The notes below the pieces were generated by a model, which worked only from the letters and a program-made list of their open reading frames with translations, made no database searches and was not told the DNA's origin. From contig CALWDY010000031.1 of the NCBI GenBank assembly GCA_944376825.1, positions 1 to 54,177 on the forward strand: DNA of 54,177 nucleotides, written 5' to 3'. A program made the position numbers and the translations under genes. This document shows, piece after piece, positions 1-54,177 of this stretch; position 1 is the stretch's first letter; every line of letters starts with the position of its first letter. Origin of the DNA: an uncultured Clostridia bacterium (GTDB lineage: Bacteria > Bacillota > Clostridia > Christensenellales > UBA1242).

Positions 1-2
1 CA

Positions 3-491
3 ATAGTTATTGATAGCATCAACTTAAACCTTTATAGCATAAGTGGTTGGATTTTTATATTTGTTACAATGCTCGCATATATGACGGGAGTTGTAATCTC
101 GTATTTTATTGGCAAAAAATGGGGAAGCAAAGCAGTTATTTGGTGTGCAGGAAGTGAAGAAGAATATTTAAAATGGGTAAAGGTTATTAACACAAAGGGT
201 AAGTGGTTCTATGCTTTAACCGTTTTGCTCCCTGTGTTTCCCGATGACCTTTTGTGCTTGGTTATTGGAAGCGTAAAACTAAACTTTTGGTTTTACTTTT
301 TTGTAAATTTAATATGTAGGTTTATTGGACTTGTTGCAATGATATATTCACTTCAATTTGTAAACAGTTTAAACAGTTCTGGTTTTCCTTTTACATTAGT
401 TGGTTGGGGAACACTACTTTTAGTTTTAATAGTTGCCTGCATTGTGTTAAAAATTCAACTTGGTAAAGATATCTCTAAAACAAAAAAATAA
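3..491 (+). CDS. DedA/VTT (TVP38/TMEM64-like) membrane protein, 5'-truncated by the window edge
   Basis: The frame is open from position 3 to TAA at 489-491. The protein is hydrophobic and carries LLPVFPDDLLCLVIG, resembling the DedA/VTT (R)LxPxxP...G motif. Confidence 0.7.
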   Translation: MVIDSINLNLYSISGWIFIFVTMLAYMTGVVISYFIGKKWGSKAVIWCAGSEEEYLKWVKVINTKGKWFYALTVLLPVFPDDLLCLVIGSVKLNFWFYFFVNLICRFIGLVAMIYSLQFVNSLNSSGFPFTLVGWGTLLLVLIVACIVLKIQLGKDISKTKK

Positions 492-508
492 TAAAATTTT
501 AGAAAAAA

Positions 509-535
509 TTAGCACTCTCACCTTGACAGTGCTAA
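509..535. promoter_or_regulatory. CIRCE element (HrcA operator) upstream of clpB
   Basis: TTAGCACTC-N9-CAGTGCTAA has one mismatch to the consensus TTAGCACTC-N9-GAGTGCTAA. It overlaps the -35 box. Confidence 0.9.
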
Positions 536-551
536 TTTTTTGTGCTATTAT
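523..551 (+). promoter_or_regulatory. SigA-type promoter of clpB
   Basis: TTGACA (523-528), 17 bp spacer, TATTAT (546-551), with an extended -10 TG at 543-544. Confidence 0.8.
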
Positions 552-609
552 ATTTATGGTTTTTAAGGTGTAAAAAATATTACATTGTTAAAAATCAAAA
601 GGGGGCAAC

Positions 610-3180
610 ATGAATTTTGAAAAATATACGCAAAGTAGTATATCAGTTTTAAATTCTGCACAAGAAAAAGCAAAAAATGATAATTGCTCCGAATTAAAAC
701 AGTCGCATCTTGTTTATGAAATGCTAGATAAAAAAACACTAATTTATGAAATTCTAGAAAAGATGAATATTGATTGTGAGAATTTAAAGAATACTATTTT
801 AAATAAATTAAAAACTTTGCCTACTGTAAGTGGACAAAGTGAGGTTTATGGTTCAAACGAACTTGTAAGTTCTTTAAGCCTTGCCGAAAACATTGCAAAA
901 AACATGAAAGACGAATATGTTTCGGTTGAACATATTTTTATGGCATTTTTAGAAAAGCCAGAAAGTTTGTTAAAGGAAATTTTTAAAGAGTTTAATTTAA
1001 CAAAAGATAGTTTTATTAAAGAATTAAGTAAAATAAGGGGGAATACAAGAGTGGTTACAGACAATCCAGAATCAACATACAATGTTTTAGAAAAGTATGG
1101 AACAGAACTTGTTTCGCTTGCAAAAAATCAAAAAATTGACCCAGTGATTGGAAGAGATAACGAAATAAGAAACACAATACGAATACTTTCAAGAAAAACC
1201 AAAAACAACCCTGTTTTAATTGGCGAAGCAGGTGTTGGTAAAACTGCAATTGTTGAAGGTCTTGCAATAAGAATTGCAAAAGGCGATGTTCCAAGCAGTT
1301 TAAAAGACCGAAAAATTTTCTCACTTGACCTTGGCGCACTTGTTGCAGGTGCAAAATATAGGGGTGAATTTGAAGAGAGATTAAAGGCAGTATTAAACGA
1401 AATAAAAAAGAGTGAAGGCGAAATAATCATGTTTATTGATGAACTTCACACAATTGTTGGAGCAGGAAAAACAGACGGTGCAATGGACGCAGGCAATTTG
1501 CTTAAACCTATGCTTGCAAGAGGAGAACTTCACTGCATTGGTGCAACAACATTAAATGAGTACCATAAATATATTGAAAAAGACCCAGCATTAGAGAGAA
1601 GATTTCAACCTGTTATGGTGAGTGAACCAACAGTTGAAGACACAATTGCAATACTTCGTGGACTAAAAGAAAGATATGAAGTTTTCCATGGAGTAAAAAT
1701 TAGCGATAGTGCACTAATAAGTGCTGCCACGCTTTCAAATAGATATATAACTGATAGATTTTTGCCAGATAAAGCAATCGACCTTGTTGATGAAGCGTGT
1801 GCAATGGTAAAAAGTGAAATAGACAGCATGCCAACCGAAATGGACGATATAAGACATAAGATGATACAACTTGAAATAGAACAAGCCGCACTTAAAAAAG
1901 AAACGGACAAATTAAGTAAAGAACATTTAGAAAACATCAATAAAGAACACGCAAAATTAAAAGAAGAATTTGATACATTATCAGCAAAATGGCAAAAAGA
2001 AAAGGAAAATATTGACCAAATAAACAAAGTTAAACAAGACATAGAAAAAACCAACGCAGACATAGAAAAAGCACAACAAGAATATGATTTGAATAAGGCA
2101 GCAGAACTTAAATATAACAAATTGCCAAATCTTAAAAAACAACTAGAAGAATTGGAACAAAAAGAAACTTCAAACAATTTGTTAAAAAGCAAAGTTACAG
2201 ATGAAGAAATATCACTAATTGTTAGTCGTTGGACACAAATTCCACTTTCAAAACTTCTTCAAAGCGATAGAGATAAACTATTAAATATGGAAACAGAACT
2301 TCACAAAAGGGTAATTGGTCAAGACGATGCAGTTAAAAAAGTCAGTGATGCAATAATTAGGTCAAGGGCAGGAATACAAGATCCAAATAGACCAATTGGT
2401 TCGTTTATGTTCTTGGGACCAACAGGTGTTGGTAAAACCGAACTTTGCAAAACACTTTGTGCAAACTTGTTTGACACCGAGAAAAATTTAATAAGAATTG
2501 ATATGAGTGAATATATGGAAAAATTCTCTGTGTCTAGACTTATTGGTGCACCACCAGGATATGTTGGTTATGAAGAAGGTGGACAACTAACCGAACAAGT
2601 AAGAAGAAAACCATACAGTGTAATACTATTTGATGAAGTTGAAAAGGCACACCCAGATGTATTTAATGTGCTTTTGCAAATACTTGATGACGGTAGAGTA
2701 ACAGACGGACAAGGCAAAACAGTTGACTTTAAAAACACAATAATAATTTTAACATCAAACCTTGGTGCTGACGCCATTATGCAAGGAATACAACTAGATG
2801 GAACAATTAGCGAAGATGCAATAAATCAAGTGAACGCACTATTAAAACAAAGTTTTAGACCAGAATTTTTGAACAGACTTGATGAAATTATTTTCTTTAA
2901 GCCACTTGTAAAAACAGAAATTAAACAAATTGTTGATTTGCTTTTAAATAACTTAAAAGAAAGGTTAAAAGATAAACAAATCATTCTAAATGTAACAGAC
3001 AAGGCAAAAGAGTTTATTATTGATAATGGTTTTGATATAAACTTTGGTGCAAGACCACTTAAAAGATATATTCAAAACAATGTTGAAACAATACTTGCAA
3101 AATATATGCTTGCAAACGATATTGCACCAAACACAACACTTAATGTTGATGTGGATAATGATAATATAACTATTAAATAA
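610..3180 (+). CDS. clpB: ATP-dependent chaperone ClpB
   Basis: 856 aa with a Clp N-domain, NBD1 ([13 protein letters not shown]), a long coiled-coil M-domain and NBD2 ([17 protein letters not shown]). Confidence 0.97.
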
Positions 3181-3201
3181 ATTTAAATTGTTGAAAAACG
3201 G

Positions 3202-3236
3202 AAAAAATCACAATATGTTTTATTGTGATTTTTTTT
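3202..3236. terminator. Bidirectional intrinsic terminator between clpB and the convergent YwaF-like gene
   Basis: AAAAAATCACAATA-tgttt-TATTGTGATTTTTT perfect 14-bp stem with A/T tracts on both sides. Confidence 0.8.
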
Positions 3237-3999
3237 CTTTATAAAAAATGTGATGTGTTTGATAATTTTTGTCTTTTAAATAAAAGAGTTTTTGAATATT
3301 ATATATACCATACAACAAAACGGCAAATATAACGATAAGTGAAATTGTGTAAAACCAATTTATTGTAAACCAGCCATATTGTGCTCTTTCTCCAATATAT
3401 AAGAATTCAAAAGGAACTCCGTTAGAATTATATATATAAAAATAGTTTATATTTTTGCCCAAAACATCGTTAAAATACGAGTTTAGAATTATTGATGGTA
3501 TTAAAAGCAAAACTATAACACCAATTCCGTATAAAAACGACTTAAAATCAATTCTAACAATTTTCATTATAACAGCATACAAAGCACCAACAACAATTAA
3601 TAGATGTCCCCAAAAATACGCTTGTGCTCTTATAGAGAAGAAATTGCTGTATCCTGCCAAACTGTCTGCAACAATCAATGAAGAAAATGCTGCAAGCAAA
3701 TTTAAACACCACAAAACAGATGTTGCAATTTTGCTTCTAAAAACAAGAGAAATAAATACCATAATATTTCCAAAATGGCATACTTGCAAAGGTATTATTT
3801 GGGGGTCAAAACCATTTCTAACAAAGATATCAATATTCCTAATAATCAAAACACTAAGCGACAAAACTCCAATAACAATACCTATTATGTATTTTGTTTT
3901 ATAACTCTTGTTTCTTAATATAAAATACAACGGAACCATTATAATTGCTGGCGATAAAATATATAAGTAATGCCAAAAACTCCACATTTGAAATTGCAT
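3220..3999 (-). CDS. YwaF/TMEM164-like integral membrane protein
   Basis: 259 aa with multiple TM segments, an IPLQVCH motif (family LPLHLC-like), a conserved H in FWGH and the NYFY motif. Confidence 0.7.
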   Translation of the reverse strand: MQFQMWSFWHYLYILSPAIIMVPLYFILRNKSYKTKYIIGIVIGVLSLSVLIIRNIDIFVRNGFDPQIIPLQVCHFGNIMVFISLVFRSKIATSVLWCLNLLAAFSSLIVADSLAGYSNFFSIRAQAYFWGHLLIVVGALYAVIMKIVRIDFKSFLYGIGVIVLLLIPSIILNSYFNDVLGKNINYFYIYNSNGVPFEFLYIGERAQYGWFTINWFYTISLIVIFAVLLYGIYNIQKLFYLKDKNYQTHHIFYKEKKSQ

Positions 4000-4085
4000 A
4001 TAAACTCCTTAAAAATATGTAAATGTACAATATATATAAATGTTTATTTTTATTATGTCAATAATATTAGTTATGTGTGTCTTAT

Positions 4086-4325
4086 TTAATCATCTAAATT
4101 TTTTAATTTTAAATAATTGCAATCAAAAAAATCGCTTAACTCAATATTTAAGCCACTACAAATATAATAAATGGAACTAAGTTTAACTGTTTTGGTTTCT
4201 AAGTTTAAAATTGTACTTATTGTGGATTGTGGTACGCCACTAAACTTAAATAATTGATATTGTGTTATATCTTTTTCTTTCATTATTTCTTTTATTCTTT
4301 TTGCAACTGCTTCTTTTAATTTCAT
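4086..4325 (-). CDS. XRE-family HTH transcriptional regulator
   Basis: 79 aa: ITQYQLFKFSGVPQSTISTIL...KLSSIYYICSGLNIELSDFF is a typical Cro/C1 HTH. Confidence 0.88.
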   Translation of the reverse strand: MKLKEAVAKRIKEIMKEKDITQYQLFKFSGVPQSTISTILNLETKTVKLSSIYYICSGLNIELSDFFDCNYLKLKNLDD

Positions 4326-4343
4326 AATTTTTATTCTAACAAG

Positions 4344-4643
4344 TCATTTTTTTATAAACTCAATTATATTTTTCTTTTTGTCGGTAGGCAAAGACTCTAT
4401 CAAATTTTTTAATTCTATGTCAATGTTGTAATCTTCAATATTAGAACTAAAAAATCTTTCAATAGGAAATTCACATATTTTTAAAATTTGTAATAATTTT
4501 TCAACTTTTAAAACAATTCTTCCACTTTCAATTTGTGCAACATATTGTGGACTCATACCCATTCTTTGACTAACTTCTCTTGCAGATAAGTTTGCTTTAT
4601 TCCTTATATAACCAATTCTTGCTAATATTTTTTTAATGTCCAT
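4344..4643 (-). CDS. XRE-family HTH transcriptional regulator
   Basis: Start re-called to ATG 4643 (MDIKK) after an AGGGGG RBS, giving 99 aa. Contains RNKANLSAREVSQRMGMSPQYVAQIESG (HTH_3-like). Confidence 0.88.
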   Translation of the reverse strand: MDIKKILARIGYIRNKANLSAREVSQRMGMSPQYVAQIESGRIVLKVEKLLQILKICEFPIERFFSSNIEDYNIDIELKNLIESLPTDKKKNIIEFIKK

Positions 4644-4718
4644 TAAGCCCCCTTTAATTTTATTTCCATAAATAATTATAAAATAAGAGTTATTATGAAT
4701 GAGTAAATCGCATACATA

Positions 4719-4742
4719 AAATTTCATGAAATTTGCAAATTT
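4719..4742. promoter_or_regulatory. Two overlapping palindromes in the divergent XRE/SLOG intergenic region (candidate operator)
   Basis: AAATTTCATGAAATTT (4719-4734) and AAATTTGCAAATTT (4729-4742) are both perfect palindromes. Confidence 0.4.
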
Positions 4743-4819
4743 GAATACGCATAAACATAAAATTATGTTACACTGATTAGTGAGTGTATTCATTATCGAT
4801 ATTTTGGAGATTTTTTATT

Positions 4820-5371
4820 ATGGAAAAACATAAATCTTGTTGTTTTATTGGTCATAGAAAAATTGAAGTATCAAATTTACTTGAAGAAAAGTTAAAAAAG
4901 GTACTTATTTATTTAATTGAAAAGCAAGGGGTAACAAATTTTTTGTTTGGAAGCAAAAGTGGGTTTAATGATTTTTGTCATGTTGTGGTTACAGAGCTAA
5001 TGAAAACTTATTCATTTATTAAAAGAATTGCATACACTTGCAAAAGTGAAAGTGTTGTTCTTTCAAGTGAAAAAGAAAAGTGGGAACAAATGTATTCAAT
5101 ATTTTTTAAAAAGCAAATTCATTTATTTTGCTACGAAAAAGAAATTGAACATAAAACAAAATACACATCAAATAAAGCAAGTTATATTGAAAGAAATTTT
5201 GCAATGATAGACGACAGTGATTTTTGCGTTTTTTATTATGATGAAAATTATATTCCACCAAAAAAAGATAGCAAAAAAAAGCCACTTGCAAAAACACAGC
5301 AAAAAAGTGGAACAAAAATTGCATACGAATATGCTAAAAGGAAAAATAAAAAAATTATCAATTTGATATAA
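4820..5371 (+). CDS. SLOG-superfamily protein (DUF1273/YspA-like)
   Basis: Start re-called to ATG 4820 after GGAG, giving 183 aa. Motifs CCFIGHR, RNFAMIDDSDFCVFYYD and SGTKIAYEYAKRKNKKIINL match the DUF1273/YspA-type SLOG pattern. Confidence 0.75.
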   Translation: MEKHKSCCFIGHRKIEVSNLLEEKLKKVLIYLIEKQGVTNFLFGSKSGFNDFCHVVVTELMKTYSFIKRIAYTCKSESVVLSSEKEKWEQMYSIFFKKQIHLFCYEKEIEHKTKYTSNKASYIERNFAMIDDSDFCVFYYDENYIPPKKDSKKKPLAKTQQKSGTKIAYEYAKRKNKKIINLI

Positions 5372-5413
5372 ATTTAAAGACAAATTTTTTAATATATTTT
5401 TAAATTTTATCAC

Positions 5414-5442
5414 TTGAATAAAAACAAAGGTTGTATTATACT
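5414..5442 (+). promoter_or_regulatory. SigA-type promoter of the DUF4011 helicase gene
   Basis: TTGAAT (5414-5419), 17 bp spacer, TATACT (5437-5442). The TTG start in the ORF track is this -35 box. Confidence 0.65.
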
Positions 5443-5461
5443 TATTAGGCGAAGGATAATT

Positions 5462-8400
5462 ATGAAAAGTATATATACATATTATAAAGAAAGATTAATT
5501 GAGATAAGTGGTAAAAATAGAAGTTTATACCTTAAAAATTTTAACAAAAAAAATGGTTATGATATTGGTAAAATTTTATATCAAGACCAAGAAAAAGCAA
5601 ATGAACTTTTAGAGCTTTTATGGAATGGAAAAAGTATTCCATTTAAACTTATTTGCAAAGAAAACAAAGAAGCAATTTTAAAAGCCAACAACATTGATGC
5701 AAAATTTCCTGACCAACAATTTGAAAACGAAAAAGACAAACAAAAGTTTGACAGGCAAAAAAGGGAATTTTCAAAAAAGGCGATTTTGCAGGAAGTTCAA
5801 AACCTTAAAAGTTTAAAGCGTGAAATTGAAGAAATAGAAAAGGAAACAGGTAGATATGAATTATATTTATGCTATCCTTTTGTTTATGGTGCTGTAAGAA
5901 ATTATGTTTTTAAAGCACCACTACTAATGTTTCCAATTGTTATTGATGTCATTGATGATTCAAATGTAAATATCTGTTTAAAATATGGTGAGAACATACA
6001 ACTAAACAAAGCACTTATGCTTGCAATGGCAGATGATGCGCATTTAAACTTGGAAGAAATGGAAATGGAGTTTGAATGTTTAAAACCAAAATTTAACAAT
6101 TTGCAAGCGCTTTTAAATTATTTAAAAACATTTGGAATAAAGTTTGATTACAGTTCAAGAAAAAACATTTTTCCATTTAATAGATATGGTGAGCCAAATG
6201 AAAGCAGTAACCTTGAAATTAAACATTTGTGTTTGTTGTCAAGATGCAGTTTGGCAAATTCCATTTATAACGATTATTCTGCACTTGAAAAAAGGCATCT
6301 TACAAATGACAGCATAAACGAACTTTTAAACACCAAAAAAACAAAACATAAAACAGCAAAATATTCAAATTTATATTTAATCAACAATGTTGACTATGCA
6401 CAAGAGCAAGTTGTTAGAAAAGTCAACGAAAGTGGCAACATGGTTATATATGGACCACCGGGAACAGGAAAATCTCAAACAATTGTAAATGTTATTGCTG
6501 ATGCAATTTGCAAAAACAAAAAAGTTCTTGTTGTATCTCAAAAGAAAGCAGCACTAGAAGTAGTTTTCAATAGACTTTCATCACTAAACAGCAAAGCGAT
6601 GTTTATAACTGATGCAGAAAAAGAAAAACGAGTTTTTTATGAAAGATGTTACACTGCACACGAAAATGTTTTGAATAGTTTTTACAGCGAAAAACTATAT
6701 AGAGACTATGAAGAAACAACCAAGCACCTTGAAACAGAAATTAACAATTTAAATGTTATATCAAATTGTTTAACAAACAAAACACCTTTTGGAATATCAC
6801 TTCAAGAAATGTACTATAATTCATACAAAATAGGGAAAAGGTCAACAGAGTATTCAATATACAAACAAATGCTTAAAGAAAAGCAACTTATGGCATTAAA
6901 TTATGAAGAACTAACAAAGGCGCTTAGCATTTTAAACGAAAAAAATAAGGCAGAAATATATTATAATTTTGTTGAAGAAAAAAAGAAAAATCCGTTTATT
7001 GACCACCTAAAAAGTGATTTGAGTGTTCATGTTGTAATTGAAGCGCAAAACAAACTTAAAAACTTGTGTCAAAAACGACAAGCATTGTTTGATGTTGCAA
7101 AATATAAATATTCAAGACAAATTTTGTCATATTACAATCAAGTAAAAGCAAACAAAAATGTTAAACCTCTTGTTAAAATGATTGCAAAATTTGAATATCC
7201 TGATGCAACTAAATTTTTAAACGCAAGTTACATTTTGTTTTTTATGTATCCAATTGCAAAATATAACATGATAAAAAAAGAAAAAATAATAGATCAAGAA
7301 TTCACAAAAACACTAACGGCTATAAATGAGTATGTAAAGGAATATGAGTTTTTAAAAAATGTTTTAACAGAAAGTGGCTACTTAATGGCACTAGATGGAA
7401 TTTTAAATGGAAATAATGCAATTATTAGGCTACTTCTTAGTGCTGTTGAAAACTATATTGAACTTAGAGATACAAACAATATACTTAAAAATCTTGATGA
7501 CTATCAAAAACTTGTTTTAAACTTTGCATACAAAAATACAAATACATTTGCAAAATATATGGAAGTTTTAAACAAACTATTGCCAATTAGAATTTATCAC
7601 GAAATAATTAAGTATGAAACATCACAAAAACAAATTCTTTCAAGCATAGTAGACTTTGAAAACATTAGGTCAAGAATTATAAGTTTAAAGAAACAACAAA
7701 ACGAATTAAGCAAACAAATTGCCGAGCAAAGTTTTATTGAAGAATACAAAAAAATGATAAATGGCAGTCCAACAAGCAAAGATTATATTTATCAAATTTC
7801 TAAAAAACAAAACTTTTGGCCAATTAGAAAAACAATGGAAGTTTATGGCGATTATTTATTTAAACTTTTCCCTTGCTTTTTGCTTTCGCCAGAAAATGTT
7901 TCAACAATTCTTCCACTTAAACGAAATATGTTTGATGTTGTTTTGTTTGATGAAGCATCACAGGTGTTTATAGAAAACACAATTCCAACAATATATCGTG
8001 GCAAAAGAGTGGTTGTTGCAGGGGACGCAAAACAATTAAGACCAACAACAACATTTATGAAAAGATATATGGGGGCAAGTGTTGATGACGATTTGGACTA
8101 TTCAACGCAAGCAGCACTTGAAGTTGAAAGTTTGCTTGACCTTGCAGTGTCAAGATTTGCAAGTAGCAACATTACATATCATTACAGAAGTAAAAACGAA
8201 GAACTTATCGACTTTTCAAACAAGGCGTTTTACTTTGGCAATTTGCAAATTGCACCAAATGTTTCAAAAAATATAAGACACAAACCAATAGAAAGAATAC
8301 TTGTTGACGGAATGTGGCAAGACAGAAAAAATATCAAAGAAGCACAAAAAGTTGTTGAACTTACAAAGCAAATTTTAAAAACAAGAAAAAACAACGAAAC

Positions 8401-9214
8401 AATTGGTATTATAACTTTCAATGTTGAGCAAGAAAACTGCATTGAAGACTTAATGGAAAAACAATGCTTTAATGATGATGAGTTTAGAAACTTGTACATA
8501 AAAGAAACAAACAGGGTTGAAAATGGCGAAGATGTTAGTTTGTTTGTTAAAAACCTTGAAAATGTACAGGGTGATGAAAGAGATATAATAATTTTTTCAG
8601 TAAGTTATGCAAAAAACGAATATGGAAAAGTAAACTCTATTTTTGGTTCACTTTCAAACGAAGGTGGCGAAAATAGACTTAATGTTGCAATCACCAGAGC
8701 AAAACAAAAAATATATGTTGTAACAAGTATTGAGCCCGAAGAACTAAAAGTAGACAACGCAAAATTTGTGGGACCAAAACTTTTAAAAAGTTACTTAACA
8801 TATGTCAGAGCAGTTTCTAATGGAAACAATGAAGAAGTTAAAACCATATTAAATAGTTTTAGTGAAAATTCTTTGCCTTTACCAAAATATTCAAATGTAC
8901 TTCCAATTGAAAATCAAATTGCAACAAAACTAAACAAATTGGGCTACAAAACAGAATTAAATTTGGGAAATTCCGAGAGTAAAATTTCTGTTGCTGTTTA
9001 TGACAGGAAAAAAGATAAATATTTGTTGGGAATTGAAACAGACCAATCTGTTATTCAAAATTCATCTTCTGCACTTGAAAGAGAAGTGTTTAGAAATGAA
9101 TTTCTAAAATCAAAAGGTTGGAAAGTTTACAGAGTTTGGAGTAGAGATTGGTGGCATAATTCAAATCAAGTTATAAATAACATAGTAAAAGAAATTGAAA
9201 GACAAAGCAAATAA
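5462..9214 (+). CDS. DUF4011 domain + SF1 (AAA_11/AAA_12, Upf1-like) helicase + C-terminal Vsr/REase-like domain (Hhe-like architecture)
   Basis: Start ATG 5462 (MKSIY), 1250 aa. YKERLIEISGKNRSLYL is DUF4011-like. Helicase motifs are GPPGTGKSQT, FDEASQ, VAGDAKQL, HYRS, VQGDERD and RLNVAITRA. The C-terminus is LLGIETD...KGWKVYRVWSRDWW. Confidence 0.85.
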   Translation: MKSIYTYYKERLIEISGKNRSLYLKNFNKKNGYDIGKILYQDQEKANELLELLWNGKSIPFKLICKENKEAILKANNIDAKFPDQQFENEKDKQKFDRQKREFSKKAILQEVQNLKSLKREIEEIEKETGRYELYLCYPFVYGAVRNYVFKAPLLMFPIVIDVIDDSNVNICLKYGENIQLNKALMLAMADDAHLNLEEMEMEFECLKPKFNNLQALLNYLKTFGIKFDYSSRKNIFPFNRYGEPNESSNLEIKHLCLLSRCSLANSIYNDYSALEKRHLTNDSINELLNTKKTKHKTAKYSNLYLINNVDYAQEQVVRKVNESGNMVIYGPPGTGKSQTIVNVIADAICKNKKVLVVSQKKAALEVVFNRLSSLNSKAMFITDAEKEKRVFYERCYTAHENVLNSFYSEKLYRDYEETTKHLETEINNLNVISNCLTNKTPFGISLQEMYYNSYKIGKRSTEYSIYKQMLKEKQLMALNYEELTKALSILNEKNKAEIYYNFVEEKKKNPFIDHLKSDLSVHVVIEAQNKLKNLCQKRQALFDVAKYKYSRQILSYYNQVKANKNVKPLVKMIAKFEYPDATKFLNASYILFFMYPIAKYNMIKKEKIIDQEFTKTLTAINEYVKEYEFLKNVLTESGYLMALDGILNGNNAIIRLLLSAVENYIELRDTNNILKNLDDYQKLVLNFAYKNTNTFAKYMEVLNKLLPIRIYHEIIKYETSQKQILSSIVDFENIRSRIISLKKQQNELSKQIAEQSFIEEYKKMINGSPTSKDYIYQISKKQNFWPIRKTMEVYGDYLFKLFPCFLLSPENVSTILPLKRNMFDVVLFDEASQVFIENTIPTIYRGKRVVVAGDAKQLRPTTTFMKRYMGASVDDDLDYSTQAALEVESLLDLAVSRFASSNITYHYRSKNEELIDFSNKAFYFGNLQIAPNVSKNIRHKPIERILVDGMWQDRKNIKEAQKVVELTKQILKTRKNNETIGIITFNVEQENCIEDLMEKQCFNDDEFRNLYIKETNRVENGEDVSLFVKNLENVQGDERDIIIFSVSYAKNEYGKVNSIFGSLSNEGGENRLNVAITRAKQKIYVVTSIEPEELKVDNAKFVGPKLLKSYLTYVRAVSNGNNEEVKTILNSFSENSLPLPKYSNVLPIENQIATKLNKLGYKTELNLGNSESKISVAVYDRKKDKYLLGIETDQSVIQNSSSALEREVFRNEFLKSKGWKVYRVWSRDWWHNSNQVINNIVKEIERQSK

Positions 9215-9244
9215 AAATCCAAGGGTTTTACCCGTGGATTTTTT
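9213..9244 (+). terminator. Intrinsic terminator after the helicase gene
   Basis: AAAAATCCA-AGGGT-ttt-ACCC-g-TGGATTTTT hairpin followed by a T run. Confidence 0.75.
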
Positions 9245-9252
9245 ATTTGTAC

Positions 9253-9300
9253 AAAAAACCCAAAAACTTTCGTTTAGGTACCAAACTTTTGTTTTTGGGT
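9253..9300 (-). terminator. Probable terminator for the convergent TIM-barrel/GNAT gene
   Basis: ACCCAAAAAC (9258-9267) pairs with GTTTTTGGGT (9291-9300). The adjacent A run at 9253-9258 gives a U tract on the minus strand. Confidence 0.55.
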
Positions 9301-9313
9301 ATTTTTTAATATT

Positions 9314-10498
9314 TTACAATTCCTTTTCTAAATTTTCTTTGTTTTGTGTTGAATTTAAGTAAGCTGTACTTAAATCTTTATATATATATGTATCATAATA
9401 TTCTTTTTCTATTGTATATCCATTTTTTTCATAGAATGGTTTAGCGTGGTCGTTTTCTGGATAAAATTTTCCTTCAATTGTAAAATATCTTTTATCTTTA
9501 CAATAGGTTTCAAATAGTTCTAGTAAAATATTTGCTAAACCATTTGATTGATATTTTTCTTTAATTTGTATTTTATTTAGCCAAACACTTTTGGGGTTTT
9601 TAGAGTTTAATTTGAAATTTATAAAACCAATTTGTTCGCTTTGGGTATTTAATTGAATTGTACAAAAATCATTATCATTTATATAATTCGCATATATCTT
9701 TCCAATTTTTGTATTTACTTCTATTGTTTTTTCAGAATTTACTAATTCATTTAACCACTCTAATTGGTGCAAATTTTCTTCTATTACACTTTTATAATTT
9801 TCAATATCATTTGATTTTATTTCACTTGCCAAAATTAAATCTTTTCTTGATTTTAAATCAAAAGCAATTTTTTGCCAATTTATATTTCCTTGCCCAATTA
9901 TTTTATGTTCGTCTTTTATTCCGTTATTGTCGTGTATATGCAAAACAGATATGTATTCATTGTAATCTTTTAAAATATCAAAGTTTGGTGTTAGAAAATG
10001 TTGATGACCAAAATCTAAGCATATTTTTAAATTTTTGTGTTTAATGTTTTCAAAAATGAAAGGAATTTCTTTTTCTGAATATAAGTTTTCGATGCATAAA
10101 TTAACATTGTATTTCTCGCAAACTTCTAGTATTTTTCTTATTCTATTCAAGCCAATTTGTGAAATTATAGAATTGTAATCACCATTTAAGTGCACAACAA
10201 AATTTTTTGTGTAGTTGTGACAACTTTCTATTTGTTGTATATATGAATTGCATATTTCCTCGCCAATTTCATTTTCTAACCAAAAATTATTTAATTTTGG
10301 TTCATAATATGAACAATGTATCATTGTACAGGTTAAACCTATCGAATTTGCGTATTTAATTTGTTCAAGCCAACTCATTGTTTCTTTTGCATCATAAATT
10401 CCAACATAAAATTCATCGTAGCCACATTTTTTAAAACTATCTATCTTATCTTTGCTGTTAATGTCGCAGTTAAAATAAATATTAACTGATTTTTTCAT
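9314..10498 (-). CDS. Sugar phosphate isomerase/epimerase (AP_endonuc_2 TIM barrel) fused to a C-terminal GNAT acetyltransferase
   Basis: 394 aa. The N-part has the metal-ligand motifs CIENL, LDFGH, LHIHDN and SEIK. The C-part has KIQIKEKYQSNGLANILL (GNAT motif A) and FYEKNGY (motif B). Confidence 0.78.
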   Translation of the reverse strand: MKKSVNIYFNCDINSKDKIDSFKKCGYDEFYVGIYDAKETMSWLEQIKYANSIGLTCTMIHCSYYEPKLNNFWLENEIGEEICNSYIQQIESCHNYTKNFVVHLNGDYNSIISQIGLNRIRKILEVCEKYNVNLCIENLYSEKEIPFIFENIKHKNLKICLDFGHQHFLTPNFDILKDYNEYISVLHIHDNNGIKDEHKIIGQGNINWQKIAFDLKSRKDLILASEIKSNDIENYKSVIEENLHQLEWLNELVNSEKTIEVNTKIGKIYANYINDNDFCTIQLNTQSEQIGFINFKLNSKNPKSVWLNKIQIKEKYQSNGLANILLELFETYCKDKRYFTIEGKFYPENDHAKPFYEKNGYTIEKEYYDTYIYKDLSTAYLNSTQNKENLEKEL

Positions 10499-10836
10499 TG
10501 TTACTTCCTTTTTTTAATTTAATAAGAAAATTAAATTTTAAATTATGTTTTAATTTGCAAAATATGTTATCATAAACAAACTTAAAAGTCAAATTATAAA
10601 AAAATTATGGTATTTTGTTTTATGTAAATCTAAATTTGAGATAAATATTAGGTCAATTTAGAATTAGTAACTAACGTATTAATAAATTAAAGTACAAATC
10701 AATTAAAAATTTTAGTTTTTTAAGAGAAAGTAATAGGAAAAATTTTATTGAAAAAAATTGTTAATTAGCAAAAAAATTTCTAACCACAAAAAACAATTAC
10801 AAATATAATAGTAATATTTAGTTATATTGATTGTGG

Positions 10837-10865
10837 TTGACAAAATGTTTTTTCATTCATATAAT
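10837..10865 (+). promoter_or_regulatory. Perfect-consensus SigA promoter of the ABC exporter operon
   Basis: TTGACA (10837-10842), 17 bp spacer, TATAAT (10860-10865). Confidence 0.85.
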
Positions 10866-10882
10866 ATACAGGTTGTTTAAAT

Positions 10883-10897
10883 TTGACACAGTGTCAA
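10883..10897. promoter_or_regulatory. 7-1-7 inverted repeat between the promoter and the RBS (candidate repressor operator)
   Basis: TTGACAC-A-GTGTCAA has perfect arms and lies 18 nt downstream of the -10 box. Confidence 0.65.
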
Positions 10898-10912
10898 TAA
10901 AGGAGAAAAACT

Positions 10913-12646
10913 ATGATTAAATTATTAAAATATTTTAAATTTATGGATTGGTTAGCTTCGTTATTTGTTGTTGGTATTATAGTTTTTCAAGTTTGGCTTG
11001 AAATGGAACTTATTGAATATATGGGAAGCATAATTTCACTTATTCAAATGCACGCACAGGGTATGCCACTTACGGCGTTAGATTTGTGGAATGTGGGCTG
11101 GAAAATGATTTTAATTGCGTTTGGAATTTGTGCAAGCGTGGTTGTTGTGAACTTTTTGGCGTCAAAAATTGCTGCAAGATTTTCAAAAAAGTTAAGAACT
11201 GAAGTTTTCAAAAAAGTAAATTCATTTTCAATGGAAGAAATGAATAAATTTTCAACAGCATCGCTAATAACAAGGTCAACAAACGATATTAAACAAGTTG
11301 AGCAAACTGTTTTTATGACGCTTAGAATGGCAATAACTGCTCCTGTTATGGCTTGTTTTGCAATAAGCAAAATTATTGGTAGCAGTGTTGAACTTTCTTG
11401 GACAACGGGTGTTGCACTTTTAATTATGCTATTTCTTGTTTTGTTTTTGTTTTTTGTTGCTGTTCCAAAGTTTTCTCAAATTCAAAAGAAAACCGACCGA
11501 ATCAATAATGTCACAAGAGAAAATTTAACAGGCATAAGAGTTGTTAGGGCATACAATGCAGAAAAGGAACAAGAAGAAAAATTTGAAGAAGTAAACAAAG
11601 ATCTAACAAAAACAAATTTATTTGTAAATAGGGTAATGGCGCTTATGTGGCCAGGACTTGAACTTATTATGAATGGTCTTACTATTGCTATCTACTGGGT
11701 TGGGGCATACCTAATAAATGTTGGCACGCTTGAATATTACACAATGGTAACATTTACTCAATATGCAATGCATGTACTTATGAGTTTTATGTTTATTTCA
11801 ATGCTTTTTGTGTTTATTCCAAGAGGTGTGGTTTCTGGCAGAAGAACAAACGAAGTTTTGTCAACAAAGTCAAAAATTCATGATGGCAGAGGGGTTAAAC
11901 CTCAAACAGTTGGTGAAGTTGAGTTTAAAGATGTTTCTTTTAAATATCCAGATGCACAGGAATATGTTTTAAAAGACATATCATTTAAAGTTAATAAGGG
12001 TGAAACCATTGCCTTTATTGGTTCAACGGGAAGTGGAAAAAGCACACTTATAAATTTAATACCAAGATTTTTTGATGCAACAGAGGGAGAGATTTTGGTT
12101 GATGGTGAAGATGTTAAAAATTATAAACTTGAAGATTTAAACAACAAACTTGGCTATGTACCACAAAAAGGATATTTGTTTAGCGGAACAATAAAATCCA
12201 ACTTATTATACGGCAATGAAAACGCAAGCGATGAAGATATAGAAATGGCTTTAAAGGTAAGTCAATCAGATTTTGTTAAAAAATTAGAAGATGGTGTTGA
12301 TTACGAAATTGCACAAGGTGGGACAAATGTTTCAGGAGGGCAAAGACAAAGACTCAGTATTGCAAGAGCAATAATTAAAAAGCCAGAAATTTATATTTTT
12401 GACGACAGTTTTTCAGCGTTAGATTACAAAACTGATAAAAATTTGAGAAAGGCTTTAAAAACATACACAAAAGACGCAACAAAAATTATTGTTGCACAGC
12501 GTATTGGAACAATTATAGATGCCGACAAGATTGTTGTTTTAGATGAAGGAAAAATGGTTGGATATGGCACCCATGAAGAACTTTTAAAAAATTGCGAAGT
12601 TTACAAAGAAATTGCCTTATCTCAACTTTCAAAGGAGGAACTATAA
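10913..12646 (+). CDS. Heterodimeric ABC exporter subunit (TM287/EfrA-type, degenerate site)
   Basis: 577 aa TMD+NBD with GSTGSGKST and VSGGQRQR. Walker B is YIFDD (D for catalytic E) and the switch is IVAQR (Q for H), as in TM287-type subunits. Confidence 0.93.
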   Translation: MIKLLKYFKFMDWLASLFVVGIIVFQVWLEMELIEYMGSIISLIQMHAQGMPLTALDLWNVGWKMILIAFGICASVVVVNFLASKIAARFSKKLRTEVFKKVNSFSMEEMNKFSTASLITRSTNDIKQVEQTVFMTLRMAITAPVMACFAISKIIGSSVELSWTTGVALLIMLFLVLFLFFVAVPKFSQIQKKTDRINNVTRENLTGIRVVRAYNAEKEQEEKFEEVNKDLTKTNLFVNRVMALMWPGLELIMNGLTIAIYWVGAYLINVGTLEYYTMVTFTQYAMHVLMSFMFISMLFVFIPRGVVSGRRTNEVLSTKSKIHDGRGVKPQTVGEVEFKDVSFKYPDAQEYVLKDISFKVNKGETIAFIGSTGSGKSTLINLIPRFFDATEGEILVDGEDVKNYKLEDLNNKLGYVPQKGYLFSGTIKSNLLYGNENASDEDIEMALKVSQSDFVKKLEDGVDYEIAQGGTNVSGGQRQRLSIARAIIKKPEIYIFDDSFSALDYKTDKNLRKALKTYTKDATKIIVAQRIGTIIDADKIVVLDEGKMVGYGTHEELLKNCEVYKEIALSQLSKEEL

Positions 12647-14472
12647 TGGCAAAGACAGAAAAAACTCCAAAAATAAAACAGCGTGGACCAATGGGGCATG
12701 GAATGAATACAGGGGAAAAGGCAAAAGATTTTAAAAAGTCTATGAAAATGCTGATTAAATCTTTGCGTCCAAACTATGTAAGTATAATTTTTTCACTATT
12801 ATTTGCAATAATTGGAACAGTGCTTGCACTCGCTCTTCCAAATGTAACAAAAATTGTAAGCGAAGAAATTTTCAGTGCAATATCGCAAAATGTGTCTGTA
12901 AACTTGCAAAAAGTTATGACAGTATCACTATGGCTTGTTTGCATGACTTTAATTAGTGCATTATTTTCATATTTTCAAGGTTTTATTTTAAGTGGTGTAA
13001 CTGCAAAGGTTACAAAAAGACTAAGAACGCAAATTACCCAAAAAATAAATGTGCTTCCACTTAAATATTTTGATAGTCAAAGTTATGGGGATATTTTAAG
13101 TAGAGTTACAAACGATGTAGACACAATTGGTCAAACATTAAACCAAAGTTTAAGCAATATTGTAACTTGCGTTACCATGCTTCTTGGTGCGCTTATTATG
13201 ATGTTTGTAAACTCATGGCAACTTACTTTAATTACACTTTGTGCAATGCCTGTAAGTTTAATTTTGGTTTCGTTAATTGTAAAATTTTCCCAAAAATATT
13301 TCGTAAAACAACAAAATTCACTTGGTGAAATAAACGGTATTATTGAAGAAAATTACTATGCTCACAACATTGTAAAAACTTTTAATGCCGAAGAAAAAGC
13401 ACAAAACGATTTTGAAAAAGTAAACAAAAATTTGTGTCATTCAGCATTTATGTCCCAATTCTTATCTGGCACGATGTATCCTATAATGAACTTTATTTCA
13501 AATCTTGTTTATGTTTTAATTTGTGTTGTTGGTGGAATAATGTCAATAAAAAATCCTTTGTTTGCTGTTACAATTGTTGCATTTATACAATACATGAGAA
13601 CATTTAATCAACAAATTGGTCAGGTGGCACAAATAAGCGGAACACTGCAAAGTGCAGCGGCAGCAAGTGAAAGAGTTTTTGAATTTTTAAACGAACAAGA
13701 GCAAGAAAAAGAAGACCAAAAAACAAAAGTTCAACTTGGTTCGGTTAAGGGACTTGTTGAATTTAAAAATGTTAGTTTTGGCTATGAAAAAGACAAAGCA
13801 ATTATTCATAATTTTAGTGCAAAAATTCTTCCAGGGCAAAAAGTTGCAATTGTAGGCCCAACAGGTGCAGGTAAAACTACGCTTGTAAACCTTCTCATGA
13901 GATTTTACGAAATAGACGGTGGTGAAATTTTAATTGATGGCGTAAACATAAAAGATATGACAAGAGAAAATGTTAGGGCACTTTTTGGAATGGTGCTTCA
14001 AGACACTTGGATATTTGATGGAACAATAAGAGAAAACATAGCATACGGAACCCCAAACAAAACAAATAAAGAAATAGAAGATGCATGCTGTTTTGCCCAT
14101 ATTGACCACTTTATTCGTTCGCTTCCAAATGGTTATGATATGATGCTTGACGAAACGGCAAACATAAGTCAAGGTCAAAGACAACTTTTAACAATTGCAA
14201 GGGCAATGGTAAACAATGCCCCAATGCTAATTTTAGATGAGGCAACATCAAGTGTTGATACCAGAACGGAAATAATGATTCAAAAAGCAATGGATAAACT
14301 AACCGAAGGCAGAACAAGTTTTGTTATTGCACATAGACTTTCAACAATTAAAAATGCCGACCAAATTCTTGTGATGAAAAATGGTAATATTGTTGAACAA
14401 GGCAACCATGATGAACTTTTAAAACAAAATGGGTTCTATGCGGAACTATATAATTCTCAATTTGCCGAATAA
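12646..14472 (+). CDS. Heterodimeric ABC exporter subunit (TM288/EfrB-type)
   Basis: Start re-called to ATG 12646, overlapping the upstream TAA, with RBS AAGGAGG. Motifs are GPTGAGKTT, ISQGQRQ, LILDEATS and IAHRLST. Confidence 0.93.
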   Translation: MAKTEKTPKIKQRGPMGHGMNTGEKAKDFKKSMKMLIKSLRPNYVSIIFSLLFAIIGTVLALALPNVTKIVSEEIFSAISQNVSVNLQKVMTVSLWLVCMTLISALFSYFQGFILSGVTAKVTKRLRTQITQKINVLPLKYFDSQSYGDILSRVTNDVDTIGQTLNQSLSNIVTCVTMLLGALIMMFVNSWQLTLITLCAMPVSLILVSLIVKFSQKYFVKQQNSLGEINGIIEENYYAHNIVKTFNAEEKAQNDFEKVNKNLCHSAFMSQFLSGTMYPIMNFISNLVYVLICVVGGIMSIKNPLFAVTIVAFIQYMRTFNQQIGQVAQISGTLQSAAAASERVFEFLNEQEQEKEDQKTKVQLGSVKGLVEFKNVSFGYEKDKAIIHNFSAKILPGQKVAIVGPTGAGKTTLVNLLMRFYEIDGGEILIDGVNIKDMTRENVRALFGMVLQDTWIFDGTIRENIAYGTPNKTNKEIEDACCFAHIDHFIRSLPNGYDMMLDETANISQGQRQLLTIARAMVNNAPMLILDEATSSVDTRTEIMIQKAMDKLTEGRTSFVIAHRLSTIKNADQILVMKNGNIVEQGNHDELLKQNGFYAELYNSQFAE

Positions 14473-14532
14473 TTAAAATTGAGTATTGACAGTCTGTTTG
14501 ATGCTATGATAAACTGGAAAAGAGGTGCAGAT

Positions 14533-14928
14533 ATGGAACGAAATTATTTATTGTCACAAGTAAAGTGGTTTTTTTGCGTAGAAAAACAAATTATTATGCC
14601 ATTGGTTGAAAATGCTAATGGAGATGGTTATATTGATTTAAAAAAGAAATGCGTTTTTCCTAAAAAAGACTTTCTTAATAAACTTGAACTTGCTTATAAA
14701 TGTGAATTGACAGAAATTTCTTCATATAAATTGATTTCAATATTATATGACAAAATTTCAATGGCAAAAATTGCAAAAAATTGCAAAGATTATTGTTTTG
14801 GAATACCAAATCAACAAGATATAGAAAATGCAGAGTACAATGCAACTAAATTATTAAGTCTTAGCAAAGAGATGGAAGATATGCTTTATGCTGAATATAG
14901 ACGCAGTGTTGCAGAAAGAGAGTTATAA
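14533..14928 (+). CDS. Hypothetical protein (131 aa)
   Basis: ATG 14533 follows AGAGGTG. TTGACA lies upstream at 14486 and a terminator follows. I recognised no family. Confidence 0.6.
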   Translation: MERNYLLSQVKWFFCVEKQIIMPLVENANGDGYIDLKKKCVFPKKDFLNKLELAYKCELTEISSYKLISILYDKISMAKIAKNCKDYCFGIPNQQDIENAEYNATKLLSLSKEMEDMLYAEYRRSVAEREL

Positions 14929-14957
14929 TTAAAACACTCAAGTTTAATAAAATCAAA

Positions 14958-14994
14958 TGCCAAGTTCGTGAAAGGATTTGGCAATTTTTTTTTT
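14958..14994 (+). terminator. Intrinsic terminator
   Basis: TGCCAAGTTC-gtgaaa-GGATTTGGCA stem (with G-U pairs) followed by 10 T. Confidence 0.8.
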
Positions 14995-15002
14995 AAAAGT
15001 GG

Positions 15003-15031
15003 TTGACATAAAACCACTTTTTTGTTATTAT
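15003..15031 (+). promoter_or_regulatory. SigA promoter of the str operon leader
   Basis: TTGACA (15003-15008), 17 bp spacer, TATTAT (15026-15031), extended TG at 15023-15024. Confidence 0.8.
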
Positions 15032-15035
15032 TTTG

Positions 15036-15280
15036 TTCGTGTGATTGTGTGCTTTTGCATGTAACACATTAAAGTCCTAATTTTGCTAGTTAGGCCAACA
15101 TTAACAAACAGCAGGTAGCAACTTTATTTTACCATTTGCTTTACCGATTACTGCACAAAATTTGTGTGCATGGTGCATGTTGTGTTAATAAAAGTGATTT
15201 TTCACTTATTTAAACACGAAATGTAATGGGCAATGTGGCAAATTAAAGTAATTTAATTTCAACATTGCTCGTTTTGTTTT
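15036..15280 (+). ncRNA. Candidate structured RNA / 5' leader of rpsL (family not recognised)
   Basis: Manually identified helices: 15036-42/15214-20, 15046-52/15057-63, 15076-82/15088-94, 15100-06/15183-89, 15152-57/15165-70, 15192-97/15202-07 and 15228-36/15262-70 (capped by an 8-bp stem with a GTAA loop), followed by a T-rich tract. Confidence 0.5.
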
Positions 15281-15318
15281 TAATGTTAATTTAGCAAATC
15301 TAAGTAAGGAGGGAGAAA

Positions 15319-15693
15319 ATGCCTACAATCAACCAGTTAGTTCGTAGTGGAAGAAAAAGTTTTGATAAAAAAAGCAAATCACCACTTCTAGAAAACTGTC
15401 CTCAAAAAAGAGGCGTTTGTCTAGCAGTTAAAACTACAACACCTAGAAAACCTAACTCAGCGCTTCGTAAAATTGCCCGTGTAAAGCTTTCAAATGGTCA
15501 AGAAGGTACTTGCTATATTCCAGGTATTGGACACAATTTGCAAGAACACAGCGTTGTTTTGGTTCGTGGCGGAAGAGTTAAAGACTTGCCTGGTGTTAGA
15601 TACCATATAATTCGTGGTGCGCTTGATGCTTCTGGTGTTGCAAAAAGAAATCAAAGCCGTTCTAAATATGGTGCTAAAAAACCAAAAAACTAA
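15319..15693 (+). CDS. rpsL: 30S ribosomal protein S12
   Basis: 124 aa with [22 protein letters not shown] and [15 protein letters not shown] is AAGGAGG. Confidence 0.99.
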
Positions 15694-15742
15694 AATAAAA
15701 TTTAACTAATCATTCACAAATGTGAATTTAAAAGGAGTAATT

Positions 15743-16216
15743 ATGCCAAGAAGAAGTGGTGTGCCAAAACGTGATGTGCTACCAGATCCAAAATATCATA
15801 ATAAACTTGTAACAAAATTTGTTAATCAAGTTATGTACGATGGTAAAAAAGGTATAGCACAAGGAATTGTTTATGGTGCTTTTGATATAATAGCAAAGAA
15901 AACAGGGCTTGATCCTATTGATGTTTTCACAACAGCAATAGAAAATGTTAAACCTGTGTTAGAAACAAAAGGTCGTAGAGTGGGTGGTGCAACATACCAA
16001 GTACCAATGGAAATAAGACCAGAAAGAAGACAAACTCTTGCTATTCGTTGGGTTGTTCTTTTTGCTAGAAAAAGAAACGGCGAAAGAACAATGGAAGAAA
16101 AAGTTGCAGGCGAACTTATGGACGCTTACAACAATCAAGGCTCAGCAATTAAGCGTAGAGATGAAATGCACAGAATGGCAGAAGCTAATAAGGCTTTCGC
16201 TCATTACAAATGGTAA
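15743..16216 (+). CDS. rpsG: 30S ribosomal protein S7
   Basis: Start ATG 15743 after AAGGAG. Contains [11 protein letters not shown] and [10 protein letters not shown]. Confidence 0.99.
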
Positions 16217-16484
16217 TTATTTTAAATTTTAATTATGAATAACTTTGTTTACTAACATTTGTTACATACTTTTGTGTGAACAAATATTAGTGAGTATTGT
16301 TTTTCTTAATAAAATTTAGATAATAATCTTTTTTAGATTGCAACATTTTAAAATAAAAGTTTGAGATTGTTGTAAAAAGATAAAAATAATATTTTAAAAA
16401 ACTGTAATTTGCAAATATTAAAAAACAGCAAATTATAAAACGCTAAAACCGTTTAAAATAAATTAAAAATAAGGAGAAAAACTA

Positions 16485-18557
16485 ATGGAAGAAAATCTTT
16501 CACTTACAAGAAACGTTGGTATCATGGCTCATATTGATGCTGGAAAAACAACAACAACTGAAAGAATTCTTTTCTATACAGGAATCAACCACAAAATTGG
16601 TGAAGTGCACGATGGTGCGGCAACAATGGACTGGATGGCACAAGAACAAGAAAGAGGTATAACAATTACTTCTGCTTGTACAACATGTCATTGGAAAAAT
16701 CACAAAATTAACATTATTGATACACCTGGACACGTTGACTTTACAATTGAAGTTCTTCGTTCGTTAAAAGTTCTTGATGGCGCCGTGCTTGTTTTGAGTG
16801 CTCGTGACAAAGTTCAGCCACAAACAGAAACTGTTTGGAGACAAGCAAATGAATGCAAAGTCCCTGTAATCATTTTTGTAAACAAAATGGACATAGATGA
16901 TGCATATTTTGACAAATGTGTTGAATCTGTAAGAGATAGACTTCGTACAAAACCGCTTCCACTACAAATGCCAATAGGCATGGCAGACACATTCAAGGGA
17001 ATAATTGACCTTTTAACAATGAAAGCATATATCCCAGAAGATGATCTTGGAAAAATTTTAGATGAAGTTGAAATTCCTGCAGAATATAAAGAAGAAGCAC
17101 AAAAAAGACACAACGAATTAATTGAAACAATTGTAGAAACTGACGATGCTCTTCTTGAAAAATATTTTGGTGGAGAAGAAATAGCACTAGATGAGCTTAA
17201 AAAAGCAATAAGAAAAGCAACAATTGCAAAACAAGTTACTCCAATGCTTTGTGGTTCATCATACAAAAACAAAGGTGTTCAAAATCTTCTTGATGCAATG
17301 ATTGATTATTTGCCATCACCAGTTGATATTGAAGCAATAAAAGGCGTAAATCCAGACACAGAAGAAGAAGAAGACAGAAAGCCAGAATTCAATGCTCCAC
17401 TTGCTGGTCTTGCATTTAAAATTGCAACAGACCCATATGTTGGAACGCTTACATTCTTCCGTGTTTATAGTGGTGTTTTAAAGGCAGGTTCATATGTTTA
17501 CAATGCAAACAACGGAAAAACCGAAAGAGTTGGAAGACTTATCCGTATGCATGCAAACAACAGAACAGAAATTCAAGAAGTTAAAGCAGGAGATATTGCT
17601 GCGATTGTTGGTCTTAAAGATACAATCACAGGACATACACTTTGCGATAAAGACCATCCAATTCAACTTGAAAGCATGAAATTCCCAGAACCTGTTATAC
17701 AACTTGCAATTGAACCAAAAACAAAAGATATGCAAGAAAAAATGGCTCTTGCACTTGGAAAACTTTCACGCGAAGATCCATCTTTTAGAGTACAAACAGA
17801 CCAAGAAACAGGACAAACTCTTATTTCTGGTATGGGAGAATTGCATCTTGAAATTATTGTAGACAGACTTCTTAGAGAATTTAAAGTAGAAGCAAATGTT
17901 GGTAAGCCACAAGTTGCTTATCGTGAAACAATAAGAAAAGCAGTTGAAGCAGAAGGTAAATTTGTTCGTCAAAGTGGTGGTAAAGGTCAATACGGACATT
18001 GCTGGGTTAAGTTTGAACCACTTGAACCAGGCGCTGGCTATGAATTTGTTGATAAAACAGTTGGTGGATCAATTCCAAAAGAATTTATACAACCTGTAAA
18101 CAAAGGTATCGACGAAGCAAGAATGAACGGTGTGATTGCCGGTTATGAAACCATTGATTTTAGAGCAACAGTTTTTGATGGATCTTACCATGATGTTGAC
18201 TCATCTGAAATGGCATTTAAAATTGCAGGTTCTATGGCATTTAAAGATGGTGCATTAAAGGCAGATCCAGTGCTTTTGGAGCCTATTATGAAAGTTGAAG
18301 TCGATGTTCCAGATGAATATTTGGGAACAGTTATGGGCAACTTGACATCAAGAAGAGGAATTCTTCTTGGAAACGATTCTATTCCAGGATATCAAAGAGT
18401 AAGAGCAGAAGTTCCACTTGCTGAAATGTTTGGATATGCAACAGACCTTCGTTCACAAACTCAAGGAAGAGGAACATTTGTTATGGAACCACTTAAATAT
18501 CAAGAAGTTCCAAAATCAATTACAGAAAAAATTGTAGGCGAACGCAAAAAATCATAA
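16485..18557 (+). CDS. fusA: Elongation factor G
   Basis: 690 aa with [32 protein letters not shown] and GSYHDVDSS, at its expected place in the str operon. Confidence 0.98.
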
Positions 18558-18602
18558 TAACTTGATTTTGGCAATAAAGAAACAAAAATTTATTAAAAAT
18601 GT

Positions 18603-18637
18603 TTGAAAAAAAATTTTAGATATGATATTATCATATC
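18603..18637 (+). promoter_or_regulatory. Internal tuf promoter with an overlapping 9-1-9 palindrome
   Basis: TTGAAA (18603-18608), 17 bp spacer, TATTAT (18626-18631) with TG at 18623-18624. GATATGATA-T-TATCATATC spans 18619-18637. Confidence 0.6.
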
Positions 18638-18668
18638 GACTAATATCAATAAAAAGGAGAATTATAAA

Positions 18669-19871
18669 ATGGCTAAGGAAAAATTTGATAGAAGTAAGAC
18701 ACACGTTAACATTGGTACAATTGGACACGTTGACCATGGTAAAACAACACTTACTTCAGCAATATGCCAATACAGTGCTCTTAGAGGTCTTGCAGAAAAA
18801 ATGAAATATGAAGACATTGATAAGGCACCAGAAGAAAAAGCAAGAGGAATTACAATCAACACAGCACACGTTGAATATCAAACAGCTAACAGACACTATG
18901 CTCACGTAGACTGTCCTGGACACGCTGACTATGTTAAAAACATGATCACAGGTGCTGCTCAAATGGACGGAGCAATATTAGTTGTTTCAGCTGCTGATGG
19001 TCCAATGCCTCAAACAAGAGAACACATTTTGCTTGCTCGTCAAGTTGGTGTTCCATACATTGTTGTATTCATGAACAAAATGGATCAAGCTGACCCAGAA
19101 CTTGCAGAACTTGTAGAAATGGAAATAAGAGACTTATTATCATCTTATGATTTCCCAGGAGATACAACTCCAATCGTTAAAGGTTCAGCTCTTAAAGCAT
19201 GTGAAGCATGCGAAGCAGGAAATCTTGACAGTGAATGGTTAAAACCAATCCAAGAACTTCTTGACACAATCGACTCATACATTCCAGACCCAGCAAGAGA
19301 AACAGATAAACCATTCTTAATGCCAGTTGAAGATGTATTCACAATCACAGGTCGTGGTACAGTTGCAACAGGTAGAGTAGAAAGAGGAACAATTAAAATT
19401 AACGACACAGTTGAAATCGTTGGAATGAGCAACGGTGGAAAACAAACAGTTGTTACAGGCGTTGAAATGTTTAGAAAACTTCTAGATGAAGCACAAGCTG
19501 GTGACAATGTTGGTTTACTTCTTCGTGGTGTACAAAGAACAGAAATCGAAAGAGGTCAAGTTCTTTGCAAACCAGGTTCAATACACCCACATACAGAATT
19601 TACTGCACAAGTGTATGTTATTAAAAAAGAAAAAGATGGACGTCATACTCCATTCTTTAATGGATACAGACCACAATTCTATTTTAGAACAACAGACGTT
19701 ACAGGAACAATCAAACTTCCAGAAGGAGTTGAAATGGTTATGCCAGGAGATAACGTTACTATGGAAATTTCTCTTATCACACCAATCGCTATTGAAGAAG
19801 GACTTCGTTTCGCTATCCGTGAAGGTGGCAGAACAGTAGGTTCAGGTGTTGTTTCAAAAATTATAAAATAA
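18669..19871 (+). CDS. tuf: Elongation factor Tu
   Basis: Start ATG 18669 after AAGGAG, 400 aa. Contains [26 protein letters not shown] and [10 protein letters not shown]. Confidence 0.99.
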
Positions 19872-19906
19872 TTTTAAAGTTAGATAATATAACCCAATTA
19901 TCTTGT

Positions 19907-19938
19907 AAAAAAAGACGGCTTAACCCACCGTCTTTTTT
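19907..19938 (+). terminator. Intrinsic terminator after tuf
   Basis: AAAAAAGACGG-cttaaccca-CCGTCTTTTTT. Confidence 0.88.
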
Positions 19939-20005
19939 AATTTATAAAAAACATTTGGAATGATAAAAAAAATGTTATAAAATATTGTTTAAAAAGGAGA
20001 ATATA

Positions 20006-20542
20006 ATGAATATTTGGAAAGATATAAGCAAAGACAGAATTAAAGCACATGATTTTGTTGCATGCATAGAAATTGAACAAGGAAGCAAAAACAAATACGA
20101 ACTTGACAAAGAAACGGGGTTAATAATACTTGATAGAGTGCTTTATACAAGTACACACTATCCAATGAACTATGGCTTTATTCCACATACTATGTCGGGA
20201 GATGGAGATCCGCTTGATGTTTTTGTGCTTTGCAGTCAGCCAATTGAAAAAATGAGTTTGGTAAGGTGCTATCCAATTGGAATAGTTCATGTTATGGACA
20301 GAAATGAAGTTGATGAAAAAATTATAGCCATACCTTATGGTGATCCACAATACAATTCTTATATAGATATAAAAGAGTTGCCTGCGCATATATTAAACGA
20401 ATTAAAACATTTTTTAAAAGTTTATAAGCAACTTGAAAACAAAGAAGTCACTGTTGCCAAAACCGAAGGGGCAGAGGAAGCCAAAAAATGTATTGATGAG
20501 TGTATATTAACATTTGAAAATTTATATAAAAATAAGCAATAA
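20006..20542 (+). CDS. ppa: Family I soluble inorganic pyrophosphatase
   Basis: Start ATG 20006 after AAGGAG. Motifs are GSKNKYELDKETG, YPMNYGFIPHT and DGDPLDV. Confidence 0.95.
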   Translation: MNIWKDISKDRIKAHDFVACIEIEQGSKNKYELDKETGLIILDRVLYTSTHYPMNYGFIPHTMSGDGDPLDVFVLCSQPIEKMSLVRCYPIGIVHVMDRNEVDEKIIAIPYGDPQYNSYIDIKELPAHILNELKHFLKVYKQLENKEVTVAKTEGAEEAKKCIDECILTFENLYKNKQ

Positions 20543-20583
20543 ATGTAAAAAAATTATGTTTTGCAAATTAAATTGATTGAAGT

Positions 20584-21276
20584 ATGATAAATTATATGAA
20601 TTTAGTTGAAAAAGAAATAAAAAAAAATGAAGATTTAAAATATTGTGAATTTTCAAAAAAAATAATTAAAGAAACTCAAATAAAAGTAAGGTCAACAAAA
20701 GCTAAACAAATTGCTAAAAAATACGCAAACACGCAAATAGGAAAAATTTTTTTAAACAACTTGCCTCATAAAAGTGGTGATGAGTATAATGTTCACGGTC
20801 TTATGCTAGGCTATATTAAAAATGTCGAGATTTGTGAGCTTATTAATGAAATTGAAAAATTTTTGCCATATATTAATAATTGGGCTACTTGTGACTATAC
20901 TGTTTCAAATCTTAAAATAATAAAAAAACGTGCAAAAATGTTTAAAAAATTTGCAAGAAAATGGTTAAAAAGCAAAAAAACGTTTGTGAAAAGGTTTGCA
21001 ATTGTTATTTTTTTAACATATTTTTTGGATTATAATTTTGAAGAAAATGATTTGTATATTCTTGCAAAAATAAATAGTGATAATTACTATGTAAATATGG
21101 CACTTGCATGGTATTTTAGCGTTGGACTGGTTAAACATTATGAGAAAACAATAAAAGTATTAAAAGATAAATGTATAATAAATTCTTGGGTTCATAATAA
21201 AACAATCAAAAAGGCTTGTGAAAGTTATAGAATAGAAAAGCATACAAAAATGTATTTAAAAAGTTTAAAACGCTAA
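20584..21276 (+). CDS. DNA alkylation repair protein (AlkD-like HEAT-repeat family)
   Basis: INNWATCD, YYVNMALAWYFS and HNKTIKKACESYRI match the DNA_alkylation family pattern. Confidence 0.85.
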   Translation: MINYMNLVEKEIKKNEDLKYCEFSKKIIKETQIKVRSTKAKQIAKKYANTQIGKIFLNNLPHKSGDEYNVHGLMLGYIKNVEICELINEIEKFLPYINNWATCDYTVSNLKIIKKRAKMFKKFARKWLKSKKTFVKRFAIVIFLTYFLDYNFEENDLYILAKINSDNYYVNMALAWYFSVGLVKHYEKTIKVLKDKCIINSWVHNKTIKKACESYRIEKHTKMYLKSLKR

Positions 21277-21332
21277 ATTGTTTGTAATAAAATAAAATAT
21301 CTAGTAAACTAATAAATGTATAAGGAGCATTT

Positions 21333-22199
21333 ATGAAATTTAAAAAAATTATTATAATGTGTTTAACAGTAATGTTTTGTTTTTTATTTTCAGCGTGCAA
21401 TTTCACAAATACATCTAAAATTTTAAGTACAAATGAAAATATTTATAACTTTTATTGTGATTCTCTTTTAAAAACACAAAATTCTATTGAAACCGATATA
21501 AATAAATTTTCATTAAACACCGAAAATAAAAGCAAAATTAATGCAACATTGGATTTAACTGATGTAACTTTACAAGAGGAAATTGCTATAATTTCGGGCA
21601 TAGAATGTTATAATTTGGTGTCTTCTCCAAAAGAAGTGTATTTAGATATAGATAATGGTGTAATTTTTGTAAAACAACAAGGAAGATCATATATTTCAAC
21701 AATTACAATTGATGAAGTGTCTTATGAATATGAATTTTCTATATCAAAAGATTCTATAACTAACGAATACACAGTTAATTATAAAAAAAATATAAATGAA
21801 GAAAATCTTTTATGTAGTGCAAAAGTTGTTTATGATATGTCGCAGAGTAGATTATCAATTAAAATTCAATCATATAGCGACAAAACCGGACAAAAATTTG
21901 AATCTTATAAAGATTGTTATTCGTTGGTAAATAACAATAAAGCATTGAGAATAAATATTTTACAAGGAGACACAAATAATCGCTCGATATATGTAATTGA
22001 CACATACAAAGAGATAATAAACTTTAAAACAAAAGTTGCAAGTTGTAATGCTCTTAGTGGAGATTTATTGGTTGGCGAAATAAATGAAAATACATTTATA
22101 TCCTCATCGTCAACAGACAAATGTGGGTTTATTTTAGAATATGATGCAGATACTCAAAATCCTGCAATAAACACTTTTGGCGATTTAACAAAATGGTAA
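21333..22199 (+). CDS. Putative lipoprotein of unknown function
   Basis: MKFKKIIIMCLTVMFCFLFSA-C is a basic N-region, hydrophobic core and lipobox. RBS is AAGGAG. 288 aa. Confidence 0.75.
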   Translation: MKFKKIIIMCLTVMFCFLFSACNFTNTSKILSTNENIYNFYCDSLLKTQNSIETDINKFSLNTENKSKINATLDLTDVTLQEEIAIISGIECYNLVSSPKEVYLDIDNGVIFVKQQGRSYISTITIDEVSYEYEFSISKDSITNEYTVNYKKNINEENLLCSAKVVYDMSQSRLSIKIQSYSDKTGQKFESYKDCYSLVNNNKALRINILQGDTNNRSIYVIDTYKEIINFKTKVASCNALSGDLLVGEINENTFISSSSTDKCGFILEYDADTQNPAINTFGDLTKW

Positions 22200-22203
22200 A
22201 TTT

Positions 22204-24222
22204 ATGGAAGATGTTGAAATAAATAAAGAAAAAGATTATTTAAATAATGTGCTTAACGAAATTGACACACAAATGTTAAGCATAAATAAATTGATAGATA
22301 AATTGGAAAAAGAGATGCATGAACTAACGCATCATTTTTCTGATCAATATTATTTTTTGGATGATGAAGAAACTGTAAGCGGTGGAGATGAACTTGATGA
22401 CGCTGAAAGAACAATAAATGAAACAAAAAATAAATATTATAGATTAAAAAAACAAAAATTATCACCATATTTTGGAAAAATCACATTTAAAGATAAAAAA
22501 ACAAAAGAAACTGATAACTTTTATATTGGTACATTTAATTTAACAAACAACACAGAAATTCCGTTGGTTTGCGATTGGAGAGCGCCTGTAAGTAGTCTGT
22601 TTTATGACTATGAAGTTGGTGAGGCTAAATATATGGCACCGATGGGTGAAATATGTGGTGAAATTTTAAATAAAAGACAATTTAAAATTAAAAACAGCAA
22701 TATGGAGTATTGCTTTGACACAAATTTAACAATTCAAGATGAAATTCTTCAAAAAGAACTTGCAAACAATACAAATCAAAAAATGAAAAACATTGTTTCA
22801 ACAATCCAAAAAGAACAAAACACAATAATAAGAGATTCTTCAAAAATATTGTTTGTTCAAGGTGTTGCCGGCAGTGGAAAAACATCGATTGCATTACATA
22901 GGGTTGCCTATTTATTGTATAAATATAGAGAAAAATATAAATCAAAAGACATTTTGATTATTTCTCCAAACCAAATTTTTAGTGATTATATATCAACAGT
23001 ATTGCCTTCACTAGGCGAAGAAAATATACAATCAATGTCTTTTTATGATATTGCAAAAGACGAACTTGTTTCTCTTACAAACGATTTGCAAGTAAGGGAA
23101 GAAGAACTTGACGAACTTGCAGAAAACCCACAAAGATTAAACGAAGTTGCATATAAAAATTGTTTTGATTTTTGCGAAAGTCTAAAAACTTATTTAAAAA
23201 CATATGTAAATGTTGGATTTAATGCACATGACTTGTCTTTTGGAGATATAAAAATAAAAAAAGAAGAACTTGAAGATCTTTATAACAAAAAATATATTGA
23301 CAAAACACCAGCAATTAGAGTTGGTTGGATTGCTGATTATATCATGGATAAACTTGATATGAAAGAACATAACGAAGATTTGTATAACAGAATAAAAAAA
23401 GTGTTACTTCCAATGTTTATACAAAATTCTTTGGTTGAAATTTATGCAGATTTTCTTGATAAAATTGGAATGAAATTTTCTTTTAGTTCTAATAATAAAA
23501 TAAGAAATGAAGACATAGCACCTATACTTTATATAAAAAATTATATTTTGGGAATAACAAAATATAAAAATATAAAATATTTGGTTATTGATGAAATGCA
23601 AGATTATTCGCCTTTGCACTATGAACTTTTAAATGAAATGTTTAACTGCGAAAAAACAGTGCTTGGAGATATTTATCAATGCTTGGAAAAGATTATTGAA
23701 GAAAAAGAACTTGATAAATATGCACATATGTTAAATGCAAAAGAAATTTTAAAATTAAACAAAACATATCGTTCAACATACGAAATTGTAGAATTTGCTG
23801 ATAAAATTAAAGGTTTAAATTCTAATAAGGTTGATAGGCACGGAGAAGAAGTTTGTGTTAAAACTTTTGTCAATATTGAAAATGAAGTAAAATATATTGA
23901 AAATTTAATTAAAAGCGCTGAAAATTTTGAAACAATTGCAATAATATGCAAAACAAAAAGTCAGGCCGAACTATATTATAGTTACATAAACACAATTCAA
24001 GATTTAAAATTATTAGATGAAAATGGTGAAATTTCCAAAATTATGATAATGCCAGCAAGTGTGTGTAAGGGGCTTGAATTTGATATGGTTATACTTCCTA
24101 ATGTTAGTAGTCAAAATTATAATAATTTTTTAGATAAAAACTTGTTGTATGTTTCATGTACAAGAGCGCTACATAAACTGTGTTTAACATCATGTGGAGA
24201 TGTTTGTAAATTTGTAAAATAG
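22204..24222 (+). CDS. helD: HelD-family SF1 helicase-like RNA polymerase recycling factor
   Basis: 672 aa with SPYFG, DWRAPVSSLFY, VQGVAGSGKTSIALHRVAYLLY, VIDEMQD, KGLEFD and LYVSCTRA. Confidence 0.88.
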   Translation: MEDVEINKEKDYLNNVLNEIDTQMLSINKLIDKLEKEMHELTHHFSDQYYFLDDEETVSGGDELDDAERTINETKNKYYRLKKQKLSPYFGKITFKDKKTKETDNFYIGTFNLTNNTEIPLVCDWRAPVSSLFYDYEVGEAKYMAPMGEICGEILNKRQFKIKNSNMEYCFDTNLTIQDEILQKELANNTNQKMKNIVSTIQKEQNTIIRDSSKILFVQGVAGSGKTSIALHRVAYLLYKYREKYKSKDILIISPNQIFSDYISTVLPSLGEENIQSMSFYDIAKDELVSLTNDLQVREEELDELAENPQRLNEVAYKNCFDFCESLKTYLKTYVNVGFNAHDLSFGDIKIKKEELEDLYNKKYIDKTPAIRVGWIADYIMDKLDMKEHNEDLYNRIKKVLLPMFIQNSLVEIYADFLDKIGMKFSFSSNNKIRNEDIAPILYIKNYILGITKYKNIKYLVIDEMQDYSPLHYELLNEMFNCEKTVLGDIYQCLEKIIEEKELDKYAHMLNAKEILKLNKTYRSTYEIVEFADKIKGLNSNKVDRHGEEVCVKTFVNIENEVKYIENLIKSAENFETIAIICKTKSQAELYYSYINTIQDLKLLDENGEISKIMIMPASVCKGLEFDMVILPNVSSQNYNNFLDKNLLYVSCTRALHKLCLTSCGDVCKFVK

Positions 24223-24282
24223 GCAATGATTGAATATAACAACAATTATTGCTTTTTTTATATAAATATTGAAAAAGTATAA

Positions 24283-24298
24283 TTGAACACATGTTCAA
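24283..24298. promoter_or_regulatory. LexA(DinR)-like SOS box
   Basis: TTGAAC-ACAT-GTTCAA has the Bacillota core GAAC-N4-GTTC, and its spacer fits RNRY. It directly follows TATAAT at 24278-24283. Confidence 0.55.
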
Positions 24299-24357
24299 CT
24301 GTGCATGTTGTTTAAAAAAATATTGGAGATGTAAAGTTAATTATAAATATAAAATAA

Positions 24358-24386
24358 TTGCAAATATTTTGTAATAGTGATAAACT
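24358..24386 (+). promoter_or_regulatory. Probable proximal asnS promoter
   Basis: TTGCAA (24358-24363), 17 bp spacer, TAAACT (24381-24386), extended TG at 24378-24379. Confidence 0.55.
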
Positions 24387-24443
24387 TATAAATATTTTAT
24401 TACTTATCAAATATGGTTTGCATAAGTGTTAAAGGAGTTATCA

Positions 24444-25829
24444 ATGAAAGCAGTAGATGTTAAAGCAATTTATGAAAAATTGCAAGAATTCGATGGTAAA
24501 GAAATTTTAGTTAACGGTTGGGTAAAAAGTGTCAGGGCAAATAAAGACTTTGGTTTTATTGATTTTACTGATGGAACTTGTTTTAAGTCAGCCCAAATAG
24601 TGTTTAACAAACTGGAAAATTTTGATCAAATATCAAAGTTAAATGCTGGTTCAACAATTATATGTAAAGGAAATGTTAAACTAACACCAGAAAATAAACA
24701 GCCGTTTGAAATTGTCGCAAAAACAGTTAGTGTTTTTTGTGCAACAGATAGCGAATATCCTCTTCAAAAGAAAAGGCACAGTGTTGAATTTTTAAGGGAA
24801 ATTGCATATTTAAGGCCAAGAGCAAACTTGTTTCAGGCTGTGTTTAGAATTAGAAGTGTTGCAGCAATGGCTATTCATGAATACTTTCAAAACAATGGAT
24901 ATTTGTATGTAAACACCCCTTTAATTACAACAACAGATTGTGAAGGCTCCGATCAAATGTTTAAAGTTACAACTTTAAATTTCAACAATCTTCCAAAGGA
25001 TAAGGATGGAAAAGTTGATATAAAAGAAGATTTGTTTGGCAAACAAGCATATATAACAGGAAGCGGACAACTCCATGGAGAAGCATTTGCTCTTGCTTTT
25101 AATAAAATTTATACTTTTGGTCCAACTTTTAGAACAGAAAACAGCAACACAAAAACTCACGCAAACGAATTTTGGATGATTGAACCAGAAATTGCTTTTT
25201 GCGATTTGGATGGGCTTATGGACATAGAAGAAGACATGCTTAAATATATTGTAAAAACGGTGATAGACAAATGCAAACAAGAACTTGAATTTTTAGATTC
25301 ATTTGTTTCAAACGGGCTTTTAGATAAATTAAATAAACTTTTGGCAAGTAAATTTACAAGGATAGATCATAAAGATGTTATTGATATACTAAAAAAAGCA
25401 GATGTTAAGTGGGAATTTGAACCTGTTTATGGCGGAGACATAGCAAAAGAGCACGAAAAATATATAACAGAATACTTTGGTGGTCCTGTTTTTGTTAAAA
25501 ATTGGCCAAAAGATATTAAAGCATATTATATGAAATTAAACGAAGATGGAAAAACGGTTGCCGCAGTAGATCTTGAAGTGCCTGGTGCAGGGGAACTCAT
25601 GGGGGGAAGTCAAAGAGAAGAAGATTACAATAAAATTCTTGATAGATGCAATGAAATGAAAGTGGACACAAGTGCCATAGATTGGTATTTAAATTTAAGA
25701 AAGTTTGGAAGTTGCATTCACTCGGGTTTTGGTATGGGATTTGAAAGGCTTGTTATGTATTTAACAGGTGTTGAAAATATAAGAGATGTTATTCCTTTCC
25801 CAAGAACACCACAAAATTGTTTGTTTTAA
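24444..25829 (+). CDS. asnS: Asparagine--tRNA ligase
   Basis: Start ATG 24444 after AAGGAG. Motifs are SGQLHGE, YTFGPTFRTENSNT, EFWMIEPE and HSGFGMGFER. Confidence 0.96.
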   Translation: MKAVDVKAIYEKLQEFDGKEILVNGWVKSVRANKDFGFIDFTDGTCFKSAQIVFNKLENFDQISKLNAGSTIICKGNVKLTPENKQPFEIVAKTVSVFCATDSEYPLQKKRHSVEFLREIAYLRPRANLFQAVFRIRSVAAMAIHEYFQNNGYLYVNTPLITTTDCEGSDQMFKVTTLNFNNLPKDKDGKVDIKEDLFGKQAYITGSGQLHGEAFALAFNKIYTFGPTFRTENSNTKTHANEFWMIEPEIAFCDLDGLMDIEEDMLKYIVKTVIDKCKQELEFLDSFVSNGLLDKLNKLLASKFTRIDHKDVIDILKKADVKWEFEPVYGGDIAKEHEKYITEYFGGPVFVKNWPKDIKAYYMKLNEDGKTVAAVDLEVPGAGELMGGSQREEDYNKILDRCNEMKVDTSAIDWYLNLRKFGSCIHSGFGMGFERLVMYLTGVENIRDVIPFPRTPQNCLF

Positions 25830-25859
25830 AAAAAATGGCAAATTTTTGCCATTTTTTTT
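25829..25859. terminator. Bidirectional terminator between asnS and the convergent surface-protein gene
   Basis: AAAAAAATGGCAAA-tt-TTTGCCATTTTTTT. Confidence 0.85.
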
Positions 25860-25903
25860 AAATTTTTTAATAAAATCAATATTATTTTTAAAAAATAATG
25901 TTT

Positions 25904-27355
25904 TTACCAAATTTTTTCACGCATCTTATTTGAAATTAATATTGAACTTATACAAATTGCAACCAAGCAAACAACTGCAATAGAAATATATATCCAAAGT
26001 GCATTTTGCTGAATTGTTTTTGCATTTAAAGTTATTGTTTTTGAAATTGCTTCTCCTTCAGTTCCATCAGCGTTTAACAACTTAACTACAATAACATATT
26101 CTCCTGCTAGTGATGGCTCAAATTTAATGTGAGAACCGGTGGCATATGCTTCTTTGTTTATCATCCATACTATTTCATCTTCTTCATAATAATTTTCTGT
26201 GTCTATTTTGCAATCAAACGCTTGAACATTTGTTGAAGTGTTGGAATATGCATTTGTTGTAATTGTGAATTCGTGTTCTTCTGTTGCAGGTTTTGGATTT
26301 ATTACAATTTCATATATATCGCTTTTAACATAAACATTGTCAATTGTTGCCTGAGCAAAAATTTTATATGTACCAACTATGTTTTGAAGAGGATTAAAAG
26401 TGTAATCTTTTTGATTGCTTTGAATGTTTTGTTTTTTGTAGATATGGCTGTTTGGATATTTTAAAAACCAAGATATTTGATATTCTTTTGTTATTGGCAC
26501 ATCTGCGGTGAACTTTATTGGTTGATTATGCTCATCGTATGTTTGAACAAGATTTCCGCTGTGCGTAATATTTATAACATAATCTTCATTTGTTGATATT
26601 ACAAGTTCAACCGTTGCTGAAAGTTTTTTGTTGTTTTCTATTTCGACAGAAATTTCTGTTGTTCCAATTTTTATCATGTCTTTTGTTATGGTAATTGAAG
26701 AAGTTTTGCTGGAAAGTGTGGTTGTGCCTATTTTCCATATGTAATTAAATGTTAAAGTTGGATCAACAAAATTTTCAAACTCAAAAACAGCGTTTAAAAC
26801 TATGTCCGAAAAAGTTTCGTATAATTGAGTTAAGCTATTGTTGTTTTGAATGTTTATTCTTTCGGGATTTGCATAATTACAGCAAACCGAAATTTGGCTT
26901 TGACTGGATTGAAGTGAGCAAATAATATTTAGTGTGCATGGTTTAAGTGGTGTAATATTTATATCTTTTCCAATTAGTTCAAGTGTGTAGTATTCATCAT
27001 TAAAAATATTAGAAGAAAAAGAAACATTTTGAGTGGTTTCGTTTGTTAAATTTTCTACAGTCCAAGTTATTTGATTTATTATTTCAGTTGTTGCACTGCT
27101 TGCGTCTGCCATGGTTATATCTGTTTTTATCTTGTATGTTTGATATGGTGTTTGCGTGTTGTTTTCAAAATTTATTTGATATATCTCATTTTCTTTTTGC
27201 ACTTCAAGTTCGTTTTGCAAGTAATGCATTGATATAGATATATTTGACACGGTTGTATTGTCTGCAAACGCACTTGTTAAAGAGGCTGAATTTAAATTTG
27301 ATGCACAAAATAAACATAAAATAAAAACAAATAAAAAATACATTTTTTTTTTCAT
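25904..27355 (-). CDS. Secreted, C-terminally membrane-anchored protein with several Ig/PKD-like beta-sandwich modules
   Basis: 483 aa with an N-terminal signal peptide (MKKKMYFLFVFILCLFCA...AFA). It has repeated 'Y/IxW...G(T/E)Yx(I/V)' beta patterns, a C-terminal TM (ALWIYISIAVVCLVAICISSILI) and a short basic tail. RBS is AGGAG. Confidence 0.75.
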   Translation of the reverse strand: MKKKMYFLFVFILCLFCASNLNSASLTSAFADNTTVSNISISMHYLQNELEVQKENEIYQINFENNTQTPYQTYKIKTDITMADASSATTEIINQITWTVENLTNETTQNVSFSSNIFNDEYYTLELIGKDINITPLKPCTLNIICSLQSSQSQISVCCNYANPERINIQNNNSLTQLYETFSDIVLNAVFEFENFVDPTLTFNYIWKIGTTTLSSKTSSITITKDMIKIGTTEISVEIENNKKLSATVELVISTNEDYVINITHSGNLVQTYDEHNQPIKFTADVPITKEYQISWFLKYPNSHIYKKQNIQSNQKDYTFNPLQNIVGTYKIFAQATIDNVYVKSDIYEIVINPKPATEEHEFTITTNAYSNTSTNVQAFDCKIDTENYYEEDEIVWMINKEAYATGSHIKFEPSLAGEYVIVVKLLNADGTEGEAISKTITLNAKTIQQNALWIYISIAVVCLVAICISSILISNKMREKIW

Positions 27356-27498
27356 GGGACTCTCCTAATTATTAATTTACCACAATTTAACTAAAAATAA
27401 AAATATTTTTTATTTAATTTTAATTTTAATTTTATTTTTTATTAAATAAAAAATTTTATATATTTGTGTGGCATGACCATATTTTAATGCCATTTTGA

Positions 27499-27527
27499 TT
27501 GCCATTTATTTGTATAATTTATATAAT
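27499..27527 (+). promoter_or_regulatory. SigA promoter of the giant surface protein gene
   Basis: TTGCCA (27499-27504), 17 bp spacer, TATAAT (27522-27527). Confidence 0.65.
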
Positions 27528-27559
27528 ATAACTAAGAATAATAAGGATGGTGCAAGTAT

Positions 27560-30500
27560 ATGAATTATAAAACAAAAAAAATTTTGTCTTTTTCAATTTT
27601 ATTTTCAATTGTTTTTAGTTTGTTTGCCATTTTTGGGGCATTTTTTATTCAAGTAAACAATTGGAAATTGGCTAATCTTGCAACGGCAACAACAAATGAT
27701 TCTGCACAAAATTTAAGTGTAAAAAACTGGGCTGATATAGATACAAAAAACACCATCCAAATTTATAATAATTCAACTGAACAAATATTGGCAATTTCAT
27801 CGCCAGAAGGACTTGCAGCTTTTATGCAAGATGTAAATTCTGGAACAAATAAATATACTAATGTTTATTTAACAAATGACATTGATTTGTCTGGCAAAAT
27901 ATGGACTCCAATAAAATCATTTGGTGGAATTTTTGATGGCAGGGGTTACACAATAAAAGGTTTAACCATTGACGAAACCGTTGAAACAAGTGACCATTGT
28001 AATGGCTTGTTTGGACAAACATCTGGTGCCATAATAAAAAATTTAACCCTTGAAGGTGTAAATATAAATTCTATATATTCAAATGAATATGCAGGTGCTT
28101 TAATTGGCAAAGCAGAAAACACACAAATCATTAACTGTGGGGCAACTGGCACCGTTAGCGGTGGTTCAAGTGTGGGTGGACTTGTTGGATACTTAAATGG
28201 AAGCATAAATAGATGTTTTTCTTATGTAAATACAACATCAACCTCTGTGGAATATTTGTATGGACGAAGATGCACTTTTTCTGGTGGGCTTGTTGGATAC
28301 TATGTTGGAGGCAATGGAAATGATTTTGATTTGGTTTTTCACTACGGAAATGTTTATACAACTGTAAGTCATTTAAATGCAGTTGTTGGACTTGGTGGCA
28401 TTGCCGGTTTTGTTTATGATTCTTCTGCAAATCAAAATAGTGAAAATATAAAAAATTATTATTGTTCAAGTGATATAGGTTATTCTTATGGAACAATTGG
28501 GAACGCAGTTGTAAAATATAGTGCGGGAAGTAGGAATGTGGCTGATAGTAATTACTGGATAGAAGATACAAACGGCATTATGCACGGAATAGTAAAGCAA
28601 TTTGTTATCCGTGGTGTTGGAAATATTGTTTTGCATTATGAAAACAACAAGTTTTTATATGAAGGCGACGAAAGTGTACAAAATCCTGGAACAAATAACA
28701 CAACACACTCTTACAACTCAACAAGCAACAACACATATCTTTATAACATTTTAACTAAAAATGGAAATATTAATGATGTTTTAGAATTTGAAAGTGAAAG
28801 TAATTACACCTTTGAAAAAGTTGTGTTTTCTCGTGCAATTTCGGGAGAAAGTGATAACCTTATTCGTGGGAATGAAAACTTTTTTCAAATGAATGATAAA
28901 GACTACACTTATAGATACAATGAAAAATCGTTAAGTGCCGAAAGTAAAGTAAATTCATCTGTTTTAAAATTTAGTTTAAATGATGCAGGGAGTGATGATT
29001 TTTCATTTAATGTTTCTTCTTCAAATTATGAATTAAGCGTTCTTAAAACATTTCAAGGAGAATACACAATTGTAGCATATGAAAGGGGTAAATATATTCC
29101 TGTAACATTTAGTTTTCTAGAGTATAAGAATGTTACGAAATCTGCTTGGGTATCAGTTACAAAAAACAACTTATATGAAATCAAACTTGTTGACGGAAAA
29201 TATGCCGATTTATCTGCAGAAGATGTGTACTATGTTCCATATGATGAGCCATACATAATAACTTTTACATCAGATTATTTTAAGAGAATAACTCAAATTG
29301 GCAAAGGGGGTTTGGATGCTACAAATATTTTGTTTGATATAGATAATCCAGGCAAACCAAAGCCAACACAAAATTGCAGTTACCTTTCTTCCAAAATAAC
29401 ATCTAATACAACTGAAACCTATTATTTAAACAATTTGCAAGAAGTAACAATAAATTTAAATGCAAATAGTGACTTTGAAGGAATTGCTGGAAACAGTCCA
29501 TATTTTGTTTTTAATAATAATGGAAATTATTCTTTAATAGAAACAAGTGTAACTGTTCTTGTTATGGTTGATAAACCGTTAAGCAATGGTATTGGTTATA
29601 ATGGAACAAATATTTTAAGTGGTTCGTCATTAACATTGAGTAAATTTTATCCACTATGGAGTAAATTTATTGCAACAAAAATTGTTGAGCGAAGCACTGG
29701 AACTGAAATATTAGAAAACTCATTAAATATATACGCGGGAAGTTTAAACGTATCTTACACAGAAATTTGGAATAAACTTAACACAGACAAAAGTATTTGG
29801 CAAGTTGAATGGAATGGTGCAAACCAACAAACTAAAATCTCAACAAACAATTCTTTGTTTTTTAACTCTTTACCACAATCACCAGTAAACACAAACACAA
29901 GTGATGGACAAACTTCTATCGCATTTGAATTAAAACCGGGTTATGTTTTAGAAAATTTAGAATTTTATTTGAATTGTGATGAAGGAGCAAGCAAATTAAC
30001 TAACATTAGTTCATATTATGCTTGTTCACATTCACAAACAGTGGGGAATGAAAGGTTTCAAGTAAAAAATAGTTATACTATTTCTCAAAGTGAAGATAAT
30101 CAATATTTTTACACCATAACATTTAATCACTTGATTGGCATACAAGAAATAAAGTTGGTTGTTGCGGAAAAAAGCCTTGACTTTTCTTTGAATGCAAGTT
30201 TAGATTCAACAATTTCTGGATATGACAAAAACCCAGTAACTGTAACAGTTGATGGTATTGAAGGCGAAGCAATTAGCGATAAGGGAGTTGGTTTAACAAA
30301 TTCGGTTAAATTTAATGCAAAATTTAATAATGAATTTATTATAACGGCAACGGCAAAACTTGGTTATCATATAACTGACTTAACGGTTGATAATATAAAA
30401 GTTTTTGGCGCCGAAAATGAATCGATTAATGATATTATTTCAATTAAAAAATTAAGTGAAGACGAACATATTTACGGAATAACAATTCATTCATTAACTT

Positions 30501-33500
30501 CTGTAAGTATAACAGGATTTCAAATCACTATACCCGTTGTTCAAAACACAGTTAATGTAACTTTATCTATTGATGGGGTTAGTCTTGGTGTTTTTGAAAA
30601 TTTTTTATCAAATTTAATTGTAAATAGTTACAAAAATGAAAAAGATGTCACAGAGGAACTTACACACGGAACTGGTGGGAATAAATATAACATAAGTATA
30701 AAAACGGATGATATTTTTAAGTTTGTAGTTTCATTGTCGTCAATGCAACAAGATTTTGCATCAATTAAAACCGAATTTATAACTTTTACAACACCTTCAG
30801 GGTTTGGCGACTACACTATCAATGGAGATAATGAAACTTGGGGGGAAATAACCATTAGTGGTTTTGCACTAGAAAACGATACAAATATTAATATATCTGT
30901 AAAAATTACTCTTTTATCATCCAACATTAAAATTACTGATAATATATACAACAAAAATGCTGAGTACGAAGAAAAATTTACATATGGAACAAAAGTTTTT
31001 GTTTCAAGCGAAAATAATAATTTAATTATAATATTAGAAGATAAAAATCAAGGAATTACAAAACAATATATTTTAGAAGATATTTTATTTAATAAAAATA
31101 CAATTGAAAGTTTTGAGCTTATTATTGATGGAGAAAAAACAACTATTTATAACACTGCTGTGCAAAGTTTTGAATATCAAATAAAAATAGAAAGTTTTAA
31201 AAGCCATCAAGACACACCAATTGAAATTATAATTAATCCAAATTATAAAACTTCAAATATTCATGCCAATATAGTTTATAAGTATAGTAATAGCAACATT
31301 TTGCCATTGCAATCAAATTCAAATAAAGTGCAAGTTCTTGTAAATGGCTCGCCAAGTAATTACGCTTATGTTGGAAATACCATTAAACTATCTAATAATA
31401 ATATTGCCGGTTATACCTTTAAAGGCTGGATAATAATTTCTCAGGACAATGGGGTTTTGGGCAGTATTGATTTTTCAAACTACATTCCAACATTTAATAC
31501 AACATTTACTGTTGGCTATGGGGCAGGAGAAATTGAGCCTAAAACAGATTTATTCTTTATTGCAGTATATCAGGCAAACATATATAATGTAAAATTTGAT
31601 GATTCAAATTATTTTGATGATTATAATGAATTTACATTTACACCAAGTTTTGTGCCAAGTTCTGTTAAGCTTGAATATGGAACAAATCAATTTATAATAG
31701 ATGGTGTAAACAAAATGCCACCTACGCTAGAAGTGTCTCCTGCACTTTATAATTTTAGTGGCTGGCAATATACTAATGACACAAATTATGTTGTGGAATA
31801 TTCTTCTTCAAGTTTTATAATAAATGCATTCACCTCTACAAGTGTTCCAAATGAGGATGGAGCAGAGATTACTTTTATACCATATTTAACACCAGCAAAA
31901 GTAACATACGCGCTTTACAATGATATTACTGATATCGAAGTAACAGGTAATGTAACATACAAAAGTAATGATTATTCTCTAACTAATATTCCAACTCGAA
32001 CAGGATTTAATTTTGAAGGTTGGCAATATGATGGCGTTGTTTATTTGCCATTTAATAGTGAAACGGGTAGATTTGAAGAATTTTTGCCATACACATTAGG
32101 TCAAGCATCCATACAATTTACACCAAAGTGGAGTGCAAAAGAAATTAGTTTAACATTTGATGCAGGGGAAGGTGAATTTTCAAACGGACGAAAAACAATT
32201 TTGGGAACTGTTGTATATGGAACTAATATTTATACAAGTGATGTTTTTGACAATCTTCCAACATGGATTGTTGGAGAGAATGAAATAGTTTATGAGTTTG
32301 AATATTTTATACTCAAAGGCGATACAAGCAAAAAAGTATATACGGCAAGTGATATAAACAATTTTGTTTACCAAGACACACTCCAAACAACATTTGTTGC
32401 TTGTTATAGCATAAAAAGCATTATTCCACAAATTGCAACACAGGACGGTCAAACTGATTGGGTTTACGATGGAAACAATCACGAGATTGAAGTGAAACAG
32501 CTTTCGGGTCTTGTTTTAAATTATGTTTATCAATGGCAAAAACAAAACCAAAGCGGAGAATGGGAAGATGTTGAGGGTGCAAACGACATCACTCTAAACG
32601 TAAAAAATTATGTTGATAGTGGGGTTTATCGTTGCGTTGTAACTGCAACAGCAAAACAATATAACAACACAACAATTTGTTGTATTGGTGTGGCAACAGG
32701 GACTTCAAATGAAATAAACATTTCAATTGAGAAAAGAAAACTAGAATTTGTTGATGACAATTATCAAATGCTTTCTAAAATTATAAAAACATTTGATAAT
32801 TCTAACATTGTTCCAGATGGATATTTGCAATTATCAAACATAGTGCAAGGCGAAGACATTGAAGTTGTTGCAACATATACAAGCATACATGTTTCTAATG
32901 ACATAAAAATGCAATTTAATTTAAAAGCATTAAATGACAAAACCATTTTAGAAAACTATTATTACGAAGAAATTTTAGGACAAATTACTCCTTATATAAT
33001 AAATTTTGATGTTGATGGAGAAATTTATCAAATTGGTGAGGGAACTAATGAGGTTGTAATTTCTCAAAATTATTATTCAATAAACAACAAAGACTTGTTG
33101 TTTTTGCAAAACAACAATATGTCTTATAGTGCAATATTAAAAACTTCAAAAAATGAGATTGGCACTTATACACAAGAAAATGAAGAATTTAAGATTAACA
33201 TTTTTGATTTTTCTGTTTCAACAAAAGATGAAGATTTTTCAAGTGATTTTGCATATTTGATAAATGGTCAGTTTATAATAAGTGCTCAAAACACAAATTC
33301 TATTTCATTTAACATTGTGGGGATTTGCGAAGATGGGTTTAATGATAATGCTCAAGATATAATTGCTTTTAATGTTACATATCCTTTAACTTTACAAATT
33401 GAAAACAATGGCACAAGTGATGTTAAAATTATTGGCAACAAAGATGATTTGCAAGGTGAAACACTGCTGGCACAAATTGTGGTTGCAAATAATTATTTTA

Positions 33501-36500
33501 TAAACAAAATCACTATAAACAATGAAGAAGTTGACATAAATGCATATTTTTCTAATAATCAACTTGAATATTTAGTGGACAATTCATTAAATAGTGTAAC
33601 GATAAAAGTTTATGTTACAACTCTTAGAACAATTATCTTTGATTATAATATTATAAACGCAAACGAACTTAGTGGAAACATTGTGTCTGAAACAAAATTT
33701 GCTGTTCAAAAAACAATAGATTACAGCATACAAAATTATGGTGCACATCTTCCAAACAACGACACAATTAAAAGAGCAGGATATAATTTTGTGAATTGGA
33801 CAACAAACAACGGAACAAAAATTGAAACTGACACCATTTGGATGTATGGAGATATTACTCTTTATGCAAACTGGGAGATTGCAGAATTATCTATTTTAAA
33901 ATATATTGATGGTATAGTTTACGAAGATGAAAGTTTTTTAAAAGAATACAATGCAATAACTAATGAACTTAAATTTGAAATACAAAATTCAAATTTGTAT
34001 AGTTTAACATATACATATGCTTGGAAAAAGGGAAATGCAAGTTTAACAAATTCTACAAATGCTATAACATTTAAAAATGTTGTTGATAGTGGAGTGTATA
34101 GTTTAACAATTAAAGCAATTTCTAATACGGACAGCAGAATATATTTGCAAAAAACATACAACTTTGAAATAACCATAACAAAAGTAAATATCTTTAAAAA
34201 TTTGGTAACGCTTAACAAGGAATACGACAAAACCAACCAAACTGCTATAAGTGATATTAATTTTGATTTTGGTGAAACTGTTTCTGTTTTTGGACAATAT
34301 AATGGCGTAAATGTTTCTAGCACAATTAATTTGAATAAAGATTTTTGGACTTTTACAGTTAAAGGCACAGATGCACAAGTATCAAATTACAATTTAAATT
34401 TAGAAAATGTTGATCAAGAAAGTCAAATTGTGCCAAAAGAAGTTTCCATTACAATTGCAAATGGAAGCATTACAAAAATTTACGATGGAGCAGTTGCTCA
34501 ATACTCTAACATTTACACAAATGAAAACATTGAATTTGATTATACAATTCAAACAACAAGTGCAAATGTGGGGATTTATAATCAAGCAAGTGAAAATGTT
34601 GTCATAACCATTAGAAGAGATTTGATTTCAAATTTCAATATTTCTATTTTAGGTTATTTTGAAATTCAAATAAAAACAGTAAATGTGACAGAGTGGAATG
34701 GAAAAACAAATGTAACATTTGATGGTCAATATCACAGTGTTTTCCCTAATCTGGGCGACATGTCTTTGTATTTGCAAATAACAAGTATAACATACACGGG
34801 TTTAAATGAAACAATAACATATGATGTAACAAACGGCGAAACGGCAAACATTGGAGTAATTAACGCTGACACCTACACCGTGACTTGCGAGTTTTTGGAA
34901 AATGATAATGTAACTATATCTCAATTTGAAACTACTCTTATTATAAACAAAAAGGTTATAGATTTAAAATATGTAGATGCTGGGTATATTTACCAAAAAG
35001 ATTATGATGGAACAAAAACCGTAAACGCAGAATTAGAATTTGACATATTAGATAAACTTACAAATTTAACAATTTTAGATGATGAGAATTTATCTTCTTA
35101 TTTGCCAGAATTTGTTTATGAATTTGAAAATACTCTTGCATCACAAAGCGAAAGCGATTTTAAAAATATTATTGTTAAATTAGATGAAAATAATAAAAAT
35201 TCAAACAATTATATTTTAAACAGCGAAAACTACGCTGTTGTAAAGGGTTTAATAAATAAAATAAGTGCTACGGTAAGTGTTAATTCAATAAAAGTATATG
35301 ATGAAACAAACTTTGTTGTAAATTCTTCAAATATTTCAATAAATTTAGTGCAAAACGATAGTTTAAGTGGAGATATAACATTTAATGACATTATAAATGC
35401 AGGAATTTATTATAATTTAAAAGACTATGATAAAACCATTAATTTAAAAATATTTAATAGTCAAGATAATGCAGAATATGATATTCAACAAAATTACATT
35501 TTGGAGTTTATAAATTCTGTTTCAAGTCAAGAACAGTTGCACAATAAATTGCAAATTACAAAGGCACCAATAAATGTTGCAATTGTAAATGCAGAACAAT
35601 ATGTTTACACAGGTGAAGAAGTTACCATACAATACTCAATTGAAAATACAGAAATAATGCCAAGTGGCGAGCTTATGTTTAGTTATCAAACAGTTGGACA
35701 AGATACTGTTTTGGACAATGAAAAAGCAGTTCAAATTGGCTCTTACACTTTTGAATGTTATTTTAACGGAATAGATGGCAACAACTTTGAAATTATATTA
35801 AACACAAATGATTTTGCTTTTGAAATTGTTAAAAGACCACTTTTAATTAAATTTGATCAACCAAACGAAACAAAAATATTTACTTATGAAATTGGACAAA
35901 ACGCTCAATATTCAAGTGTAAATTATCCTCAGGATAATATTTTAGACGCAAGCAATTCTCTTGGAATAGGGGATGATATATATTGGAGTTTCACAACAAC
36001 AAGTGAAAATGCAAAGGCATATTACTTGTTTGACATTTTGCAAGTTACAAAAGAAATTATAATTACAAAAAATGGTGAAGATTACACCAAAAATTACGCT
36101 ATTACTTACAGTGAAAAATCACAAATTTTAATAGAGAAGAAAACACTTGCTTTGGATGCAATTTCTTTTGTTGAAACAGAGACAATTTATGACTCAACCG
36201 TTAAAGAAATTGTTGCAAACATAAAAACAGGGTTTTATGTTGATGGTATTGAACAAATTATAACTATATCTTCAAAAACTCAAAGTTTATATGGAAAATT
36301 TACAAATATGCAAAGGACAACTCCTTGGAACGATGATAGTGCAGTTGCAATAACTTCTTACGAAGATATTAAATATGCGGGTTTGTATTCTTTCAATATA
36401 AGTTTAGATAACTATATAATTCTATCTTCAAACAACTTGTTTGAATATATGATAAACCAAAAAGAATTATCCATTGAAATAGAAAACACAAACAAAACAT

Positions 36501-39500
36501 ATGATGGAACAAACATATTACCAAAAGATAATATTTCAGTTAGTGGTGTAATAGACGGCGACAATGTTACTGTGCAAGCCACATATGACAACAAAAATGT
36601 TGGCACAAACAAAAAAATAACAATAAGCGTTGTTGCAAGTGGATTTGCTGACAAATATTTAATTGGTTCGTATAAACTCCCAAGTTTAAACTATTATGGA
36701 AACATAACAAAAAGAGCACTTGAATTTAGTATAATTGATGAAGCATATACAACATATTATACTGGCAAAACAACACAAATTAACATAATTTATTTTAATG
36801 TTTATAATCTTGTTGAAGTTGAGTATATTAGTGGAACAATGAACCTACATAAAACAAATGTAGGAAGATATGTTTTAAATCAATTAAATGCCGAATTTGT
36901 TTCATTTTCATTACACATTGAAGACTTGTTTGGAGAAGACAGCACCTCAAATTACTCATTTGATATTTCAAGTATTGTAAACAGTGAAGTTCATATATTG
37001 CAAGCACAAATTGTTGTTGGAATTACGGAAAACAACATTGTTTATACTGGTGAAGTTCAATTGCCAAAGTTAACATATTCAATTTACAAAGAGCGCGGGG
37101 AAATTGTTGATAACGAAATTGTAAATGTTATAAAATCAAAATATGCTTTAATGCCACAAGCCCAAACATATATTTCTAACCCAATCAACGCAGGCGTTTA
37201 TAGAATAAAGCTTTATACTGACAACAATGGATCTATTTCAAATTACATACTTGTAAATGAAGATGGAAACACATACGATGAATATGTCGTAGAAAACGCA
37301 TATTTTGTTATAAATAAAAGGCAAATTGCAATAAGCGTAGAACAAACAATAAACTTTAATTATAATGGAAATAATGCAACATATAGTTTGCAAAATAATG
37401 ATATAATCGACCCATCTTCAACATTAAACAACGGACTTGTTAAAGGACATAACATAAAGGGAACATTATCAACAAATAGCAGTGCGCTTGGTTCTTATGT
37501 TGTTAGAAACATTCTTGGCGATGATATTTTAAACAGTGCAAACAAAGTATACTTAACATTATTTAACATTGCACCATATGTTGATGCAAACAATGATGGT
37601 TTGGTGATTTATGGAACAACAAGTGAAGATTTGTCAATGAATTATGAACTTGTTAGTTTGTCGGCACATATAGAGATAATAAATTTATATGAATCGTTTG
37701 ATATAGGCGCCATTTCAAACTTTGAGTATGATAAGCAAGATAAACTTTTAAATGGTTTAATACAAGTTAGATATATTCCAACAGATACAATCTACACATT
37801 TGTGAAAGGTGATGAAAATTCTGTATTTTCTAATCTATTGTATTATATCAATGAAATTGGACAGCCTACCGAAACAGTTATTAATGCAGGTAAATATTCT
37901 TTTGTTATTACAATAGACGGCGACGCAACTGTAATTGAGTTTAATGTAAATAAAAGAACGCTTAATTTAAATATTTCTTCAAACAACAAAATTTATGATG
38001 GAACATCAAATTTTGTTGGAGAAATAAGTGCTGACAACATAATAGAAGGCGATCAAGTTAATTTTGTTAATGCAATGTATGTTGATGATTCACTTTCTCC
38101 AATTAGTGATGTGGGCAGACATCAAATAGTAATGGGCATCGACGGAACTGATTGCTTAAATTATCAATTGAGCAATGATGCATTATATGGTGATATAACA
38201 AAAAGACAAATTACATTAAGTGTAAAAAATGATGCAAACATTATATATAGCGGAAAAAACCCACAAATTGATAGCACTTTATTAAATATAACTGGTGAAT
38301 TGGCAAACGGGGAAAATTTAAGGGGATATGTTTTGTTTAAATACAAAGATGCAAAAACATATAATTTTGACCTTAGTAATATTGATATAAGCAATTTAAT
38401 GGTTATAACAAACACCGATCAACAAACAACAAAGAACTATGAATTTTTGTTTGATGGTGAAATTATAATTAATCCGCTTACAATTGAAATTGTTGTTGAG
38501 GAAATAGATTTTACTTATAACGGAAATGCACAAGGAATTTTTAACAAATTGATTGTTCAAAATGTTCCAAGTGAATTACGAGAAGAAGTAAACAGTGCAA
38601 TAAATATAACCTACAACACAAACGATTTGCCTGTTGATGCTGATGATTATATTGCAACAATTTCTACAAACTCAAACAACTTTGTGTTTATTGTAAAAGA
38701 TCATGCAAACAATGAAATAAACTTTACAATAAAAAAGAAAGATTTAACAATCAATATAAACAAACAAGTAATTTATAATCCAACAAGTGACCACAAACAA
38801 AATTTAGTTGTTGAAGATTTTGTTGGAATAGTTGAAAATCAATCAGTAAATGGAACATTTAAGTTGTACCAAGCAGGACTTGGAGTTGGAACATATAATG
38901 TTGGCGATAATCATGTTGTAATTGAAGATGTTGCAATTTATGTAAACGATGTAGATACTATAAACAAAAACTATAACATTGTGGAGTACACAGGAAGTGT
39001 TGAGATAGTTCCATATGATGTAACAACTGTAAATTTAAAAACAAACAGTTTTGTTTATACGGGCTATGATATATCATCGCAAATCCAATTACAGTTTGTG
39101 GATGCAAATGGTCAATTGCAATCTATAACAATAGATGATAGTTCTCTTGGCAATTTAACCATTGTTGAAGGCGAGGCTAAAAATGTTGGAACATATAATG
39201 TTACATTTGCAATAAATAACTGCAACACATCAATAAACAATTTAACATTTGACATAACGCAAAAAGAAATAAAAACAATAAACTACACCAGAGATAAAAA
39301 ATATTCTGGAAACAGTTTTGTGTACAATCCAAGTGGGCTTACAAATTTAACATCAATTGACACATATTCTGGTGATAATATAATAATAAAAGGTTATTAT
39401 GTTGATGAAAATGGAGTTTATACAAGTGAAGTTGGAACTCATAGAATACAATTTGTTATAGAAAACGCTGAAAGCTTGCCACAATCTAACTACACTATAG

Positions 39501-42500
39501 ATGTGGTAGATACTGGAACAATATTAAAAAGAGAAATAGTTTTAGAAGTTAACAAGCAAATTGTATACACAACAACTAACCTATATCAAATTGACGCAAG
39601 TGATTTATCAGTTTCAAGTTTAGGTGACAAACTTTTGTCAACAAACACATTAGATGGATTTATTACATTTGCAAAAAATGAAGTGGGCAATGTTGATTTT
39701 GAGAGCATAAACATAACTAATTTAAAAGTTTTAGATGAAAATTTAGAAAATGTATCATCAAATTATGCAATAACTTTAATAGGAAATATTGAAGTTATAA
39801 AAGTAAAAATAAACTTGTTGTTTGATGATCTCTTAACTGAGTATATTTATTGTGCAAGTTCAATAGAAATTGAGCCAAAAATAACGCTGATAAATTCAAG
39901 TGAAAAAACTGATTTGATTTTGGATGTTTTGTATACTTCAACATCAGGTTATCATTCAAGCAATTCTCCAAAAGATGTAGGAGTTTACACTGCAATATTT
40001 AGCGTTTCTTCGCAAAACTATGAAATAGAAGGCATAAACACTTTTGACTTTGCAATTGTCGCTTATGAGATAGTGTTAAATAGTGGAGATATTCCAAATG
40101 ACTACTTCTATAAAATTTATGGAGAATTAGATCCAATTTTAGCGTACACAATCACAACAGATTTAAATGAAAAAGTAACAATACATTTTTCAAGGGTTTC
40201 TGGTGAAAATGTGGGCAGATATGACATGGTTGTTGAAAATTGGGACAATGATAACTATAACATTATTGCAGGTCAAGATTCTCTAAAAGAATTATTTGAA
40301 ATTGTAAAAGCAAGCATTTTAAATGTTGTTATTACAGCAACAGATAAAAATATAAACATATTGCAAAAAGAATATGACAACAACTACATCCAAGATATAG
40401 ACATTTCTACACTTGATTATACAGCAAATGGCGAAATTGTTACCGGAACAATTTCATATGCAGGAATAGATGTTGGAGAATATGAAATTTCAAGTTATAA
40501 TTTAATTAGTTTAAATTATAAAGAGTGCAATGTTACAAGTGAAATTAAATTTGTTATAAATAAAAAGGTTATTACGCTAAGCGCTGACAACTTGGATAAA
40601 GTTTATGATGCCACTAATAAATTTATGGGCAACATATCAATTTTAGATGAAAGTGGTCAAAAATTAGACGAAAGTATATATCCACTTTATGCAGTTGCAA
40701 CTTACAGCCAAAAGGATGTAAAAGAAAACATTGAAATACTTATAACCTTCCAGGGCGACGACATAAACAATTACATTGTTTCGAACACTCTTTTTGGAAA
40801 TATTACAAAACGAACGGTAACAGTTATTCCAGACACAAATCAGTCAACAATCTATGGAACAGAAAACTTTGTTATAACTTATACAATAAGTGATAATAAT
40901 TCCGTAAAATTGCAAAATTATGCAAATGAAATTTCAGGTGGTTTGTTTATTGAACCTTTAAATGGTCAATCAAAATTAATTGCGGGACAATATGAAATCA
41001 AATCAAATCTTGTTTCAAATAATTTAAATTTAATTTTGCAAACAAATGTAATTTATACAATAGAAAGAAGAGAGCTAACGATTGTTTGCGATCAAGGCTT
41101 TAATAAAGTGTTTGATGGAAATACCAGTGTTGTTGGAAACCTAAAAATAAATAATTTGATTGATGGGGATAATGTAAGCGTTGTTGCAAATTATGACAAT
41201 CCAAATGTTGGAACAAACAAAACAATAACATTCACATTAAGCGGAAACGATGCAAACAACTATTATGCAAACGATGTTATTGGAGCCATTACAAACAAAG
41301 GTGTTACATTAATTTATCAATATATTGAAGATGATTTTGATATGATAAACGCCGATCGAATTCAATACAACGATTTGATATCTTCAAATTTAATTTATGG
41401 GCAGGCAATCTCGGCATTACCTATGCCACAACACGAAGGATATGATTTTGCAGGTTGGTATTTGGATGGAAATCTAATTGACATAAACACTGTAATAAAT
41501 GAAAGTATTTGGCCAATTGATGAAACAGAAAAAACAGCATATGCAAAATGGACAATTAAAAAGTTTAATTTAAATGTTATAAGCACAACAAAAGTAAATG
41601 GCGAGTTTATAACCGATATTGACAAACAAGGTGGAACCTTAACAAACATAAATGGATTGTATGACTATTATCAAATTGTTTCCCTTCTTGACGTTGCAAA
41701 CGCAAAACCAGGATATGAATTTTTGGGATATAGTTATGATATCAGTTGGGAACCATCACTTGACATGGAAAATATAACAATAGAAGCAAAAGATAATGTT
41801 ATATATGCAAAGTTTGCACCGTTAACTTTAACCATAACGCTAGATTCAAATGGCGGAACATTTAAATCCAACAGCAAGTGGTCGTTTAGTGAAAATGACA
41901 CAAAAGCATCTATTACCGTTGAATTTAACACAACTTTATCATCAAATAATGTTACTCTTGTTGAGGCATTTAAAACTGGATATAATCAAGATATAACAAA
42001 ATGGCAAACCGAAGATGGACAAATAATTGATTTTAATATAAACACATTATTAGATGAAAGTTTTTATCCAAACAAAACTCTTAAAGTTGTTTGGCAGTCA
42101 AATGACTATGAAATAATTTTAAATGCTAATGGTGGATACTTTGAAAACATAGACAATCTTGTTTGGAACACAATTGAAGTGGATGTACAAGATAGACCAA
42201 CAATAATTTCAAAAACTGTAAAATTCAATGAAGTTGTAGGTCAACTTCCTAATCCACAAAAATTGGGTTATACTTTTAAATGTTGGTCGAATGATCAATT
42301 AAATCAAGATTATGTTTGGGACTATGCAGAAACAACATCTTTTGATGCAGTATGGGAAGACAATCAATATCAATTGACCATAAATAGTGAACATGGTGAA
42401 GTGATAGCAGTTGTTTTAGATGAAAATGACAACACAATTACAACACAAACAATTGATGGAAAAAACAATAGTCAACTTATATTAGATGTTAAAACATCTT

Positions 42501-45500
42501 ATAGTGTAAATATCACTTTAACGGAAAATGTGGGTTATACTTTTGAAAAATGGACATCAAATTTATCTTTTGTAAATGATAGTACGGATAAAGAAATTGT
42601 TATAAATCAATTTGTGGACAACAACACAATAACTGCAAACTTTGTGCAAAATGACAATACAATAACAATATTGATAAACAATAAAAATCGTGGCGTTGTA
42701 AGCACAGGTATGCAAACAACAGAAGAAACTGGCGAAATTGTGTTTACTGCAAAAACAAATAGTGAGATACCAATATCAGTAGTTTGCAACGAAGGCTATG
42801 AAATTGAATCATGGGAAGTTGAAAGCGAGCACGAGTATTTGTTGTCTGGAAATAATTTAAGTTTAAACAGAATATTACAAAATTTTGTTGCAGATGTTAC
42901 AATTACTGTAAATTTAAAAGCAAGTTTAAATACAATTAAAATTACATCACCAAACGACAAAGGAACATTTTCAATTGATGGTATTGCAAATAATGTTTAC
43001 TATAAAGCAAAGATACATACAGAACAAACTTTAACATTTACGATTGTTCCAAATCATGGATATAGAGTAGACACAAATTTAAGTTCTTGGATTTTTGAAA
43101 CAGAATCATCAAACAAAGGTACATTTGTTATTGCGGACAACAATGATAGCGTAACTGTTTCATTAAGTGGATTTACTGCTGATGGAAGCATTGTTATCCC
43201 TTATGTTTACGATTCGTTTACAATAAAAGTTGTTGCAATAAAACACGATACAACTTTTGATGTTGACCTTGATGCTTTAAATATTGTGGAACTTGACATA
43301 GATGGCAATTTAACAAATTTAAATTCAAATTCTTCGTTTACAGTAAATTACAACAAAAATGTTATACTTATTCCACAAAACGATGTGTATGTTGGATATT
43401 CTTTCAGTTCATGGTCGTCAAGAAATGATATGGAATATAGTTTAACTTCAACTGACGGCCTAGTTAGCATTGAAGAAAATGGGGAAATATTATTTAATGT
43501 TAAAGATAATATTACATTATATTTAGTTTACAATATAAACAAATATAACATCAAATATTCTGTAAATCACAAAGAGCGTGGCTCATTGTCGATTGATGGA
43601 ATTGGGCAAATATATTCATATGACCAAACAATAAAATATGGCTATGATGCAAAAACAGTTTTGGCTGTTGAAGATGAAAATCATTATTATCAATTCTCAA
43701 AATGGGTAAAAGTTAACCAAGATGGAACATATGAGGACTATACAACTAGCCTAAGCATAGATGTTACAAAAGTTTCTCAAAACGCCGAGTTTATTGCACT
43801 TTTTGTTGGAAAGCCAATAACTCTTACATTAAATGTAATTTTGCCAGAAAGTGAGAGATTTACAACCCAAGATATAGATTTTGCAAGTTTAGAGGTTACT
43901 CAAAACGAAAATACACAAGTTGCTGATATAACTAAAAATAATTATATTTTAACATATACCATTTCAACTTATAGTGGAGAAGAGATAATCTTTAATTTAT
44001 TAACACAAGAGGGATATGAATTTAATGGTTTAAATATTGATCCTAGATTGCAATGGGAAACTTTTGGAGTAAATGGATTTACAATTGTAAATATATTTAG
44101 TCAAACAACAGTTAATATTAATATAAAAGCAAAAACACATTCTGTTAAATTTGTTGTAGATGGCGTAGGGGCAAATGTGTTCGACTATTCAAATAACTCT
44201 ATTGGAGTTACAGAAATAGAAACATCAAAAGACAACAAAATTTATACTGCTTATGTTAAGACTGGTGGAACAGTTGCAAGTGTGATTTACATTTTAAATG
44301 GTTATAAACTTAATGAAAATGAATTTTTCATAACGCCAATACCTGTTGTGGATTCTAGTATATACAATGCGTACTCTTATGGAAAAGTAGAAAATGTTAC
44401 AACCGACATGGAAATAGTTGTTACAATAAGCCCTTATAAATATTTAGTAACATTTGATTATAATTATATAAACTGTCCAGAAAATGTGGTGAGCGGTGTT
44501 AATTTTGGAGAACCAACATTTAATCCTAGTTTAACAAATGATGTTACATTGCCAGAAAGGTATAAGTATGTATTTGTGGGATGGAACACAAAAATTGATG
44601 GAACAGGAATAAATTATAATTTTGATGGCGAGAACATATACTCAGTTGAAACAATAAATGGTGTAAACCAAAAAATATATGGTTTTAGAGGATCAACGGA
44701 TTCTAACATTTCAGTTTCAACAGATTATGATTATGAATGCACACTTTATGCAATGTGGGAAAAACAGCGCTTTAAAGTGGACTTGGTATTTGTTCCAAGT
44801 TTTGCAGTGTCAAATCTAAACTTGTCTTACCAAGACATTTTCCCAAACACAATAGACAGATTTACTAATTATAACGAAAACAATGAAATAACGGGAATAA
44901 GTTATGCACAAGGGGCACAAGTTAAAATTGTTGCTCCACTTGGGCTTTTAAACTATAAATACTACGGTTGGTCGTATAGCAATAATATTACTGATAAGTC
45001 TCAATTGAACACTTTTGAATACAACGAAGTAATGGGAGAGCAAAATATTGTTGTTTATCTATATTACACAATGAATGTAAATGTAGTTGCACGCACTGGC
45101 GGAAGTGTTCAAATTTCTGATAACGAACCGCTTTATAATCAAGTTATAACAATTAATGCCGTGTGCGATGAAGGATATGACTTTTTAAGATGGCTTAAAG
45201 GCTCAGAGGAAATTGAAAATTCAACAAGTTCAATGACTCAAACCATTTTAACTGCAACAACATTCTATGCGGAGTTCCTTGGAAAACAAGTAAATGTTAT
45301 ATTAGAACAAACCGACCATGCAAAACTTCGTATATCAAGTGCAACTTCACATGCGGATAATATTTACAGGGTTGGAGATACAATAAGGTTTGAAATATAT
45401 GATTTAGACTATGGATATTTCCACAAAACATGGCAGGGAGAATATAGCGAAGTAATAATTAATAATACCTACAAAATTAGTGCAAAAGACTTATTGAGAG

Positions 45501-46348
45501 GCTATGTTAAGTTTAAATTAGATATTGCTCCAAAAATAATAAACATTCAATTTGTTGTTGAAAATGGAATTGGTGGTTATTTTGAAATAGATGAAAATGA
45601 AACAATTAATATAATTAAGTCTTATACTTATGACACATCATTTAATTTTAATCTATTAACAACACAAAGATATCAGCTCGTTTCACTGTTATTAAACGGA
45701 AAAGAAATAGATTTAGAAACAATTTCAATGTTGATAAATGAAAAAAATGGATTTATTGACACATCTACAAATATACTTATGGCAAAGTTTAAACAACTTC
45801 TATGGATAGATGTTTGGGAAATGTTTGGTGGTAAGGGAACAGAAAATGATCCTTATCTTATAACAAACGAAAAACAACTTGCTGCAATGGCATATTTGAT
45901 AAATAATAACATAGAAGCAAAAGGAACAATTCCTTATGCTGACGGATATTATGTTGTAAAAGGCAATTTTAATTTGCAAGAAAGATTTTGGCAACCAATA
46001 GGAACCGAGCAAAATCCATTTAATGGCACGTTCGACTTGAAGAATTATAAATTTGTTGAACTTTTCCTTGATAAAGAATATGAAGTTACGCATTTAGATG
46101 GTTTGTTTGGATATGTGACAGATAATGCAAAATTCTTAACAAGCCCAAGCGATTTCACTGTTGCAATGCTAATTTTAGGTGGAGTGGTTGGATTTATTGT
46201 GTTAGTAATTTTAATTATTATTTTAATAATTATAACAAAACGCAAAAAGATGAGAAAATTATCAACAGCAATGACAATTCAGCCAATAAACAAAACGAAT
46301 AATATAGATAATGCGACAAACGAAAATCTAAATGATGGAAAACAATAA
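27560..46348 (+). CDS. Giant (6262 aa) cell-surface protein: signal/TM, GLUG-type head, InlB-B/Flg_new-like repeats, Ig module, YDG/MBG-like stalk, more B-type repeats, second GLUG-associated-like domain, C-terminal TM
   Basis: Uninterrupted ORF. The N-terminal domain has VYLTNDIDLSGKIWTPI..FDGRGYTI..GLFG..VGGLVG. B-type repeats include GYTFKGW, PTRTGFNFEGW, PQHEGYDFAGWY and PERYKYVFVGWNTKIDGTG. About a dozen K-x-Y/F-D-G-type units occur (e.g. KTYDGTN, KIYDGTS, KVFDGNT) along with YKIYGELDP. It ends with a TM (VAMLILGGVVGFIVLVILIIILIII) followed by KRKKMRK. Confidence 0.9.
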   Translation: MNYKTKKILSFSILFSIVFSLFAIFGAFFIQVNNWKLANLATATTNDSAQNLSVKNWADIDTKNTIQIYNNSTEQILAISSPEGLAAFMQDVNSGTNKYTNVYLTNDIDLSGKIWTPIKSFGGIFDGRGYTIKGLTIDETVETSDHCNGLFGQTSGAIIKNLTLEGVNINSIYSNEYAGALIGKAENTQIINCGATGTVSGGSSVGGLVGYLNGSINRCFSYVNTTSTSVEYLYGRRCTFSGGLVGYYVGGNGNDFDLVFHYGNVYTTVSHLNAVVGLGGIAGFVYDSSANQNSENIKNYYCSSDIGYSYGTIGNAVVKYSAGSRNVADSNYWIEDTNGIMHGIVKQFVIRGVGNIVLHYENNKFLYEGDESVQNPGTNNTTHSYNSTSNNTYLYNILTKNGNINDVLEFESESNYTFEKVVFSRAISGESDNLIRGNENFFQMNDKDYTYRYNEKSLSAESKVNSSVLKFSLNDAGSDDFSFNVSSSNYELSVLKTFQGEYTIVAYERGKYIPVTFSFLEYKNVTKSAWVSVTKNNLYEIKLVDGKYADLSAEDVYYVPYDEPYIITFTSDYFKRITQIGKGGLDATNILFDIDNPGKPKPTQNCSYLSSKITSNTTETYYLNNLQEVTINLNANSDFEGIAGNSPYFVFNNNGNYSLIETSVTVLVMVDKPLSNGIGYNGTNILSGSSLTLSKFYPLWSKFIATKIVERSTGTEILENSLNIYAGSLNVSYTEIWNKLNTDKSIWQVEWNGANQQTKISTNNSLFFNSLPQSPVNTNTSDGQTSIAFELKPGYVLENLEFYLNCDEGASKLTNISSYYACSHSQTVGNERFQVKNSYTISQSEDNQYFYTITFNHLIGIQEIKLVVAEKSLDFSLNASLDSTISGYDKNPVTVTVDGIEGEAISDKGVGLTNSVKFNAKFNNEFIITATAKLGYHITDLTVDNIKVFGAENESINDIISIKKLSEDEHIYGITIHSLTSVSITGFQITIPVVQNTVNVTLSIDGVSLGVFENFLSNLIVNSYKNEKDVTEELTHGTGGNKYNISIKTDDIFKFVVSLSSMQQDFASIKTEFITFTTPSGFGDYTINGDNETWGEITISGFALENDTNINISVKITLLSSNIKITDNIYNKNAEYEEKFTYGTKVFVSSENNNLIIILEDKNQGITKQYILEDILFNKNTIESFELIIDGEKTTIYNTAVQSFEYQIKIESFKSHQDTPIEIIINPNYKTSNIHANIVYKYSNSNILPLQSNSNKVQVLVNGSPSNYAYVGNTIKLSNNNIAGYTFKGWIIISQDNGVLGSIDFSNYIPTFNTTFTVGYGAGEIEPKTDLFFIAVYQANIYNVKFDDSNYFDDYNEFTFTPSFVPSSVKLEYGTNQFIIDGVNKMPPTLEVSPALYNFSGWQYTNDTNYVVEYSSSSFIINAFTSTSVPNEDGAEITFIPYLTPAKVTYALYNDITDIEVTGNVTYKSNDYSLTNIPTRTGFNFEGWQYDGVVYLPFNSETGRFEEFLPYTLGQASIQFTPKWSAKEISLTFDAGEGEFSNGRKTILGTVVYGTNIYTSDVFDNLPTWIVGENEIVYEFEYFILKGDTSKKVYTASDINNFVYQDTLQTTFVACYSIKSIIPQIATQDGQTDWVYDGNNHEIEVKQLSGLVLNYVYQWQKQNQSGEWEDVEGANDITLNVKNYVDSGVYRCVVTATAKQYNNTTICCIGVATGTSNEINISIEKRKLEFVDDNYQMLSKIIKTFDNSNIVPDGYLQLSNIVQGEDIEVVATYTSIHVSNDIKMQFNLKALNDKTILENYYYEEILGQITPYIINFDVDGEIYQIGEGTNEVVISQNYYSINNKDLLFLQNNNMSYSAILKTSKNEIGTYTQENEEFKINIFDFSVSTKDEDFSSDFAYLINGQFIISAQNTNSISFNIVGICEDGFNDNAQDIIAFNVTYPLTLQIENNGTSDVKIIGNKDDLQGETLLAQIVVANNYFINKITINNEEVDINAYFSNNQLEYLVDNSLNSVTIKVYVTTLRTIIFDYNIINANELSGNIVSETKFAVQKTIDYSIQNYGAHLPNNDTIKRAGYNFVNWTTNNGTKIETDTIWMYGDITLYANWEIAELSILKYIDGIVYEDESFLKEYNAITNELKFEIQNSNLYSLTYTYAWKKGNASLTNSTNAITFKNVVDSGVYSLTIKAISNTDSRIYLQKTYNFEITITKVNIFKNLVTLNKEYDKTNQTAISDINFDFGETVSVFGQYNGVNVSSTINLNKDFWTFTVKGTDAQVSNYNLNLENVDQESQIVPKEVSITIANGSITKIYDGAVAQYSNIYTNENIEFDYTIQTTSANVGIYNQASENVVITIRRDLISNFNISILGYFEIQIKTVNVTEWNGKTNVTFDGQYHSVFPNLGDMSLYLQITSITYTGLNETITYDVTNGETANIGVINADTYTVTCEFLENDNVTISQFETTLIINKKVIDLKYVDAGYIYQKDYDGTKTVNAELEFDILDKLTNLTILDDENLSSYLPEFVYEFENTLASQSESDFKNIIVKLDENNKNSNNYILNSENYAVVKGLINKISATVSVNSIKVYDETNFVVNSSNISINLVQNDSLSGDITFNDIINAGIYYNLKDYDKTINLKIFNSQDNAEYDIQQNYILEFINSVSSQEQLHNKLQITKAPINVAIVNAEQYVYTGEEVTIQYSIENTEIMPSGELMFSYQTVGQDTVLDNEKAVQIGSYTFECYFNGIDGNNFEIILNTNDFAFEIVKRPLLIKFDQPNETKIFTYEIGQNAQYSSVNYPQDNILDASNSLGIGDDIYWSFTTTSENAKAYYLFDILQVTKEIIITKNGEDYTKNYAITYSEKSQILIEKKTLALDAISFVETETIYDSTVKEIVANIKTGFYVDGIEQIITISSKTQSLYGKFTNMQRTTPWNDDSAVAITSYEDIKYAGLYSFNISLDNYIILSSNNLFEYMINQKELSIEIENTNKTYDGTNILPKDNISVSGVIDGDNVTVQATYDNKNVGTNKKITISVVASGFADKYLIGSYKLPSLNYYGNITKRALEFSIIDEAYTTYYTGKTTQINIIYFNVYNLVEVEYISGTMNLHKTNVGRYVLNQLNAEFVSFSLHIEDLFGEDSTSNYSFDISSIVNSEVHILQAQIVVGITENNIVYTGEVQLPKLTYSIYKERGEIVDNEIVNVIKSKYALMPQAQTYISNPINAGVYRIKLYTDNNGSISNYILVNEDGNTYDEYVVENAYFVINKRQIAISVEQTINFNYNGNNATYSLQNNDIIDPSSTLNNGLVKGHNIKGTLSTNSSALGSYVVRNILGDDILNSANKVYLTLFNIAPYVDANNDGLVIYGTTSEDLSMNYELVSLSAHIEIINLYESFDIGAISNFEYDKQDKLLNGLIQVRYIPTDTIYTFVKGDENSVFSNLLYYINEIGQPTETVINAGKYSFVITIDGDATVIEFNVNKRTLNLNISSNNKIYDGTSNFVGEISADNIIEGDQVNFVNAMYVDDSLSPISDVGRHQIVMGIDGTDCLNYQLSNDALYGDITKRQITLSVKNDANIIYSGKNPQIDSTLLNITGELANGENLRGYVLFKYKDAKTYNFDLSNIDISNLMVITNTDQQTTKNYEFLFDGEIIINPLTIEIVVEEIDFTYNGNAQGIFNKLIVQNVPSELREEVNSAINITYNTNDLPVDADDYIATISTNSNNFVFIVKDHANNEINFTIKKKDLTININKQVIYNPTSDHKQNLVVEDFVGIVENQSVNGTFKLYQAGLGVGTYNVGDNHVVIEDVAIYVNDVDTINKNYNIVEYTGSVEIVPYDVTTVNLKTNSFVYTGYDISSQIQLQFVDANGQLQSITIDDSSLGNLTIVEGEAKNVGTYNVTFAINNCNTSINNLTFDITQKEIKTINYTRDKKYSGNSFVYNPSGLTNLTSIDTYSGDNIIIKGYYVDENGVYTSEVGTHRIQFVIENAESLPQSNYTIDVVDTGTILKREIVLEVNKQIVYTTTNLYQIDASDLSVSSLGDKLLSTNTLDGFITFAKNEVGNVDFESINITNLKVLDENLENVSSNYAITLIGNIEVIKVKINLLFDDLLTEYIYCASSIEIEPKITLINSSEKTDLILDVLYTSTSGYHSSNSPKDVGVYTAIFSVSSQNYEIEGINTFDFAIVAYEIVLNSGDIPNDYFYKIYGELDPILAYTITTDLNEKVTIHFSRVSGENVGRYDMVVENWDNDNYNIIAGQDSLKELFEIVKASILNVVITATDKNINILQKEYDNNYIQDIDISTLDYTANGEIVTGTISYAGIDVGEYEISSYNLISLNYKECNVTSEIKFVINKKVITLSADNLDKVYDATNKFMGNISILDESGQKLDESIYPLYAVATYSQKDVKENIEILITFQGDDINNYIVSNTLFGNITKRTVTVIPDTNQSTIYGTENFVITYTISDNNSVKLQNYANEISGGLFIEPLNGQSKLIAGQYEIKSNLVSNNLNLILQTNVIYTIERRELTIVCDQGFNKVFDGNTSVVGNLKINNLIDGDNVSVVANYDNPNVGTNKTITFTLSGNDANNYYANDVIGAITNKGVTLIYQYIEDDFDMINADRIQYNDLISSNLIYGQAISALPMPQHEGYDFAGWYLDGNLIDINTVINESIWPIDETEKTAYAKWTIKKFNLNVISTTKVNGEFITDIDKQGGTLTNINGLYDYYQIVSLLDVANAKPGYEFLGYSYDISWEPSLDMENITIEAKDNVIYAKFAPLTLTITLDSNGGTFKSNSKWSFSENDTKASITVEFNTTLSSNNVTLVEAFKTGYNQDITKWQTEDGQIIDFNINTLLDESFYPNKTLKVVWQSNDYEIILNANGGYFENIDNLVWNTIEVDVQDRPTIISKTVKFNEVVGQLPNPQKLGYTFKCWSNDQLNQDYVWDYAETTSFDAVWEDNQYQLTINSEHGEVIAVVLDENDNTITTQTIDGKNNSQLILDVKTSYSVNITLTENVGYTFEKWTSNLSFVNDSTDKEIVINQFVDNNTITANFVQNDNTITILINNKNRGVVSTGMQTTEETGEIVFTAKTNSEIPISVVCNEGYEIESWEVESEHEYLLSGNNLSLNRILQNFVADVTITVNLKASLNTIKITSPNDKGTFSIDGIANNVYYKAKIHTEQTLTFTIVPNHGYRVDTNLSSWIFETESSNKGTFVIADNNDSVTVSLSGFTADGSIVIPYVYDSFTIKVVAIKHDTTFDVDLDALNIVELDIDGNLTNLNSNSSFTVNYNKNVILIPQNDVYVGYSFSSWSSRNDMEYSLTSTDGLVSIEENGEILFNVKDNITLYLVYNINKYNIKYSVNHKERGSLSIDGIGQIYSYDQTIKYGYDAKTVLAVEDENHYYQFSKWVKVNQDGTYEDYTTSLSIDVTKVSQNAEFIALFVGKPITLTLNVILPESERFTTQDIDFASLEVTQNENTQVADITKNNYILTYTISTYSGEEIIFNLLTQEGYEFNGLNIDPRLQWETFGVNGFTIVNIFSQTTVNINIKAKTHSVKFVVDGVGANVFDYSNNSIGVTEIETSKDNKIYTAYVKTGGTVASVIYILNGYKLNENEFFITPIPVVDSSIYNAYSYGKVENVTTDMEIVVTISPYKYLVTFDYNYINCPENVVSGVNFGEPTFNPSLTNDVTLPERYKYVFVGWNTKIDGTGINYNFDGENIYSVETINGVNQKIYGFRGSTDSNISVSTDYDYECTLYAMWEKQRFKVDLVFVPSFAVSNLNLSYQDIFPNTIDRFTNYNENNEITGISYAQGAQVKIVAPLGLLNYKYYGWSYSNNITDKSQLNTFEYNEVMGEQNIVVYLYYTMNVNVVARTGGSVQISDNEPLYNQVITINAVCDEGYDFLRWLKGSEEIENSTSSMTQTILTATTFYAEFLGKQVNVILEQTDHAKLRISSATSHADNIYRVGDTIRFEIYDLDYGYFHKTWQGEYSEVIINNTYKISAKDLLRGYVKFKLDIAPKIINIQFVVENGIGGYFEIDENETINIIKSYTYDTSFNFNLLTTQRYQLVSLLLNGKEIDLETISMLINEKNGFIDTSTNILMAKFKQLLWIDVWEMFGGKGTENDPYLITNEKQLAAMAYLINNNIEAKGTIPYADGYYVVKGNFNLQERFWQPIGTEQNPFNGTFDLKNYKFVELFLDKEYEVTHLDGLFGYVTDNAKFLTSPSDFTVAMLILGGVVGFIVLVILIIILIIITKRKKMRKLSTAMTIQPINKTNNIDNATNENLNDGKQ

Positions 46349-46380
46349 AAATTCACCACTTGTGGTGAATTTTTATTGTT
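46341..46380. terminator. Strong terminator hairpin after the giant gene
   Basis: Perfect 19-bp inverted repeat AACAATAAAAATTCACCAC-tt-GTGGTGAATTTTTATTGTT. Confidence 0.88.
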
Positions 46381-46420
46381 TATATGCTTTTGATGTGTTA
46401 ATATTTTGTTGGAGAAAAAA

Positions 46421-47557
46421 ATGAGTAGAATTGCAATAATAGGCGGTGGAGCAAGTGGCGTTATATGCTCAATATTTGCATCAAAAAAAAACGATGTAAC
46501 ATTGTTTTGCTGTGATGATAAGGTTGGTAAAAAATTGTTGGTTACAGGAAATGGAAAATGTAATATTACAAATTTAAAAAATTTTGACATGGCATATAAT
46601 ACTGATATAACAAAATATTTAAAAAAATTTGATCAAATGCAAACAATAAAATTCTTTTCAAATCTTGGACTTGTTACTTACAGCGACCAAGAGCAAAGAG
46701 TTTATCCATTTTCCAATAGTGCATCAAGTGTGATAGATGTTTTAAATAACAAACTAAAAAAATGCGGAGTAGATGTAAAACTAAATGAAGAAGTAATTTG
46801 TGTTGAACAATTAAAAAATAAATTTAAAATAACAACAACCCTGCAAAGTTATATTTATGACAAAGTTGTTGTTTCGGTTGGAAGTAACAACAAATTGCTT
46901 GAACAATTACACATAAAATACAAGCCGTTTTCACCAAGTTTGGTTTCTTTAAAAACAAAAGAAGATACTCATAGTTTGGCAGGATTAAGACTTTCTAATG
47001 TTGAAGTTGTGTTAAACTTAAATAATAAAAAAATTTTTGAAAAAGGTGAAGTGCTTTTTAAAGATAAGGGAATTAGCGGAATTTGTATTTTTAATTTGTC
47101 GGCTTATCTCGCAAGACAAAACAATTATAACGCAAGCATAAGTATAGATATGATGCCAAGTTATACTCATGAAAAATTATTAAATTTATTACAAGAAAGA
47201 TTAAAATGTGATTTTCATAATGCAAAAGAGTTTATGCAAGGTTTTTTTAATGAAAAAATTAATAATAATATATTAAAAACATGTAAAATTAAAAACGAAG
47301 ATAAAATAACAGAAAAAAACATATGCCAATTGGCAAAAGCAATAAAACAATTAAAATTTAATGTAATTGGACATTATGAAAACAATCAGGTTAAAAGCGG
47401 TGGAATTTTACTTGAAAATTTAACAGCTGCTCTGCAATATAAATATGTAAATAATTTATTTTTCACAGGAGAAATAATAGATGTTGATGGAATTTGTGGT
47501 GGATATAACTTGCAATGGGCATGGACAAGTGGCAAAATTGTGGGGGAAAATATATGA
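46421..47557 (+). CDS. HI0933/YhiN/BaiN-family flavoprotein
   Basis: ATG 46421 after GGAG. Motifs are IIGGGASG, GKKLLVTGNGKCNITN, RVYP and GEIIDVDGICGGYNLQWAWTSG. Confidence 0.92.
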   Translation: MSRIAIIGGGASGVICSIFASKKNDVTLFCCDDKVGKKLLVTGNGKCNITNLKNFDMAYNTDITKYLKKFDQMQTIKFFSNLGLVTYSDQEQRVYPFSNSASSVIDVLNNKLKKCGVDVKLNEEVICVEQLKNKFKITTTLQSYIYDKVVVSVGSNNKLLEQLHIKYKPFSPSLVSLKTKEDTHSLAGLRLSNVEVVLNLNNKKIFEKGEVLFKDKGISGICIFNLSAYLARQNNYNASISIDMMPSYTHEKLLNLLQERLKCDFHNAKEFMQGFFNEKINNNILKTCKIKNEDKITEKNICQLAKAIKQLKFNVIGHYENNQVKSGGILLENLTAALQYKYVNNLFFTGEIIDVDGICGGYNLQWAWTSGKIVGENI

Positions 47558-49131
47558 TTAAATTAAATTTTAACAATATTCCAATAAATTATGATGAAAA
47601 ATATTTATATAATAAAATAACAAAAATATTAAAAATAAATAAAAAAGAAATAAAAAATATAAAAATAATAAAAAAATCAATTGATGCAAGAAAAAAACCA
47701 CATATTTTTTACCATATTTCAGTTGCAGTTGAATTGTTTAATGAAAAATTAGAAAACAAATTAAATTATGAAAAAATCAATTTAGATTACAATGGTATAT
47801 GCTTCAATAAAATTAATAGCAACAAAAAAATTATTGTTGTTGGCTTTGGTCCAAGTGGAATGTTTTGTGCTTTGGCGCTTGCCAAAATGGGGCTTAATCC
47901 AATGGTTTTTGAGCAAGGCGATAATGTTGATGAAAGAATAAAAAAAGTAAATGATTTTTGGAAAAAAGGAAAACTTGACACGCTTTCAAATGTTCAGTTT
48001 GGAGAGGGCGGGGCAGGAACATTTAGTGATGGGAAGTTAAATACAAATTTAAAATCAAAAATTTGTAATCAAGTAATAAATGAACTTTATTTGCATGGCG
48101 CACCAGAAGAAATTTTATATGAAAACAAGCCTCATATTGGAAGTGATAAACTTTGCAATGTAACAAAAAACATTCGAGAAGATATAATTTCGCTTGGAGG
48201 GAGTGTTAAATTTAATACCAAACTTGTTGATATTATTATTAAAGACAACAATGTAAAAAGTATAGAATTATTAAATACAATTACAAACGAGAAAACAAAA
48301 ATGGAATGTGATTTTTTGTGTCTTTGTTTGGGGCACAGTGCAAGAGATACTTTTAAAATTTTAAAACAACAAAATTTCAATATAAAACAAAAACCTTTTG
48401 CAATTGGGCTAAGATTAGAACAAAAAGCCGAAAATGTAAATAAAATGCAATATGGTGAAAACTATTCCAAACTTTTGCCAAATGCTGATTATAAACTGGT
48501 AACACACTTAGAAAACGGCAGAAGTGTATTTACATTTTGTATGTGTCCGTGTTGAATGGTTGTTGCATCTTCATCTAATAATGGCGAAATTGTAACTAAT
48601 GGAATGAGTAATTTTAAAAGGGACAACAAATATTCAAACAGTGCAATCTTGGTAAATGTTATGCCTAGTGATTATGAAAGTGATGATGTGCTTGCAGGCA
48701 TATATTTTCAAGAAAAATACGAAAAACTGGCTTTTGAATTGGGAGGCGGAAATTTTAGTGCTCCTGTGCAAAGTGTGGGCTCATTTTTGGAAAACAAAGC
48801 AAATATTGGCATGTGTTCATATTTGCCAAATTATAAATTTGTTAATTTAAAAAGTTGTTTGCCAAATTTTGTTTACACAAGTTTAAAACAAGGTTTAGAT
48901 GTTTTTAGAAAAAAATACAAATATTTTGCACTTGATGATGATGTTTTAATTGGAGTGGAAACAAGGAGCAGTTCACCAATAACAATACAAAGAGATGAAA
49001 ATTTGGAGTCGAACATAAAAGGAGTTTATCCTTGTGGAGAAGGTGCTGGATACGCAGGGGGAATTGTGTCGAGTGCTCAAGATGGAATCAAGGTTGCCAA
49101 CGCAATATACAATAAAATATTAGGCAATTAA
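47554..49131 (+). pseudogene. COG2509-type FAD-dependent oxidoreductase interrupted by an in-frame TGA at 48553-48555 (pseudogene, sequence error or recoding)
   Basis: ATG 47554 overlaps the upstream TGA. Motifs are VVGFGPSG, SNVQFGEGGAGTFSDGKL, PHIGSD, then FTFCMCPC*MVVA in place of the family's FCMCPGGxVV, continuing in frame to TNGMS, ETRSSSP and GEGAGYAGGI. Confidence 0.85.
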
Positions 49132-49144
49132 AATTTATATAAAT

Positions 49145-49191
49145 AAAAAAGAACTTAAATAGGGGTCGACCTAAGAATTAAGTTCTTTTTT
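49145..49191. terminator. Bidirectional terminator between convergent genes
   Basis: AAAAAAGAACTTAA (49145-49158) pairs with TTAAGTTCTTTTTT (49178-49191). Confidence 0.82.
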
Positions 49192-49196
49192 GCATT

Positions 49197-50798
49197 TTAT
49201 TTTATGTTGCATATTCCCAAAATTACATCGGTTAAATTTGTGTTTATTTGCTCAAAATAATTAATAACATTTAAAAAGCATGTGTATTTTCTAATTTTTT
49301 GTTCCATTGATACTGTGTCTTGTATAATATTTTTCTTTGCTCGTATTTTTAATTTAACAATTTTTTCAAGTCTTTTTATTATTTGCTCCAAAAGAGTTGA
49401 ACTTGACAAACCTCCCTCGTTAACTGTTTCTTGCATAATTAATCGCATGTCATTGAGGTTTTCTTCCATAAGTTGTTTAATTGCAAGTATTATTTTTAAT
49501 TGTTTTTGTGTAAAATTAATTTTTATGTTGTTATATTTGCACGAATCTATAAGTTTAATTATGTTAACATTAGTTTTCTCTAAGCCAATAAATGTATTGT
49601 TTAAATCTCTTTTGTTATCAATATCGCTAGCCGACAAGCCTCCACCTATTTGCAAAAGATGCTTGTTCATATCTTGTGTGTTTATTATCATTTCGTTTAG
49701 TTTTTTCTTTAATTCCTCATCACTTGTATCTTCATAAATTGCAACATATTTCATGCTATTTTCAAGCAAATCGCATGTGATGTTAAAAAAACTAAGAGCA
49801 TTTGCATTTAATTGAATTAAGCCCAAGGTAGGCATTGAAGAGATTTGATCCTTTGAGTGTTCTTTTTGGTCTGGAAGAATTTTGTCTAAAAATCTTTTAA
49901 ATATTTTTGCAAAAGGAAGTGTAATTATTGCTGTAACAACATTAAAAATAATGTTGATAAAAATAAGTTGCCAAGTGGTGTTATTTAAAAATGATGTAAG
50001 TGGAGTTATCCAGTCAAAAATACTTATCAAACTAAAAATTATTGTTCCAACAATGTTAAATGCCAAATAACTTAAACTTGCTTTAAATGCCTTTCTATTT
50101 TGTGAAAGTCCAATAAAAAGCAATGTTATACAAGTTCCAATATTCATTGCATAAACAACATACACTGCGTTGTTTAATGAAATTAACATAGGAGTCATGG
50201 ATAAAATAGAAGCAAGAATTGCCATTGTTCCAATTGGACTGTTTATAAGTGCAGACATTACTAGACCTAAACAGAATAAAATGAAAGGGTTGTTTATGTT
50301 AAAGAAAAAATCTACAAACCCCTGTGTTTTAGATAATTCATCTGATGCTGTTGACATTAAAGATAAACCGATAAACAATAAACCCAAACCACAAAGGCAA
50401 AGCCCCCAATTTTTAACAGTGTTGTTTTTTATAAACAAAGTTAAAAAGACGCCAATAAGAAGAAAAAGTCCAAAATAACCAATTACATTGATGCCTTGAA
50501 ATACTAAAAGCAACATATTTAAGGCACTTCCAATATTTGAACCTATTATCAAACAAATTGCTTGCGTAAGCCCCAAAATTCCAGCACCGCAAAGACCAAT
50601 TATAAGCGAAACAGATGCTGTGCTTGATTGAAGCAAAATGGTTAAAATGCTTCCAAAACCAACATTTTTAACATTGCTATATTTATATTTGGCAATATTT
50701 TTTCTTATTTTTGTTCCGCATATTTTTTCAAACGCATTACTCATTACACTTGTTCCAAACAAAATTAAAGCAATGCCAGACAAAAAATTAACTACCAT
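49197..50798 (-). CDS. Na/Pi-cotransporter II family protein with a PhoU-like C-terminal helical region
   Basis: 533 aa with LQSSTAS, IIGSNIGS, NIGTCIT and FNIVG repeat motifs in a hydrophobic N-part, and a soluble helical C-part. Confidence 0.87.
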   Translation of the reverse strand: MVVNFLSGIALILFGTSVMSNAFEKICGTKIRKNIAKYKYSNVKNVGFGSILTILLQSSTASVSLIIGLCGAGILGLTQAICLIIGSNIGSALNMLLLVFQGINVIGYFGLFLLIGVFLTLFIKNNTVKNWGLCLCGLGLLFIGLSLMSTASDELSKTQGFVDFFFNINNPFILFCLGLVMSALINSPIGTMAILASILSMTPMLISLNNAVYVVYAMNIGTCITLLFIGLSQNRKAFKASLSYLAFNIVGTIIFSLISIFDWITPLTSFLNNTTWQLIFINIIFNVVTAIITLPFAKIFKRFLDKILPDQKEHSKDQISSMPTLGLIQLNANALSFFNITCDLLENSMKYVAIYEDTSDEELKKKLNEMIINTQDMNKHLLQIGGGLSASDIDNKRDLNNTFIGLEKTNVNIIKLIDSCKYNNIKINFTQKQLKIILAIKQLMEENLNDMRLIMQETVNEGGLSSSTLLEQIIKRLEKIVKLKIRAKKNIIQDTVSMEQKIRKYTCFLNVINYFEQINTNLTDVILGICNIK

Positions 50799-51006
50799 TT
50801 AAAAAAGTCCTTTTAATAATATTTAAGTAATTTATAAGATTATGTATATATATATATTAACAATTTTATCATAAATGTCAATATTAAAAGAGTAATATAT
50901 TTCAATTATGGTATAACCTTATATCTTTTGTAAAAAATAATTAAATATTTTAATTAAGCAACAAAATTTTGCTTTGTTTAATATAGCATTAAATTGTGCT
51001 TAATAG

Positions 51007-51035
51007 TTGCAAAAGAAATTGTATTGATATATAAT
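51007..51035 (+). promoter_or_regulatory. SigA promoter of serS
   Basis: TTGCAA (51007-51012), 17 bp spacer, TATAAT (51030-51035), 20 nt before the ATG. Confidence 0.7.
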
Positions 51036-51055
51036 ACAAAGCATAGGAGAAGAAA

Positions 51056-52339
51056 ATGTTAGACATAAATTTAATTGTAAATAATACAAAATATGTGCAT
51101 GATGCACTTATCAAAAAAGGTTTTGATATTGATTTTTCGCAAGTTATAAATCTTTATAACAAAAGAAAAAATTTAATTGTACAAAATGATGAGTTGAAAA
51201 CACAAAAAAACAATTTGTCAGCATCTGTTCCAGTAATAAAAAAACAGGGTGGCAACATAGAAGAGATTTTTGCAAAGGTTAAAGAGTTAAATGTTCAAAT
51301 TGATAAATTTGATGCAGAATTGAAACAAGTTGAAGAAGATATAAAAAATTTTTTATCTCCACTTCCAAATATGCCTGATGATGATTTGCTTGCTGGCGAA
51401 AAAGAAAATAACAAAGTTATAAAAGAATTTGGTAAAAAACCGGAGTTTAATTTTAAACCAAAAGACCATGTTGAACTTTGTGAAAGTTTGGGACTTATTG
51501 ATTACGAGCGTGCTGCAAAAATAAGCGGAAGGGGAACATGGCTTTATACAGGACTTGGTGCAAGGCTTGAATGGGCACTACTTAATTATTTTATAGACAC
51601 GCATATAAACGATGGCTATAAATTTATATTGCCACCACACATTTTAAATGAAGAAAGCGGTTACACTGCTGGACAATTTCCAAAGTTTAAACAAGATGTT
51701 TTTTGGCTTGAAGAAACACAGCCCAAAAAATTTATTCTTCCAACAGCAGAAACTGCACTTGTAAACATTCATAGAAATGAAATTTTAAAAGAAGAAGATT
51801 TGCCTGAAAAATTATTTGCATACACTCCATGTTATAGGTGTGAAGCAGGTTCTTATAGAACAGAAGAAAGGGGAATGATTAGAGGATATCAATTTAACAA
51901 AGTTGAAATGTTCCAATATGCAACCGAAAAGAACAGCAAACAAAGTTTTGAAGAACTTGTTGAAAAGGCTTGTAAATTAGTAGAGGGGCTAGGACTGCAT
52001 TTTAGATTAAGTAAACTTGCAGCGGGAGATTGCTCACATAGTATGGCAAGAACATATGATGTTGAAGTTTGGATTCCAAGTATGGGGATATACAAAGAAG
52101 TATCATCCGCAAGTAATGCAAACGATTATCAAGCAAGGCGCGGAAATATAAGATATAAAGACAAAGAAACGGGAAAAATAAAATTTTGTCATACTTTAAA
52201 TGCATCTGGGCTTGCAACATCAAGAGTTCTTCCTGCGCTTGTTGAACAATGGCAAAATGAAGATGGAAGCGTAACCATTCCAGAAGTTTTAAGAAAATAT
52301 ATGGGTGGTATTGAAAAGATTTATCCAGTAAAAAAATAA
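51056..52339 (+). CDS. serS: Serine--tRNA ligase
   Basis: 427 aa with MLDINLI, an N-terminal coiled coil, LPTAETAL, QFNKVEMF, EVSSASN, QARR and HTLNASGLA. Confidence 0.97.
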   Translation: MLDINLIVNNTKYVHDALIKKGFDIDFSQVINLYNKRKNLIVQNDELKTQKNNLSASVPVIKKQGGNIEEIFAKVKELNVQIDKFDAELKQVEEDIKNFLSPLPNMPDDDLLAGEKENNKVIKEFGKKPEFNFKPKDHVELCESLGLIDYERAAKISGRGTWLYTGLGARLEWALLNYFIDTHINDGYKFILPPHILNEESGYTAGQFPKFKQDVFWLEETQPKKFILPTAETALVNIHRNEILKEEDLPEKLFAYTPCYRCEAGSYRTEERGMIRGYQFNKVEMFQYATEKNSKQSFEELVEKACKLVEGLGLHFRLSKLAAGDCSHSMARTYDVEVWIPSMGIYKEVSSASNANDYQARRGNIRYKDKETGKIKFCHTLNASGLATSRVLPALVEQWQNEDGSVTIPEVLRKYMGGIEKIYPVKK

Positions 52340-52396
52340 AAATATAAAATAAAGCATATTAATTGCTTTATTTTTTAAGATTGTTAAGGAGAAAAA

Positions 52397-53794
52397 ATGT
52401 TAAGAAAAACAAAAATAATAGCAACGCTCGGGCCAAGTAGCGATAGCGAAAAAATGATAGAAAAACTTATAAAGGCGGGAGTTAATGTTTTTAGAATAAA
52501 TTTTAGTCACTCTACCCCACAAACAATAGAATTATATGTAAAAAGAGTGCAAAAAATAAGAGAAAAACTTAATCAGCCAATATCTATTATGGTTGATACT
52601 CGTGGGCCAGAGGTAAGAGTTTGCTCATTTAAAGATAAAAAAATAATGTTAAAAAGGGGACAAAAGTTTTCTTTTGTTTCTAATAATATTATGGGTGACA
52701 ACACAAAAGTTCAAATTACACAAAAAATTTGTGTAGATAATGCAAAAATAGGTGGAGTTGTGCTTGCAAACGATGGAAGATTAAAATTAAAAATAATAGA
52801 TAAAAAACCAAATGAACTTGTTTGTAAAGTTTGTGCAGGCGGAGAACTTAGAAACAATAAAAGTTTGTCTTTTGTAAATCAACATTTTGATTTTGAATAT
52901 TTAAACGAAAAAGACAGAGAAGATTTAAAACAAGCGCTTAACCTTGGTGTTGAGTATATCAGTGCAAGTTTTGTAAACACAGTTAAAGATTTAGAAGTGT
53001 TAAAAAATTATGTGTATCAGTTTGATGAAAACATAAAAATAATAGCAAAAATAGAAAATAGAACTGCCATAAACAATTTAGATGAAATTGTATCAAATTG
53101 CGACGGCGTTATGGTTGCTCGTGGAGATTTAGGTGTTGAAGCAAGTTTTGAAAAATTGCCAATATATCAAAGAAAAATTATAAGTTATTCAAAAAAACAC
53201 TCAAAAACCAGTATTGTTGCAACAGAAATGCTTGAAAGTATGATAACATCAATAAGACCAACTCGTGCAGAAATCAGCGATGTTGCAAAGGCAGTATTTG
53301 ATGGCTCTGGTGTTGTTATGCTATCGGGAGAAAGTGCAATGGGACACGACCCTGTTTCTTGCGTAAAAACAATGGTTAAAATTTTAAAAGAAGCAGAAAG
53401 CGAATTTGATTATTATACAAAATTTAATAATATGTTAAAAAATCCAAAAACAAGCAACGATTTAATTATACAAAGTGCAGTAAATGCAAGTTTCTTTTTA
53501 GGAGTTAAAGCCATTGTAACATATACAAGTAAAGGCACAAATGCATTAAAGTTTTCTACAAAATTTGCAAGAGTTCCTATTGTGGCAATTGCGGACAATA
53601 AAAAAACATTTAATTCTTTGTCTATGATATCAAATTGTGTGCCAGTATTATCAAAAAAAGAAGAGGACATATTTAATCAAGCAAAATCAATTTGTTTAAA
53701 AAATAAAATTGCACAAAAAAATGATTTAATTATTGTTACCACTGGAACAACGGACAAGATTTCAAATGTTTTAAAATTTGTAAAAATTGATTAA
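52397..53794 (+). CDS. pyk: Pyruvate kinase
   Basis: 465 aa with RKTKIIATLGP, RINFSH, DTRGPEVR, AKIEN, MVARGDLGVE and RPTRAE. Confidence 0.96.
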   Translation: MLRKTKIIATLGPSSDSEKMIEKLIKAGVNVFRINFSHSTPQTIELYVKRVQKIREKLNQPISIMVDTRGPEVRVCSFKDKKIMLKRGQKFSFVSNNIMGDNTKVQITQKICVDNAKIGGVVLANDGRLKLKIIDKKPNELVCKVCAGGELRNNKSLSFVNQHFDFEYLNEKDREDLKQALNLGVEYISASFVNTVKDLEVLKNYVYQFDENIKIIAKIENRTAINNLDEIVSNCDGVMVARGDLGVEASFEKLPIYQRKIISYSKKHSKTSIVATEMLESMITSIRPTRAEISDVAKAVFDGSGVVMLSGESAMGHDPVSCVKTMVKILKEAESEFDYYTKFNNMLKNPKTSNDLIIQSAVNASFFLGVKAIVTYTSKGTNALKFSTKFARVPIVAIADNKKTFNSLSMISNCVPVLSKKEEDIFNQAKSICLKNKIAQKNDLIIVTTGTTDKISNVLKFVKID

Positions 53795-53891
53795 TATTCA
53801 TGAATAATGATAAATAATAGTTTAATTTAATTTTCATATCTATTGAAATATATTAAACTATTTTTTTTATTATAAGGTAATATAAAAATAA

Positions 53892-53920
53892 TTGAAAAAA
53901 AAATTAATATATGCTATTAT
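53892..53920 (+). promoter_or_regulatory. tRNA promoter
   Basis: TTGAAA (53892-53897), 17 bp spacer, TATTAT (53915-53920), extended TG at 53912-53913. Confidence 0.7.
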
Positions 53921-53930
53921 TGTTTAACAT

Positions 53931-54020
53931 GGAAGGATGTCAGAGTGGTCGAATGTGCTGGTCTCGAAAACCGGTATGCCCGAAAGGGCATCATGGGTTC
54001 AAATCCCATTCCTTCCGCCA
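53931..54020 (+). tRNA. tRNA-Ser (anticodon CGA)
   Basis: 90 nt. Acceptor stem GGAAGGA/TCCTTCC, anticodon arm CTGGT-ctCGAaa-ACCGG, long variable arm ATGCC-cgaaa-GGGCAT, T-loop TTCAAAT, discriminator G and encoded CCA. Confidence 0.97.
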
Positions 54021-54115
54021 AAAAAAGTATAAAATTTTTAACATTAATATATTTAAAAATTATTTTATTTTGTAAAAATATTATATACAATATTGTTATT
54101 ATATAAGGATTAATT

Positions 54116-54177
54116 ATGATTTTACAAACAAAAAGACTTTTATTACGACCATTAACTAATGGCGATATAAATGATTT
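54116..54177 (+). CDS. Probable RimJ/RimL-type GNAT acetyltransferase, 3'-truncated by the window edge
   Basis: ATG after AAGGA. MILQTKRLLLRPLTNGDIND matches the typical 'LxTxRLxLRP' start of the family. Confidence 0.65.
   Translation, partial: MILQTKRLLLRPLTNGDIND

What the first reader, a model, noticed from the sequence alone, without database searches (positions are those of the whole stretch)
15036..15318. Large multi-hairpin RNA leader upstream of rpsL, where ybxF usually lies
Seen: about 290 nt separate a consensus promoter from rpsL. The region folds by eye into a multi-way junction closed by TTCGTGT/ACACGAA (15036-42/15214-20) with at least five internal helices. A long hairpin with a GTAA (GNRA) tetraloop follows (15228-15270), then GTTTTGTTTTT, which looks like a terminator or attenuator. 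Established: many Bacillota have the L7Ae-like ybxF gene here, and I know of no described S12-operon leader in Clostridia. Inference: a new r-protein autoregulatory leader or attenuator, or a separate ncRNA ending near 15280.
Basis: partly seen in the sequence, partly recalled or inferred. Interest (0 to 1): 0.7.

Follow-up and report, generated by a model that had tools for sequence, protein, structure and literature searches.

The report
New structured leader RNA before rpsL
The roughly 280 bases between a strong promoter and the ribosomal protein S12 gene encode a conserved, folded leader RNA that ends in a transcription stop signal; it is a new structural version of the already known "rpsL leader" attenuators, and the signal it responds to is unknown.

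Summary
The feature is real. A near-consensus promoter (15003-15031) starts an untranslated leader of about 281 nt. It holds a 5' hairpin, a P1 hairpin, a three-way junction (P2/P3/P4, 15101-15188), a small hairpin, then a hairpin plus U-run terminator (15228-15281), 38 nt before the rpsL start.

One copy lies just upstream of rpsL in 19 of 20 species of the genus. Compensatory base changes support the helices. The junction core (AAC-R-RCA-GGUR...YACC-GA...UGY-n-YGU) recurs in front of rpsL in six further genera of this family of uncultured, ~1-Mb-genome Clostridia, with strong covariation. No Rfam family matches.

The junction is closed by 15101-13/15174-88 instead.

The long-leader genomes tested lack the L7Ae-like ybxF gene that relatives carry at this position.

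Most likely this is a cis-acting attenuator of the rpsL-rpsG-fusA-tuf operon, probably read by an operon-encoded ribosomal protein. S7 has precedent. No antiterminator and no 16S resemblance were found, so the ligand and switching mechanism are inferred. It is a new variant of the known, structurally varied rpsL leaders.

The parts
14958..14992 (+). Terminator of the preceding 149-aa ORF (10-bp hairpin plus T-run). It marks the upstream boundary of the rpsL transcription unit.
   Evidence: Terminator scan.
15003..15031 (+). Sigma-70-type promoter TTGACA-17-TATTAT with an extended -10 TG. The inferred transcription start is near 15038.
   Evidence: 11 of 12 matches. A TTGACA/-10 pair sits at the same relative place in the genus and in the other motif-bearing genera (sequences).
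15039..15069 (+). P0, a 5'-terminal hairpin (GUGUGAUUGUGUGC/GCAUGUAACACAU).
   Evidence: In the MFE fold. A local 5' hairpin of differing sequence forms in all 11 genus sequences evaluated.
15076..15094 (+). P1 hairpin (CCUAAUU/AGUUAGG), preceded by the invariant AAGU.
   Evidence: Three of 6 pairs show compensatory changes and 100% of cells are paired.
15101..15113 (+). P2 5' strand (UUAACA-AACA-GCA). It closes the three-way junction.
   Evidence: RNAalifold found it unaided. In the genus 99% of cells are paired, with two compensatory pairs. Across genera the outer helix covaries at all 5 pairs and the inner helix at 2 of 6.
15114..15145 (+). P3 (GGUAG...UUACC) with a variable loop, followed by the conserved GA (15146-47).
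   Evidence: Invariant in the genus apart from a G-U/A-U switch at the fifth pair. Across genera it reads GGUG/CACC, AGUG/CACU or GGUC/GACC, so 2 of 4 pairs are compensatory.
15152..15170 (+). P4, a variable hairpin (UGCACA/UGUGCA).
   Evidence: Every genus member has a hairpin here with a different sequence, and 5 of 5 pairs covary. The columns were aligned by folding each sequence. P4 is absent or doubled in other genera.
15174..15188 (+). P2 3' strand (UGC-A-UGUU-G-UGUUAA).
   Evidence: It also has a competing downstream partner (see 15212-15223).
15192..15207 (+). P5, a small hairpin (AAGUGA UUUU UCACUU).
   Evidence: MFE folds. It is specific to this branch of the genus.
15212..15223 (+). 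Segment AAACACGAAAUG.
   Evidence: In the MFE fold it pairs with 15175-15186. A downstream partner for the P2 3' strand recurs with non-homologous sequence in L013, L015, L019 and L054 (fraction of shuffles at least as good 0.00-0.05; 0.06 for the window's own sequence).
15228..15281 (+). Intrinsic-terminator-like hairpin (GUAA loop, 15228-15270) plus U-tract GUUUUGUUUUU (15271-15281): the attenuator.
   Evidence: Predicted -15.3 kcal/mol and P(formed) about 0.95. A hairpin plus U-run sits at the same place in 10 of the 11 genus sequences folded and in 11 of the 13 sequences folded from other genera.
15306..15321 (+). Shine-Dalgarno AAGGAGG and the rpsL start codon (15319).
   Evidence: The 24 nt between the U-tract and the SD leave no room for a second promoter.

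Best explanation
This is the cis-acting 5' leader of the rpsL-rpsG-fusA-tuf (str) operon and it works by transcription attenuation. All rpsL transcription starts at the strong promoter at 15003-31 and must pass an intrinsic terminator at 15228-81. Upstream of the terminator lies a conserved sensor domain: the P1 hairpin plus a three-way junction P2/P3/P4, with invariant core AACAGCA-GGUAR...UUACC-GA...UGCRUGUUGUGUU. The fraction of polymerases that reads through the terminator is proposed to be set by a factor bound to this junction. The most likely factor is a ribosomal protein made from the same operon. S7 is a primary rRNA binder and the known str regulator in E. coli; S12 is the nearest gene. 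Excess protein would lower operon transcription. No RNA antiterminator is detectable. The binding might therefore act directly on pausing or termination, as L4 with NusA does in the E. coli S10 leader. Alternatively it might act by shifting the junction against the competing 'anti-P2' hairpin seen in this genus. Shown here: the promoter, the conserved covarying structure, one copy per genome, exclusive placement before rpsL, and the conserved terminator. Inferred: that termination is regulated, the identity of the ligand, and the direction of regulation.
For: Promoter, terminator and gene order. Fold z = -3.69. BLAST finds the leader in 19 of 20 genus genomes, always just upstream of rpsL. Model R1 finds exactly one hit per genome in 19 of 20 species. 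Genus alignment A3: 99.6% of cells paired, 10 pairs with compensatory change, 0 of 500 shuffles as good, and slid controls reach at most 49% paired. Seven-genus alignment A6: 98.3% paired, 9 of 15 pairs compensatory, covariation 0.579 against 0.202 shuffled and at most 0.145 slid. Outside the genus the motif is part of, or close to, each sequence's own predicted fold (P(motif) 0.61-0.96 in 10 sequences). A hairpin plus U-run lies between the motif and the SD in 10 of the 11 genus sequences folded and in 11 of 13 from other genera. There is no room for a second promoter after the terminator. Attenuators upstream of rpsL are a described, structurally varied class (PMC2965389). A three-stem-junction rpsL motif exists in Pelagibacter (PMC2704228).
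Against: No ligand evidence of any kind. Leader sequences are no more similar to family 16S rRNA fragments than shuffles (z from -1.6 to 2.6, no consistent site). No antiterminator was found: the terminator is predicted to form with P about 0.9 whether the junction is enforced or forbidden, and neither the P2 3' strand nor the spacer is complementary to the terminator's 5' arm beyond chance. In the genus itself the junction is not the predicted MFE fold (P(motif) 0.03-0.39). One genus member (L017) and two other genera (L056, L059) lack a clear terminator. Both structural alignments were made by hand and fitted to the structure.
Confidence: 0.55

Rival explanations
1. It is a riboswitch-like sensor of a small molecule or alarmone, such as a growth-rate signal. 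The three-way junction would be an aptamer that gates read-through into the genes for S12, S7, EF-G and EF-Tu.
For: The unpaired junction nucleotides are invariant (CA|GG...CC|GA). The layout is an aptamer-like junction followed by a terminator. The closing helix has a competing alternative pairing, as in riboswitch expression platforms. No 16S resemblance was found.
Against: There is one copy per genome, only before rpsL. The taxonomic range is very narrow: 7 of 58 sampled genera of one family, and only chance matches in 380 genomes of 41 other families. P4 and the P3 loop are freely lost, doubled or expanded, leaving a very small conserved core. No match to any Rfam riboswitch.
Confidence: 0.12
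2. It is an independent small RNA of about 245 nt, running from promoter to terminator, with a function in trans. rpsL would be expressed by leaky read-through.
For: A strong promoter and a strong terminator delimit a structured RNA. The terminated product would exist in any attenuation scheme.
Against: rpsL has no other promoter, so the terminator must be passed to make essential, abundant proteins. The RNA is always fused to rpsL, one copy per genome. Related genera carry the same core without a terminator (L056, L059).
Confidence: 0.1
3. It is an RNA element that acts on RNA polymerase, or on mRNA stability and processing, without sensing anything. Examples are a processive antitermination element or a 5' stabiliser that ensures efficient transcription of a long ribosomal operon.
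For: The terminator forms regardless of junction state in the models. A 5'-terminal hairpin P0 is present in every genus member evaluated. The str genes are followed on the same strand by further ORFs of ribosomal-protein size, which were not annotated here.
Against: There is no boxA-like conserved single strand; the only boxA-like string (UUAACAA) lies in the P2 outer helix, which covaries freely between genera. Keeping a strong terminator only to override it constitutively is hard to explain.
Confidence: 0.1
4. It is non-functional spacer left after loss of ybxF, and conservation merely reflects recent common descent.
For: ybxF occupies this position in relatives and is absent here.
Against: tblastn finds no ybxF remnant (best E = 1.3). 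The core is far better conserved than its flanks. Compensatory changes keep four helices within the genus and across seven genera.
Confidence: 0.03

Closest known systems
'Multiform' rpsL-leader transcription attenuators (Naville & Gautheret 2010, PMC2965389; earlier Merino & Yanofsky predictions, as cited there; Rfam rpsL_psuedo and rpsL_ricks, names from memory)
   Same: An intrinsic terminator lies between the promoter and rpsL of the rpsL-rpsG-fusA-tuf operon. The structure is lineage-specific. The ligand is presumed to be a ribosomal protein and is unknown.
   Different: The sequence and fold are different and no Rfam model matches, even at E up to 10. The published leaders each had a putative antiterminator; none is detectable here. 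The sensor here is a three-way junction with a defined conserved core shared by seven genera.
Pelagibacter rpsL motif (Meyer et al. 2009, PMC2704228)
   Same: It lies in the 5' UTR of rpsL, has a bulged closing stem leading to a three-stem junction with one freely varying hairpin, and its ligand is unknown.
   Different: I saw no shared conserved sequence when I read the published alignment by eye. The phylum is different. Its authors do not describe a terminator as part of it. It is probably an independent invention.
E. coli S7 translational operator in the rpsL-rpsG intercistronic region (own knowledge; cited in PMC2965389 and PMC2704228)
   Same: It provides feedback control of the same operon by an operon-encoded primary rRNA-binding protein.
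   Different: It lies between rpsL and rpsG, acts on translation and is confined to Gammaproteobacteria. Here the element is upstream of rpsL and carries a terminator.
E. coli S10 operon leader: L4- and NusA-dependent attenuation (own knowledge; cited in PMC2704228)
   Same: Premature termination occurs in a ribosomal operon leader without an antiterminator switch. The protein acts on the paused polymerase at the terminator hairpin. This is the mechanism most compatible.
   Different: The operon, protein and RNA are different. No evidence here shows NusA or pausing is involved.
Firmicutes and Clostridia r-leaders catalogued by Eckert & Weinberg 2020 (PMC7247131)
   Same: They are the same kind of object: a conserved structured 5' UTR of a ribosomal protein operon.
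   Different: Their table lists no leader for S12 or S7.

Membership tests
Any Rfam 15 family (rpsL_psuedo, rpsL_ricks, other r-protein leaders, 6S, riboswitches) | Covariance-model score at or above the family's gathering threshold | tested here: not met
   The only hit in the window is a tRNA at 53931. In the permissive scan of 14850-15450 the best score is 20.7 bits against thresholds of 40-110, and no rpsL or 6S family is listed. Twenty loci from other genera give nothing upstream of rpsL.
rpsL-leader attenuators (Naville & Gautheret 2010) | Intrinsic terminator (hairpin plus U-run) between the transcription start and the rpsL start codon | tested here: met
   Hairpin 15228-70 at -15.3 kcal/mol plus GUUUUGUUUUU. 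It is conserved across the genus and in most other motif-bearing genera.
rpsL-leader attenuators (Naville & Gautheret 2010) | Alternative antiterminator structure that competes with the terminator | tested here: not met
   P(terminator) is 0.76-0.99 with the junction free, enforced or forbidden, and changes by at most 0.15, in 16 sequences. Duplexes of the spacer or the P2 3' strand with the terminator's 5' arm are not better than shuffles. Only thermodynamic models were used; kinetic competition was not tested.
rpsL-leader attenuators (Naville & Gautheret 2010) | Placed directly upstream of rpsL | tested here: met
   rpsL follows the element in all 19 genus genomes that hold it. In the window, ORFs of rpsG, fusA and tuf size come next; they were not annotated.
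Autoregulatory ribosomal-protein leader | Conserved secondary structure with covariation in the 5' UTR of an r-protein operon | tested here: met
   Both rest on hand alignments fitted to the structure. Independent support comes from RNAalifold and single-sequence folds.
Autoregulatory ribosomal-protein leader | Binds a ribosomal protein encoded in the regulated operon | not testable with these tools
   This needs binding and termination assays with S7 and S12.
Autoregulatory ribosomal-protein leader | Resemblance to the protein's rRNA binding site (common, not obligatory) | tested here: not met
   Local alignment of 12 leaders against 16S fragments of three family genomes gives z from -1.6 to 2.6 and no consistent site. 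Short matches seen by eye (ACAGGUG, GCUCGUG, GGUGCAUG) are at chance level, not conserved, or absent from the family's own 16S. 23S rRNA and structural mimicry were not tested.
Riboswitch | The same aptamer recurs before several genes of one pathway, or across wide taxa | tested here: not met
   One copy per genome, only before rpsL. Seven of 58 sampled genera in one family. Only chance matches in 380 genomes of 41 other families.
K-turn or L7Ae (YbxF)-binding element | C-stem, 3-nt bulge and tandem G.A/A.G pairs; an L7Ae-family protein present in the cell | tested here: not met
   The nucleotides 5' of P3 on the continuous strand are CA, not GA (sequence). PF01248 is absent from this 97%-complete genome and from all 39 long-leader relatives tested.

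The most novel reading that the evidence does not exclude
The small conserved core is a helix with the bulge ...RCA|GGUR-loop-YACC|GA(A)n|UGY.... It may be the receptor for something other than S7 or S12. One candidate is a small-molecule or alarmone signal of translational status. Another is RNA polymerase or a Nus factor directly. Either would set transcription of S12, S7, EF-G and EF-Tu without any antiterminator, which would be a new attenuation logic. It may have arisen in lineages that lost the L7Ae-like YbxF gene from this exact position.
Probability: 0.12. Interest if true: 0.8.

Novelty: new variant of a known kind. Interest (0 to 1): 0.45.

Why it matters
Feedback control of the str operon (S12, S7, EF-G, EF-Tu) is understood only in Gammaproteobacteria. 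Elsewhere rpsL leaders are predicted but structurally unrelated, and their ligands are unknown. This element offers a compact candidate to test: a defined conserved core, natural minimal versions of about 45 nt in sister genera, and a clear terminator read-out. It could show which factor controls the operon in Clostridia and whether termination can be regulated without an antiterminator. Within this family, genomes carry either ybxF or a long structured leader in front of rpsL. That exclusion is a small evolutionary puzzle worth a look. The organisms are uncultured, so tests must use heterologous or in vitro systems.

Tried and rejected

2. Classical terminator/antiterminator switch: not found.

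3. 16S rRNA mimicry. Eye matches to h34/h35 (ACAGGUG, GCUCGUG), GGUGCAUG, GCUAGU and GAAUAC are short, not conserved in the genus, or absent from the family's own 16S, which reads ACAGAUGG. The formal test was negative.

4. boxA-like UUAACAA lies in a helix that covaries.

5. K-turn or YbxF site: wrong nucleotides, and no L7Ae protein in the genome.

6. Degraded ybxF: no remnant.

7. Leader peptide: the nine small ORFs of 10 or more codons all lack an SD. The conserved UGCRUGUUGUGUU is invariant at all codon positions and pairs with P2.

8. Pelagibacter rpsL motif: no shared conserved sequence by eye.

9. Broad covariance model. MAFFT cannot align the variable loops. The N-padded model R2 is weak: its own seeds score 11-52 bits and its alignments slip register. 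No model-based search beyond the family was therefore done, and the third model was not built.

10. Exact-pattern scan of 185,579 species genomes for the genus core: only this genus, plus one chance hit in coding DNA.

11. Three-block pattern probe in 401 genomes of the order: all six hits outside this genome are chance matches with no rpsL nearby. They are no more frequent than the reversed-pattern control.

Full report
**What is in the sequence**

The window carries a near-consensus promoter, TTGACA-17-TATTAT with an upstream TG, at 15003-15031. It lies immediately after the terminator of a 149-aa ORF of unknown function. rpsL starts at 15319 and its product matches Pfam S12. It is followed by ORFs of the size and order expected for rpsG, fusA and tuf. 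The leader between them is about 281 nt. It has no Shine-Dalgarno-preceded small ORF and folds better than all 200 dinucleotide shuffles (z = -3.69).

**Source organism and conservation in the genus**

The genome is a 1.05-Mb, 97%-complete metagenome-assembled genome with no 16S gene. The public records of its relatives are titled "uncultured Christensenella sp." or "uncultured Clostridia bacterium". BLAST with the leader finds it in 19 of 20 species of the genus, and in each case rpsL follows directly. The most conserved stretch is 15071-15190, not the flanks. A covariance model of this core (R1) finds exactly one hit per genome in 19 of 20 species. The missing species is an 85%-complete, 270-contig assembly. 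An exact-pattern scan of one genome for each of 185,579 species found the genus-type core only in this genus, plus one chance hit inside a coding region.

**Structure of the genus leader**

- RNAalifold, run unaided, recovered a long-range helix pairing 15101-13 with 15174-88, and the base of P3.
- Every genus member folds a P1 hairpin and a P4 hairpin at the same places, with different sequences.
- On a hand alignment of 16 genus sequences, the structure P1 + P2 + P3 + P4 has 99.6% of cells paired. Ten pairs show compensatory change. None of 500 column shuffles does as well, and partners slid by 1-3 columns reach at most 49% paired.
- The alignment was fitted to the structure, and P4 was aligned by folding. 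P3 is nearly invariant in the genus, so the genus data say little about it.
Outside the closest relatives, the 5' segment and the pre-terminator spacer are not complementary beyond chance. The 5' segment forms its own hairpin, P0.

**A wider motif in the family**

I read the rpsL upstream regions of 99 genomes of the family, chosen without regard to the leader. The junction core recurs in six further genera: g31, g56, g54, g68, g4 and g40. Its form is [outer helix]-A-ACR-RCA-GGUR-[loop]-YACC-GA-[0 to 2 hairpins]-UGY-(n)-YGU-[outer helix]. Each copy lies behind its own strong promoter.

On a 20-sequence hand alignment (A6):
- 98.3% of cells pair.
- Nine of 15 pairs have compensatory changes.
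- The outer helix varies completely (UAACA/UGUUA, AAACC/GGUUU, ACUUU/GAAGU, CAUUC/GAAUG, AGCAU/GUGCU and others).
- P3 switches between GGUG/CACC, AGUG/CACU, GGUC/GACC and GGUA/UACC.
- The covariation score is 0.579, against 0.202 for shuffles and at most 0.145 for slid partners.

Independently of my alignment, single-sequence partition functions give the motif a probability of 0.61-0.96 in all ten non-genus sequences tested. The smallest natural forms (L055, L063, L050) are 42-45 nt. They consist of one helix interrupted by a 3'-side bulge, GAAAA or GUAUA, next to P3.

A variant, GCACAGGUGG...CCACCGAGUAAGA, occurs in genus g29. Other genera of the family carry visibly different leaders, so the published word "multiform" fits this family as well.

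**Distribution and ybxF**

- No Rfam family reaches threshold in the window, in a permissive scan of the leader, or in 20 loci from other genera.
- A three-block pattern probe of 401 genomes spanning 42 families of the order gave six hits outside this genome. All are chance matches (most clearly inside coding sequence) with no rpsL nearby, and they are no more frequent than the reversed-pattern control. The probe detects only the canonical form of the motif.
- In the 11 readable rpsL upstream regions from other families of the order, most (about 7) show an L7Ae-like ybxF reading frame ending just upstream of rpsL (read by eye).
- Within this family, PF01248 is present in 8 of 47 genomes tested, each time directly upstream of rpsL. 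It is absent from all 39 long-leader genomes tested and from this genome.
- The leader holds no ybxF remnant.

**Expression platform and mechanism**

A strong hairpin followed by a U-run lies between the motif and the SD in 10 of the 11 genus sequences folded and in 11 of 13 from other genera. Only 24 nt separate the U-tract from the SD, so rpsL has no other promoter. Every rpsL transcript must therefore pass this terminator, which makes it an attenuator whose efficiency matters.

I looked for the usual switch and did not find one:
- The terminator's predicted probability stays between 0.76 and 0.99, and changes by at most 0.15, whether the junction is left free, enforced or forbidden (16 sequences).
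- Neither the P2 3' strand nor the spacer pairs with the terminator's 5' arm better than shuffles.

What does recur in this genus is a downstream partner for the P2 3' strand. This 'anti-P2' partner is 15212-23 in the window. It has non-homologous sequences in the other branches (fraction of shuffles at least as good 0.00-0.06), and it makes the junction a minority fold in the models (P 0.03-0.39).

I therefore favour factor-dependent attenuation in which binding stabilises the junction. The effect on termination would be either direct, as with L4 and NusA at the E. coli S10 leader (own knowledge), or kinetic. This step is inference.

**Ligand**

Nothing identifies the ligand. S7 is favoured by precedent and S12 by proximity. 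Leader sequences are not more similar to 16S fragments from three family genomes than shuffles are. The short matches I noticed by eye do not hold up. K-turn, boxA and leader-peptide readings were rejected.

**Comparison with what is known**

Attenuators upstream of rpsL were predicted in many bacteria. They were called a "multiform" leader because no common structure exists, and each published form had a putative antiterminator (PMC2965389). A three-stem-junction rpsL motif is known from Pelagibacter (PMC2704228). Its alignment shares no conserved sequence with this one by eye. The 2020 catalogue of new r-leaders lists none for S12 or S7 (PMC7247131). I treated these as leads only. One of them pointed me to the Naville paper, which I then read.

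**Limits**

- Both structural alignments are hand-made. To pass them through the alignment tool unchanged, I padded gaps with N and trimmed long loops in A6.
- A sensitive broad covariance model could not be built with the tools available. The true range of the wider motif may therefore be underestimated.

Noticed in passing
Loci L073-L149 (family) and L155-L166 (other families of the order), about 45-50 nt upstream of the rpsL ATG; absent from the window: A short hairpin whose loop reads (A/U)GGGUUG(A/C) precedes the rpsL SD in many family genomes. The loose pattern matched 55 of 99, and roughly 40 of those are this hairpin by eye. It also occurs in 8 of 11 other families of the order, whether or not ybxF is present. 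The stems differ in sequence but keep pairing. It is not in Rfam. It may be the widespread, ancestral rpsL operator of this order; this genus lacks it and has a terminator instead.
   Followed up: partly
Family genomes G043, G052, G085, G088, G089, G098, G129, G136 against 39 others: Mutual exclusion is complete within the family. An L7Ae-like ybxF gene is present only where it sits directly upstream of rpsL (8 of 8). It is absent from every tested genome that has a long structured rpsL leader, including this one.
   Followed up: partly
L046, L051, L053 (genus g29); L066, L067, L069 (g55); L057, L058, L061 (g42); L073, L076, L078; L086-L088; L094, L096, L100: The family holds at least six further, mutually different, conserved-looking rpsL leaders, each behind a strong promoter. 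The g29 type (GCACAGGUGG...CCACCGAGUAAGA) shares the CAGGUGG/CCACCGA hairpin with the motif studied here.
   Followed up: no
window 15271-15290 against 15098-15110: The P2 5' strand (AACAUUAACAAAC) is also complementary to the U-tract and the bases just after it (GUUUUUAAUGUU). The equivalent UUUUUUGUUUAAUGU is conserved across the genus. The full-leader MFE fold uses this pairing. Its meaning is unknown.
   Followed up: partly
window 15292-15299 (UAGCAAAU): A short string, (A)UAGCAAAU, between the terminator and the SD is shared by several branches of the genus and by L082 of another genus (g40).
   Followed up: no
L017 (genome G012): This genus member has a 50-nt insertion inside P4 and a compensatory AAC/GUU to GAC/GUC change in P2. 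It has no convincing terminator before rpsL.
   Followed up: partly
window 14479-14928 (+): A 149-aa ORF with its own promoter-like site (14486-14515) and terminator has no Pfam match. The genes upstream of the str operon are two ABC-transporter genes, a TIM-barrel/GNAT fusion on the minus strand, and a DUF4011 helicase-nuclease. rpoB and rpoC are not there.
   Followed up: no
L032 (OZ251221.1, 4.05-Mb MAG chromosome) 6903-6941: This is the only match to the genus core pattern outside the genus. It lies in GC-richer coding sequence without the other motif parts, so it is a chance match.
   Followed up: yes
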